From Chloropicon primus (taxonomy: Eukaryota): a DNA stretch of 64,000 nucleotides. Location: assembly GCA_023205875.1 (NCBI GenBank), contig CP060758.1:434001-498000 (forward strand). Direction: 5' to 3'. The translations under genes and the position numbers were made by a program. The notes under the pieces are model-generated. The model was not told the origin of the DNA and searched no databases. It worked only from the letters and a program-made list of their open reading frames with translations. Positions 1 to 64,000 of this stretch are shown here, one piece after another; position 1 is the first letter of the stretch; each line of letters starts with the position of its first letter.

Positions 1-1110
1 GATCTCCTTGCGAGTCCTTTCCGCCCTCATGGCGTCCTCTTCGATGTTCAGGATCTCCTCGTCCACGCCCCCCTGGGCTCTGCCTTTCGCCTTGGAAGGC
101 TTCTGAGAGAGGCACAGGAAGTTGCCGGAGAACGTATGTATCGCCACGTCCTGCGACTCTTCGTTTGTCACGTAACCCATGTGAATCGACGAGACGGAGT
201 CCGCGACGTTCCCGGAGTAGATCTTCTCGGGCTGCGCGACCGCGTCCCCGGTGCTGAAAATCTCCACGGTCCCGTCGTCCTTGCCCACTATGATGTCTGG
301 GATGCCATCCCCCGTGAAATCGTACTTGGCGCAGACACAGTTCACGCCACCCACGGAGTTCTCCACTGGCATGTTCCAGCCCCTCCGGATCGCATCCGAG
401 TCGAGGAAGAGCTGCCCCAAGCCTCCCCTCTCCGTCCCGTAGATAATTTCTCTCCTCCCGATGCAAAGCTCTAAGGTGCTGTAGCCCGCCCCGCCGCTGA
501 TGACCGACTCCACTTCAGCGATGGTGGTTGGAATGGTGTCCAGGGAGGCCTCGTAGTACACCTCGCCGTCCTTGAGAACCTTGAGGGACCTGTCTTGGCA
601 CACGAGCACCGGGCAAACCTCTGCCATGCCAGAAAAAGATATCCGCGCCGTGATCATCTCATTTATCCTGTCCCTCGACACGTACTGCTGGACGTCGTTG
701 CTGTTCTCGATCTTGTTGCAAACGTAGTCCCCCGCGGTGAAGAAGGTCAAGCCGTTCACGGTGAGGGCCTTGATCTCCTCGGTCAGGTTGGAGCTGTACT
801 GGAAGAACTGCTTTCCCTTCTTGTTCACTCCGACCACAGTTTGGTCGTAGCAATAGAATATCTTGTCCTGCTGGCCGGATCCCTTCCCGAGCTCGACCCT
901 GGTGATCGCCCGGTGCAGGGGAAGGCTCTTGAACACCCCGACCGTCTCCTTTTTCTTGACCGAGAACACTTGGATCACGCCGTCCGTGTCCCCTAACACG
1001 ACTTTCTGCCTCGTCCTCTTCCCCAGGGGCAGAAGCTTCATGGACCCCTTGTACGCCGGGGCGCTTTGTATGATGTCATTCCTGTAAAGCGTGATGTTCG
1101 TTCCCTCCAT
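1..1110 (-). CDS. BBS7: Bardet-Biedl syndrome 7 protein (BBSome subunit); 5' part, runs off the window
   Basis: Manual translation from ATG 1110, open to base 1: MEGTNITLYRNDIIQSAPAYKGSMKLLPLG..QKVVLGDTDGVIQVF..KKGKQFFQYSSNLTEEIK..PVLVCQDRSLKVL. This follows the BBS7 N-terminal beta-propeller. Not in the ORF track because there is no stop in the window. Confidence 0.9.
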   Translation of the reverse strand, partial: MEGTNITLYRNDIIQSAPAYKGSMKLLPLGKRTRQKVVLGDTDGVIQVFSVKKKETVGVFKSLPLHRAITRVELGKGSGQQDKIFYCYDQTVVGVNKKGKQFFQYSSNLTEEIKALTVNGLTFFTAGDYVCNKIENSNDVQQYVSRDRINEMITARISFSGMAEVCPVLVCQDRSLKVLKDGEVYYEASLDTIPTTIAEVESVISGGAGYSTLELCIGRREIIYGTERGGLGQLFLDSDAIRRGWNMPVENSVGGVNCVCAKYDFTGDGIPDIIVGKDDGTVEIFSTGDAVAQPEKIYSGNVADSVSSIHMGYVTNEESQDVAIHTFSGNFLCLSQKPSKAKGRAQGGVDEEILNIEEDAMRAERTRKEI

Positions 1111-1403
1111 GATGATGATGATGCCTGTCCTGTCCTTTTCCAGCAACCACCTGCTGCCGACTGCGACACTGACAGTGTCTCACACTCACTCACTCACTCA
1201 CTCACACACACACACACACACAGAGCGAGCGAGCGAGCGAGAGAGTCAGAGTGAGTGAATGAGAGTGAGAGTGAGCAAGGCGGAGACTCTTGGTGTCGTG
1301 TCCAAAATACTCTCGCTGTCGCTACCTCAACCGCGCTTGGGCGATCTCCATGAAGGCAATCCCAAATCGCCCTCCTTTCCTCCTTTCCTCTCCAAAGCAA
1401 AAG

Positions 1404-1676
1404 GGTTCGCTCGTTCCCTCCATGACATTACTTTTCCAAGAGCATGACTACTCGTTCCCTCCATGCCATTCCTTTTCCAAGAGCATGAGTACCCAAAAAT
1501 CGTACAATGCCAAGACACCACCTTTCCTTCCTTCCAAGTGCTTTTTCCATTGTACGCAGGAGAGGGTTCACTCGTTCCCTCCATGACATTACATTTCCAA
1601 GAGCATGACTACTCGTTCCCTCCATGACATTCCTTTTCCAAGAGCATGGGTACCCAAAAATCGTACAATTCCAAGA
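1404..1676. repeat. Nested tandem repeat: 41-bp unit x2, duplicated at a 161-bp period
   Basis: CTCGTTCCCTCCATG starts at 1410, 1451, 1571 and 1612. TACCCAAAAATCGTACAAT follows each pair. Confidence 0.9.
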
Positions 1677-1964
1677 TTTGCTAGTGCTTGTGTTGGCTCT
1701 GGTGGTATTTCCATGTTAGGCCTCCATGGGTGGTCTCTGGACCGTTAGGGGACGTTCAAACCCGACGCAGAGGAGTGAAAGAGAGAAGAGAGGAAAGCTA
1801 AAGGTGGCATTACCTTTGGAGAAAGTGTAGCCATGGGAGGGTAGGGGGGGGAGGCCAGAGGGAAAGCAGAGGGTGCAACCTGTGTGTCCTGGATTTTGCT
1901 TTCGTTCTTTCGTGTGTGTGTGTGTTGGTTTCGTGGGTTTGTCTCTTGTGTTGTTGTGGCAAGT

Positions 1965-4373
1965 ATGTCGGGACGGCCTTCCACGAGTGGCAAGAAGGCT
2001 GGGTCCTCGAAGAATATTGATATCTACCTCAGGTGCAGGCCGGTGCCTCGACCGAGTGAGAACTTCACGTACGACTTGCAGGATGGGAGCACGAGCATAG
2101 AGATACCGCACGAAGCGGCGGCGGGGTACATCAACAACAAGAAGGAGAAATACGACTTCAAGTTCAATGGGATCTTTGGGCCAGAAGCGAAGCAGGACGA
2201 GGTGTTCGACGGGGTGGCGAAGAAGGTTGTGCTGGGGGCGTTGCAGGGAGTCAACGGGACGATATTTGCGTACGGTCAGACGGGTTCGGGTAAGACGTTC
2301 ACCATCACCGGTGGAGCGGAGCGTTACGTGGACCGCGGTATCATTCCTCGGTCCATCTCGCTGATATACCAGGAGCTCGAGAAGAGGACAGACCAGCAGT
2401 TCTCGGTAAGCATCTCCTACCTGGAGATCTACCAGGGTCGAGGATACGACTTGCTCGATCCTGAGAGGGAGGTGAAGCAGATAGAAGATCTGCCGAAAGT
2501 CAGCCTTTGGGAGGACGGGGAAGGCAAGTTCGTCCCCCGGAACATGTCTAGCCACAACGCTGGCTCCGAGGAGGACGCCCTCAACCTCCTTTTCCTTGGG
2601 GACACGAACCGCACCATCAGCGAGACGCCGATGAACTTGACGTCAAGTAGGTCCCACTGTATTTTTATTGTGAACATCGAAGTCAGGACGCCTGGGGAGG
2701 ACACCGTGAGGAGGTCGAAGCTGAACCTGGTCGACTTGGCGGGTTCGGAGAGGGTGGCGAAGACGAACATCGACGGGACGATCCTGGCGGAGGCTCAGTA
2801 CATTAACGGCTCGCTGCACTTCCTGGAACAGGTCATCATTGCCTTGCAGGAGAAAGCGACCGGGATACAGAGGCACCACATCCCTTACAGGAACTCCATG
2901 ATGACAGCGATACTCAAGGACTCCCTGGGTGGAAACTGCTGCACTGCCATGGTTGCCACGGTCAACATGTCCGAAGCGCAGCTGGGGGAGTGCATCTCCA
3001 CCTGCCGGTTCGCTCAGCGCGTCGCGATGATTTCCAACGTCGTCATGGTCAACGAGGAGCTTGACCCAAAGCTCATGATAAAGAGGCTCAAGCAGGAGAT
3101 CAGGGACTTGAAGGAGGAGATAGGCATCCTGAAGGGCGGAGGCGCCGGCGCGGGAGAGGAGGAGGAGGCGGTCAAGCCAGGGTCGCAGATGTTCAACCAC
3201 ATCAAGCAGCAGATCCAGCAGTACGTCAGCGACGCTTCCTCGAGCGCAAAGTTGAACGTCGGCGGAAGCATGGCGTACATCAGGACGGCGTTCCAGATCT
3301 TCAAAGGCTTTGTTGGAAACTCTGGAAGCCATCTAGTCGGAGGAAGCGCAGGCGTCGGGGAGCCTGTCAAGCCTGAGGCTACGGCGGACACGAAGGCGCT
3401 CGAGGAGCAGTGCAAAAAATACAAGCTGCAGATTCAGCAGAGGGACAACGAGATCAGCATCTTGGTGTCCATGATGAAGAAACGGAGCGACATGCAAGGC
3501 TTCCAGGGCCTTCCTCAGCCCAAGCTGCGGTCTAGCGGGGAATCGGCACTACTCACCAAGTCCCCAGCAGCGGCGGCGGCAGGTTCTCCGGGGAATCATC
3601 GGCAGAGGCTCAAGTCCCCCGGCGGAGGAAAGGAGAACTTGCAGCAACAGGCGACGTCGGGTCGGGACGACATGGACGTTCTGGCCAACACCAACCTCCT
3701 GGCGGACCGCAACAAGGCTTTCGAGATATTCCGAAAGAGCTACAGGAAGAGCGAGGCGATCGAGGAGAACAAGCTCTTGCTGAAGGAGAAGTTTCAGGAG
3801 GCCAAGGCCTTGGGCCGGGTGGTCGGCGAGTGCAAGCAGAACATCTCGGGGCTGAAGGCTTCCATCGAGAAGCGCAGGATGGAGAGGGCTGTCCAGGGGC
3901 TGTCCGAAGGCGGGGACGACCAGGAGGGGGACCCCCAGGAGGACCTGCTCAAGTCCAAGATAGACAGGGAGAAGTTCAAGTACAAGGAGGGATTTGGCAA
4001 GCTCAAGGGGTTGAAGCGAGAGATCGAGCACATTCAGAAAATTTTGGAAAACAGCAGGAACAAGCTCCAGTCGGACTTTGAGCACTGGCTTTCGGTGATG
4101 GTCAGGCAGCAGCAGGGGCTGATCCGCAGCCCGGCCAACAAGCAGCAGGAGAGGAGGCAGGCGTGGAGCGACGACTCGAACGCCGTCGCCACGAGAAAGG
4201 GAAAGGGAGTGGTGGGGGGGAATAACTCTAGCGTCGCCAAGTCCCTGAACTTTGACTTTGACGTCGATCCCGTGGTCTTGCAGAAGGCGAAGCCCCTCCT
4301 CACTGGCAACGCCGAGGCTGACAGAGACATCATCAAGTTCTACCAAGCGAGGCAGAAACTCGTGAACTCCTAG
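1965..4373 (+). CDS. KIF6: Kinesin-9 family motor, KIF6-like
   Basis: Motor motifs GQTGSGKT, SSRSH, LVDLAGSER, HIPYRNS. KIF6-type TFTITGGAERYVDRGIIPR. Coiled-coil tail. First ATG at 1965. Confidence 0.88.
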   Translation: MSGRPSTSGKKAGSSKNIDIYLRCRPVPRPSENFTYDLQDGSTSIEIPHEAAAGYINNKKEKYDFKFNGIFGPEAKQDEVFDGVAKKVVLGALQGVNGTIFAYGQTGSGKTFTITGGAERYVDRGIIPRSISLIYQELEKRTDQQFSVSISYLEIYQGRGYDLLDPEREVKQIEDLPKVSLWEDGEGKFVPRNMSSHNAGSEEDALNLLFLGDTNRTISETPMNLTSSRSHCIFIVNIEVRTPGEDTVRRSKLNLVDLAGSERVAKTNIDGTILAEAQYINGSLHFLEQVIIALQEKATGIQRHHIPYRNSMMTAILKDSLGGNCCTAMVATVNMSEAQLGECISTCRFAQRVAMISNVVMVNEELDPKLMIKRLKQEIRDLKEEIGILKGGGAGAGEEEEAVKPGSQMFNHIKQQIQQYVSDASSSAKLNVGGSMAYIRTAFQIFKGFVGNSGSHLVGGSAGVGEPVKPEATADTKALEEQCKKYKLQIQQRDNEISILVSMMKKRSDMQGFQGLPQPKLRSSGESALLTKSPAAAAAGSPGNHRQRLKSPGGGKENLQQQATSGRDDMDVLANTNLLADRNKAFEIFRKSYRKSEAIEENKLLLKEKFQEAKALGRVVGECKQNISGLKASIEKRRMERAVQGLSEGGDDQEGDPQEDLLKSKIDREKFKYKEGFGKLKGLKREIEHIQKILENSRNKLQSDFEHWLSVMVRQQQGLIRSPANKQQERRQAWSDDSNAVATRKGKGVVGGNNSSVAKSLNFDFDVDPVVLQKAKPLLTGNAEADRDIIKFYQARQKLVNS

Positions 4374-4558
4374 AGAGTCTGAGTGAAGGAAGGACACGAC
4401 GACGACATGTAACTCTACTAAACAAGCGTACAATACAACACTAGCACAGAAAGTAAACAAATACATAAGAAAGGGCTGCAGGGAGAGGAGAGCATATTGT
4501 GTGCAATCCAGGTTGCCGATGATTCGACGACCCCAAACAGATATGTGGATTCCCCTCT

Positions 4559-5203
4559 TCAGCTCGCCAGTCGGGCGGCCCCGGCGCTCTCGACGACGTC
4601 GAACAAACTATCCTTGAGAAAAGGCTGCAGAGAGAGGAGCACGTTGTACACGAAGCAGTCCTCCTCGGGCGTATGCCAATCCAGGTTGCCGATGATTCTC
4701 CTCTTCAACTCGCAGTCCCTCTCCACGGCGTCCAGGGCATCCGCAACTCCTGACACAAAGTCCCAGTAGACCGCGTGGTCCGGTGGCTCCTCCCGCTTCA
4801 CCAGAACCTCGAAGTCTCGGCGAAGGAGCCGCACGATACCCATCAGTTCCTTCTCCAGCGAACGCAGCTCCTGGTAGTGCACGTTCTCCGAGGCGAGGGC
4901 GTCCTCCACCGGTGACGAGTAGCACGCCAAGGACGACGACGACGCTGGTGACGATGACGCCGATGGAACGTTCTCTTCTCCATCCTGCCGTGCGTCGTCG
5001 GCGGCATCCAACCTGTGGAGAAGTTTGTCGACCTTGGCCTTGGCGGGTGTCTGTGCCTTGACCTTGAGGGTCTTGTACGCTCCCTCCAGTCGAGAGAAGG
5101 ACGACCTCACCGAGTCCTGCACGCTCCTGTACCTCCTCAAGTTCTCCAGCAACCGACGGACCTCCTCAGCAGGAGGAGAAGCCGCTGCGACGAGGGTCGC
5201 CAT
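4559..5203 (-). CDS. Hypothetical coiled-coil protein (214 aa)
   Basis: ATG-initiated ORF with codon usage like neighbouring genes; no family recognised. Confidence 0.65.
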   Translation of the reverse strand: MATLVAAASPPAEEVRRLLENLRRYRSVQDSVRSSFSRLEGAYKTLKVKAQTPAKAKVDKLLHRLDAADDARQDGEENVPSASSSPASSSSLACYSSPVEDALASENVHYQELRSLEKELMGIVRLLRRDFEVLVKREEPPDHAVYWDFVSGVADALDAVERDCELKRRIIGNLDWHTPEEDCFVYNVLLSLQPFLKDSLFDVVESAGAARLAS

Positions 5204-5456
5204 GCCATGCAGTTGCAGTTTCCAGTTTCCAGTTTCTTCTTGCAGAGCAATGAGGGAGGCGAGGCTTGAGGCAATGCCTTTGTGGATGACGATCGCCTTG
5301 TGTGCTTGGGCTCGTGTCAGGCAAAAGGATTAGAATACAGTAGTAGTAGATTTAACCTTGTTGGTACAACTCTCTTTGTTCAAAGCAAAAAAAAGGAAGG
5401 GGGCAAGACGGAACATGGAACGGGGGCTTCTGGCTTCCGCGGCGGTCTAAACCTAA

Positions 5457-6068
5457 CTAATTCGTCTTCACCCTCTTTGAGATCATGAACTCCAGGAACG
5501 TGTGAACGACTTTCCTCTCGTCCACCTTCTGTTTCACGAAATGCGCGCCGACCGCGCTGACAAGCTGCTCTTTCGTTGCGTTGGCCTGGACCTTGAGTTT
5601 ATAGTGCTTCTTGTACCTCTTCAGTGCCGCAACTTCGAGCTTGTTGAAGTTGACCGAGACGTCCGGAGACTGGTCATCCTGCCTCCGAAGGGACGACGTG
5701 GTCGCGTACCTCGAGGGCTTCCTCTTGGTCCTCCCGCCGACGGCCGTCACGGAAAACGTCGTCCTCTCCTCCCCCCCAGTCCGCGCCTCGTTCTCGTCCT
5801 CCTCGCTCTCGCTCTCCTCCCCGGTGGGCTGCTCCAGGACCGTCAGGGCGTTCCTCTGCAGCCTGACGTGCGAGCCGTCGCTCAGGACGAGCCAGTGCCA
5901 GCCCCCCAGCCCCACCGCCTTCTTCACCGTGCCCTTGAGCCCCACGAGCTTGGACTTTGTGCGGTTGTTCCCCGTCACCAACACCTTGGTGTGCCGAGGC
6001 AGCAGAGCCGTGGAGTCCTCGCTGACCTCATCGTCCTCCGCCGCGGCCCGCGACCCTCCGCCGTTCAT
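5457..6068 (-). CDS. SAP30 Sin3-binding domain protein, similar to plant AFR1/AFR2 (HDAC complex subunit)
   Basis: N-terminal TKVLVTGNNRTKSKLVGLKGTVKKAVGLGGWHWLVL..LQRNAL block. C-terminal KLEVAALKRYKKHYKL..KEQLVSAVGAHF domain. Confidence 0.85.
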   Translation of the reverse strand: MNGGGSRAAAEDDEVSEDSTALLPRHTKVLVTGNNRTKSKLVGLKGTVKKAVGLGGWHWLVLSDGSHVRLQRNALTVLEQPTGEESESEEDENEARTGGEERTTFSVTAVGGRTKRKPSRYATTSSLRRQDDQSPDVSVNFNKLEVAALKRYKKHYKLKVQANATKEQLVSAVGAHFVKQKVDERKVVHTFLEFMISKRVKTN

Positions 6069-7191
6069 GAGGTGGTGATTAGGGCAATCCAGAGGACCAC
6101 GGCAGCAATCCCTCTAACAAGCAGGCAACCAATCCAAGCCAACGTGCGGAGCGCCGTCCTCCTCGAGTGACTCGGTGTTCAAGGGATCACCGAGGAGCGT
6201 TACCAAAGCTCCCTTCGAGAAACGTCGTTTTCGGAGAACCAAACAATCCGTCAAAAAACGTTCGTCCGTCCTCGTCGTTTGGAGGACGGGGAGAACGACG
6301 TCGATGTTTCGACACGACGGACCGTCGCGGATGTTTCGCCGTGTTTTTGTATTGGAAAAGAATCCTTCCAAGTCCACGACCCTCCCGCCCAACACCAACG
6401 AAGGTGCCCTCTTCGTTGAATAATCCAACACAGCACTCCACACCCCTTTGTTGGGATTAATAAACCAAGTGTATGTATGGTTATAATGTATGGATGTATG
6501 GATGTGTGTGGATGACGATGACGATGACGTTTGGATGACGATTGCGTTTGTTTTCTTCTGCGTCGTCCGGGACGAAAGAAAGAAAGTCAAAAGGGGGTGC
6601 GCAGGAATGCTCCACCACAACCATGCAATGCAGTGATACGGGTGCGGACGCCGTCCACCTAAACCCAAAAACACACAACAAACAAACACACGCCAAACCC
6701 TTCGCAAACTCTTCGTTGCCAACGAAGAGACACGTGAACGTTGGTTGTAAACGAGGTTACAACCAATCGTCTTATATGGGGATTTCAGCTTGAATTCGAA
6801 TTTTGGCTTGAAAATTTTTTTTTTTTTTTTTTTTTTCCCACCAAGTCGTTATGAAATAGTGTACGTAGTTTACATCATTTTGTGTTCGACGGCCGAACGA
6901 CGACGAGCCGAGAGGAGCCGAGAGAGGAGAGAGCGAGAGGGGGTTTGTTCTTCTTCTTGTGTCTCTTTGTGTGTGTGTGTGTTAGGGTTCGAGAGTGGGA
7001 GGAGGGGAGATCATCACCTTGGGGATACCTTTCCGCCGTTACCTTTCTCTTCCCGTCGTCCGGGACTTTGGATCAAGCTCGAGCTCTCGAGGAGGCAACG
7101 GAGACAGAGGAGTGGAGTGGAGTGGGTTTGGTTTGGTTTGGTTTGATTTGATAGGGTTTGATTGGGTTTGGTTTGTCCTTCTTTTGAGAAG

Positions 7192-8160
7192 ATGACGGTG
7201 TCGCGGACTTCGAAGATGTTGAGCTACATCAACTTCAGGATGAGGATCACCATCCAGGACGGTCGGCAGCTCGTGGGAAGGTTCATGGCTTTCGACAAGC
7301 ACATGAACGTGGTCCTTGGGGATGCCGAGGAGTTCAGGAAGCTGCCGCCCAAGAAGGGAATGGGGGAGGTAAGGAGGAAGGGGATAGACAGAAATCGAAA
7401 CCACGACGACGTGCTTCGTTCTTTTTCTCTTGCTGACTCCAATGTGTTTGTTTGCTTGCTTGCTCGAATCGAATCGAATCGAATCGGATCTCTCTCTCTG
7501 TCTCTCTCTGTCTTTGCCTGCCTGCCTGCCTGCCACCATCAACGTCGTCGTCGCCGTCGCAGAGAGAGGAGAGGAGGGTTCTGGGGCTCGTCATCCTTCG
7601 CGGGGAGGAGGTCGTGTCCATGACGGTGGAGGGACCGCCGCCCACCTCGGAGGCGAAGCTCAGGACGACGACGGCGGCCAGCGGAGGCCCAGGAATAGGC
7701 AGGTCCGCCGGGCGCGGCGTTCCTGCCATGGGAGGAGGAGGACAGGTGCCCATGGGGCTCGCCGGACCCGTGCGTGGAGTCGGTGGACCGGGAATGGGAG
7801 CCATGCAGCCAAGGCCTCAGGTGAGTGGGGCGAAGGAAAGAAAAAGGGGATTGCGCGAAACGAAATGAATTATTCTGACTTTTGGACTGACTCGCGTTTC
7901 CCGTTCCAAACTGCTCTCAGATGTCCGGAGCCCCGATGGCTTACGGAGCCCCAGGGATGAGGCCGGGAATGCCACCGCCGGGAAGCTTTCCCCCCAGGCC
8001 AGGAATGCCGCCGCCGGGAGCGTACCCGCCGAGGCCGGGCATGAGGCCCGGGATGCCTCCTCCGGGAAGCTATCCCCCCAGGCCGGGAATGCCCCCACCG
8101 GGCGCCTACCCCCCTCGGCCTGGCATGATGAGACCCCCCAGGGGGCCTCCCCACCACTGA
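7192..8160 (+). CDS. SNRPB: snRNP core protein SmB/B'; exons 7192-7368, 7563-7820, 7921-8160
   Basis: Sm motifs ([52 protein letters not shown]). Pro-rich PPPG..PPRPGM tail. Two phase-0 GT-AG introns keep the frame. Confidence 0.93.
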
Positions 8161-8279
8161 AAACAAAACGGAAAAGTGCAAGCTGAATATAAATAAAAAA
8201 ATATATAAACTTGTGTGTGGACTTGCGAGCGCGCGTGTTGTACTCGCCCTGTGCTCCTCCCCCCGCCAGCACTAGCGTG

Positions 8280-9500
8280 CTACTTTCTCGCCTCGATCTG
8301 CTCCCTCCAGCCCTCGTTCAGCTGCCTCTGCTTGAGCTTCTTGATCTCGACCTGCTCCAGCCTCGAGAGCGCGAGGTCCTCCTCGACGTCGTTCAGCAGC
8401 TCCCAGTCCTGCGAGAGCTCCTTCTTCCTCTGGGCCTTCTTCAACGACTTTTTCTCCAGCATCTGCTGCTCCAAAAAGGTCTTGTACTCGAGCTTCTGCT
8501 TCCTGACGTCCTGGGGGGACGAGCAGCTGATCTCAGCGGGGTAAAGGGGGACGTTGTTCACCGCCCGGGTGTTGTCCTGCTTCTCCCGCCGCGACCTCTC
8601 CTCCTTCTCGGCGATCTGGGCCTTGAGGTACTCCTGGACCTGCCTGTTGCTCGCCTCCTTCTGCTGCACCACCACCTTGGCTTGGCTGTCCAGCTGCTTC
8701 CTCCTCTGCAGGTTGTACTTGTCCAGGGACTTCTCCGTCTTCTTCATCGCCCTCTCGCTCTTCAGGTGGCGCAGGTACGCGTCCTTGCTCACCACGCTCT
8801 CGAACTCCTCCGGGATGATCTTCTTCTTCGTCTTCGAGGGAGCGTACGACGAGGACGAGACGCCCAACGAGCTCTTCCCCGTCGAACCCATGCTGGCCTC
8901 TCCCCCCTCCGGCCCTCCCTGGCTGCCGGCCGACGGAGGGTTCTGCCTCGACCCCCTCCTCTGATGACCCCTCTCCGCCTCGAGCTCCTTGGTCGCGCTG
9001 CTCAGCGTCGTGTACCCGCCGCCCCCGAACTTGAAGACCACCTTCATCCCGCGAGCGTGCAGGACACCAAAGCCAAAGTTGATGCTCATGGAGATCCCAG
9101 AAGATATCTTGCCGTTTATCTCGTTCAAAAGGTGTTTCAGGCACGTCTGTACCACGTCCTTGCTCAGCACCTTGGAGTACTGCAAGGCAATCCTCGAATA
9201 GTTGATGTCCTCAATGGGTTCCAGCTTCCTCTTCAGGATCACCTCCGTGTGGATCCCATAACGCCTGGCGAACTGCTCGTTCAGCACGAACACCGGGGTG
9301 ATGCTTCCGCTCGGTCCGGTCGACAGGGTGAACTTGCCGAAGTTTGCCAAAGCTGCTCCACGGTTCACCCGAAGCTGGCTATCGATCCACTTCATGGTCG
9401 CCAGCCAGGCCGTGAGGTACGCGCTCTTCGTCAAGTTTGGGTTCACCTTTCTCACCCTCTTGGCGCAGTCCTCCGCCAACGAAGTCAATTGGTCCGTCAT
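8280..9500 (-). CDS. CCDC81-like protein (HU-like domains plus coiled coil)
   Basis: NFGKFT..PVFVLNEQFARRYGI..INYSRIA..INFGFGVL pattern resembles the CCDC81 HU-like domains; charged coiled-coil C-terminus. Confidence 0.65.
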   Translation of the reverse strand: MTDQLTSLAEDCAKRVRKVNPNLTKSAYLTAWLATMKWIDSQLRVNRGAALANFGKFTLSTGPSGSITPVFVLNEQFARRYGIHTEVILKRKLEPIEDINYSRIALQYSKVLSKDVVQTCLKHLLNEINGKISSGISMSINFGFGVLHARGMKVVFKFGGGGYTTLSSATKELEAERGHQRRGSRQNPPSAGSQGGPEGGEASMGSTGKSSLGVSSSSYAPSKTKKKIIPEEFESVVSKDAYLRHLKSERAMKKTEKSLDKYNLQRRKQLDSQAKVVVQQKEASNRQVQEYLKAQIAEKEERSRREKQDNTRAVNNVPLYPAEISCSSPQDVRKQKLEYKTFLEQQMLEKKSLKKAQRKKELSQDWELLNDVEEDLALSRLEQVEIKKLKQRQLNEGWREQIEARK

Positions 9501-9501
9501 C

Positions 9502-9536
<35 letters not shown>

Positions 9537-10168
9537 GAGGAGGAGGAGGAGGCTACGTTATAGGCGAAGCAAAACGTAGCTTGCGAATGAGTTGTTGTTG
9601 TTGTTGTTGTTGTTGATGCCAAAAAGGTTGAATCTTGGTCGAGTCTCGCCCCAAGGGTGGCCACGGGGTTTGTCCTTAAGCCGAGTTCGGTCAAGCCTCT
9701 GCCTTGTTGACCCTCTCTCACTCACTCAGGTTTTTTCCTTCTCTTCTCCTTCTTTTTTTCTTTCTTCTCCTCGCTGGTCAAATATTTCTGCTTCAACACA
9801 AGAATAAACAAACACGAGGAGGAGGAGGAGGAGGGAGTGGTGGAGAAGGGCAACAGGGCAACAGGGAAGGGAGAGAGAGAGAGACCGGGATCTAAGGAAT
9901 GACTCTTGCTTGCTCTCCACTGCTTTCGATGGGTCAAGAAATGGATTGTTTTTTTGCTTGCTTGCTTTGTAACGCACGCGGCGGTCTCGTGTCGGGGCAA
10001 GGATGATGATGAGGAGGAGGAAAGGCTTGTCAGGGCACAAAGAAACTGAAGAGTGATGACATTTGTAACTACATTTTGCTTATCCAGCTTGATAGTGATA
10101 ACTGCATCTACATCTTGCTTATATCTAGTCTCCTAAGGCTTGCTTGACCTGACATAAGGTCTCCCACC

Positions 10169-11084
10169 TCACTCTTCCTCCTTGACCTTGACAATGGAAG
10201 GGGCCGTCTTGCTTGGTCTTCTCTTCGACGAACGACGAGGTTTGCAGAGCCCGACCTCTTCTAGGTATTCTCTCTTCACAATACATTGCTGCCTGTCACT
10301 CAGCTTAAGAGATGCGTCCGCAGAGATGATCCTCAACGCCTCGTTGTAGTCCGCGATCTCCCTCTTCTTCTCCGGCGACTTGCTGTCATAACGCTGGGCC
10401 TCCTGCACGGCTTCGGCGTACTCCTCCTCCGTCATCAGGCCGGACTCGAGAGCCTCTCTCAAATCCAAAGCATAGGGAGAAGGAGAAGGAGAACTTGTTG
10501 TGTTGCTGTTGCTGTTGTTGGCGGTGGCGGTGGCGGTGGTGTTGGAGTCCTCCTCATTCAGGTTGTCAGTGGTTGATCGATTCAAGTATTCCTTGGCGAT
10601 TGCGTATATGTTGCCGGTGCAGTGCGAACAAAGCGGGAGCTCTGTGAACAAGCAGAGCTGACAGTGGCCCGCATTTTCTCTTCAGATCAGTAGAAACAGA
10701 GCCATCTCTCCACCTGAACACATATAGCTTCTTGGCCCGGATCCGGGCAAGGATCTCTTTGGCGCGCAGGCTCCTCTCTCCAGCATCTTGAAGAACGCAA
10801 TAAATGGCATCCCGAAGCGTTCTCCTTCCATTTCCAGTCTTGATAGGAAGTGCGTTGCCTCTCATCATAGTCACCTGCACCTGCGATGACCCAGGCTGAA
10901 AGGACGAACCCGCACCACCACTAGTATCCTCCTCACTGTCGCTCTCCTCTTCGATGATGGTGGTGGAGCCCGTCAAGAAGCTTGCCAAAGGCTCCCCGTC
11001 CATGTCCATGGCGGTGACACCTGGGGGCAACCCTCCTCCCTTGTCGTCATCACCACCGTGGTCGGCCCTCGTCGCCGCGATCAT
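10169..11084 (-). pseudogene. HARE-HTH-like gene, apparently split across three frames
   Basis: TLRDAIYCVLQDAGERSLRAKEILARI (ORF 10566-11129), then RATVSSACSQSSRFVRTAPATY (frame 10582-10674), then YAIAKEYL.. (ORF 10169-10651). Confidence 0.5.
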
Positions 11085-11390
11085 CGACCTGGTACTTACA
11101 ACCGATCCTACAACCGATTGCGGAGACAAAATTTATCAAACCTTTGAATGCAGCTCTCAAGGTTGATTTACGATCAATGATCGGCAGAGAGCAAGGAGCG
11201 ATCGCGATCGATCACAAGACGGGCACACACGGACGGCGGCGACGACAGACAGAAGCACGGGATCGATCGTCGGGAGGAAGAAGAGCGCACACGGACCGGA
11301 CGGCATCCCCACCTCGTCTGTAACGCTTCTTAAGGCCGCGACGACTTGCTTGACGTAACGGCCTGAAGCGGTCGACGACTTGACGCGGGG

Positions 11391-12779
11391 ATGGCGGGTT
11401 CAAGAGGTTTTGCCGCCCTGGCTGCGGTGGCTGCGGTAGTGGTGGCGGTGCTGATCGGGTCGGGCGAGGCCAGGGCGATCGTGAGCGGGTTCACCACGGA
11501 GGAGGACCTGAGGAAGCTGTTTCAGCTCTCGGAGGCGGAGATGCCCGAGGTGTACCTCGACATGAACGTGGAGACGACGGCGGACTTTCTGAACTTGAGC
11601 AGGAGGGAGGCGACCCTCGCGTCCTTCCTGGGCACTGATCCGACCGCCGCCGCGGGGAACGACATCACTACCGAGACCGTGGTGAGCTGCGACCCCGAGT
11701 ACTCCGTCTTCGGGACCCTGGAGCGCGGGGGTGGCAACCTCGGCGCTTACGACTTTGACCTGACCGTGAGCGCCCTGGAGGGCACCGGCATCTCCGCCCT
11801 GCTGGAGGCCAAGCCGGAGGCCGGGGACTTCAAGGCGTACGTCCTCGTCGCCCCGACCGACTCGGCTTGGGTGAAGCTCAAGCAGCAGCTGGAGGCGAGC
11901 CCCTCGTCCGAGAGCGAGGCCTTGCCCCTGCAGTCTCTCCTGACGTACCAGATCTACGGGGAGACGAACCAGACCCTGTTCAACGCGGTCAAGGACGTGG
12001 TGAACGGGACCTTCTTCGCGGACGCCCCGTTCTCCTTCTTTCTGAACGTTCCCATCGACATGCTGGACGGGAACGCCACGGTCCTCTCCACGGGCAGCAC
12101 GAGCGGCGTCCCGCCGGAGCTGAACGGGTCGCCGATCCTCGCCCTCGAGCCGGCCTGCAACGGGGTGATCCTGGCCGTGGACGACGTCCTCCTCCCCGGG
12201 GCAGCGGTGAAGCAGTACATGGGGAGGCCGGAGGACATGGCGCCGGCCCATGGAGGGTGCTCCGACGTCGTGCCCCCCTCCCCGCTCGGAACGGAGTGGA
12301 CGTGCCAGGACCAGAAGTACTGGGGCAAGTGCCAGGAGTACTGGATGTGGGCCGGGGACTACTGCAAGCAGACCTGCGGGTACTGCGGGCTTGACGAGTT
12401 TCCTTACGCCTACGGCGGGGCCGCGGCCGCGTCCCGGAGCAGGGAGGGCGACGGGCAGGAGGAGGAGGAGGCCCCCACCAGGTACGTCGACCCTTGCGCC
12501 TGCAGCCCGGACGGGGTCTCCGGGGGCGTGTACACGGGCGTCGCGGGCTGCGACACGATGACGGCCTCCCAGCTGATGGGCATGGCCTACGCGTCCTCCG
12601 TGTCGGACTCCAGCGCGGCCATCAACGTGGGAAGGCAGTTTGGGTCCCGGTTTGACGGAATCCTCCCGGGGGGGACCCCGGAGTTCAACTACTGCTACGT
12701 GGTGCAGCCGGGAGAGTGCAGCCAGGTGTACACCGAGCCCAGTCCCTTCTTCGAGGGCGTCAGGTGGAGGTTCTGCTGA
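11391..12779 (+). CDS. Secreted fasciclin (FAS1)-domain protein with two Cys-rich modules
   Basis: Signal peptide. FAS1 motifs VLVAPTDSAW and ACNGVILAVDDVLLP. CSDVVPP..TCQDQKYWGKC..WM..YCKQTCGYC module and a terminal Cys-rich module. Confidence 0.8.
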   Translation: MAGSRGFAALAAVAAVVVAVLIGSGEARAIVSGFTTEEDLRKLFQLSEAEMPEVYLDMNVETTADFLNLSRREATLASFLGTDPTAAAGNDITTETVVSCDPEYSVFGTLERGGGNLGAYDFDLTVSALEGTGISALLEAKPEAGDFKAYVLVAPTDSAWVKLKQQLEASPSSESEALPLQSLLTYQIYGETNQTLFNAVKDVVNGTFFADAPFSFFLNVPIDMLDGNATVLSTGSTSGVPPELNGSPILALEPACNGVILAVDDVLLPGAAVKQYMGRPEDMAPAHGGCSDVVPPSPLGTEWTCQDQKYWGKCQEYWMWAGDYCKQTCGYCGLDEFPYAYGGAAAASRSREGDGQEEEEAPTRYVDPCACSPDGVSGGVYTGVAGCDTMTASQLMGMAYASSVSDSSAAINVGRQFGSRFDGILPGGTPEFNYCYVVQPGECSQVYTEPSPFFEGVRWRFC

Positions 12780-13039
12780 GGAGGAGGAGGAACTTGAGGG
12801 GAGGGGGAATTTAGTAACGTCAAGTAAAGTCAAGAAGGAGGCGTGTGTGTCAATGTAGTAACACAGTAGTCAGTCAAGCGTGTGTCAATTTCGTTTCGTT
12901 TCGTTCAGGATAGGTCTTGTTTTGGGTTTGTCCGTGGGGATAGGACGTCTTATCCCTTAAGAGGGAGGATTAATAGGATCGAGGATGAAGATGATCTCAT
13001 TTCGGTAGCAGCTGCAGGTTCTGCTGGTTGGAGGAGGTG

Positions 13040-13160
13040 AGGTCACCTTGAGATTTTGCAGTGGTTGCTTGAGGGGTGCGAGGGGTGCGAGTTGGATGTG
13101 AGGTCACCTTGATGTTTTGCAGTGGTTGCTTGAGGAGCAAGGGGTGCGAGTTGGACGAGA
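13040..13160 (+). pseudogene. Relic of ankyrin-like repeats
   Basis: GGTCACCTTGA..TTGCAGTGGTTG occurs twice (GHLEILQWL, GHLDVLQWL), matching the repeats of the gene at 17615-18586; no intact ORF. Confidence 0.7.
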
Positions 13161-13758
13161 GGAGGAAGGAGAGGGGCAGTCAGGGGATGCGGGCGGGCGA
13201 TTCCGAGTTCCAAGGCCCTCGGGTGCCTCCTTCTGCGACCCACCTCCCCCTGCATCAGAAGACTCCATCGCGGCGACGAGAATCATCGACTCCTCATCGA
13301 GGCAATTGTTGATGAGCTTGACCTCCTCGGTTCGACAAGCTGACTTGCAGAGCTCCATGAACTTTGCTGTTTGCTCGGCAGACCAACGATTGACGTGGTC
13401 TGCGTCGTTGATTTCGTCGAACTTGCGCTGGAACGCCTTCACCTGGTCTCGGCATTCCTCCTGGTCGAACCTCCCCGACACCATTCTCGTCCCATCGCTG
13501 GCGTCTCGCCTCGTCCACCAGTGTAGGGTCGTCACTTCTCCCGTGGGATAACACGATTTGCTTCTCCCCTTCGCTCCATCTGGGAGCCCTCTTCTTCGTC
13601 GCCCTCCCCTTCTTCTTCGGGTGGTGCTTGACCAAGACCATGGTCCTCTCTCCAGCTCCCGCCAGGTCACACACCTCCTCGCCGTCGTCGTCGTCCTCGT
13701 CGTCAGCCGTTACCATCAACGATCTCGTTTCCCGGCGGCTCTCTCTCGACCGTCGCAT
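13160..13758 (-). pseudogene. Frameshifted SANT/Myb-like gene
   Basis: RWSEGEKQIVL..RQRWD in one frame continues as RMVSGRFDQEECRDQ..RWSAEQTAKF in another; the shift is near 13485-13495. Confidence 0.45.
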
Positions 13759-13817
13759 CTCGAACCGTAACTAACGTCTCTCACCGAATCATTGTCTCAC
13801 GGAGCATAAATATAAGT

Positions 13818-13906
13818 TGATTCCTCCGAGGATCGAACTCGGCACCTTTCGCGGACAAACTGAAATGTTGTTAGGCGAATGTCATAACCAACTAGACCAA
13901 GGAATC
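13818..13906 (-). tRNA. tRNA-Val(AAC) with a 15-nt intron (13854-13868) at 37/38
   Basis: Acceptor GATTCCT/AGGAATC+A. Anticodon arm TTCGC-CT-AAC-A|intron|C-GCGAA. T arm CCGAG-TTCGATC-CTCGG. Confidence 0.93.
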
Positions 13907-14176
13907 CCTGTATCCCAAGTGGGATTTCAACTGTCGAAATCTTCGGAATTACAATATATATATCCCTGGGACGGTAGGTTTCCCCATGTGGAAAACCTAC
14001 TCTCAAGACTCGCGAGATTCCCCGTCTTATCCAGAATCTCGTCCAATCCCCAGCCCCCCCCCAAATCCGATCCGCAATCCGATCCATTCAGGATCGAGAG
14101 ATCGATCGAACCGCCGGCGACACCTCTGTGACCCACGACGACGACGACGACGACAACAGAAGGAGGAAGGAATAGA

Positions 14177-14944
14177 ATGACTTCGTTTGCATCGGGAAGG
14201 ACCACCGGCCTGAAGGCCAAGACCGCCACCTCTTCACCCACGAGGGTGACGACGAGGGCGCGCCGCACCGTGGCCAAGGCCGGGGACAGCGTGTGGTACG
14301 GGCCGGACAGGCCCAAGTGGCTCGGGCCCTTCTCCGATGGGGCTGTGCCCTCTTACCTTTCCGGGGAGTTCGCCGGGGACTACGGCTGGGACTCGGCCGG
14401 GCTCTCCGCGGACCCGCAGACCTTCGCGGCGTACAGGGAGTGCGAGCTCATCCACGCCAGGTGGGCCATGCTCGGCGCCCTCGGGTGCGTCGGGCCCGAG
14501 ATCACCGGGGACGGGATGGCCCCCAACCCCTGGTTCAAGCAGGGAGCCCTGATCTTCGCGGACGGCGGGCTCGACTACCTCGGGAACTCCAACCTGGTCC
14601 ACGCCCAGAGCATCATGGCCATCTTGGGCTGCCAGGTCGTCCTCATGGGACTCGCCGAGGCCTACAGATCCAACGGAGGCCCAGCCGGCGAGGGGCTCGA
14701 CTCCCTCCACCCCGGTGGGTACTTCGATCCCCTCGGGCTCGCTGATGACCCGGACACCTTCGCGGAGCTCAAGGTCAAGGAGATCAAGAACGGAAGGCTC
14801 GCCATGTTCTCCATGTTCGGGTTCTACGTCCAGGCCATCGTCACCGGAAAGGGACCCGTCCAGAACTGGCAGGAGCACATCGCGGACCCATACGCCGTCA
14901 ACGGGTTCACCGAGGTCTTCGCCACCAAGTTCACCCCTAACTAA
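14177..14944 (+). CDS. LHCBM: Major light-harvesting chlorophyll a/b-binding protein of LHCII
   Basis: [50 protein letters not shown]; transit peptide. Confidence 0.95.
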
Positions 14945-15611
14945 GCAGCGCTGCGCTGCGCTGCGCTAAAGAAGAAGAAGACAACAACTCGATTCAAACA
15001 AACAAAAAAAGAATCCATGCATTCAACCAATTCCAACGATGCTTTCGTCGTCGTCGTCGTCTCTCTCTCTCTCTTCTTCTCTCTCTTCTTCTCTCTCTTC
15101 TTCTTCTCTCTCTCTCCTTTACAGCTCGTCGGGCAGGCAGAAGCCGTCGCTCTGCTCGCTCCTGCTCAAGGTCAAGGAGATCAAGAACGGAAGGCTCGCC
15201 ATGTTCTCCATGTTCGGGTTCTACGTCCAGGCCATCGTCACCGGAAAGGGACCCGTCCAGAACTGGCAGGAGCACATCGCGGACCCATACGCCGTCAACG
15301 GGTTCACCGAGGTCTTCGCCACCAAGTTCACCCCTAACTAAGCAGCGCTGCGCTGCGCTAAAGAAGAAGAAGACAACAACAACTCGATTCAAACAAACAA
15401 AAACAAAAAAAGAATCCATGCATTCAACCAATTCCAACGATGCTTTCGTCGTCGTCGTCGTCGTCGTCTCTCTCTCTTCTTCTCTCTCTTCTTCTCTCTC
15501 TTCTTCTCTCTCTCTCTCCTTTATTCATTTAAAGACTACTACTACTACTACTAAAACTACTAAAACAGCTCGTCGGGCAGGCAGAAGCCGTCGCTCTGCT
15601 CGCTCCTGCTC
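14767..15611. repeat. Tandem duplication of the shared 3' region of two convergent genes (units 14767-15167 and 15164-15611)
   Basis: The LHC 3' end recurs at 15164-15341. The end of the minus-strand gene (15566-15611) recurs at 15121-15167. The junction is a GCTC microhomology. Confidence 0.92.
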
Positions 15612-16195
15612 TCGCTCAGCAGCGAGTCCCTCTTCAAGCTGTTGTTCGACTGCCTCCTGGACAGGCTCGACGGGAGGAAGACTCCCGTGCCCGGGCTGCT
15701 CGGGGACCCCCCGAAGAAGCTCTGCTGCTGCTGGTGCTGCTGCGGGTGCTGCTGCTGCGGGTTCCCGGGGTAGTACGGTGGGGGGCTGAAGCTCTGCTGT
15801 TGCTGCTGCTGCTGCTGCTGCTGCTGGTGGTGGTGGTACTTCAACCCTCGCTGGACCCCCCTGCCCCTGTTGCCGTACGGCGACCCGTGGGGAGGCGTGC
15901 TCTGCTGCTGGTGCTGGTGGTACTGGTACTGGTACGGGCTCTGCTGCATCGCGTACATCTGGCTCTCGCCGCTGAACCCGTGGGGCGAGATCGGGGACAC
16001 GGGGGAGTGCGCCTGCCTCGACCACTGGAGGGAGCCCTGGCTCTGCTTGGGGGGAGGGGTCCAGATGGGGGCCGACGCGTCCAGGCCGCTCGACCTGCTT
16101 CCCACGCTCAGCCTCCTCTCCCTCTCCGCCGCTACCGCGGTGCTCTCCACCGGCGACCCGTACTTGGCTTTACTGCCCTGCCACGAGGACGTCAT
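15560..16195 (-). CDS. Gln/Pro/Ser-rich protein with a PAM2-like motif and a GTGVFLP motif
   Basis: SGLDASAPIWTPP, polyQ tracts, SPGTGVFLP, C-terminal LPDELF. Confidence 0.65.
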   Translation of the reverse strand: MTSSWQGSKAKYGSPVESTAVAAERERRLSVGSRSSGLDASAPIWTPPPKQSQGSLQWSRQAHSPVSPISPHGFSGESQMYAMQQSPYQYQYHQHQQQSTPPHGSPYGNRGRGVQRGLKYHHHQQQQQQQQQQQSFSPPPYYPGNPQQQHPQQHQQQQSFFGGSPSSPGTGVFLPSSLSRRQSNNSLKRDSLLSESRSEQSDGFCLPDELF

Positions 16196-17057
16196 CCTTC
16201 TTTGGGGCTGCAGCTACGAACAACAGACAGACCCCAGAGAAAAGAAAAACAAGGAAAAAACGAAGGAACCGAATCGATCGACTCGCGCTGTCGGTTCGAT
16301 TCAGTTGAGGTCCAAAAAACGCAACGCCGCGTCTCGGTCCCAACCCTTCTCGCTCGCTCGCTCGCTCGCTCGCTCTTGTGGTGGTGGCAAGCCTCTCTCT
16401 CTCTGTCTCTCTCTGTCTCTCTCTGCCACCTCTGGGAACAGGCCAGGTGGCGAATGAACGACGAAGGCGAACCCGTTCGATCGAGGAACTCCGCCGATGC
16501 ACGCGTATCTCCCTCTCCGCTTCTTCCTCTGCACAACTCACGATACCGATGCCTCTCGGGACCTTTGAAACCCAACAATCCTAAGGAATAAATCCTTTTC
16601 CACCTTCTTTCCTCGTTCCACAGGACGCCAAATCTCTCGACCGAGGGGTCCACGGAAAGCGCACGAGACGACCGAAGAGACCAAGCACACAAGAGAGATG
16701 CGTTCCCACACGACAACCCCGCCGACGGAGGGTGTTCCGTGTTGCCGCAGGAATCAAGTAATCCGCCTAATGCGCGTTCGCGTCGCGTCCGCGTCTTTCT
16801 GTTTTTTTTTTTTTTTTTTTTTTTTTTTTGATCATCACATGCCCGTGTCAGAGACCGCGTAACGTAAGACCGCGTTTGCACTGGAACCTCCCGGGAGCCA
16901 CAAACGACGCGTCAGCCAGAGGTGGCAGAGAGTAGCGGGGACCGTGTTATTGCCGAGGATGGTTTGGTGTTTGAACAAGACGGTTATTAGGTGTACGAAA
17001 GGAGGGACACTCGAGAATAGATCCAAGGGCGAAAATCCCGAAACGGCCGATCGATCA

Positions 17058-17520
17058 GAGGGGAAAGAACAGACGAGGGCTTGGAGCGCGCGCGGCGGGG
17101 AGAGAGAGAGAGACAAGGAGGGAGTACAAGAAAGAAGAGGAATCTTTGTCGTCGTCTTCGTCTCTTCTTCTTTCGATCGAGCCGTCTCTTGAAAGGAACG
17201 ACGCTCTGACGAGGATCTGACGACGACGCGAAGACGCGGGCGAGCACCGAGGAGGAGGGGAAAGAACAGACGAGGGCTTGGAGCGCGCGGCGGGAAGAGA
17301 GAGAGAGACAAGGAGAGGACAAGAAAGAAGCGGAATCTTTGTCGTCGTCGTCTCTTCTTCTTTCGATCGAGCCGTCTCGCGAAAAAAACGACGCACGCTC
17401 TGGGACGCGGGCGAGCACCGAGGAGGAGGGGAACAGAGGAAGCGACGAGGGCTTGGAGCGCGCGGCGGAAAGAGAGAGAGAGAGAGACAAGGAGAGTACA
17501 AGAAAGAATCGGAATCTTTG
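17058..17520. repeat. About 2.5 degenerate copies of a ~190-bp unit
   Basis: GACGAGGGCTTGGAGCGCGC..(AG)n..ACAAGGAG..GGAATCTTTG recurs near 17072, 17270 and 17443. Confidence 0.85.
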
Positions 17521-17614
17521 CGGAAGCTTCGTCGCTGCTTGAAAAGGCGGCGAGCATCCTCGTGATCCCCACCAGGAAAGAAAGAAGCAGAGAACGGAGG
17601 AGGCCAAGCACGCG

Positions 17615-18586
17615 TTGGAAGTGCTGCCAGGGAACGCGTGGCTCCTGATCTTCAAGAAGCTCAGCTCCTACGACCATGTCGCCTTCGCCTCGACCTGCAA
17701 CACGTTCCTCGAAGTGGCGAGCCCAGAGAAGAAGAAGAAGAAGAAGAAGAAGAAGAAGGCTCTTTCCCTGAGGACGGACCTGACAAACAAGACGTTGTTC
17801 AACCAGATGCCTTGCTTCAGTTTGAGTTGGTTCCAGTGGGTGTTTCACTCTTTCAAGAGGAAGAAGGGAGAACCGCAACGCTGGGGAAGGGGAAAGTACT
17901 ACGACCACTTGTACGACTCTGACCTGATGCAACTCGCCGCTTTCCAGGGCAGCATCAAGGCGATCAAGTGGTTGAGGAGCCAAGGGGGTATCCCTCTGGA
18001 TATAAAAGGTAAGGATCATGAGATAGCAGCTCCTTCAGGAGCCGCTGCCGGAGGTCATATTGATGTTCTGGAATGGCTGAGGAGCGAGGGGTGCGGGTTT
18101 GATCGGTGGACTTGCCGTGGTGCAGCCATGGGAGGTCACCTTGATGTTCTGCAGTGGCTCCAAAGTCAGGACCCGCCTTGTGATTGGAACGAGTGGACTT
18201 GTGCTGGTGCAGCTCAATTTGGTCACCTTCACATTCTGCAGTGGGCTCGAAGCCAGGACCCGCCTTGCCCTTGGAACGAGTACACTTGTTCTTATGCAGC
18301 TCAATTTGGTCACCTTGACGTTCTGCAGTGGCTCCGAAGCCAGGATCCCCCTTGCCCTTGGAACAGCGAGACTTGTTATAAGGCAGCTGAAGGAGGCCAT
18401 CTCGAAGTTCTGCAGTGGGCTCGAAGCCAGGACCCGCCTTGCCCTTGGAACAAGGAGACTGGTTCCTTCCATCCATTCCCAATCAACCCCTCTTGCCATA
18501 TCGTCGGATTCCATCTCCATCTTCTCCTCATCTCTTCATTCATTCTAGAGGCCAGCAGCCTCCGGAGGATCATCTCACCACCATAA
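17615..18586 (+). pseudogene. F-box-like plus ankyrin-like repeat gene (CPW..TC..AA..GHL.VLQW family); ends probably damaged
   Basis: About six repeats. There is no in-frame ATG between the stop at 17540 and the F-box-like segment, and the last repeat breaks off into non-coding-like sequence after ~18460. Confidence 0.7.
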
Positions 18587-18671
18587 TAATCATCAGAATC
18601 AGAAGAAGAGGCTCGGCTCGGCTCCGGCCCGTCGCACACCAAAACAAACCAACAAACCAACGACGTCAACC

Positions 18672-21600
18672 ATGAACGGCGGCGGCGGCGGTCACCACGA
18701 CGACAGCCGATCGAACCCTTCCGTCCTCCGTCGCGCGCGGCGCGCTTTGGCTCGGTTCACTGGCCTCGGCAGCCCCAGCTACGACGAGTTGGACGAGGAG
18801 GTGGAGTTCACGAAACTCAGCAACGACGACGGTGAGGATGCCAACGACGACGATGCCGAGTCTGAGGCCGAGGACGAGATGCTTTACCGCTCCTCCTCGC
18901 CTTCTTCGTCCTCCTCTCGTCGCCTTTCGCCGGAGGACGAGGCGTCGACTCTGTCGTCGTTGTTCTTCACGTACGTCACTCCGCTGATCCAAAAGGGGTC
19001 GAAGAAGGCGCTCGACACGCAGGACCTTTGGAGGACGGCGGAGGCGGACAGGGTCGGGAACCTGGCGGACGGGTACCGCGCCGCTCAGGACTTTTTGCGT
19101 GACTCGAACAAGAAGTACACGTGCTTCAGGATCCTGGTGAAGCTGCACTGGAGGAGGTTTGCGAGGGCGGGGTGCATCAAGGTGGTGCACGACGGGGTGG
19201 AGCTCTGCGGCCCGCTTCTGCTGCAGAGACTGCTCAAGGCGATCGCGGACGGGGCCCCGGCGTCGGAGAGCGGGGGAATAGCCGTAGTGATGGGGACGCT
19301 GGCGTGCACGCAGACCCTACTCATCAACCAGTACTTTCACATCCTGTTCAGGATCTCCGTCCACACCAAGGTGCAGCTCATCAGCGCGATCTACAGGAAG
19401 GCTCTGACGGTGAGCTCCTCGGGGTACGCCAAGGTCGGCACGGGAAAGGTGAACAACCTTCAGTCCAACGACGCGGCCAAGCTGTGGAACATGCCGCAGT
19501 ACCTCCACCAGCTGTGGAACGCCCCGCTCAAGCTGGTCGCCATCATGGCCATGCTGTCCAGCATCATCCACGTCGTCCCTGCCTTTGTGGGGCTGTGCGT
19601 GACGATCGTCATGATCCCGATGGGTTCCTTCGTCGCCAAGAGGCTGGCGAGGATGAGGAGGGAGCTCCTCAAGAAGACGGACGCGAGGGTCAAGTACGTC
19701 ACGGAGTTCGTCACGGGGATCAAGGCCATGAAGCTCTACGCGTGGGAGAAGGCCTACATGAGGAAAATCACCCAGCTCAGGGAGGAGGAGCTCAGGATGG
19801 TCAGGAGGATAGCCTACCTGAACATCTGCAACATGATGCTCTTCTTCGCCTCGCCCATCCTCGTGGCCCTGGCGGGCTTCTGGACCTACGCCCTCATGGG
19901 GTACACCCTGACGGCCTCCGTGGCCTTCCCGGCCCTCTCGCTGTTCAACATCCTGAGGTTCCCCGTGCTCATGCTCCCCATGCAGATCATGAACCTCATC
20001 AACGCAAAGGTCTCCTTCAAGCGTGTGCAGGACTTCTTCGACCAGGAGGACAGGGAGCTCCTGCCCCCGGCGGCCAAGGCCGACGCCCAGGGCGACGCCC
20101 AGAACGAGGAGGCGGTGACCATAAGGAACGGGGACTTCGCGTGGGCCAAGGACTCGGCCCTCGTGCTGAAGAACGTCAACCTCTCCGTGAAGAGGGGGGA
20201 GCTCGTCATGGTGGTGGGCCAGGTGGGCAGCGGCAAGAGCAGCCTGCTGAGCGCCATGCTCGGGGAGATGGTGTGCAAGAACGGGGGGTGCACCGTGGCG
20301 GGCACGTGCGCCTTCACCTCGCAGGAGCCGTGGATTCAGAACGCCTCGCTCAGGGACAACATCCTGGCCTCCGCGTCGAACAAGGGAAACTACGACAAGG
20401 CCAAGTACGAGGGGGTCCTGGACGCCTGCGCGCTGAGGGCCGACCTGGAGATCCTCCCGGGCGGGGATCTCGCGGAGATCGGGGAGAAGGGGATCAACAT
20501 CAGCGGGGGGCAGAAGCACAGGATTGCCCTGGCCAGGTCGGTGTACGCGGACGCGGACATCTACCTGCTGGACGACCCGCTCTCCGCGGTGGACGCCCAC
20601 GTGTCCAGGCACATCTTCGAGGAGTGCGTGAAGGGCACCCTGGCCAGCAAGACGAGGATCTTGGTCACCCACCAGGTCCAGTTCGCTGCAGAGGTGGACA
20701 GGATCTTGGTGTTCAAGGACGGGTGCCTGGAGCACTCGGGCACCTACGAGGAGTTGAGCCAGGCCGGTGTCGCCTTCAGCCAGTTCCAGGGGGATCAGGA
20801 GGAGGACGGGGAGGAGGGGGAGGGGAACCAAGCCGGAGAGGCCCAGGACCCCGGCTCCAAGAGCAAGGGAAGCGCCCAGGCGGTGAATGGCAAGGCCGCC
20901 CCGCCTGGGAAGCCCGGGGCCCAGGGTGCCATGATGAAGAAGAGCCCCTCGACCGGGGCCCTAGTCAAGGCGGAGGAGAGGAGCAAGGGAAGGGTGAAGA
21001 AGGCCGTGTACGTGAAGTACATCCGCTCTTGCGGCCCCTACCTGATCCTCCCGATCATCTTTATCTGCTGCGCGTTCACGGAGCGGGGCCTGCAAGTCGG
21101 GCAGAACTTTGTTCTCGCCGACTGGAGCAACGAGGAGGACGACAGCTGGAGGAGCGTCAAGTACTACCTGATGTTCTACTCGCTCCTGGCCGCCTCTTCC
21201 ATCGGTTTCCTGGGCTTGAGGTCGTTCACCATGGCGAACGGGTCCTTCTCGGCCTCCAAGGCGATGCACTCGGGGCTGCTGACAAAGGTCGGCTCCCTTC
21301 CCATGTCCTTCTTTGACTCCCAGCCGTCCGGGAGGCTGATCAACAGGTTCACGAGGGACACCGAGTCCCTGGACTCCACGATCAGCCAGTCGCTGAACTC
21401 TGCCACGGTGTGCGCGGTGTCGACTTTCTTCTCCGTGTTCGTTGTGTGCTGGGTGACTCCGCTGGTGATCCTGATGATCGTCCCGGTCTCCCTGCTCTAC
21501 CTGAGGGTGCAGCTGTTCTACATCGGCGCCAGCAGGGAGCTCAAGAGACTGGATTCCCTGGCCATGTCCCCCATCTTCTCCAACTTTGTGGAGACGCTCC

Positions 21601-22775
21601 AGGGCCTCACGGTCATCAGGGCGTTCGGGTTGGAGTCCAACTTTGACAGGAAGAACATGGTGCTGTTGACGAAATCCAACAGGGCCTATTGGCCACTCGT
21701 CAGCTCCAACAGGTGGCTGTCGATCCGGCTGGAATACCTGGGCTCGAGTATCACCTTCACCACCGCCCTGGTGTCGGCGATTTACTCCTCCCACTCTGCG
21801 GGGATGTCGGGGCTCGCCATCACGTCCGCGATGAACATGACCGGCCTCATGACGTGGATGGTGAGGCAGATGACGGAGCTCGAGGTCAACATGAACAGCA
21901 TCGAGAGGATTACGGAGTACGACGGCCACGAATCGGAGGGGGAGGCCAACATGCACCTGACGCGGGCTGTGCCCAAGATGTGGCCCTCCAAGGGGAGGGT
22001 GGTCTTCGACAAGGTCTTCGTGAAGTACAGGCCCGACCTCCCGCATGTTCTCAAGAGCTTGAGCTTCACCGTGAATGGCGGGGAGAAGATCGGCGTCTGC
22101 GGGAGGACTGGCTGCGGAAAGTCCACGATGATGATGACGCTGTACAGGATGGTGGAGCTGGACAAGGGGAAGATCACGATCGACGACGTTGACATCGCCA
22201 CGGCCGCCCTCCCTGACCTCAGGAGCAAGCTCTCCCTCGTGCCTCAGGACCCTGTCATCTTCTCCGGAACCGTGAGGAGCAACTTGGACCCCTTCAACGA
22301 GACTGAAGGAGACTCTGAGATCTGGAACGCCCTCAAGCTGTCTGGGTTGAAGTCCACGATCAAGGAGCTTCCCGACAAGAAGGGCTTGGACTCCAGCATC
22401 GACGAGGGCGGGGGGAACTTGTCCGTGGGCCAGAAGCAGCTCCTTTGCATGGCCAGAGCCCTGATAAGGAAGTCGAAGATTCTCATTCTGGACGAGGCAA
22501 CGAGCAACGTCGATGGGGAGACGGATGCTCTCATTCAGAACACCATCAGGACGGCCTTCAAGGACTGCACGGTGCTGACCATCGCCCACAGGCTGAACAC
22601 CATCATCGATTCGGACAAGATTCTGCTCCTGCAGGACGGGCAGGTCGCCGAGTTTGACGCGCCCCAGACCCTCCTGAACAGGCCAGACTCCATGTTCGCG
22701 CAGATGGTCGAGAAGGCGAGGGAGAATGCGAGCGCCTTGAAAAAGTCAAAGTCGAGCGGATCGATAGCGGAATGA
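18672..22775 (+). CDS. ABC transporter, subfamily C (MRP-like)
   Basis: TMD-NBD-TMD-NBD layout. Walker A GQVGSGKS and GRTGCGKS; signatures ISGGQK and LSVGQKQ; LLDDPLSAVD and ILDEATS. Confidence 0.95.
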   Translation: MNGGGGGHHDDSRSNPSVLRRARRALARFTGLGSPSYDELDEEVEFTKLSNDDGEDANDDDAESEAEDEMLYRSSSPSSSSSRRLSPEDEASTLSSLFFTYVTPLIQKGSKKALDTQDLWRTAEADRVGNLADGYRAAQDFLRDSNKKYTCFRILVKLHWRRFARAGCIKVVHDGVELCGPLLLQRLLKAIADGAPASESGGIAVVMGTLACTQTLLINQYFHILFRISVHTKVQLISAIYRKALTVSSSGYAKVGTGKVNNLQSNDAAKLWNMPQYLHQLWNAPLKLVAIMAMLSSIIHVVPAFVGLCVTIVMIPMGSFVAKRLARMRRELLKKTDARVKYVTEFVTGIKAMKLYAWEKAYMRKITQLREEELRMVRRIAYLNICNMMLFFASPILVALAGFWTYALMGYTLTASVAFPALSLFNILRFPVLMLPMQIMNLINAKVSFKRVQDFFDQEDRELLPPAAKADAQGDAQNEEAVTIRNGDFAWAKDSALVLKNVNLSVKRGELVMVVGQVGSGKSSLLSAMLGEMVCKNGGCTVAGTCAFTSQEPWIQNASLRDNILASASNKGNYDKAKYEGVLDACALRADLEILPGGDLAEIGEKGINISGGQKHRIALARSVYADADIYLLDDPLSAVDAHVSRHIFEECVKGTLASKTRILVTHQVQFAAEVDRILVFKDGCLEHSGTYEELSQAGVAFSQFQGDQEEDGEEGEGNQAGEAQDPGSKSKGSAQAVNGKAAPPGKPGAQGAMMKKSPSTGALVKAEERSKGRVKKAVYVKYIRSCGPYLILPIIFICCAFTERGLQVGQNFVLADWSNEEDDSWRSVKYYLMFYSLLAASSIGFLGLRSFTMANGSFSASKAMHSGLLTKVGSLPMSFFDSQPSGRLINRFTRDTESLDSTISQSLNSATVCAVSTFFSVFVVCWVTPLVILMIVPVSLLYLRVQLFYIGASRELKRLDSLAMSPIFSNFVETLQGLTVIRAFGLESNFDRKNMVLLTKSNRAYWPLVSSNRWLSIRLEYLGSSITFTTALVSAIYSSHSAGMSGLAITSAMNMTGLMTWMVRQMTELEVNMNSIERITEYDGHESEGEANMHLTRAVPKMWPSKGRVVFDKVFVKYRPDLPHVLKSLSFTVNGGEKIGVCGRTGCGKSTMMMTLYRMVELDKGKITIDDVDIATAALPDLRSKLSLVPQDPVIFSGTVRSNLDPFNETEGDSEIWNALKLSGLKSTIKELPDKKGLDSSIDEGGGNLSVGQKQLLCMARALIRKSKILILDEATSNVDGETDALIQNTIRTAFKDCTVLTIAHRLNTIIDSDKILLLQDGQVAEFDAPQTLLNRPDSMFAQMVEKARENASALKKSKSSGSIAE

Positions 22776-22859
22776 AATAAAAACACGTAACGTATGAATT
22801 AACCAAGTAACTAGTACTACATTGAACAAGAAGAAAAATCTTGTGCACCTCCACCTCCA

Positions 22860-23927
22860 TTACCCCGTCACCTTGGATTGGAAGGACTCCTTGTCCGGCA
22901 GGCTCAGCAGCTCCTTCCAGTCGGGCTGCCCCGGGCCCATCGACCTCACCGTGCCGTCCAGTTGCACCTGCACGTACGCCGACTCCGAGTACTGCAGGGC
23001 CTGGGAGGCCTCCTTCTGGACCTCGAGCCACCTGAACCACTCCGGAGTGCCCCTTGGCTGGACGACCCAGCGCTGCTCCTCTTCGATCCCGTCGGGGGAC
23101 AACTTGCTCCCAGCAGCATCAAAGCCCTTTGATTCCCCGAGGCCTTCCGTTCTCTTGAAGCTCAGGCCCTTGCTATCCTGCAGCGGAATGAGGAGAATCC
23201 CCTTGGACTTGAGGTCCTTCTTGAGAGAGCTCGCGGACTTGATGCATTTCTTCAGGAAGGCTTCGTCGCCCTGCAGGATCACTGGCCTGTACTGCGCCCT
23301 CAGCCTCGACATGGGTACCACGCGGTTCGCTCCGAGGTCCACCTGTAGCCTGCCAAGAGTCTCCTCCACTTCAACTTCCTTGAGCTTCTCCTTTCCCGAT
23401 TTCAGGTCTTTGACAAAGAAGTAGGTCAGCACGGCAACCGCGGTGCCGTTGATGGCGAGGTTCTTCAGCGTCTCCTCGAGTTCCGGCGCCCCCGGCCCGC
23501 CTTTGATGGCGCTCGCCAGTCTCGACAGGATGATGAGGAGGCCCAGGCCCGCCCCGGCGTCCAGGCCACCGAGGGCGAAGAGCCGAAAGGTCCGGAACGG
23601 CGTCTTCGCCTCCACCCTCAGCTTGGCGTACTGCTCGTCCGACCTGATCCCCCCCTTGAGCCCGTTGGCGACGTCGTCGAACTCCACGCTCATCCGGTAC
23701 GCCTCCAGGTCCTCGTCCTTCATCACCACCGAGTACTTCACCCCGTAATCGTTCACCGCCCTCGTCAGGGGATCTCCCGCCTTGTCGAATTGCCGCAGCC
23801 TGGAGTACGCGCAAGCAAGGTTGTAGTTTGCCGCCCCGGCCTCCTCGTCCGTCAGTCTGCCCCCGAGCTCCGTCACGAGGGGCTCGAGAATCTCCACGGC
23901 CTCGTCCGCCTTGATTGAGATGAATCC

Positions 23928-23964
<37 letters not shown>

Positions 23965-24243
23965 AAAGTCAGTGACCTCGGCGGTCTCGACTGAGCAAGA
24001 GGAAGCCCGACCTACCTTTCCTCCCTGGACGAGCTCCGTGCCCAGGAGGACTCGCTCCCTTGGAGCCATACGGTCCACATCCGTCAAGGCTTCCCCACCT
24101 TTCCTACCCCTCACTCCAACCCTCTCCCACCTCCTGCACGAGTAAACCTCTCTCCTCCGTCCGGCGCAAACGCCAACGCCAGCGCCAACGCGCACGCCCC
24201 TCCCTCCACCTCTTCCCGTCATCCTCCTCCTCCCCATCGCCAT
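22860..24243 (-). CDS. LPA1: LOW PSII ACCUMULATION 1-like protein (TPR + DUF3493); intron 23910-24015
   Basis: YNLACAYSRL TPR segment, AKLRVEAKTPFRTFRLF, YVQVQLDGTVRSMGPGQPDW. A phase-0 intron joins a transit-peptide exon. Confidence 0.82.
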
Positions 24244-24825
24244 CGTGTCCTCTGTCACCTCCTTTCGTGCCCTCAAATCCTCACCAGAGCGTCGTTCGCT
24301 TCGACCGAGGACTCTTTGGAAAGATCAAGAGATCCTTTTTCCCTCTATTCTTCCCTTGTCCTCCCCCTCGCCCCCCTTCTCTCCCTCCTTCTCTCTCTCT
24401 CTCCCCAGACCCTCGGCTTCAACGTCGACCACAAACTCCAAAATCTTATCGAGTTTTATCGAGTTCTTCTTGGACAGCTTGACGAGCGCGAGCAAGTCGA
24501 GGCATCGATGGAGAGGTTTAGGAGTCGCCTATCGCTTCGATATTGAATCCACCAAGGGGAAGGGGAAGAGCCTCGTCTCGTTGTTCAATCCTCTTCCTCT
24601 TCCTCTTCCTCCTCATCCTCCTCATCCTCATCCTCATCTTCAACAACAACCCTGAAGCTGCTTGCTGCTTCGGGATTGAGTTTGGTTGTCGTTGAGAACG
24701 TGGTGGGACGGCTCCCTCCCGAAGCAGGAGGAGGCATTGCCATTGTCACACCCACCAAACACTATCATGTTATCAATATCTATATCTATATAGATATATT
24801 GATTGATAAGGTCCATAGTTGTTTG

Positions 24826-25362
24826 ATGGGAGGGGAGAGGGGCAAGAAGGTGGTTGTGCTGGTGGGGCCGGCCGCTTCGGGCAAGAGCACCTTCGCTCTC
24901 GAGCTCGTGGAGAGGACGAAGACCGACGAGGGGGATCGGTGGGTTCGCGTCTGCCAGGACGTCATCTCGAACGGCAAGCGTGGGAGCAGGAAGCAGTGTG
25001 TCCGAGCGTTACAGGCTGGACTGACGCAGGGCCTGAGCGTCGTGGTTGACAGGTGTCACGTGGACCCCGGGCAGAGGGCCGACTTCGTGAAAGCGGCGAG
25101 GGACTCGGGCGCGGGGGAGGTCATCGCCGTGGTGTTCCAGGTTTCGTCGGACGAGCTCAAGCAGCGGATGCTGGGCAGACTAAACCACGAGGGCGGACTC
25201 AATGGGAAGCGAGGCGTCGCTGTCTGCCAAAGAATGCTCAAGATGATGAAGCCGCCGACTGAGAGCGAGGGCTTCACGAAGATACTGTACATAAGTAACG
25301 AAAAGGACAGGAGGGACGTGATTTGCGACCACCTTTGCGCCGACCGCGCCGCCGTGGACTAG
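24826..25362 (+). CDS. Stand-alone AAA_33 / polynucleotide-kinase-like P-loop protein
   Basis: VVLVGPAASGKST, WVRVCQD, VVVDRCH, RLNHEGGL, SEGFTKI; resembles the N-terminal domain of plant aprataxin-like bHLH140. Confidence 0.75.
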   Translation: MGGERGKKVVVLVGPAASGKSTFALELVERTKTDEGDRWVRVCQDVISNGKRGSRKQCVRALQAGLTQGLSVVVDRCHVDPGQRADFVKAARDSGAGEVIAVVFQVSSDELKQRMLGRLNHEGGLNGKRGVAVCQRMLKMMKPPTESEGFTKILYISNEKDRRDVICDHLCADRAAVD

Positions 25363-25422
25363 GGTGAGCAAAGCTGTACTATTACTACTGCATTGTTTTT
25401 TTTTTGTGTGTGTGTGCTCGGA

Positions 25423-26076
25423 TCAGACCTCGATGAGCTTTTGGGTCGCGTCCTGAAAGTCTCCGATGGCCCTGAATATGCTCTCCTGGGTCGTGGCCAG
25501 CTCCGCCTTCTTCGCCTCCCCGTCCCCTCCCTCCTCCTGCTTCAGATTCACTCCCGTCTTCATCAAGCCATCCATCTTTTCCAGCGGCTTGAACACGTCC
25601 TGCAAGGTCACCTCCTCGAGCGACTTCAAGCTTCTGTACGTGACGATCGCCCGGACCGAATTCCGAAACGTCTTGAACGTTCCCTCGCGCAAAAGCGCTT
25701 GTCCCTTCTCGTAGTCGTCGGCCTTGACAAGCTCGCTCAGGACCGAACCCACTTCAGTCTTCGCCTCCAGGATGTCGGCCTTATACGCTTCAATGCTCGT
25801 CGTGTCCTTCCTCCTAATGTACCTGGCGAGTCCCCTCTCCTTCTTCGAGCCCGCCAACGCATCGCCTGCACTGCCCAGCAGGAGCTGAGTGGCAGAACCC
25901 AGGAGAACCAAGTCCCTCCTTCGACTACTCCCGCCAACCTTGTCCGAGCCCTGAGGCGTAACCGAGGACGAGGAGGACGGGAAACCCTCCCGCTTCGACA
26001 ACCTCAAGCACTGACCCGGCGATGATGTCGCCGCACACATCAACCGTGCACCTCTCCCCACCGCCACCAGCCTCAT
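25423..26076 (-). CDS. Thylakoid lumenal 16.5 kDa protein-like (TL16.5/MPH2)
   Basis: Bipartite targeting with twin-Arg SRRRDLVLL..ALA; GLARYIRRK..IEAY and LREG..FRNSVRAIVTY. Confidence 0.65.
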   Translation of the reverse strand: MRLVAVGRGARLMCAATSSPGQCLRLSKREGFPSSSSSVTPQGSDKVGGSSRRRDLVLLGSATQLLLGSAGDALAGSKKERGLARYIRRKDTTSIEAYKADILEAKTEVGSVLSELVKADDYEKGQALLREGTFKTFRNSVRAIVTYRSLKSLEEVTLQDVFKPLEKMDGLMKTGVNLKQEEGGDGEAKKAELATTQESIFRAIGDFQDATQKLIEV

Positions 26077-26246
26077 TCCTATTCAAACACAATCACTCCC
26101 TCGCTCTCGCTCACTCTCCATCCATCCATCCATCCGTCAAGTTGTCCCGTCCAAAGGCAACGCAAAGCACCGATGTGGATGGGATGGAGATGCCCTCAAG
26201 GCCTCGCGGAGCCAAATGACGTCCCCCCCCGTCCCTTGCCGGACCA

Positions 26247-27428
26247 ATGCCTCTCTCCCTTCCCTTTCCCTTTCTCTCCTGTGAACGCCAAGGAGGGCCT
26301 CTAGTTATGGATAAGGCTATCTCCTCCTCGAGAGGATACAGGGTTGGGTTGTTGATGGAGCGGACCAGAGGACGGGTGGGGACGAGCGGGAGGGGTGGAG
26401 GGGGAGCATCGTGCGCGCCTCGTCCTCTCGCGACTCATTGCCGCTCTTGTCCCCCGTGGTCTCCTTCGTCTTGTTCTTCTTCTTCTGGGGGATGGGGTGG
26501 GGTTGGGGGATGGCCCACCGCGAGGATGGGCAAAGGGGAGGGAGGGAGGGGGCGAGTCTTCAGCCATAGCGAGTGCACGGTGTCTTCCGAATGGTCGGAA
26601 CACTTCCGGGGGCTCGAGGGGGACTTGAACCCGGTGGTGGCTCTCGGGAAGTTCAATGCTTTGCACTTGGGGCACAGGGAGCTCATCTTCCAAGCCTCGC
26701 GGTTGGGGAGGCCCTACCTCCTGTCGTTCTCGGGCATGTCGAAGATTCTCAAGCGGATCAATCGGCCTCCGCTTACCGCGACGGTGGACCGCTCCAGGGT
26801 CCTCGAGGCGTGGGCCCAGGCCATGGGCAGCGGACTGGAGCCCAAGGAGGTCGTCATTCCCTTTCATAAGGTGAGGCACCTGGGGCCGGAGGACTTTGTC
26901 AAGGTCCTGGTGCACGAGATGGGCGCCAGCGGGATCGTGTGCGGCGAGAATTACAGGTTCGGGTACCAGGCGGCCGGCGACGCCAACCTTCTCAGGGAGC
27001 TCGGCAGCAAGTACGACGTGCCCGTCGAGGTCGTCGAGCTTGTCGAGGTGGAAGGCCGGGACGGGGAGGAGAAGTCCATAAGCTCGTCCCAAATCGCCAG
27101 GTTCATGGCGGAGGGCCGGATGAGCCTTGTGTCTGAGATGCTCGGGAGGCACTACCGGTTGGTCGCGGGCTGCGGGGAGGGGGAGGGCACGACCTCGAAC
27201 AGCGACGCGGTGGTCAGGCTCCCTCTCGAATGCTTCAGGAACATGGTTCCCGGCCCGGGAACCTACCCTGTATCGATGACGACGTCGAGTGACGAGACGA
27301 CGACGAGGGGCGGCGAGGGCCAAGCCTGCCCCGGCACCGCAAGGGTGGGGGAGGCGGACCTCGTCCTGGAGTGCGACCGGAGGCTCGTCTTGGACCGCGA
27401 GGCTTTGCTCTGCATCGACTTTGTCTGA
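26247..27428 (+). CDS. Plastid FAD synthetase (RibF-like); start may be 26307
   Basis: VVALGKFNALHLGH, IVCGENYRFG, ISSSQIA, MLGRHY. Confidence 0.88.
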   Translation: MPLSLPFPFLSCERQGGPLVMDKAISSSRGYRVGLLMERTRGRVGTSGRGGGGASCAPRPLATHCRSCPPWSPSSCSSSSGGWGGVGGWPTARMGKGEGGRGRVFSHSECTVSSEWSEHFRGLEGDLNPVVALGKFNALHLGHRELIFQASRLGRPYLLSFSGMSKILKRINRPPLTATVDRSRVLEAWAQAMGSGLEPKEVVIPFHKVRHLGPEDFVKVLVHEMGASGIVCGENYRFGYQAAGDANLLRELGSKYDVPVEVVELVEVEGRDGEEKSISSSQIARFMAEGRMSLVSEMLGRHYRLVAGCGEGEGTTSNSDAVVRLPLECFRNMVPGPGTYPVSMTTSSDETTTRGGEGQACPGTARVGEADLVLECDRRLVLDREALLCIDFV

Positions 27429-27811
27429 TCTGAGCTACCGAACCCACGACAACGACGCAGCAGCCAGCCAGCAATAACTTGTCTTGCAAGGAATTCGTGT
27501 ACACTACCACGCACCCTGATTCGCTCTGCCATCCTTTCTGCGGCCAGTGGATGGGACCCCCTCTCCATCCATCCATCCATCCATCTATCCAAGGTTGTCC
27601 TCTATCTGCCATGAAAGACGCCTTGCAACCAAGACACACACAGAGAGACAGAGAGAGGGGGGAGGGGAGGGGAGACGCTTCGTGACAAGCGAGAGGAGTG
27701 GGATCCAATCCCACAATCCAATCCCAATCCCTGCCCTGCAACATCCCCTGCCTGCAACAATCTCAATCTCTCCCTCAATCGACACGACACCGTGCGGCTC
27801 AAGAGATTGAG

Positions 27812-28778
27812 ATGATGATCTTGGCGGAGATCCTGCGCCTGAACTCAGCGTCGCGCGCGAGAGCGTACGCAGGAGAGGTTCTGGTGCTGAGGCAAGTTCC
27901 CTCGGCGCTGGCGCTGTGCGCGAGGTTCTCCCTCCTCTTGCGCGGCGCAGGGTCGACGTTCGACGTGGACGCGAGCGAGACGCCCTTCGAGCAAAGGGAG
28001 GACCTCTGCCAGACCTTTGAGTTGGACGAGGAGGTGGGGGTGTTGTTCCGGGAGGTGTTCCGGGAGGCCGGCGTGGAAGGCGGAGGGACGTATTGGGACA
28101 GGCCGAGGTTGAGGATACAGCAGTCGGGTTGTGGTGTCGATGACGTCGCCAACAGCAAGCTCTTCGGCCATGGGAAGTTCTCGTCCACCCTGCCGCCTCA
28201 CAGGTGAGTACTCTGGGGAAGCGAGCGAGGAAGAATTCTCTCCACTGAACCGAATTGCTTGATGCTTCATGATGGTTTTTCTCAGGGACACTTGGGCTTC
28301 CAACATCATGCAGCAGCTGAACTGGTGGATGCCGCTGGAGGAGATCGATGAGGGAAGGACGATGTGCTTCTATCCGGAGCTCTTCGACCGGGCGGTGCCC
28401 AACACCTCGACTGGGTGGGACTTGGACGAGCTTAGGGCCAGGAGGAAGCGGGGGCTTCCCTACCCTCAGCTGCCGGAGCTGGACCACGAGGGGGTGGCTA
28501 AGGACCCCCTGGTGTCAGAATTAATGAGACCCAAGTACGTCAGGCCCCTGGTTGGTGTGCGGCCCGGGGACGTTGTTGTCTTCAGCGGGGCTCACTTGCA
28601 CTCCTCGGTGGTAAACACCACCGGCCTCACCCGTTACAGCTGCGAGATCAGGAGCGTGGACGCGAGGGACCTGAGAAAGGGGATCGGGGCTCCGAACGTG
28701 GACGGGGAGGCAGCGCGCGTGCCCCTGCATTGGTTCAGGAACGTGGACAACCAAAAGTTGAAGTTGACCGCCGCGTAA
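27812..28778 (+). CDS. Fe(II)/2-oxoglutarate dioxygenase-like protein; intron 28204-28285; start uncertain
   Basis: Splicing restores PPHR|DTW (HxD); QLNWWMPL, GDVVVFSGAHLHSS, RYSCEIR. Confidence 0.7.
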
Positions 28779-28832
28779 ACAGCGATTGTAATTTGTGTGT
28801 GACGCTAATGTATTTGTATCCGTTTTCAGATC

Positions 28833-29686
28833 CTAGCCCTCGGTCTCCTCCCCTTCGTTGTAGATCGCGGGCGTCTTGCCCTTCCACTCGTCCCAGAGCT
28901 TGTCGTTGGTGGCCAGCGAAGCCATGAAGTGGGCCACTTGGTACCTGCTCGTCTTGGCGGACCCGAGGACGGGCCCGCCATGCTTTTCGGCCGGCGAGGG
29001 GCTCACCCCGTAGTTGCTGTGCTCCTCCCCGTCCAGCAGATCGCCCGGGCGCACACAGACCCACTCGATCTCGGGGTGCTCCTTCGCGACCTCCATCGTC
29101 AGGTACCTGAAGAGGCGGCAGAGAAGGAAGGTCAGAAAAAGTCAGTCAGTCACAGACATCAGCGGTTTACGGCGAGTACTGAAGCAGGCGCTACTCACTC
29201 CGAGGCTTCCACGTTGTCCGCGTGGGGCGGCAAGGCAAAGTACAAGAGCCCCAACAGCATCCTCTCGTGCCAAGGGTAATTCTCGACCAGGAGCTTGTTT
29301 CTCACCCCATTGCTGTTCATCAGAATGATCTTTTTCTTCTTGCCCCTCGCACCCGAGCTGCCGAGGGCCTTGGCAACTCTCTTGACGGTGTCCCTCACGA
29401 GCCTTCGGGGGGCACCAAACACCCCCGCCATCGTGAGCGTGTGCCCCAAGCAAATCAGGACGGCGTCGCAATCCTTGACGAGGCCCTCCACCTCCCCTTC
29501 GCTCTCCATCCCCAGCACCGTGCCTTCCACTTGGTCGACCAGAACCACATCCTCCTTCAAGCACTCGGTCAGGCAATTCTCCCTCGAGCGGACCACCGCA
29601 GTGACCCGATGCTTCCCCCTCGCCAACTCCCTCGTCACCAACCTCCCCGTCTTCCCCGTCGCGCCAAGCACCACGAACTTCCTCAT
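28833..29686 (-). CDS. NAD(P)-binding Rossmann protein (flavin reductase/BLVRB-like); intron 29107-29198
   Basis: VVLGATGKTG, CDAVLICLG, IEWVCVRPGDL; the intron joins the two ORFs in frame. Confidence 0.85.
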
Positions 29687-30318
29687 ATCGCGACGATGGC
29701 GACGATCGCAACCTCACGAGACGTCCTCCCGCTTCCCGTGCCGACGCTCTTCTCTTCTCTTCTCTTCTCTCTCTCTCACCGGAGGAGGAGGAGGACTTGA
29801 GCTTGAGCTTGAGATTGGAGGCGAAGGCGAGTCCCGCACAACAGAGGGAAGGGCAAGAAGAATCGTGGCCCGCGATGCAAGACTCGAACCAGATGGCTTG
29901 ACTTGCTTCCGGGACAACCTAGCGCCTTGGAGATCGACAACACACGTTGCTCCCTCGATTGTCTGCTTCCGTGATTCTCTTGTTCGTCTCGGCTCGGCCC
30001 TCTGTGCGTTACGTTACACTCTCGCTCGAATCGTAACCGCCACGCCCCACAAACCAAACCAAGGGCTCCTAGGGCTTGGCTAGCGAGGCCAGGCGTCGCG
30101 TGTGTTTTTTGTTTTGTGTTGGTGTCCGACGGTTGGGAGGGAGAAAGGGGAAGGGGGGACGGCATCGTTGCGCTCGTTGAGTCGCGCTCTCGCCGCTTGC
30201 GTGGGTTTCGCTCGCTTGTTGGGTGGAAAGGAGGGAGGTCTCGTGTAACGCGTGAAGGGGGGTAGCCGCCTCGAAAAGCGGGAACGGAGGGAGGAGTTGC
30301 ACGGAGAGACCCTGCGCC

Positions 30319-32323
<2,005 letters not shown>

Positions 32324-32441
32324 CATGTATACTTTTTTAATTCTTATGGACGAGTGACGATCAAACGAGAGGAGTTGCACTACATGTGAAACATAAAATC
32401 GGGAAATAAGCGAATTAATATACAAACAATCAAGAATGCCC

Positions 32442-33779
32442 TTATAAGGAGTTTCCCGCGAAGAGGAATCTGTTCCACATCTCGCTGATCGCGTGCATTG
32501 CTTCAATGTACACGAGCTTTTCGCCCCTCCTGTACAGGATAGCATACGCCGCCCTCCTTTCCAGGCCCCCCGGCTTCAGCAAGAGTTCGTCATCCTCCTT
32601 GACGCTCGTCGGGAAAGCCTGGAGGGACTTCTGGCACGTCAGCATCACCTCTCTGAACACTTGGAGCTCGTTCTGCAGATTGAGGGGCTTGCCGCTTTCC
32701 AGGGCCCTGAAGTTGTCAAACTCACTCGGCTTCATCATGTGCACGCGGAGGGACGCGAAGAGGTCCTGGGGAATCTTTCCCTGTCTCTTGAGGATGAAGG
32801 TCTCCCTCTGCGCAACGTCGAGGTATTGAAGAATTCTCCTTTTCGTCTCCACAAATGGGTCGCTGGGGTCGCTACTCACGTGCAGCTCCACAAAGTCCTC
32901 TGGGTTGTTGACGAGGGAGAAGCCTTGGGTGAGCATGTAGCCGAAGTTCGGCTCGTTCCCCAGAAAGAGGTAAACTTGCTCCCCCTCCTCAAGGTCCTGG
33001 TCGGACACCACGGAGACAACCCCTTTGGTGTTGTCAATCTCCAGTCTCGATCCCGGCTGACCCGAGTTGAAGAGGTCGACTCCTGGGATCAGCAGGGGAA
33101 GGTTGACCCCCTCGTCCGTCTGCACGATGAAGGCTCTGGACAGGATGCAGCACGACGCCCACAGGAACCCTTGGATGTCGACGCCGAAGTCCTTGACGAG
33201 CTCCGCGTGCTGCAAGCTCTGCAAGGTGGGGAGGACGATTTGCGCAAACTCCGCCTGCAGAGCTTGCTTCTGCTGGATGACCTTGGGAAGGAGTTGCGTT
33301 CCGTTCAGCTCCCCGAGCTCCGCCATCGACCAAACCAGTGGCAAGTCGAATGTCTTGGGCAGGGACTCGATGTACGGCTGGAACGCAGACTCCTCGCCCA
33401 GAGCTCGCTCGTGCAGCAGGTGCAAGGCCAGCACAGAGTTCGAGCTGCAGTTGTTTCTCACGAGGTCCTCCACCACGGGCCTGAGCCTTCCCTCCGAGGC
33501 AGTCTTCAGGGATATCAGGGCGCTCGCCGGAACCTCCATGATCGTCTCGTTCGCCGGTATCCTCTCCTCCGCTTTCAGACCGAAACCCATCCCAGGGAAA
33601 ACGTCTTGAACCACCTTTGTGCTTATCTTCGACGGCGTCTCCCGATTCGTCAACCACTTGGCCAGGTTGGCCGTGAGTCCACCGCTGTGGGCGTTATCCG
33701 CCGCCGCGGCTGCAGTGGCCTCCCTCACCACCACCGCCACAACCAACCACACCACAACCTTACTGAGCCCCTTCCTCAT
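32442..33779 (-). CDS. SET-domain protein of the Rubisco LSMT/SETD3 type with a hydrophobic N-terminus
   Basis: GMGFGLKA, PYIESLP, FLWASCCILSRAF, LIPGVDLFN, plus a C-terminal LSMT substrate-binding-like domain. Confidence 0.82.
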   Translation of the reverse strand: MRKGLSKVVVWLVVAVVVREATAAAAADNAHSGGLTANLAKWLTNRETPSKISTKVVQDVFPGMGFGLKAEERIPANETIMEVPASALISLKTASEGRLRPVVEDLVRNNCSSNSVLALHLLHERALGEESAFQPYIESLPKTFDLPLVWSMAELGELNGTQLLPKVIQQKQALQAEFAQIVLPTLQSLQHAELVKDFGVDIQGFLWASCCILSRAFIVQTDEGVNLPLLIPGVDLFNSGQPGSRLEIDNTKGVVSVVSDQDLEEGEQVYLFLGNEPNFGYMLTQGFSLVNNPEDFVELHVSSDPSDPFVETKRRILQYLDVAQRETFILKRQGKIPQDLFASLRVHMMKPSEFDNFRALESGKPLNLQNELQVFREVMLTCQKSLQAFPTSVKEDDELLLKPGGLERRAAYAILYRRGEKLVYIEAMHAISEMWNRFLFAGNSL

Positions 33780-34059
33780 GCCTGACAAAAACCGGGATGA
33801 AACCCCTCACCAAATCCAGAGTTCCTGGTCAAATGCTTCGAACGAGGTACGAGTGGAATGCTGGTGAGAAGCCCTTCGAAAACGTTTGGTCCTCTCCTCG
33901 AGCTTGCACGCACCAATCCGTAATAGCCCGCGATTCTGTCCAGCAATCAATCCACCAGGCGATGCTTCCCCTGTCCATGGGATCAATAAATTCTAGCAGA
34001 TGGATCGAGGAAAAGTCCAAAAGCGGACGTTCTCGATGTAATACAACTTTATAGAGCCC

Positions 34060-35841
34060 TTAGTAACCTATTCGGGACCCTGGAGGTCCCACCACCCCCG
34101 TCTCCAGCTGCTTGACAAAGAGCATGGACTCCCTCTGCGGGTCCACGAGACAGAGCCTCTCCTTTGGCAAAATCTCCCGGGCACTGTGAGCGGGCCCCTT
34201 GTTCTCGAAGCCCCTCGCGTCGAACCAGTCCCCCGTTCTCGTGGTCAGCAAAACCAACGTCTTGAGACCAGAATTTCTTGCCCTCTGCTCCACGAAATCC
34301 AGAAGGGCGTCGCCCCTGTGCTCTGTCCTAAATTCTTCCTGGACCACAAAGGCCGAGATCTCGCCCACGTCCTTGTCCAATTTCTTCAAAAGAGAGCAAC
34401 CAATGAGCTTCCTCTCCCGCTCGATCACGGTGAAGTCCTCAACATCCGCCCTGATCTCATCCAAGCTTCTTGTGATGAGGGTCCCAACCCTTTCAAGCGG
34501 GGCCAGCAGTCCCTTGAGCTGCTCGAGATCGGACAAGGTCGCAGGCCTCATGCCCTCGTACAAGTCCTTGGAGACCATGGTGCCGAGCCCGTCCCTGGTG
34601 TAAAGCTCCAGGAAAAGCGCCCCATCTGAGTACGCATTGATGAGGTGTGTCCTCGGCACGCCCTCTTTGCAAACTTGGAGTGCCAGTGAGAGCTCCAGAA
34701 CGTTGGGGTCCGCGTGGATATCCCCCCCCCTCAGCGTATTGGCCAAAGATGCGTTTGCGCAGGTTTCGCTCGTGCCGTTACTAGCGTCGGTGCCAGCTGT
34801 ACCCGGGATCCAAGAATACTTGTCATCCGACAGACCTATCCACGCCGGAAGATTCAAAGCGGCAACCTGCTCCCCGTGGTAGACAATGAGCTTGTCCGCC
34901 ATCAAGGCCTTGGAAACTTTCCTCGCGATGTCGAACGAGCTGCAGTTGAGCACTTGGCCACGTTCTGTGTAACCCAAATTATCGACCAAGACAATCTGAT
35001 TCTGTTCCATGTGCTGCAGAATAGCATCGGCCCAGACATTCCGAACCTCCCCAGTGTATTCAAAGTTGACGCCGTCCACGACACCCTTGTGCTTGGCCAT
35101 CACGAAGTTCCCGCTCACGACTTGAACCGGCGGCTTCAGCTGGCCGTTCGAACCATGGCCGTTCGCAGAGTCCCTGGACCTCCAGCTGTCTCTCCTCTGA
35201 TTATAGCCGTGTCTTCTCACGCTTCCCGCTGGAATGAACTTGGAAAGCTTCGCTTCTATGTCTATTCTCATCGCACCCGCGGCTTGCCTCGCTGCCTGCA
35301 AGGCCACCTCGCTTGTTACCCTGTAACCCCTCACGAACTCAGTCTCCTCTCCCATCTGTCTCAGCACCTTGTCGATGGAAGCTGTTGCTCCAAGAACAAT
35401 GCACAGTCTCACCCCGAGGTTCTGAAGCAGGGCCACATCTTGCAGGACGCTGTCCAAGACGTCGTTCTTGCCCTCTATGATGTACCCCGGCACCATGAGC
35501 ACGAAGGTCTTACTAAAGTGCTGGCCAATGTAAGGCGAAGCCTGGCGGAAAAACGACACCAGCTTGGGAAGATCGCTGTTGCTCATCACGTTGACGTGGG
35601 AGTAAGCGTCCGAGGACGCCGTCGGGCCCACAGATCCCCCCCCTTCACTCGAGGAAGAGCCGCTTCTCGCCGCCCCAAGTCCGAAGCTCCCCCCCCTCTC
35701 CACCTTCTTCGGTGGCCTTCCGCATCTTGTGCCAACTCCTCCGTACATCCTGCCACTCGTGCAAGGCCGAGGGCGGGCGCTGGCCACAGACTCTTTCCCC
35801 TGGCGCCCGGTGGGCGCCAGCCTTTGCCTCACGCCCGACAT
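34060..35841 (-). CDS. NAGS: N-acetylglutamate synthase (ArgA-type: kinase-like + GNAT domains)
   Basis: FRQASPYI, DGALFLELYTRDGLGTMV, LLTTRTGDWFDARGF. Confidence 0.92.
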   Translation of the reverse strand: MSGVRQRLAPTGRQGKESVASARPRPCTSGRMYGGVGTRCGRPPKKVERGGSFGLGAARSGSSSSEGGGSVGPTASSDAYSHVNVMSNSDLPKLVSFFRQASPYIGQHFSKTFVLMVPGYIIEGKNDVLDSVLQDVALLQNLGVRLCIVLGATASIDKVLRQMGEETEFVRGYRVTSEVALQAARQAAGAMRIDIEAKLSKFIPAGSVRRHGYNQRRDSWRSRDSANGHGSNGQLKPPVQVVSGNFVMAKHKGVVDGVNFEYTGEVRNVWADAILQHMEQNQIVLVDNLGYTERGQVLNCSSFDIARKVSKALMADKLIVYHGEQVAALNLPAWIGLSDDKYSWIPGTAGTDASNGTSETCANASLANTLRGGDIHADPNVLELSLALQVCKEGVPRTHLINAYSDGALFLELYTRDGLGTMVSKDLYEGMRPATLSDLEQLKGLLAPLERVGTLITRSLDEIRADVEDFTVIERERKLIGCSLLKKLDKDVGEISAFVVQEEFRTEHRGDALLDFVEQRARNSGLKTLVLLTTRTGDWFDARGFENKGPAHSAREILPKERLCLVDPQRESMLFVKQLETGVVGPPGSRIGY

Positions 35842-36236
35842 GAAACTCCCCGCCACAACAACGTCGTCTTTGTCCTCTCCGTCCTCACCACTTGACCGTT
35901 TCCTTCACGCAAGGGCTCGAGCGAAAGATCATAACACGAATATTCTCCCCTTCCCCCTCTCCCCCGCCCTCCTGCCCCTCCCCCCTCCTCCTCGGCCACC
36001 TTCTGCCTCTCTCCCCTCCCTCTCCCTCCGTCCTCTCCCCTCGTTTTCGCGTCCTAAAATCCTCACCACAGGGTCGTTCTCTTCGACCAAGGGCTCGTTC
36101 GAAAGATCACGAGAAGCCCCTTCCACCTGAACCAACCTCCTTCTCTCTCCTCCCCTCCTCCTCCGTCACTCGCGTCTCCCCTCCCTCAGGACCCCTCCCT
36201 GTCGTGTCCTGGCGTCCTCCAGTGAGGTCCAGCACG

Positions 36237-37093
36237 ATGGCGACGGCTTCCGGCTCAAAGTACGTGATGGGAAAGAAGGGCGAGAGACGCTTGAAGGACG
36301 TCGAGCTCTGCCTGCCCATCTGCGCCGGAACGGTGTCCTTCTGGCAAGGAAAAAAGGTAAACACTTCTTTCAATCCTTCCTTCCTTCAAACAAACAAACA
36401 AACAATCAATCAATCAATCTCAAGCGTTCGTTCCTTCCATCATGGTCTCGATCGGGATGAAGTTGGTGATGGCTGTTGTTGGATGGGCGGTGAGGTGTCT
36501 GATGTTCTGACTTCTGGGATGGTTTTGTTTTTGTGTTTCGGTTACGTTTCTCGCGTTGGGCGAAGGCGGACGAGTATAACGCACACAAGTGGACGGTGTA
36601 CGTGCGGAGTCCTGTGAATGAGGACCTCTCCCCTGCGGTGAAGAAGGTTGTGTTCCATCTGCATCATAGTTTCGCGGAGCCGGTGAGGGAGGTTCTTGAG
36701 CAGCCGTTCGAGTTGACGGAGACAGGATGGGGCGAGTTCGAGATAACTGCGACGGTTCACTTTGTTGACGAAGCGATGGAGGAGCCCTTCAAGTTGGCAC
36801 ACGGTTTGAAGCTCTTCCATACGAACGACCAGCCTCTGACGACCAAGAAGCCGGTGGTGAGCGAAACGTACGAGGAATTGGTGTTCTCGGAGCCAACGGA
36901 AGAGTTCCACAAGAAGGTTGTCCCGATTACCCCCAAGCCAGCGCCTCCCAGCCCCCTGCTGCCGCACTTTCCACAGCACTCGGACGCCGAGGAGTTTGGA
37001 AAGATAAGCAAAGCCAGGGAACGGATCGCCAACCTCGTGTCTGCGGCCAAGCAGCAAGCTGGTGGCGGCCCGATCAAGATGGAAGTGAACTAG
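36237..37093 (+). CDS. YAF9: YEATS-domain protein (YAF9/GAS41); intron 36357-36565
   Basis: HKWTVYVR, KKVVFHLHHSF, PFELTETGWGEFEI, KKPVVSETYEELVF. Confidence 0.9.
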
Positions 37094-37176
37094 AAGCATC
37101 GCGAGCGTGGGGTGCCTTGTATAACATTAAAATTAATCGTACGGAGAGAAAACCACACACACAAAGCAAGGTCGAA

Positions 37177-37265
37177 TGCTGGATGGAGGTAAACGCAACT
37201 CAGCAAGGCCGATCCCTCCACAACATAATCCATCCATCCATCCATCCATCCATCCATCCATCATC

Positions 37266-37308
<43 letters not shown>

Positions 37309-37460
37309 TCTCCCTCTCTCTGCTCCAAGGAGCCAAGGAGCCAGGTGTTCTGAATCAACACTTGTGGATGCCTGGGATCCCCGGAGGCTGGATGGAGGCA
37401 AGCGCGACTCAGCAAGGCCGATCCCTCCACAACACAATCCATCCATCCATCCACCCACCC
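37177..37460. repeat. Direct duplication of ~60 bp plus (CCAT)n, ~210 bp apart
   Basis: GCTGGATGGAGG..ACTCAGCAAGGCCGATCCCTCCACAAC at 37178 and 37387. Confidence 0.85.
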
Positions 37461-37595
37461 ACCCACCATCACCTCTCTCTCTCTCTTGCTCCTCCCCTCC
37501 TCCCCACGCTCATGCCTGATGATGATTCTCTGGCATGCGCTGTCAGTCAGCTACAGCCAGAGGGTGGCGACGGAGGCTCTCAAGGCACAACCACG

Positions 37596-39266
37596 ATGAA
37601 GAGAGCGCACAAACCCAACCCCAACCCCAACCCCTACCGATGCCGATACCAATGCCGATACCGATACCTTGTTGCTGTGGTCGTCTCGTTGGCGTTTCTC
37701 TTGGGCAAGAGGACGGAAGCGAAGAGGCCTCCGACATCTCTCTTCCCAGTCCCTGCCCATGAAGCCGGCTTGTTGTTCGACCCGACAGAGGGGGAGAAGA
37801 AGAACAACGGAAGGAGCACGAACCTCATTGACTTGTGCAAGGAGTTTTACTATGATTCGGACGTGGACCACTTCTCATGGTCACTCAAGTCGCGGACGTA
37901 CAAGCAGAGGGTGTTTGTGTGCGACAAGTATTGGCAAGACCGTTCGGTGGACGCTGACGGCAAGGAGAAGAAGGTGAGGGGGCCCATATTTTTTTATACT
38001 GGGAACGAGGCGGACGTGACGCTGTACCTCAACGCGACTGGGTTCATGTGGGAGTATGCTCCTGAGGTTGGAGCCTTACTGGTGTTCGCCGAGCACAGGT
38101 ACTACGGGAAGTCGAGCCCCTTTGGGAGCGATGACAGGGAAAACTTGCAGTACCTGACATCGGAGCAGGCCTTGGCGGACTACGCGAACCTCATAGAGTA
38201 CATCAAGGAGGACTGGGGAGCTATAGACAGTCCGGTCATCTGTTTCGGTGGTAGCTACGGGGGGATGCTCTCGTCGTGGTTTCGGATGAAGTATCCTCAC
38301 GTCGTTGACGGTGCGTTTGCCGCCTCGGCGCCGATCTGGAGCTTCCTCGGGGAGCTTCCCCCCTACGACGCGGGCTCTTTCGCGAAGGTTGTCACTTACG
38401 ACGCCACCAGGGAAGCCGGAGCGAGCGAGTACTGTGCCCAGAACATCAGAAGCTCTTGGGTTGCGGCGCAGAACATGAGCTGGACGAGCCAAGGGAGGGA
38501 CCACATCAGGCAGGCGTTCCAGCTGTGCGACGACGTCCCGCTAGAGTCGTCATACAACTTGACGTCGCTCCTGTACTGGGCCCAGACGTCCTTTGACTAC
38601 ATGGCGATGGGAAACTACCCTTACCCCTCGAGCTACATGACGAACGGCAAGGGAGACCTGCCAGCGTACCCGATGAGGGTTGCTTGCGAGGCGTTCCAAA
38701 GCCAGAGGATGAGCGACGCCGAGCTGGTGAGCGCACTTGCCCAAGCCTCGAAGGTTTGGTACAACTACACAAACTCCATGGAGTGCCTCGACTATCGCAA
38801 GGGGGTGAACCCCGAGACCCAGAGCGTCGGGGAGATGTGGGACTACCAGTTCTGCACGGAGATGTTCATGCCGTCGAGCAGAGATGGGATCCACGACATG
38901 TTCTTCCCCCAGCCTTTCGATTACGGTTACCAGATCGAGAACTGCCAGAAGGTTTGGGGCGTCACCCCACGACCTTACTGGGTTACGGTGAACTTTGGAG
39001 GGAAGGACATCAACGCGTTTTCCAACATCATCTTCTCAAACGGAGAGTATGACCCGTGGAGGGGTGGGGGCGTTCTGTACAACGTCACCGAGTCCATCCA
39101 CGCCATTTTCATCGACGGCGGTGCCCATCACCTGGACTTCATGTGGTCCACCAAGTACGACCCTCCGTCCGTGCTGCAAGCGAGGGCCCAGGAGCGCGAC
39201 ATCATTCACGAGTGGATCGAGGACGCCTACAAGAGGAAAGTCTCCGGTCGCACGTACTCGTTCTGA
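37596..39266 (+). CDS. PRCP: Lysosomal Pro-X carboxypeptidase (peptidase S28)
   Basis: PIFFYTGNE, EHRYYGKS, EQALADY, FGGSYGGML, SNIIFSNG..DPW, GAHHLD. Confidence 0.93.
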   Translation: MKRAHKPNPNPNPYRCRYQCRYRYLVAVVVSLAFLLGKRTEAKRPPTSLFPVPAHEAGLLFDPTEGEKKNNGRSTNLIDLCKEFYYDSDVDHFSWSLKSRTYKQRVFVCDKYWQDRSVDADGKEKKVRGPIFFYTGNEADVTLYLNATGFMWEYAPEVGALLVFAEHRYYGKSSPFGSDDRENLQYLTSEQALADYANLIEYIKEDWGAIDSPVICFGGSYGGMLSSWFRMKYPHVVDGAFAASAPIWSFLGELPPYDAGSFAKVVTYDATREAGASEYCAQNIRSSWVAAQNMSWTSQGRDHIRQAFQLCDDVPLESSYNLTSLLYWAQTSFDYMAMGNYPYPSSYMTNGKGDLPAYPMRVACEAFQSQRMSDAELVSALAQASKVWYNYTNSMECLDYRKGVNPETQSVGEMWDYQFCTEMFMPSSRDGIHDMFFPQPFDYGYQIENCQKVWGVTPRPYWVTVNFGGKDINAFSNIIFSNGEYDPWRGGGVLYNVTESIHAIFIDGGAHHLDFMWSTKYDPPSVLQARAQERDIIHEWIEDAYKRKVSGRTYSF

Positions 39267-39355
39267 AGCAAGAAGGAACGCGCCCTCGTCTCGCTGTTGT
39301 ATTAACACTCTCAATATTTTATAACACTTTTTTTGCTTTTCGCGCCAAACTCCTC

Positions 39356-39985
<630 letters not shown>

Positions 39986-39986
39986 T

Positions 39987-40240
39987 CAGCTTTCAGGAGG
40001 GAGGGCACTGGTGATGCAGAGACAAAATGCTTTATTGATTGATTGTGAGTTCAAAGGAAAGCAGAGGGAGGAAACCAAGTCCCGTGACTTTGTCTCTCTG
40101 TGCTGTCTACGCTTGCAGCTTCAGGAGGGAGGGGACTGGTGATGCAGAGGCAAAATGCTTTATTGATTGTGAGCTCAAAGGAAAGCAGAGGGAGGAAACC
40201 AAGTCCCGTGACTTTGTCTCTCTGTGCCCTCTACGCTTGC
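39987..40240. repeat. Tandem duplication of a ~125-bp unit
   Basis: ACTGGTGATGCAGAG..CAAAGGAAAGCAGAGGGAGGAAACCAAGTCCCGTGACTTTGTCTCTCTGTGC occurs twice. Confidence 0.9.
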
Positions 40241-40273
40241 TTTGTTTTTGTTTCTGTTTCGGTCCTGTTCGAG

Positions 40274-41607
40274 TTAAACGGTGACGTTGGTCACCTTGTG
40301 CTTTTTGTCGATGCGTTTCATGATTCCCGCAACGACTTTCCCTGGGCCCAACTCGTAGCTCGTCTCCAAGCCGCTCTCGAGGAGTCCGCCGAGGGTGGTC
40401 TCCCACTGCACGGGGGAGGTCACCTGCATGGCGAGGATCGATTTGATGACCTCGGGGTCGCTGTGGGCCTTGGCATCCACGTTGGAATAGACTGGAATCC
40501 TCGGTGCCTTGATCTCAGTCTGAGAGAGGACCTCCTGCAGCTTCTCCACGGCGCTGTCCATGTACTTCGTGTGGAAGGCCCCCGCCACGGCAAGCCTCAC
40601 CGTCATCCTGGCCTTGAACTCCGGCTTTGCCTTCGCTTCGAGAACCTCGATGGCCTTGACCGTGCCCGAGACCGCGTAATTGCCGTTGCACAGAAAGTTC
40701 GCAACCTGGACGGACTCCCCCTCGCCAGCCTCCTCCGTGGCCGCTTTGCAGAGCTCCTCGACCTTGTCGGCCTTCAGCCCGATGACGCTGCACATGGCAG
40801 TCGGCCTGGAGTCCGCTGCCGCCTGCATGGCCTCTCCCCTCGCCTTGACGATCTTCAAGCCGTCCTCAAAGCTTAAGGCTCCCGCGAAGCAGAGGGCGGT
40901 ATACTCGCCCAGACTCAAGCCCGCCGCAACATTCGTGGAGTCGATGACGCCCTGACCCCCGTCCTGGGACTTCAGCTCCTCCACTGCGGCCATCGAAGCC
41001 ACGAAGATGGCCGGCTGGCTCACCGCGGTGGAGTTCAACTTGTCTGCAGGGCCATTGACGCAGACGTCCAGCAGGTCGTACCCCAAGACCTCCGATGCCT
41101 TCTCGAAGAGCTTCTTCGCGGCATCGTTCTTCTCGCACACCTCGCCGCACATCCCGACGCTCTGAGCTCCCTGTCCCGGAAAGAAGAAAGCAACCGACGG
41201 CTTCACCTGCAAGAGGAAGAGGACAGGAGATGAAAAGCAACCACAGGCAGGCGGTCCGTCAGTTCAAGTCCAAAAGAGGAACACAGAGAGACAGAGAGAC
41301 AGAGACAGACAGAGAGAGAGAGAGAGCAGCGACGTACCTCGGCGAACTTGCCGTCCGTGGAGGACGTCGGAACCTCAACAGCCGTAGCAAAAGTCCTGGT
41401 CGACCTTCCCGCGAGCCACGCCGTGTGGTTGCTTGTCCTCGCTCCTCGTCCTCTCAAGCCCACAACGGGGTGGGATGACGACGCGAGGGGCGTCGTCGTG
41501 GTGACCGCCGCCGCGGCCTTCCTCGTGGTCGCCGCGGCCTTGGTCCTCATCTGCCTCAGCGCGAAGCACTTCAAGTTCATCTTCGACGAGGACGCCAACG
41601 CCACCAT
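40274..41607 (-). CDS. FabD: Malonyl-CoA:ACP transacylase; intron 41207-41337
   Basis: FFPGQGAQ, SQPAIF, GLSLGEY, LAVAGAFHT, ELGPGKV; transit-peptide exon. Confidence 0.93.
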
Positions 41608-41941
41608 CTTGCTGCTCCTGCCTTTATCCGATCAGATGAGGATTGATCCTCGGCCTCTCGTTGCTCGAGGAAGAGGGGACAAGGGTAATGATGATGCAAG
41701 AGAGGTTGAGCGACCTCCAGCAGGAGTGTGTTCTAGAGATAAGCTCCATGTCTCTCTCTATCTATCTCTGTCTCTCTAGTGGCCTCTCCGTTGCTGCCGC
41801 TGCTGGAGGAAGAGGGGACAAGGGTGATGATGATGCAAGAGAGGTTGCTTAGTTGGATGCTAAAGTGGAGTTGGCAACATAAAAATATATACGTATATTT
41901 ATTTTGTTCCCTGTTTCATTCGCCAGGACGACGGGCTTTCT

Positions 41942-42370
41942 TTACTTCTTGCCCTTCTTCTTGTTTCCTCCCCTGAGCTTGACACCCAAAGCCCGCTCGA
42001 TCTTACCGAGGATCTGGTTGTTTGGGATGGCTTTACCGTTCTCGTACTCCTGGACGATCTTTGGCTGCTCGTTGATGGCCGTGGCGAGCTGGGCCTGGGT
42101 CATCTTCTTGGCCATCCTCGCCTGCTGGATCGCCTTCTTGAGGTCGGTCGAGACTTTCTTGTGGGCAAAGGCCTCGTCCGACGCGTCGAGCTTGGTGGCG
42201 TTGGCTGGGCCAGCCTTCTTGTTCGATCCCCCCGAAAACTTGTTCAGGGTGTCCACGTTTCCCGACCTGAACGCGTTGTTGACGTTCTTGGAGTCCTTGG
42301 TCTGCGAGGAAGACGGCTTCTTCTTCCTGATGATGACCTGGTCCCAATCTTGGCCCGGGTTCATATTCAT
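41942..42370 (-). CDS. MBF1: Multiprotein bridging factor 1
   Basis: QDWDQVIIRK, IQQAR, TQAQLA..INE..YENGKAIPN..KIERALGVKLRG. Confidence 0.95.
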   Translation of the reverse strand: MNMNPGQDWDQVIIRKKKPSSSQTKDSKNVNNAFRSGNVDTLNKFSGGSNKKAGPANATKLDASDEAFAHKKVSTDLKKAIQQARMAKKMTQAQLATAINEQPKIVQEYENGKAIPNNQILGKIERALGVKLRGGNKKKGKK

Positions 42371-42544
42371 GGTGGCGACTCGGTTTTGTGTTGCTTGGCT
42401 GCTACTAAAATAGAAGGTTTCCGCCTCTCCGCGCCTCCAGTTGCCGTGTCCTGCGAGAGAAATGAGCGCGTGTGATTCAAGGACGTCAGTCAGGGAGCAG
42501 GAAGACGTGAGACAAATCGTCGTTGTGGCGCTCCAATTCAATTC

Positions 42545-42605
42545 GAGTGTGTGTGTGTGTGTGGAAATGCATATACCTCACGAACAAACCACAAACACAG
42601 GGGAA

Positions 42606-42652
<47 letters not shown>

Positions 42653-42725
42653 AGATCCTCTATCCTCCTCCGTCTCGTCCCTCACAACAAAAGATCTGTA
42701 TCCTCAACTCACTCCATCACAACGA

Positions 42726-42799
<74 letters not shown>

Positions 42800-42985
42800 A
42801 ACGCGCTCCTCTCGTGCCCTCAATCCTCTCCCTCTCTCTCTCGTGCCCTCACGACTCCCTCTCATCGAACATGGTGGTCTCCTCCCCCACAAAACAAAAC
42901 AAAAACGAACCACACAACACAACACACACACACACACAGAGAGAGCGAGAGAGAGCGAGAGAGAGAGAAAGAGAGAGAGAGAAAG
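42545..42985. repeat. Compound (GT)n/(AG)n/(CA)n microsatellite cluster
   Basis: Long dinucleotide runs at about 42547, 42608, 42728 and 42922. Confidence 0.9.
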
Positions 42986-43520
42986 ACGAGATGAGAGAAG
43001 AACTCAACCCTCCTTCCACCTCCGCCTCCTCGCCGCACTCACCGTCGTCCTCCTCGTCGTCGTCGTCGTCGTCCTCGTTTTGAGTGTTTGATCTTTTTTT
43101 CTTTTCTTGATTTTGTTTTCAGGGAGAGACGTTGGTGTCCGTTCGTCCGTCACGCGAGGCCGAGCGAGAGATCTCGAATGAGCGGCTCTCCGTTCTCCGT
43201 TCTGTTCTGGAATGGAGGAAGAGATCGGCTTGCTAGAGCAAAGGAACAACCCAAGGTGAGGACGAGGCGGCGACGGAACGGGGGGGTTGGGGACGAAGAG
43301 GAGGTTGTGGAGGGAACCGTCAGGTTGTGGTCTTTCCATTGACCCATCTGTCGAGAGATTTGGCCTCGTTTTGACCAAGAGAGGGACTGACTCTTCGAGG
43401 ACTGCTTCTCGGTCTCGGTCTCGTTCTAGCTCTTGGCGATTTTGGTGGGTTGGTTGAGTTGTGTTCGTGTGGAGTCCTGGGGATTGGGTTGTCGGAGCAC
43501 GAAGATCGACCTCGGCCTCG

Positions 43521-44249
43521 ATGTCTCGGTATAACGCGACGACGACGGGCCGAGGCACGGGAGGAGTTGTCGTTGTCGTTTTTGGGAGGAGTGGGGCGAC
43601 GACGAAGCGGGAGGCGTGTTCGCCTTCGTTTTCGTGCTCTCGAGGGGCGTCGTCGTGTCACACGGGTGGCCCTTCGAGGGCCTTCGACGTGGCCGTCGGG
43701 GCGAGGAGGAGGGTCCGAGCGGAGGCCAAGTCGAGGCCGCTGAGGCCGGACGACTCCCCGTTGAGGGACGGAAACAGGGACCGTCTCTTGGGCCTGCTGA
43801 CCGAGCGCGCGGCGAAGACGCTGCTGCAATACTGCTCCGAAACGAACCAGCACTTGTACCACTGGCTCACGGACTACATTAAGCAGAACCCCATTCCAAG
43901 GGACGGGCAGTTCCAGGACGTCTCTGGCGAGACGTTCTTGGTGAACCTCATGCTGGCCCCCGCGGTCGAAGCGAGGGCCCAGCCTTGGTTGGACCCGCTC
44001 TTCGACTGCAGCAAGCCACTCACGGTGGACCCCAGGAACGTGGCGCAGCGCATTATGGACATCAGGGTGGCCCTGTCGAAGGAGTTCCAGGAGGACCTCA
44101 ATAGGATCGATGAGGAGAACATGGACCTGCTCAGAAGCTCGCTCATGGTCAGTCTAGAAGCCAAGACCTACAGCCACCCCATCGTGCCAGATCCTGAGGA
44201 CGTGGAGAAGAATGCCACCGAGGAGGAAGGCGGGGAGAGCGCGCAATGA
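43521..44249 (+). CDS. Plastid-targeted protein, distantly RbcX-like
   Basis: LLTERAAKTLLQY..ETN..LYHWL..Y, GETFLVNLM and AQRIMDIR parallel RbcX helices; Arg-rich N-terminus. Confidence 0.5.
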   Translation: MSRYNATTTGRGTGGVVVVVFGRSGATTKREACSPSFSCSRGASSCHTGGPSRAFDVAVGARRRVRAEAKSRPLRPDDSPLRDGNRDRLLGLLTERAAKTLLQYCSETNQHLYHWLTDYIKQNPIPRDGQFQDVSGETFLVNLMLAPAVEARAQPWLDPLFDCSKPLTVDPRNVAQRIMDIRVALSKEFQEDLNRIDEENMDLLRSSLMVSLEAKTYSHPIVPDPEDVEKNATEEEGGESAQ

Positions 44250-44340
44250 CACGCGGCCGGGCACACAAAAACCACGGATTAGTTGAACCAAAAGAAAGCA
44301 ATGTAATTAGATATAATTAGGTTTAGAAGGAGAAGGATCG

Positions 44341-45348
44341 TCACTGCTGCGAGGCCTCCCCCAAGTCCAGCGAAAGCAGCTGCTTGTACCCCTTGGACGT
44401 GACCGGCATGAAGTGCAGTCCGCCAATGTTGGGGAGGCCCTTGCACAGCTCCACGAGGCCCCTGGTGTGCTGCAAGCAGAACTCGTCGAACGCCTCCGGA
44501 GGAAGGGAGTCCTGCCTCTCCTGGAACTCTTTCATGAGGGCGACCTCGCCCTCCGTCGGCCGCACCCCGCAGATCTTGAACCAGAACGACAAACTCTTCG
44601 CGGACGTGATGCAGGGGATCCCCACCACGAAGGGGTCCGCCCTATCCCCGACCATGCTGCCCCGCAGGTCCCGGTCGCACTCCTCGAACCACTTTTGGAA
44701 CTTGCCCCTGATGAGTGGCGGCTGGGTTATCACCTTGGTCGCGCCGGACTCGAGCTTGAGGCCCAGTCTGCGCGAGTCGAGCGGCAGCATCGGGTTCTCC
44801 ACGCACCACAGCTCGAAGGGCTGGTTGGCTACCGAGGAAGGGGGGGGAGCCCCCAGGGCGAGCCCCCCGAGGTCCTCCATGCTCCTCGAGGCCTCCTCGA
44901 GCAGGTCGGTGCTGTCGGCCAGGAGGCCCGATCGCCCCCCCAAGAACGGGACCCTCCTCGCAGGGTGCCCCCCCGAGACGCACAGCAGCGCCCTCATCCT
45001 CGGTGACCCCCTCCGCGAGTACTTGTCCCTGCACTCCTCGACCTTGGCCCTCAGGTAGGACCTCAGCTCCCTCCGCGTGCGAAGGTTCACGCCGACCGTC
45101 TGCACCACGTCGACTCCAGCCATGTCCTCCTCCGCCCCGCCATCCCACCCAGACCCGGACGCCTCCTTCCAGGTCCCGGTCCTCCCCAGACTCCTCTGCA
45201 GGAGGCCGGCCCAGGTGTTGGAGACGGGCAGGTCCGGTTGGACCACCGCAGCGAACCTCCCGTCCTTCCTCGACACGAGCTGAGACTCCAGACTCCTCGC
45301 TGCGCCACTCGCCTTCTCCACCGTAAACATCCACCTCCCCGCCTGCAT
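44341..45348 (-). CDS. MTHFR-like FAD-linked oxidoreductase (barrel domain only)
   Basis: ALLCVSGG, KLESGATKVITQP, GLHFMPV; start uncertain. Confidence 0.65.
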   Translation of the reverse strand: MQAGRWMFTVEKASGAARSLESQLVSRKDGRFAAVVQPDLPVSNTWAGLLQRSLGRTGTWKEASGSGWDGGAEEDMAGVDVVQTVGVNLRTRRELRSYLRAKVEECRDKYSRRGSPRMRALLCVSGGHPARRVPFLGGRSGLLADSTDLLEEASRSMEDLGGLALGAPPPSSVANQPFELWCVENPMLPLDSRRLGLKLESGATKVITQPPLIRGKFQKWFEECDRDLRGSMVGDRADPFVVGIPCITSAKSLSFWFKICGVRPTEGEVALMKEFQERQDSLPPEAFDEFCLQHTRGLVELCKGLPNIGGLHFMPVTSKGYKQLLSLDLGEASQQ

Positions 45349-45921
45349 CCCTCCCACAGCAAACACAACAAACCGACCAACCAATCAATCAAACAATCAA
45401 TCAATCAAGTGTGATGATGATGATGATGATGATAAGATACTTTGGTTATCAATAGTCCTCCTCGCTCGCCGTGCTGGGATGAGAAGAGGAGGAGGAGAGG
45501 AGGTGGGACAATCAAACCCAAAAGAGGGGAGGAAGCAACAACGGAGGCGCGCAACCCAACAAGACGCACTTGAATTGAATTGATTTGGATATGCCACCTG
45601 TTTCCTCTTCTCTCGTTCTCGTTCTCCCCTCCCTTTCGGATAAGTAACGTCTCTTCACGTAAATATAATTCTCTCCCCTGGATAATGAATGTCTTTGGTG
45701 GAATATCTGGCGGCGGGCTTTCCCAGCCACAGATGCGTTGAGGATAACAACAGGCCACGCGGCTTTGTGCGACCGCCGGAGGACGGTCTTCTCGTTCGTT
45801 TTTGGGCACGAGGGCGGGAACTTTGGGGCAAGAGAGTGGCATTGAACGAAAGTACGTCTCGCGAGGTTTCGAAAGAGCTCTCGGTCGAAGGATTTGGTGC
45901 CGTTTTGCGGGAGGGAGAGGC

Positions 45922-47238
45922 ATGGCGACGTGGAAGGGCGTGAGGGGGTCCAGTGGGTGCCGAGGGGGGTCGGAGAGGATGGTGGCGCAGAGGTCAGTGC
46001 TCCGCCAGGGCGGAGGGAGGAGGAGGTTGGGTGCGGGGTCTTCCTTACCCTTGGGTTATGATCAGGGGAGGAGGGCCCACTCGCGAGGGGGGAGGAGGGA
46101 GACCGTGCGCGTGTGCATGGCAGCGGACTACTACGACAGGCTCGGGGTGAAGCGCGGGGCGAGCAAGAAGGAGATCAAGAACGCGTACAGGAAGCTTGCG
46201 AGGAAGTACCACCCGGACGTGAACAAGGAGGCGGACGCGGAGCAGAAGTTCAAGGACATCAGTAACGCGTACGAGGTTCTCAGCGACGACGAGAAGAAGC
46301 AGATTTACGACAGGTTCGGGGAGGCTGGCCTGAAGGGCAGCCCCTTCGGCCCGGGCGCGGGAGCCTCCGGCATGGACTTCAGCAACCCCTTTGATATTTT
46401 CGAGTCCTTCTTCGGCATGGGCGGGGGCGGCATGGGCGGGGGGATGGGAGGCATGGGCGGCGGAGGCGCGAGCATGCGCGACAGGCCCCAGCAGGGCGAG
46501 GACATCGTCGTCCGCGTCCGCCTGAGCTTCCTGGAGGCGGTGTTCGGCTGCGAGCAGGAGGTCGCCACCTCGAGGAGGGAGACGTGCGGTTCCTGCGACG
46601 GCTCGGGCATCCAGTCGGGCACCAAGCCAACGACGTGCTCCCAGTGCGGGGGCGCGGGCCAGGTCATCTCGGCAGTCAGGACGCCCATCGGCACCTTCCA
46701 GCAGTCCGTGCCCTGCAACGCCTGCGGGGGGAGCGGCAGAACCTTCACCCCCTGCAGCTCTTGCAACGGAAGCGCCAGGGTGATGAAGAACAAGACCCTG
46801 AGCGTGAGGTTCCCCGCCGGAGTGGACAACGGAAGCCGCCTCAGGGTGAGGGGCGAGGGCAACTCGGGGAGGAACGGCGGCAGGACGGGAGACCTGTACG
46901 TGGAGGTCGAAGTCGAGAGGGACGCTGAGCTCGAGAGGGACGGGGAGAACATCAAGAGCACTGTCACCGTGGGCTGCACGGATGCCATCCTTGGGACTTC
47001 GGTCAAGACAAGGACGGTGGACGGCTCGGTGGAGCTCAAGATCCCCGCGGGGACGCAGCCCGGAACCACCTTGCTCATGAGCAAGAGGGGGGTGCCGAGA
47101 TTGGGCAACCCCAACCTGAGGGGGGACCACCTCGTCAGGGTCAACGTCAAGATACCAAACAATCTCACCCCAGAGGAGAAGGAGAAGTTTGAAGAAATCC
47201 GGGAACTCTCGAACCAGCAAGTCAAGGTGAAGCAGTAA
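45922..47238 (+). CDS. DnaJ: Type I DnaJ chaperone, plastid-type
   Basis: J domain with HPD, G/F region, four CxxCxGxG-type repeats and a C-terminal domain. Confidence 0.95.
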
Positions 47239-47697
47239 CTCTTCCCTGGACACACACACACACACACACACACGCACGCACGCAGAGAGAGAGAGAGAGA
47301 GAGAGATCAAAGATTTGTTCACCACCTCTCCCGAGTTGTGCTAGACTAGAGCAGCATCTAAATTCAACCATTTAAGTAAAACACGCCAACAGTCAATCGA
47401 ATCTTCTATATTCTTTAATAGCCCTCCCTCCTCTTCCTCTATTCCATCCATCACCCTGGCGTGAAAAGAGAAAGTGAAAGAGAAAGAGAGCGAAAGCTTG
47501 CCTTCCGTCTCCCGATCCTCTGCTAGACTAGAGCACAATCCATCCATCCAAACCCAAACCCAAACCATGCATTGAAGTCCATCTTCCAGCCGTTCCGTTC
47601 CACTTTCGACAGCTAGAGAGGAGCAGAGAGAGGAGAGGAGCAGAGAGGAGGTTGTGTTGTTCTTGCTGTGGTTGTCGGGCGTGTGGTGTGGGGAGGA

Positions 47698-48444
47698 ATG
47701 GCGTACGGGGGGTACGCGAACGGGACGCGTTTCAACCATCACAAGAAGCGGGAGAAGCGCGTGTGGAGGCGTGAGGACCACGGCCACCAGGACAAGCCTG
47801 AAGAGGACGGCCCTGGTCCTGGCCCTTCGAGCAAGGGGAAAGGGGGGAAGGGTTCGTCGTCCTCGGGTGGACTGAATGCGGAGGCGAGGCCATTCACGAG
47901 GCTGAGCGCCAAGGCGAAGCCGTTCGCGCCTTTGAACGGGAAGTTGGAGGAGATAGAGCGGAAGAAGAAGGAGCTGCAGGAGAAAATCAGGGCGAAGAAA
48001 CGAAAGTTGAAAGAGGACGAGGTGTTCAAGAAGAGGCAGCAGGCTCTGCGGGATGCTGCCAAGCAGTCACAAGACGTTGCCGAGAGGAGGGCCAAGATAG
48101 CGCGGCTCCAGGGTGGTTTCGAGAAGGTCAAGAAGCACATGGTGGACAAGGCCGGTGGACAAGACCAGAACCTTCCGGGGTCCTCCAACGCCCAAGCGTC
48201 CAACCTGAAGCCGACGAACAAGATCAAGGAGGTCACGAGGGAGGACGTGGCCCGCGTGCTGCACGCCTTGAACGACTACGATGTTCTCGAGGTCAACCTC
48301 GCGAGCGGCTCGTCTGAGATCAGGAAAAATTTTCTCAAGCTCTCGAGGGCCTTTCACCCCGACAAGTGCCGGGTGGATGGCAGCAAGGAAGCTTTCCAGA
48401 GGGTGAGCAAGGCATACACGAATCTCAAGAAGCAGCACTCGTAG
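47698..48444 (+). CDS. J-domain protein (C-terminal J) with tandem PAM2-like motifs
   Basis: DYDVLEV..FHPDKC..AFQRVSKAY; GLNAEARPFTRLSAKAKPFAP. Confidence 0.8.
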   Translation: MAYGGYANGTRFNHHKKREKRVWRREDHGHQDKPEEDGPGPGPSSKGKGGKGSSSSGGLNAEARPFTRLSAKAKPFAPLNGKLEEIERKKKELQEKIRAKKRKLKEDEVFKKRQQALRDAAKQSQDVAERRAKIARLQGGFEKVKKHMVDKAGGQDQNLPGSSNAQASNLKPTNKIKEVTREDVARVLHALNDYDVLEVNLASGSSEIRKNFLKLSRAFHPDKCRVDGSKEAFQRVSKAYTNLKKQHS

Positions 48445-48696
48445 ACCTTGCTCGGCCCGTGTACACAAAATTCTATTCTAGGATCAACTCTTTAACCTTT
48501 GTAATTCTTTACTTTTTGTTTCCATTACAACAATCAAATACCAATACGTTTTACTTTGTGAAGGTTACACGAGCGAGAGACCGCCAAGGTCCGAAAAAAT
48601 ATAGCATACAAAAGACTCTCTCTCAATCTCTCTCCCTCCCCCTCTCTCTCTGGCCAGGCAGAAGCGAGGTTCGCCTTGCAGGCCAACGGGCGTGCA

Positions 48697-49485
48697 TCAG
48701 TCGTCGCTCAAGTCCTTCCACACGGGAATAGACTCGGCCTTTGGCAAAGTGTACAGTCTGCTCACGAGTCCGATGCATTCCTCCATTTGCTCCAAGGACA
48801 CGTTGAACATTTCCCACCACGGCGGGTTGTCCGGGAGCAGGTGCCCCAGGCGCCGCGACGCCAACAAAATCATCGCGCAAGCCACCGTCTCTGGGTTGAA
48901 CCGCACGCAAGCCGTCGTCCTGAGGCTGTCGTTCAAGAGATTCCAGGCCTCTTGAGTCAGCTTGCTGCTCGCATTCAAGACCTGGGGCGACAGCAGCACA
49001 AGCACGAGCTTGTGAGGGTGCTCCACCTGTATGCTGAACCCGAACTCTCTCAGCATGTACCTCTCCGCCACGGTCACGTTCGCCTTCCAGTTGGAGAAGA
49101 TCGGATCCGAGTACTCGAGCGGAGTGAGGGGGAGGCCCTTCCTCCTCCTCTCGATCCGGTAAAACACTTGCAGTATCCATCGAAGGGCCCGAGGGGTCTC
49201 TTCCAGCTTCGAGGCCAGCCAGACCGCTGCCATAGCCGCGAAGTCCACCTTGAAGTCAACAAAGGACCTCTTTATGTAGAACCGCTGAAAGATGACTTGC
49301 GCAGTGGCACAAGCCTGTTGCGGCAGCTTCAGGAGCTGCCCCGCCTGCTGTATGATCTCCGACCCATAAACCCTCAGCATGACCTCGTCCTCCCTCGACA
49401 CGCCGTCCCTCCTGCTTTCGCTGTCTTCCACATACTCCTTCGGGACCACGAAAGCGAAGCGATCCCGCTTCCTCCCGGACGACAT
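48697..49485 (-). CDS. CYCL1: Cyclin L1-like
   Basis: LRVYGSEIIQQAGQLLKLPQ..ATAQVIFQRFY, WLASKLEE, VEHPHK, AWNLLNDSLRT. Confidence 0.85.
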   Translation of the reverse strand: MSSGRKRDRFAFVVPKEYVEDSESRRDGVSREDEVMLRVYGSEIIQQAGQLLKLPQQACATAQVIFQRFYIKRSFVDFKVDFAAMAAVWLASKLEETPRALRWILQVFYRIERRRKGLPLTPLEYSDPIFSNWKANVTVAERYMLREFGFSIQVEHPHKLVLVLLSPQVLNASSKLTQEAWNLLNDSLRTTACVRFNPETVACAMILLASRRLGHLLPDNPPWWEMFNVSLEQMEECIGLVSRLYTLPKAESIPVWKDLSDD

Positions 49486-50075
49486 GGATGAAAGCGGCTT
49501 CAGATTCCCCCAGCTACGGAACCTCCTGACCCGCTTCACGACACCTCTCTACTTCCCAGGACCTTCGACAAGCCCTGGCGCACCCTTCTTCGCTACCTCC
49601 TCTCTCTCTCTCTCTCCAACCGACAGAACGATCGTTCTTCCTCTCCCAAAACAAGTGATCCCGGGGCCAAATCCTCCGTCCGATGGCACCACAGAAAGCC
49701 CGAGAGACGCCCTTTCGTCCTGTGCCTCCTCTTTTCCCCCTCCTCGCCTCTCCCGTCCTCCAACCGACGCCAACACCAAAGCCTCTGCTCTGCTCCTGCC
49801 GAAGCCAAGCGAAAGGAGAAGGTTTTGGTTTAGGGGGATCACTCTCGTCGCCACGTGACAGAAAGGGCTGCGGAGCGGAGTCGCTTCGATACGAGCGAAG
49901 GAGGCCAGGGACGAGGACGGAGTTAGTGACTGGACGAAAGAGCATTTCGAGATCTTTCCGTCGGTAGGTTGGTCGACGGGTTTGGGTTCCGGAACAAGTG
50001 GGACGAGGGACGGAAGAAGAAGGATCTCATCTCAATCATCTTGATTGTGGTGGATCCCAAACCAGCAAGAGGAGG

Positions 50076-51249
50076 ATGGTTGTTGCAGTGTTAGCGACTC
50101 GAGGAAGGTCTGCAGCGAGTTTGGTGCATCGTAGGGAAGCTTCTTCTTCTCTTGTTGTCCGTGGGAGAGTTTCGGGACGGCGGGGTCGCCACAACGGCAA
50201 ACCTTTTTCTCAGAGTATGAGTATGGATCCGAGGGTGGGAAGAGTCGAGGCCGAGGGAGGGGCGGGGATGAGGATGAAGGGGACTCGGGAGGATCAGAGT
50301 TCGGCGACATCGCGGGACTTGCTGGTGATCGGGCCAGGCGTGCTCGGCAGGCTCTTCGCGAGCAAGTGGAAAGAGGTAAGTGGACAGACAGAAGGGTGGA
50401 GAAGAAGAAGGGTGTTCGTTTGGCTGCAGGGGCTGGGCTGACACGGTGGCTCTCGCTTTCGTTTTCGGGAATGGAAAGGAGAATGCGAGTGCAAGGTTGG
50501 TGGGCGAGACGGCAACGAACTTGAACCACGAGGAGCTCAAGGAGGTTGGCTGCTTTGATGGGATACGGACGAGGGAGGATGCGACGACGGACGAGGGAAA
50601 GTTTCCATTCGTATTGTTCTCTGCCCCTCCTTCTGGAAGCGAGAATTACTTGGAGGAAGTTGAGCGAGCTGCCAGCAAGTGGGACGGGACGGGCTGCTTC
50701 CTGTTCACGGGCAGCGCCGCGGTGTATGACTTGGAGCACGGAGAGTGCACCGAGGTCTCCAAGATCAAAGAGATGGGTAGCAGCGAGAGGACTGACAGGC
50801 TCTTGAACTGCGAGAATGCCGTCCTTGGCAAAGGTGGCAGTGTGGCGAGGCTGGTCGGGCTCTACCACTCCAAGAGGGGGGCCCACATGTACTTCCTGAA
50901 GATACAAAACGTGCCGAGGTGGGGAGACAGCGTGATCAACCTGATCCACTACGAGGACGCGGCCGACTTGTGTTACAGCATCATGACCGGGGAGCGCAAG
51001 GGCGAGGTTTTCTTGGGCTGCGACAGCAATCCGATATCCTTCCAGAAGATGATGGACGCGACTCTCATGAGCGGGGAGTACACCGGGCACTTCAAGTTCA
51101 CGGGCGAAGAGCAAGAGTTCGCGGGAAAGCTCGCCAGCAACAACCAAACGAGGGAAGCACTTGGCTGGAAGCCAAAGTTCGAGAGCTTTGAGTCCTTCAT
51201 GAGTGCGGGAGCGAGGGACAAATTCTCCGGCTTGTCCGAGGAGAGGTGA
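50076..51249 (+). CDS. Plastid NAD(P)-binding epimerase/dehydratase-like protein; intron about 50376-50478
   Basis: LLVIGPGVLG, FSAPPSG, RLVGLY, INLIHYEDAA, LGWKPKF. Confidence 0.8.
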
Positions 51250-51338
51250 TCGGTCTTTCTTCTCCTTGGCCCTGACGACGACGGGGGCGAAAAAAAAAGC
51301 GCGCTAAGGGGTTCTCTTTAACTTATAATGAACTTTGC

Positions 51339-52520
51339 TTATTTTCCCTTTCCTACGTTGAACTTGAAGAAGATAACGTCTCCATCCCCAACGACGTAGT
51401 TCTTTCCTTCTTGCCTGTACTTTCCAGCTGCCTTGACGGCACTCTCTGTGCCGGCCTCCCTCAGCTCGTCGTACTTCATGACCTCGGCACAGATGAAACC
51501 CTTCTCGAAATCGGTGTGAATGGTTCCTGCGGCCTGTGGGGCTTTGCAGCCCTGGCGAATTTGCCAGCACTTGACCTCGTCCGGGCCGGCAGTGAAGAAG
51601 TAGATCAAGTTAATGGCGGCAAACCCGGTCTTGACGATCTTGTCCAAGCAAGAGGTCAGCTTGTTCTCCTCGAGATAGGCCTTTCCTTCGTCCTCTGGCA
51701 TGTCGATAAGCATGCTTTCAAGGGCCCCGCTGTAAGGGATCATCACGTCGCCAGGAGAGTTGGCCTGGATCCACTCATGAATCTTCATCAGCCACTTGTT
51801 CTTCTTGCGCTTGTAGTCCTTCTCGCTCAGGTTGACCAAGAAAACGACGGGCTTGGCGGTCAGGAAGCCGTGGGTGTTCAGGTAGTCGACCTCCTTCCCG
51901 GTCCAGGTCTGCTTCCTGATCTCCTTCCCGGACTCCAGGGTCTCCTTGATCTTGTTGCACATCGCGATCTCCTCCTCCTGCTCCTTCTTCACTCCCCCCC
52001 TCGTCTTCTTCGACACATCCTCCAGGTGGGCCGTGATCCTCGCGAGGTCCTTGGCCAAGAGCTCCCCCGCAATGATCTCAATGTCCTCCACGGGGTTGAT
52101 GCGGTCCTCCACGTGAGTCACCTCCGTGTCGTCGAACGCCCTCAGCACGTGGAAGATCCCGTCCACGGCGGAGATGTTCGAAAGGAACGCGTTACCGAGC
52201 CCAGCCCCCTCCGCTGCTCCTTTCACGAGACCCGCGATGTCCACAACCTCCAAGAACGCCGGCACCTTGCTCTTCGGCTTGTACGTTTCGATCAGCCAGT
52301 TGTAACGCTCGTCCGGCACGTTCACCCTCGCCGAGTTCGGTTCGATCGTGCAAAACGGGAAGTTTTCCGCTGGCACTTGACACTTTGTCATGGTGTTGAA
52401 CAGGGTGCTCTTTCCCACGTTTGGCAGACCCACTATCCCTATCTTCAAGTGAGAGCTAAACCTTCCAAGCATCGGCTTGGCCTCCTCCTCTCCCTTTCCC
52501 TTTCCTTTCTTCGGTGGCAT
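51339..52520 (-). CDS. OLA1: Obg-like ATPase 1 (YchF)
   Basis: [41 protein letters not shown]. Confidence 0.96.
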
Positions 52521-52723
52521 CTTCTGAAAAAAAAATATTAGATATCTACTTCTATGATATCAAACTCACTCCTCTCTCCTCTCCTCTCGCTCGTCTCTCT
52601 CTCTCTCTCTCTCGTGTCTCTCTCGCGCGCGCGCTCCTCTCGGCGGCGTCGTCCTTCGCGTTCTTTCGGTCTCCAGAAAAGAAGAGAGAGAGAGAGAGAG
52701 AGAGACGATCGATCGATCGGCGC

Positions 52724-53095
52724 GACGACAGGTGAGTGAGGGAGGGAGGGGAGGGGAGGGAGGCGAGGGATTGGACTGAACTGGGAGGAACATCGTGTCG
52801 TCTTGTTGGCTCTTTGTTTTGGTTTGTTTTGGTTTGGTTTGGTTTGGTTTGGTTTGGTTTGGTTTGGTTTGGTTTGGTTTGGATGGAGCAGAGAACAAAA
52901 ACGGGACCCGGAACGACAGGTGAGTGAGGGAGGACGAGAACGAGAACGACGAGGAGGAGGGAGGCGAGGGATTGGACTGAACTGGGAGGAACATCGTGTC
53001 GTCTTGTTGGCTCTGGCTCTTCGTTTCGTTTTGGCTTGGTTTGGTTTGGAACAGAGAACAAAAACGACCCGGAACGACAGGTGAGGGGAGGACGA
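52724..53095 (+). repeat. About 2.3 tandem copies of a 160-190-bp unit carrying a 5' splice-site motif and (GGTTT)n
   Basis: ACGACAG|GTGAG with the GT at 52732, 52920 and 53081. GATTGGACTGAACTGGGAGGAACATCGTGTCGTCTTGTTGGCTCT occurs twice. Confidence 0.85.
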
Positions 53096-53406
53096 GGAGG
53101 AGGTGAAGGTCAAGTGAAGGAATGGCTGGCTGACTCGCCGCTCTCTCTCTCTCGCTCGCTCTCTCTCTCTCTCTCTCTTTATGTGTGTGTGTGTGTGTTT
53201 TCTGGATGCTGTTGTTTTGGCTTGCTCGTGTTGGCTTGTGTTGTTCTTTGGATCGACAACGACGACAGCTGTGCGTTTGGAACGGGATCAAGGTAGTGTG
53301 TTTTTTTTGTGCCGCCTCCGGAGAGAGTATGAGGACGAAGAGGGGGAGCATAAGGGGCGGGGATGTCAATCCTTACACGGGCGACCTTCGCTTGAGGGGA
53401 GGAATC

Positions 53407-53787
53407 ATGGTGAAAGTGAAGACATTGACGGGCAAAGAGATAGAGGTCGACATCGAGCTCACCGACACGGTCGAGAGGATCAAGGAGAGAGTGGAGGAGA
53501 AGGAGGGGATCCCCCCGCCTCAGCAGAGGCTCATCTTCGCGGGAAAGCAGATGAACGACGCAAAGACGGCCAAGGAGTACAACATCGAGGGAGGCTCCGT
53601 GTTGCACCTGGTAAGAGGAAGCGGCTTCGCACCCCGCACCCACCCCTCGGCGGGTTCTCCCTTTCCCCCTGCCCTCGTTCTTCGACGCCGTCGTCTCCTT
53701 TTTTCTCTTCTTTTCTCGCGTCTCTGACTCTCGCTGCCCTCGCCTCGAGCAACGCAGGTCCTTGCCCTCCGCGGAGGCCGTGCCTGA
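53407..53787 (+). CDS. RUB1: NEDD8/RUB ubiquitin-like protein; intron 53611-53757
   Basis: [57 protein letters not shown]. Confidence 0.93.
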
Positions 53788-53822
53788 ACTTGCACAAGGG
53801 GAAGGCCTTCTGAGTGCGGTTT

Positions 53823-53949
53823 CCGACGAAACTGGCTTCGATGGAGATGCCCGGGCCTTGCCCCGACGAAACTGGCTTCGATGGAGATGCCTGGGCCTTG
53901 CCCCGACGAAACTGGCTTCGATGGAGATGCCTGGGCCTTGCCCCGACGA
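53823..53949. repeat. 40-bp tandem repeat x3
   Basis: CCGACGAAACTGGCTTCGATGGAGATGCCYGGGCCTTGCC at 53823, 53863 and 53903. Confidence 0.95.
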
Positions 53950-54403
53950 CACGCGCCTCCCACTCCGTGTAATCTAAGTAGAATTGTTTAGCGGCGAAGA
54001 CTCTCTGGCCTCCACGATGTCCGATCCTACCCTCTCAAGAAGCGATGGAGCTTCGTTTAGGAACCTCGTGTCCGTGTCACGGGGCAACACACGGGCGAGC
54101 GAGCACTTCCCAGACCCTCCCCTTCCCCCCAATGGAATGGAGCGGGTGGATGGACGGACAAAAGCAGCGGTCAGTTTCGCGAAAAAGATGCAACACGTCC
54201 CGGGAGCCGGATGAAGGAGCAGGAGGGACGCACAACGCGCACCGTGGTGCATGCATGCATGCATTGTGTGTACGTGCCTCCATCCCTCCCCCGTGCTCCC
54301 CCTCGGCATGTCCTGTCCATGGGACCACATCCCCCATAGAGTGCATCACACCGCGTGAAAATCGGGGCGGGCGTTACGGGGGAGGTCCCGGCCAAACGGC
54401 CAG

Positions 54404-54443
<40 letters not shown>

Positions 54444-54577
54444 TGCGCTTGGGTGTGAAGGACGAGGAACTCGTTCGCTGGGTTTTGCCTCCTTCCTCTT
54501 TTTCTTTTTGAACCTTCGTCGTTCGTTTTTGTTGTTGCTCTTTCTTTGTTTTGGACCCGATCGAGGAGGAGCAGGAG

Positions 54578-54860
54578 ATGAACTTCTCGAAGGCCTTTGG
54601 GTGCGGGAGGATCACCCCGTCGCTCGAGGACGGGACGGCCGAGGAGACGTTCATGAAAGGCCTCGAGGCCGTCCAGCGGCACGGAGACAACGCGGACTGG
54701 AAGTCGGTCGCCAAGTACTACTTGAGGGCGGCGAACGAGGTAAGAGAGAGAGTGTGGGTGGGTGGGTGGGCTGGGCTGGGGGGCTGGGCACAAGACGACG
54801 CTAGACGACGCCGCGAGCATTGTTCCTGATTTTGATTTCTGACGCGCATCGATGGTCTCA

Positions 54861-54900
<40 letters not shown>

Positions 54901-55806
54901 TGCCAGGGCCTCCCGGAGGCGTGCTGCAACCTCGGAGTCTGCTACGCGACGGGGAGGGGCGTCCCCCAGAGCGCGGAGCAGGCGGCTCACTGGTACCACA
55001 TCGCCGCGGAGAAGGGCCTTCCCCGGGCCCAGTCCAACCTCGCGGGCTGCTACGCGTCGGGCCGAGGGATCCAGCAGGACTGGGCCCTCGCGGCGATGTG
55101 GTTCCAGAAAGCCGCGGAGGCCGGCGACGGCGCCGCGGCGTGCAGCTTGGGGGCGATGCACGCGGAGGGCAAGGGCGTGGTCCACGACGGCGCCGCGGCC
55201 GCCTACTGGTTCCACAAGGCGGCGAAGCTCGGGCTCCACGCGGCCATGTTCAACCTCGCGCTGTGCTACGAGCAGGGCACCGGGTGCGACGCCCACCCCG
55301 TCAAGGCGGTGTACTGGTACCTCAGGGCGGCGAGGGGGAGCACCTCCCTGGCCAACCTGTCCTCGGAGCGGGTGGCTCAGCTCAGGCAGGAGTTCAACGT
55401 CGACGTGAGCCAGGCTTCCGAGATGGAGCTCCTGGACGACGACGGGGACTTTGCGCTCGCCGTGGGGCGGACCGTGACGAACGAGTCGAGGTCGTCCCGC
55501 AACAACAACAACAACAACAACAGTAGCAACTTCCTCGAGTCTTACTGGGCGGAGGAGCAGGACCCGATGCAGCCCTCGCCCCAGGACTGCGCCATCAGCA
55601 TGGAGAGGGACCAGGTCTGCATCGACAAGCTGGGGAGGCTGAGGACGAAAATGTCCCCCCTCTCCGAGGAGGAGGAGGAGGAGGCGGGGGGCGGGAGGTC
55701 CAAGTCGAACTTCTCCTCGTGGCTCCTCTTCTCCGGGATGGTGCTCGGGTTCAGGAAGGACGTCAGGAGGCAGAGGGGCAGGGACGCGGCGCGCCCCAGG
55801 AGTTGA
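54578..55806 (+). CDS. Sel1-like repeat protein; intron 54740-54906
   Basis: Repeated A..NLG.CY..G.GV....A..WY..AA..G units; phase-0 intron; start uncertain. Confidence 0.85.
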
Positions 55807-56177
55807 GAGAAGGGGTGGTTAGGTAGATCGAGCGGCAAAGGAACGAACGAACGACAACGGGACGAAAGAACTAACGAACGACGACTGTAGATGATGATTG
55901 GGGTGGTTGGTTTGTGGAATTTTTATTTATTCGTTACTATTTATTTATTGTTGTTTTGGTGGAGGAATGTTTTTTCTTTTTTTTTCGAGCGAATCACTGT
56001 GTCTTCAGCCGTTTCTCAAGAGCTGCTCACATTGGTAAAGTCGTCGTCTCCAGCGAGTCCTTTGCTCCTATCATCCTTGACCCATCTCAGGACGAACTGG
56101 GTTGTGACGGGAGGAGGCAAGCTTGATGTTCTCAAGCGGGCTCGAAGCCGGGGTTGCGCTGTGATTTGGGAGTATCT

Positions 56178-56901
56178 GAGGTCACCTTCACATTCTGCAG
56201 TGGTTGCGAAGCCAGGACCCGCCTTGTGATCTTCAACACAAGTGGACTTGTTCTGAGGCAGCTCGAGGAGGTCTCCCCTCCACGCCTTCGTCGTCGTCCA
56301 TTCTCTCTCGTTTGTTCGCCACCACCGCCGTCTTGAGGCCGTTCCTTTCGTGCTGCTCCTCGTGCTGCTCCCGCTTCTTCCACGCTCGTCCTCGTCGCCT
56401 CCCGTTGCTTTGTTTCCCTCTCGCGCGGCCGTTACGGTTTTTTCCCTTCCGAAGGGATTCGATTCGGGATTCGAGGGATTCGAGGGCGAGGAGACCTTTG
56501 TGGAGGGCTAGCGGGCGCGGTAGGGCGACCCAGGCGCCATGGGAGGGCTCGTTGGATTGGAAGCGTCTCGACCCGGTGAGAGACGGGGCAAAAAAAAAGC
56601 GTCTTGAGAGCCGGGTATACTAACCAGACTATACTACGTGGGATTGCAGTGAGTGTACTGTTACACTGCGTAGTTGGGAAGCGGAATTCTTCCCACGCCG
56701 GGACTCGAACCCGGGTCGCCCGGGTACAACGAACGCTGTAGTCGATTCGTGGACAACTGTAAAAAAAATGCGGAAATGCACTAGATGTATCACTGTTCTA
56801 TAAGAGACGTTATCCCGCAATTTCCATTTAGGAAATCTCGCCCTCACAAGGGGATACCTACAGATTTGAGTTGTGGAAATGTTGAGTATTTCAAATATGA
56901 A
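56178..56901. repeat. Left arm of a ~724-bp inverted repeat
   Basis: Reverse complement of 58900-59624. The ORF-track translations 56204-56623(+) and 59179-59598(-) are identical. I see one substitution and one 1-nt indel near 56761-56775. Confidence 0.95.
56605..56724 (-). tRNA. Circularly permuted tRNA-Glu(CUC), copy 1 (3' half 56690-56724; 5' half 56605-56643)
   Basis: Exact reverse complement of the copy at 59078-59197. Confidence 0.88.
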
Positions 56902-56903
56902 CG

Positions 56904-57044
56904 ACTTCGAGTCTTACTCTTGCTGGGCTCTCGGAGAGCTCTGTCTGGTACGGCTGGGCCTTCCTCTTCGTTGTTGGTCAGATTGTATGTTGGCCGCTTG
57001 GCTTCTACGTGCGCAAGCTGCCAATCCTGAACAAGATGTTCTAA
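56904..57044 (+). pseudogene. Orphan C-terminal fragment of a membrane protein (acyltransferase-3-like)
   Basis: ..VWYGWAFLFVVGQIVCWPLGFYVRKLPILNKMF* begins at the arm boundary with no start codon. Confidence 0.4.
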
Positions 57045-57442
57045 CAAGAAGATATCGACAAGCAACACTATGTACAGTTATAATCAAGGTGTGCGCGCTG
57101 TCGTGTATCCCCTCCCAATGCCTTTCCCTTGCCTCCATCCATCCCTATATTACCATGCTGGAGGAGAGGAGGGATCGTGATGGCCTCCACCTATGTTGTG
57201 ATTCCTTCCTCCTGCTATTTTCCGTAGAGCCTCACACTTGATGGGAGAAAGGAATCAGAGGATAATTGATTGATTGATTGGTTCACACACAAGACGCAAA
57301 CCACTCACTCACTCACTCACTCTCTGTGATTGAGCTCATGGATGATCAAGCGGACAGAAGCTGACACAGGGGCTTCAAGAGAGAGAGAGAGAGAGAGGAT
57401 CTTATCTCTCCCTTAATCCTCATCCTGATCCTCATCACCGCC

Positions 57443-57478
<36 letters not shown>

Positions 57479-57944
57479 TGATCACCATCTTCCCGCCAAA
57501 CAGATCACCATCCAGATCGCCACGAAGACGAAGCGGACGACGAAGGGATCCGCTCTGCGCAAGGGCGAGGAGGGCGATGGTGGAGGACGACCTGGACGAC
57601 CTGAACTTCGACTTGGAGTCCCCCTTCGATGCTGCCAAGTCCAAGCACGGCTGTGTCGTTTCCCGCGTCCTCGGGGGCGACGCCAAAACGACAAAGGCCA
57701 AGGCATCCAGCAGTGATGCCTGCGAAGGGATGGGAGGAGGAGCGGGACCCGATGCAGCCCCAGGACTGCGCGGCGAAAGAGAGAGACAAGGAGAGAGACG
57801 GAGGACAAGAAGGAAGGAAGCGACTTCTTTTCTTCTTTCGAACGAGCCGTCCCACGAAAGAGACGGCGGTCTGGCGAGAGGACGAACGAGAGGGCGAACG
57901 AGAGAGAGAGAGAGAAACGAAACGCACGCTCATGGAGGAGACGA

Positions 57945-58414
57945 TCGTTCCCGTGACGTCCTCAATCGTGAGGAATGCGAGCTTTCCAAAGACGCGCTTG
58001 TTCGTAACCCTGCAGCGCACCGCGACCCGGGCGCCGCTCTCCTCCTCCTCCCCAGGCCCCAGCTCGGAGTGCCTCTCCTGCAGCTCCTTGCAGTAGTCCG
58101 TCCTGCCAAAGCCAAAGGGCATGAACCCACTGCTGCTGAGAGGGCTTTGGGTGTCCCTCGCAATCTCCCGAAGAGCGGCCGCCTTCTCGATTTTCGAATT
58201 TTCCTCAGCTCCTCGAGCGAGGAAGTGCTGCTTGCGCCCCCCCGTCACCCTCTTGCTTCTTCTTCTTCTGCTTCTTGCCCTCGCTGACCACTTTCCCGCT
58301 GCCGCTGCCTTTCCCCTCCTCGGCGGCCTTGCCCTCCCCCGTCAGAGCGTCCAGCTTGGCCTTCAGCTCGAGAAGCTTGGCGATCTCGTCCTTGGCGTAG
58401 GAGCTCGGTTTCTC
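57945..58414 (-). pseudogene. Frameshifted fragment of class II lysyl-tRNA synthetase with a WHEP-like helix
   Basis: DEIAKLLELKAKL (WHEP-like). STSSLEELRKIR / IEKAAALRE lie in different frames. GRTDYCKELQERH..RVAVRCRVTNKRVFGKLAFLTIEDVTGTI matches the start of the LysRS anticodon-binding OB fold. Confidence 0.75.
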
Positions 58415-58550
58415 CCCCACGGCGAGCGCAAAGTCCCCGGCGTCGTCCAGGAGCTCCATCTCGGACGCCTGGCTCACGTCGACGTTGAACTCCTGCCTGA
58501 GCTGAGCCACCCGTTCCGAGGACAGGTTGGCCAGGGAGGTGCTCCCCCTC
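58415..58550 (-). pseudogene. Inverted ~135-bp copy of the Sel1 gene segment 55332-55467
   Basis: Nearly identical; about three substitutions by eye. Confidence 0.92.
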
Positions 58551-59077
58551 TCTATTTTCCCTCTCGCGAGCTTCCGCCACCAGCCCAGAGTCTCGTCCGC
58601 CCCAGTCCCCCCCCGGTCGTCGTCGCCGCTCGCCTGCCCAAGCCCCGTCCATTCTCCCAAGCCTCGACCTAACCGCCACGCAGGCGCTGCACCAGAGCGC
58701 CCTCGTCGGAGGAGGGCCACCGCGGAGCCCCGAGGTGCGGCTCCCTCCCCCTCGCCGCGGCGCAGGTCGACGCCACCGCACCGCCTTGGCTCCTGGGACC
58801 TCTCCTCCTCATCGTCCTCGTCCTCGTGGCTCCTCGCCTTGACCTGACCTGGAGCTGGAGCTCCAGACGACAGACGATGAGGAAAAAAAGTCGAAAAAAT
58901 TCATATTTGAAATACTCAACATTTCCACAACTCAAATCTGTAGGTATCCCCTTGTGAGGGCGAGATTTCCTAAATGGAAATTGCGGGATAACGTCTCTTA
59001 TAGAACAGTGATACATCTAGTGCATTTTCGCATCTTTTTTTACAGTTGTCCACGAATCGACTACAGCGTTCGTTGTA

Positions 59078-59197
59078 CCCGGGCGACCCGGGTTCGAGTC
59101 CCGGCGTGGGAAGAATTCCGCTTCCCAACTACGCAGTGTAACAGTACACTCACTGCAATCCCACGTAGTATAGTCTGGTTAGTATACCCGGCTCTCA
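59078..59197 (+). tRNA. Circularly permuted tRNA-Glu(CUC), copy 2 (3' half 59078-59112; spacer 59113-59158; 5' half 59159-59197)
   Basis: Joining the halves gives a 74-nt cloverleaf: acceptor TCCCACG/CGTGGGA+A, D stem GTAT/GTAT, anticodon arm CCCGG-CT-CTC-A|C-CCGGG, T arm CCGGG-TTCGAGT-CCCGG. Confidence 0.88.
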
Positions 59198-59203
59198 AGA
59201 CGC

Positions 59204-59212
59204 TTTTTTTTT
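59204..59212 (+). terminator. RNA polymerase III T9 terminator of the permuted tRNA (mirror copy A9 at 56590-56598)
   Basis: Nine T residues starting 6 nt after the 5' half. Confidence 0.75.
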
Positions 59213-59860
59213 GCCCCGTCTCTCACCGGGTCGAGACGCTTCCAATCCAACGAGCCCTCCCATGGCGCCTGGGTCGCCCTACCGCGCCCGCTAGCCCTCC
59301 ACAAAGGTCTCCTCGCCCTCGAATCCCTCGAATCCCGAATCGAATCCCTTCGGAAGGGAAAAAACCGTAACGGCCGCGCGAGAGGGAAACAAAGCAACGG
59401 GAGGCGACGAGGACGAGCGTGGAAGAAGCGGGAGCAGCACGAGGAGCAGCACGAAAGGAACGGCCTCAAGACGGCGGTGGTGGCGAACAAACGAGAGAGA
59501 ATGGACGACGACGAAGGCGTGGAGGGGAGACCTCCTCGAGCTGCCTCAGAACAAGTCCACTTGTGTTGAAGATCACAAGGCGGGTCCTGGCTTCGCAACC
59601 ACTGCAGAATGTGAAGGTGACCTCCTCGAGCTGCATAAGCACAAGTATTTCATCCAGTGCTGGTGGACCTGATGGTGAAGAAGGCACTCGCCAAGCACTA
59701 AGGCACGTCGTTGTTTCGAAAGCAGCAAGATCTCAGCTTGTTATTACAAGTCAAGCGTTCACGCTTCCCCATGATCAAAAGAATCCCCCCCTCCTTCCCT
59801 CCTCACTCCCTCCTCCCCTATCCCCCTCACTCCTCCCTCCCCCTCCCTCCCCCTACCCCC

Positions 59861-61048
59861 CTATCCTATCTGCTGCTTCTGCTTCGCCAGCCTCCTGAGC
59901 TCCTTCTTCCTCTTGATGATCTCCGAGTACAGCCGGTCCCTGTACTCCGAGATGGTGTACTTGGTGTTGTCGTCGATCGGGATCCGGACCACCTTGGCGC
60001 TCACCGGCTCGTCCGCCTCGTTGTGGAACTGGGCCACGTAGGGGTGCCTCAGCGCCTCCTCGGCCGTGATCCTCTTGTCCGGGTTGAACTCCAGGCACCT
60101 CCGCAGGAGGTCCAGGGCCTCCTGCGGGGCGCCCTTCCCACGGAACAGGTCCTCGAGGGAGCTCGACGCAGCCGCTGTCGCGGGGGCGACCCGGCCGTCC
60201 TTTCTCGGGTCCCCCTCCCTCCTCCCGGACCTCGCCAGGCTCTCCAGCATCGTGGACGCGAACGAGCTCTCGATCGCCTCGACGTCCTCCGCCGAGGGCA
60301 CGCCGATCAGGCCCAGCACCCTGTGCAGCTGGTCCATCGTCGAGGTCCCGGGGAACAGGGGCCTCCCCCCGAGGAGCTCCGCCAGGATGCACCCGGCCGA
60401 CCATATGTCCACCCCGTGCGTGTACCGGGTCGAGCCCAGGAGGATCTCCGGGGCCCGGTACCACCGGGTCGCCACGTAGTCCGTCAGGATGCACGACGAG
60501 CCCTGCAGGAGGTCCCCCCTCCCCTTCCCCTTCTCCCCGCTCGAGACCTGCTCCTCGAGCTGGGCCACGGACCTCGCCAGCCCAAAGTCCGCGAGCTTCA
60601 CGTAGCAGTCGCTCGACAGCAGCAGGTTGCTGGGCTTGATGTCCCGGTGCAGCAGCTGGGCCGTGTGCAGGTACTTGAGCGCCTTCAGGAGCTGGTACAT
60701 GATGTACCGCTTGTGCACGTCCAGCAGGATGTTCGCCCTGATGGCGGCGTGGAGGTCCGTCTCCATGTGCTCGAACACGAGGTAGATGTCCCTGTCGTTG
60801 TCCGCCCTCAGCACGTTCAGGAGTCGTATGATGTTCCCATGGCTGCTTATCTCCTGCAGGAACATGATCTCTCGAAACGTTCTCTGCGCGTCCGTCGCGT
60901 TCTGGAACGCGTCGAAGATCTTCTTCAGCGCAACCACTCGACCCGTCTTCCTCTCCACGGACTTCCACACGATCCCATACGCACCCTTGCCCAGCTTCTG
61001 CTGCACCTCGTACTTCTTCAACACGTGCGAGTCGATCTCCTCCGTCAT
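59861..61048 (-). CDS. MAPK15: MAP kinase 15 (ERK7/8-type)
   Basis: LGKGAYGIVWK, KKIFDAFQNATDAQRTFREI, LTDYVATRWYRAPEILLGS. Confidence 0.92.
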   Translation of the reverse strand: MTEEIDSHVLKKYEVQQKLGKGAYGIVWKSVERKTGRVVALKKIFDAFQNATDAQRTFREIMFLQEISSHGNIIRLLNVLRADNDRDIYLVFEHMETDLHAAIRANILLDVHKRYIMYQLLKALKYLHTAQLLHRDIKPSNLLLSSDCYVKLADFGLARSVAQLEEQVSSGEKGKGRGDLLQGSSCILTDYVATRWYRAPEILLGSTRYTHGVDIWSAGCILAELLGGRPLFPGTSTMDQLHRVLGLIGVPSAEDVEAIESSFASTMLESLARSGRREGDPRKDGRVAPATAAASSSLEDLFRGKGAPQEALDLLRRCLEFNPDKRITAEEALRHPYVAQFHNEADEPVSAKVVRIPIDDNTKYTISEYRDRLYSEIIKRKKELRRLAKQKQQIG

Positions 61049-61616
61049 CGTGTCGCGTCCAAAAAAAAAACGCAAAAAGACAGAGAGACAGAGAGAGGTC
61101 AAAGGGCACACGTTGTCTCACTCACGCCGCTACCGCCCTCGTCCCCTCGTCATTCCTCGATCGCGATCGTCTCGACCCCTGCGCTGCTCCTCTCCTCGGA
61201 CCTCCGCACCCTCGATCCCAACGCCCTAGGAAAACGAACGTCTTTGAACGAATAACCTTTCCTTAACGAAATACGACGCACCTCTCCCACCCACGAGGAT
61301 GCCAGGCAGTGAGGGCCTGAGGCGCGCGCACACCCAAGCATCGTCGTTCCTCCTCCTCCTCGTCTTCGTCCTCCTCGTCTTCGTCCTCCTCGTCTTCGTC
61401 CTCCTCGTCTTCGTCGTCTTCCCTTTGGTACAGGTACACACCAATGACCGATTGTCTTCTTCTCTCCAAAAGAAAAAGAAACCCTCCACCCCAATTTCAA
61501 ACTAAAAAAAAAAATAAAAAAGCAAGCGTCTTTCCCGCCAAGAGGAAAACGTCGCTCCTCTTCTCCTTGTTCTTCTTCTTGTTCTTCTTGCTCTGGTTGT
61601 CTTGGTCACCACCATC

Positions 61617-62972
61617 ATGGCGGAGGAAGGACCCCCTAACAACAACAACAACAATAATGATAATCATGCGTCGTCCTCCTCTGCGACGACGAGGGCGCGG
61701 GTAGGGAGCTTCTTGGAACGGAGGCTCGCACCCATAGCCTCCTCACCGAGCATGGCGTCCTCGTCGTCCCCTTTGGCTTCGCCCATGAGGGGCAAGAGGA
61801 GGAGCACGATGAGGGACGCCCTGAAGCGTTCGGTGGCCAACCTGCAGTACGGCAGGATGCTGAGCAGCGCGGTGAAGGACAAGGACTCTGGTTCGGACAA
61901 GGGCTCCCCAAGCTTGGGAGCCTTCAGGAGGTCGAGCTTCCTCCAAGGCGACAGCTTTCGCGAGGAGGACAAGGAGAACGTGGAGGCCATGCCGAGCGGG
62001 GACGTGTTCGTGATGGGGACGGTGGTGGGCCTGAGGCCGGCGGCGAACAGCGAGCTCGGGGGCTGGGGCAAGAGCCTGTGGTGCGAGTGGAAGGTGGTGA
62101 AGGACGACAAGTGGTCCATCGTCAGGGGAGGGAGGGAGGGCCTCACGCACAAGGCCCTGCCGAGCACGGACGACGGGCTCTACGTGTGGCAGAGCCCCCT
62201 GAACGTGCAGCTGAGGACGAAGACGAGCTTTGATTGGCCAAAGCTGTGTTTCACGATCTTCGAGAGGGACGGCCTCATGTCCACGGACACGGTCTTCGGC
62301 TACTCCCTCGTGTCCCTTCCCATGGAGCCCGGGTACCACCGCCTGGAGGCCAAGTGCTGGCGGCCCACCTCCAGGGTCAAGTGCATCGACTGTGAGTTGA
62401 GCGTGGCTTACACGGGGATCAGGCCGGAGCTGAGGAGCAAAAGTCTGATCTGGCAGAGGGAAGGACCTTACATGAACATGCAGACCGTTGGCATCGGGGC
62501 GATCGAGCTCGAGCTGAACATCGTGTTCTCCAAGGAGATCGACGAGCTCTTCGATATCGAGCTCACCGAGACGGAGGCCAGCAAGTCGTCGCAGGGCGAC
62601 TTGCTGGCGAGCAAAGGGAACGGAGCCTCCTCTCTCGCGGAGGAGCCCCAGAGCGAGGGCCTGAGGATCGTGAGGAGCAGGAGGGGAAAGAGGTTCAACG
62701 AGGTCACTTCGAGCCTTGTGGCCGCGAACATGATGAAGAAATCCGTCGGCAAGAAGTTTGATCCCATGTCCAACCCCGCCTCCCCCTTTCCTTCGAGCCA
62801 GGCGGCCCAGGGGTCCGCGGGAGGCGTCGACTCTGTGCTCTCCCCGGCGGACCAAGCCCGGGCGGACAGGAGGCAAAGAATGCAAGCCCTCATGCAAGAC
62901 AGGGAGCAGAGAAGGGCGGAGCGGGCCCAGAGGAAAAACACCCTCGAGGACCAACCGGGCGACGCGGCTTGA
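61617..62972 (+). CDS. B9-C2 domain protein (ciliary transition-zone family) with long low-complexity extensions
   Basis: LWCEWKVV..WSIVRG..EGLT..VWQSPL..WPKL..GYSLVSLPMEPGYHRLEAKCWRP. Confidence 0.8.
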   Translation: MAEEGPPNNNNNNNDNHASSSSATTRARVGSFLERRLAPIASSPSMASSSSPLASPMRGKRRSTMRDALKRSVANLQYGRMLSSAVKDKDSGSDKGSPSLGAFRRSSFLQGDSFREEDKENVEAMPSGDVFVMGTVVGLRPAANSELGGWGKSLWCEWKVVKDDKWSIVRGGREGLTHKALPSTDDGLYVWQSPLNVQLRTKTSFDWPKLCFTIFERDGLMSTDTVFGYSLVSLPMEPGYHRLEAKCWRPTSRVKCIDCELSVAYTGIRPELRSKSLIWQREGPYMNMQTVGIGAIELELNIVFSKEIDELFDIELTETEASKSSQGDLLASKGNGASSLAEEPQSEGLRIVRSRRGKRFNEVTSSLVAANMMKKSVGKKFDPMSNPASPFPSSQAAQGSAGGVDSVLSPADQARADRRQRMQALMQDREQRRAERAQRKNTLEDQPGDAA

Positions 62973-63427
62973 GGAATGGAGTTCACTGGTAGTGGTGACT
63001 TGACTTGATCGATTGCGAGAAACGATAGATAGAAGCCTTCCTCCTGTAACTTGCACCACCTGCACCCTTCCTCAGAGGGAGGAAAAACACCCTCGAGGAC
63101 CAACCGAGCCTCGACGTCCTCCTTGCGCGTCGTGATGTAATTTTACGCATTTTACGTATCTTCCGAAAAACGATAGAAGCCTCCCCCAACTTGTACCACC
63201 TGCATCCTCCTTCCTCTTGTAACTTGCACCACCTCCTTCCTCCTGTTCCTCCGCCTCCTCTCTCGGGCCTGAGGATCGTGAGGAGCAGGAGGGGAAAGAG
63301 GTTCAACAAGAGGCACTTCGAGCCGCGAACATGACGAAGAAAGCCATTGCACCTCATCCCCCATCTCCCCCTCCCTCCCCCGTCCATTCCTCATTCATTC
63401 TATTCATTCATTCGTCCTCCTCCCGCG

Positions 63428-64000
63428 ATGGCGACGGTGGAGACGATGGCGTCGTCGCAGCACTCCTCCTCCTCCTCCTCATCTTTGGCCGTCAAGGAGG
63501 TCGTATCCTTGCTGGGGAAGACCACGAACGACGTCCTGTCCAGCAAAGATGCTTTCTTGGAGGACCTAAGCGCTTTGCGTAAAGATGTTTCGGCCAAGTC
63601 AGAGAAGAGCACTTCGGTGCTGAACTCCCTGATTCAGACGATAACCGAGGAGGCCCGGTCGAACATAGACCTCGTGAACAAGGTGAACAAACGGAGCGAG
63701 GCCCTTCGGGGCCTCTTCAGAGATATCGAGCAGCTTTGCGAGGAGTCGAGCCAGCTGGTGAATAGGGAGCATGTGACCAAGCTGAGCAGGGCGTCGTATA
63801 ACATCAACAAGACCGTCCAGAACACGGAGGACATCATAGCCATACCCTCCCTCGCTTTGGAGGCCCAGCAGTTCATTCAAGAGGGTCAGGAGAACGAAGA
63901 CGAGGGGGGGGTTGACCTCGTACAGGGTTACGTCGGGATCACGCAGCTCGAGGGAGCGAGCCTTTTCGCCAGGAAGGCCGTCGTGATGCAGCAGGGGGCT
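63428..64000 (+). CDS. SEC6: Exocyst subunit SEC6 (EXOC3); 5' part, runs off the window
   Basis: Manual translation: AVKEVVSLL..LRGLFRDIEQLCEESSQLV..KLSRASYNINKTVQNTEDIIAI..QLEG; collinear with the plant SEC6 N-terminus. Confidence 0.75.
   Translation, partial: MATVETMASSQHSSSSSSSLAVKEVVSLLGKTTNDVLSSKDAFLEDLSALRKDVSAKSEKSTSVLNSLIQTITEEARSNIDLVNKVNKRSEALRGLFRDIEQLCEESSQLVNREHVTKLSRASYNINKTVQNTEDIIAIPSLALEAQQFIQEGQENEDEGGVDLVQGYVGITQLEGASLFARKAVVMQQGA

Follow-up and report, generated by a model that had tools for sequence, protein, structure and literature searches.

Within a stretch of 64,000 nucleotides of Chloropicon primus (contig CP060758.1, positions 434,001 to 498,000; the window), a preliminary description made from the letters alone suggested a circularly permuted tRNA-Glu(CUC) gene, whose 3' half would lie upstream of its 5' half, and proposed that this gene is functional. 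Such an arrangement raises the question of whether the two short pieces really belong to one gene and whether a working tRNA may be produced from it. Our analysis confirms that the locus is a type II permuted tRNA-Glu(CUC) gene, which is very likely functional.

Layout of the permuted gene and of its second copy

The positions first given for the two halves, the spacer between them and the T9 run proved exact (Table 1). When the halves are swapped, 21/21 stem pairs are formed (acceptor 7/7, D 4/4 with two G-U, anticodon 5/5 and T 5/5), so that all four stems pair as had been described, and the result is a canonical eukaryotic cloverleaf with U8, G18G19, U33 and a TTC loop, and no CCA. The break lies between positions 37 and 38, one base after the anticodon, which confirms the canonical site. 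ARAGORN, run on the swapped halves, calls a tRNA-Glu(ctc) of 74 nt; a scoring of the rejoined sequence, with tRNAscan-SE or Infernal, had been proposed as a check.

In genome order, ARAGORN finds 0 tRNA genes in the window, and Rfam reports no tRNA at the gathering score in the window, nor at E up to 10 in the region 55500-60000; the gene is indeed missed by these scanners, as anticipated. Rfam matches at 57364-57484 were rejected: they are microRNA models lying on a pair of AG/CT microsatellites, and they fall far short of the cut-offs of these models. A conventional or intron-containing tRNA gene is ruled out since the 3' half precedes the 5' half and since ARAGORN and Rfam give 0 genes in genome order. 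A trans-spliced split tRNA of the Nanoarchaeum type does not fit either, since the halves are only 46 nt apart and no T run separates them: neither a promoter nor a T run was found within the spacer, and the T9 run comes after the 5' half. If the T7 run upstream of the gene stops RNA polymerase III, the leader would be limited to at most 36 nt; the only TATA-like candidate element lies beyond this run, 80 nt before the 3' half.

We then compared the window with shuffled sequences. A detector of type II permuted tRNA genes gave 2 matches out of 16 candidates in the window, against 0 out of 122 candidates in 10 local shuffles, and a gapped pattern gave 2 matches in the window against 0 in 100 shuffles. 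A likeness of 59214-59234 (20 nt, after the terminator) to a spliced anticodon arm was dropped, as 5 of 1349 other tiles score equally high.

The two detector matches correspond to two copies of the gene. Indeed, an identical second copy, missed in the preliminary description, is present on the minus strand at 56605-56724. In the assembly, both copies are carried by the arms of an inverted duplication, which are 99.7% identical; their two differences are both upstream of the gene, at a distance of over 40 nt from the 3' half, and the duplicated block includes 178 nt of upstream DNA together with the terminator. With such an identity the duplication is recent, and the identity of the two copies therefore shows youth, not selection. 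In the C. roscoffensis ortholog described below, the gene is oriented like the minus-strand copy, which makes the copy at 59078-59197 the likely younger one, produced by the inverted duplication.

The DNA between the two arms (56902-58899) is a mosaic of gene fragments. It contains an inverted copy of 136 nt of the neighbouring Sel1 gene (58415-58550, 97.8% identity), a short direct copy (57731-57771) and, on the minus strand, a frame resembling the start of lysyl-tRNA synthetase (57505-58248, E 1e-5). The downstream end of the duplicated block (59531-59646) resembles a tandem repeat at 18131-18441, with 78-82% identity, as well as many short contigs of the RNA run X6, and is likely a dispersed repeat.

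Table 1. Coordinates of the permuted tRNA-Glu genes and of their surroundings (window positions unless a locus is named)
Feature	Coordinates	Strand	Remarks
3' half, tRNA positions 38-73	59078..59112	+	35 nt; 4-nt variable loop; discriminator A; no CCA
Spacer between acceptor-stem ends	59113..59158	+	46 nt
5' half, tRNA positions 1-37	59159..59197	+	39 nt; 10-nt D loop; anticodon CUC at 59194-59196
Leader strand of the junction	59065..59077	+	G at -3 (59075) opposite C32; 59065-59071 paired to trailer
Trailer, pairing with leader	59198..59203	+	6 nt
T9 run, likely RNA polymerase III terminator	59204..59212	+	putative role
T7 run upstream of the gene	59035..59041	+	36 nt before 3' half; putative role
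Weak TATA-like candidate element	58998..59003	+	80 nt before 3' half; upstream of T7 run
Second copy, 3' half	56690..56724	-	identical
Second copy, 5' half	56605..56643	-	identical; orientation to MAPK and Sel1 genes as in C. roscoffensis
Left arm of 725-bp inverted duplication	56178..56901	-	contains second copy
Right arm of inverted duplication	58900..59624	+	contains the copy at 59078-59197; 2 differences, at 59028 and 59034
Flanking MAP kinase (MAPK) gene	59861..61048	-	synteny marker; 79.6% to C. roscoffensis protein
Flanking Sel1-repeat reading frame	54820..55806	+	synteny marker
Permuted tRNA-Glu(UUC), C. roscoffensis	L036:925-1013 and L044:1477-1565	-	between EBP2 gene and kinase gene; spacer 15 nt
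One permuted Glu(CUC) sequence, 14 loci	L016:1478-1578 (-); L006-L008, L012, L017, L033, L039, L054, L055, L057, L061-L063
Single permuted Glu types	L020:847-928 (+); L034:1478-1568 (-), L041 (-), L058:623-708 (+)		L020 UUC; L034, L041 and L058 CUC

Conservation in C. roscoffensis and other permuted tRNA-Glu genes

The GC content of the window (54-63% per 2 kb) can be set beside the published values of 57.5% for C. primus and 60.4% for C. roscoffensis (PMC12301720 Table 1), and an Obg-like ATPase encoded in it shares 93% identity with the C. roscoffensis protein, the best named match in another green alga being at 64%. These values point to a Chloropicon, likely C. primus, as the host. Relatives of the permuted gene were looked for in metagenomes with a pattern in which a tRNA 5' end comes after a T arm of the Glu or Asp type. 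This pattern gave 71 matches in 64 loci, a selection of permuted or tandem genes which is uninformative on the frequency of conventional Glu genes in those hosts: 47 have the T arm inside a conventional tRNA, 1 gives no join (L018), 2 give weak joins and 21 are permuted. The two weak joins, a Val (L040) and a Ser (L043), are likely spurious, with 4/5 anticodon-stem pairs and a location inside tRNA clusters. In viral contigs, all 5 loci scanned are ordinary tandem tRNAs. The 21 permuted loci are all tRNA-Glu genes broken at 37/38 and represent 7 mature sequences, 8 when that of the window is included; both halves end exactly at 37/38 in 8/8 of these sequence types.

One of these loci, L037, contains a permuted Glu(CUC) gene between MAPK and Sel1 genes whose DNA is 78-87% identical to the neighbours in the window. 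The MAPK of L037 and the C. roscoffensis protein P0132 share 99.7% identity over 355 residues. The mature tRNAs of the window and of L037 share 68/74 bases, and the 6 differences form 3 compensatory pairs (4:69, 5:68 and 29:41), each with one base in each half, while the neighbouring MAPK proteins of the two species differ by 20%. This is the strongest evidence that we obtained, and it points to selection maintaining the pairing between pieces that are able to pair only in the swapped order. The spacer is reduced from 46 nt in the window to 9 nt in the ortholog. A clear TATATA lies 49 nt before the 3' half in L037, and 86 nt before it in L044.

In addition, two loci (L036 and L044) carry a permuted tRNA-Glu(UUC). 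The EBP2 frame of L044 is 100% identical to that of C. roscoffensis and 80% identical to that of C. primus; with the Glu(CUC) gene of L037, this means that both Glu isoacceptors are permuted in C. roscoffensis. Glu(UUC) and the window tRNA are identical at 69/74 bases and differ by 2 compensatory pairs and the wobble base of the anticodon. A single permutation, followed by duplication and anticodon change, would be the simplest reading of these sequences.

The other permuted genes are more distant. One Glu(CUC) sequence occurs at 14 loci, among densely clustered, ordinary tRNA genes of a marine eukaryote, where it adjoins Lys(CUU) and mostly also Val(AAC); it has a perfect 4-bp central junction helix, a U32 paired to A, a G as discriminator and spacers of 18-39 nt. 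Four further types, found once each (L020, L034, L041 and L058), share 50 to 61 bases with the window tRNA. That of L020 is a divergent UUC type with a spacer of 7 nt, in DNA of 44% GC. ARAGORN also called, in two of the metagenome loci, a Glu(CUC) with an insert of 554 nt at position 31 (L008:695-1337, minus strand) and an Arg(UCU) with an insert of 272 nt (L016:2089-2446); both could be false joins or additional cases of disrupted tRNA genes.

Junction, RNA runs and proposed maturation

The leader and the trailer had been proposed to pair into a relaxed bulge-helix-bulge with a G opposite C32. Part of this proposal holds: G-3 of the leader faces C32, giving a relaxed bulge-helix (hBH) junction in which a 3-nt bulge precedes the anticodon stem, and 6 leader-trailer pairs can form, trailer positions +2 to +7 pairing with leader positions -7 to -13 with one bulged base. 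The central helix, by contrast, pairs at only 2/4 positions (C32-G and U35-G, with U33 and C34 unpaired) and falls short of a strict helix of 4 bp, and the leader-trailer duplex taken alone (-7.0 kcal/mol) does not stand out from shuffled leaders, of which 87 in 300 do as well. In the folded precursor, the four outer leader-trailer pairs have probabilities of 0.83-0.94. The corresponding duplex of the L037 ortholog reaches -18.3 kcal/mol and is matched by 0/300 shuffles; that of Glu(UUC) is weak (-1.9) and is matched by 283/300.

Position 32 and leader position -3 form a Watson-Crick pair in 8/8 sequence types (C:G in 5 and U:A in 3), these types being mutually related and thus not eight independent events. 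Such pairing fits the relaxed hBH motifs at 37/38 that the review PMC3978253 (section 8) describes for the permuted-gene junctions of green algae; according to the same section, the eukaryal endonuclease depends on the tRNA body and on the anticodon-intron pair. Sen54 and a tRNA-splicing endonuclease appear in the annotation table of C. primus (PMC6731263 supplement 16).

Thermodynamic predictions for the precursor were less favourable. With ViennaRNA, a non-cloverleaf fold is preferred (-50.0 kcal/mol, versus -41.5 kcal/mol when the stems are imposed), in part owing to the ability of the spacer to pair with the 3' acceptor strand, and the stem pair probabilities do not exceed 0.01. Nor does the program recover the cloverleaf when given the swapped mature sequence. 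Folding energy does not favour the cloverleaf and was not counted as support. The predicted pairing of the 5' part of the spacer with the 3' acceptor strand extends over 7 bp, would compete with the acceptor stem and is absent from the ortholog spacer. The spacer also contains a hairpin at 59130-59157, absent from the 9-nt spacer of the ortholog.

We also looked at RNA runs, all from one study and examined as assembled contigs. In the metatranscriptome X1, one contig of 151 nt, at depth 2, is identical in genome order to 59051-59201 (0 differences) and bridges the leader, both halves and the trailer; either copy could be its source. It fits an unprocessed precursor and may also originate from DNA. 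Nothing else is covered in 55200-60000 in this run. In X6, the Sel1 gene and a repeat are covered, the tRNA is not, and in X2 (listed at 0.24 of words) no piece was found with about a quarter of the run read. These gaps in coverage speak neither for nor against transcription of the gene. No 37/38 joint is listed among the assembled contigs of these runs, and no mature or circular RNA was seen there. With regard to codon usage, GAG represents 80 of the 86 Glu codons in three neighbouring genes of the window, and a tRNA reading it with CUC should consequently be in demand.

From the work on Cyanidioschyzon merolae and prasinophytes reviewed in PMC3978253 (sections 5, 6 and 8), we propose the following maturation. 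RNA polymerase III would produce one linear RNA containing the leader, the 3' half, the spacer, the 5' half and the trailer, and ending at the T9 run. The halves would adopt a cloverleaf in which the leader and the trailer close the anticodon loop in an intron-like manner, C32 being paired to the leader G-3. The tRNA splicing endonuclease would cut after A37 and before C38, and ligation would give a circle, from which RNase P and RNase Z would take out the 46-nt spacer. After CCA addition, the mature tRNA-Glu(CUC) would read GAG, which dominates among the Glu codons here. For permuted tRNAs of red and green algae, circular intermediates have been detected, according to section 6 of the same review.

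Alternative explanations, known systems and significance

The layout, the stems, the duplicate and the ortholog with compensatory pairs across the halves are observed, and the proposal that the permuted gene is functional is supported by a syntenic ortholog with only compensatory changes, by the 32:-3 pair and by the dominance of GAG. We consider, with a probability of about 0.88, that the locus is a nuclear Chloropicon tRNA-Glu(CUC) gene with its 3' half first and its break at 37/38, that it exists as two identical copies and has been conserved in the sister species, and that it likely gives a working tRNA by the type II route. What remains is shared between three other explanations. The one that we regard as the least improbable of them, though unlikely, supposes that the family is functional and that the recent inverted duplication brought along the copy at 59078-59197 as a silent passenger, the tRNA being supplied by the copy at 56605-56724 or by a conventional gene elsewhere. 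In its favour, only the minus-strand copy is oriented towards the two flanking genes as the ortholog is, and the near-identical arms lie among fragments of the Sel1 and lysyl-tRNA synthetase genes; on the other hand, the duplicated block took along the upstream DNA and the terminator, and its only two differences are outside the gene.

The halves could also be functional by a route without a circle, either because the spacer is cleaved first, leaving a nicked two-piece RNA to be spliced at 37/38, or because halves from separate transcripts pair with each other. The weak junction helix of the window and the possible misfolding of the precursor would suit such a route, which we nevertheless judge quite improbable given the circles observed among red and green algae (PMC3978253 section 6) and a spacer devoid of promoter and T run. 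Finally, the arrangement could be fortuitous, or what is left, in decay, of the middle of an old tandem duplication, no copy being functional. As permuted genes are proposed to originate from a tandem duplication with loss of the outer halves (PMC3978253 section 10), relics could look alike. This explanation is largely refuted by the presence of only compensatory changes between species whose MAPK proteins are 20% different; the shuffles gave 0 matches and the ends fall exactly at 37/38 in all the types, and we give it hardly any weight.

A working permuted gene of this kind has counterparts. The permuted genes of green algae of the Mamiellophyceae (Maruyama 2010, through PMC3978253 Table 1) likewise have the 3' half first, a 37/38 break, a relaxed bulge-helix and no CCA, and are missed by scanners; the spacer of the window falls within the 5-64 nt listed there for green algae and the nucleomorph. 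In contrast, the isotypes of that table are Leu, Ser, Cys, Arg, Asn and iMet, with Glu in 0 of its 35 rows, and the present genes also differ from the Mamiellophyceae cases by their host, which belongs to the Chloropicophyceae, by the permutation of both Glu isoacceptors (in C. roscoffensis) and by the two identical copies in an inverted duplication. As summarized in the same review, C. merolae (Soma et al. 2007, 2013) shares the type II layout, the T-run terminator and the proposed circular route; unlike here, it also has junctions at 20/21, 50/51 and 59/60, no Glu is listed, and a clear TATA-like element is found within 50 bp, whereas for Chloropicon Glu(CUC) the C. roscoffensis ortholog alone has a clear one. 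Auxenochlorella UTEX 250-A also has green-algal nuclear permuted genes missed by tRNAscan-SE (PMC12633428, PMC12636532 Figure S1), but it is a trebouxiophyte and the Figure S1 legend shows Pro(UGG); a Glu gene there is possible (PMC12636532). The permuted tRNA-Ser genes of chlorarachniophyte nucleomorphs (PMC4494063) and the permuted iMet and Tyr genes of Thermofilum pendens have the same reversed halves and a splice-type junction, with other isotypes and, in T. pendens, a break at 59/60.

In the open literature, we found neither a permuted tRNA of the Chloropicophyceae nor a permuted Glu isotype; PlantRNA, GenBank feature tables, subscription papers and bioRxiv supplements could record one. 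Table 1 of PMC3978253 has no Chloropicophyceae row. The C. primus genome paper (PMC6731263), in which 46 tRNAs were identified by tRNAscan-SE only, does not mention permuted tRNAs in its accessible text and supplements, nor does PMC12301720 in its accessible text and supplement, and Chloropicon is not mentioned in the accessible parts of a 2026 review (PMC13578239), its 2 supplements included. The accessible parts of PMC4494063, PMC13213038, 10.1101/2021.12.21.473619 and 10.64898/2026.07.10.737489 were also within the scope of this survey. Thus, the layout and the junction type are rare but already described in several green algae, while in this literature the class, the Glu isotype and the two permuted isoacceptors were not found reported.

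With these results, permuted tRNA genes are extended to glutamate and to the Chloropicophyceae, a class whose place is between the core chlorophytes and the Mamiellophyceae. They also suggest that the tRNA for a very common codon is missing from the published Chloropicon tRNA sets (39-46 genes, tRNAscan-SE). The species pair provides a comparative proof of selection on the pairing between separated halves, and the two permuted Glu isoacceptors, together with five other sequence types, make one versus many origins testable. Since both Chloropicon species are in culture and have complete genomes, the circular route is open to ordinary RT-PCR. More tentatively, and at somewhat less than even odds, all the Glu codons of Chloropicon may be read by permuted genes that arose from one permutation before the UUC/CUC split, and permuted tRNA-Glu may be widespread and overlooked in several unrelated marine microbial eukaryotes, with position 32 co-varying with the leader.
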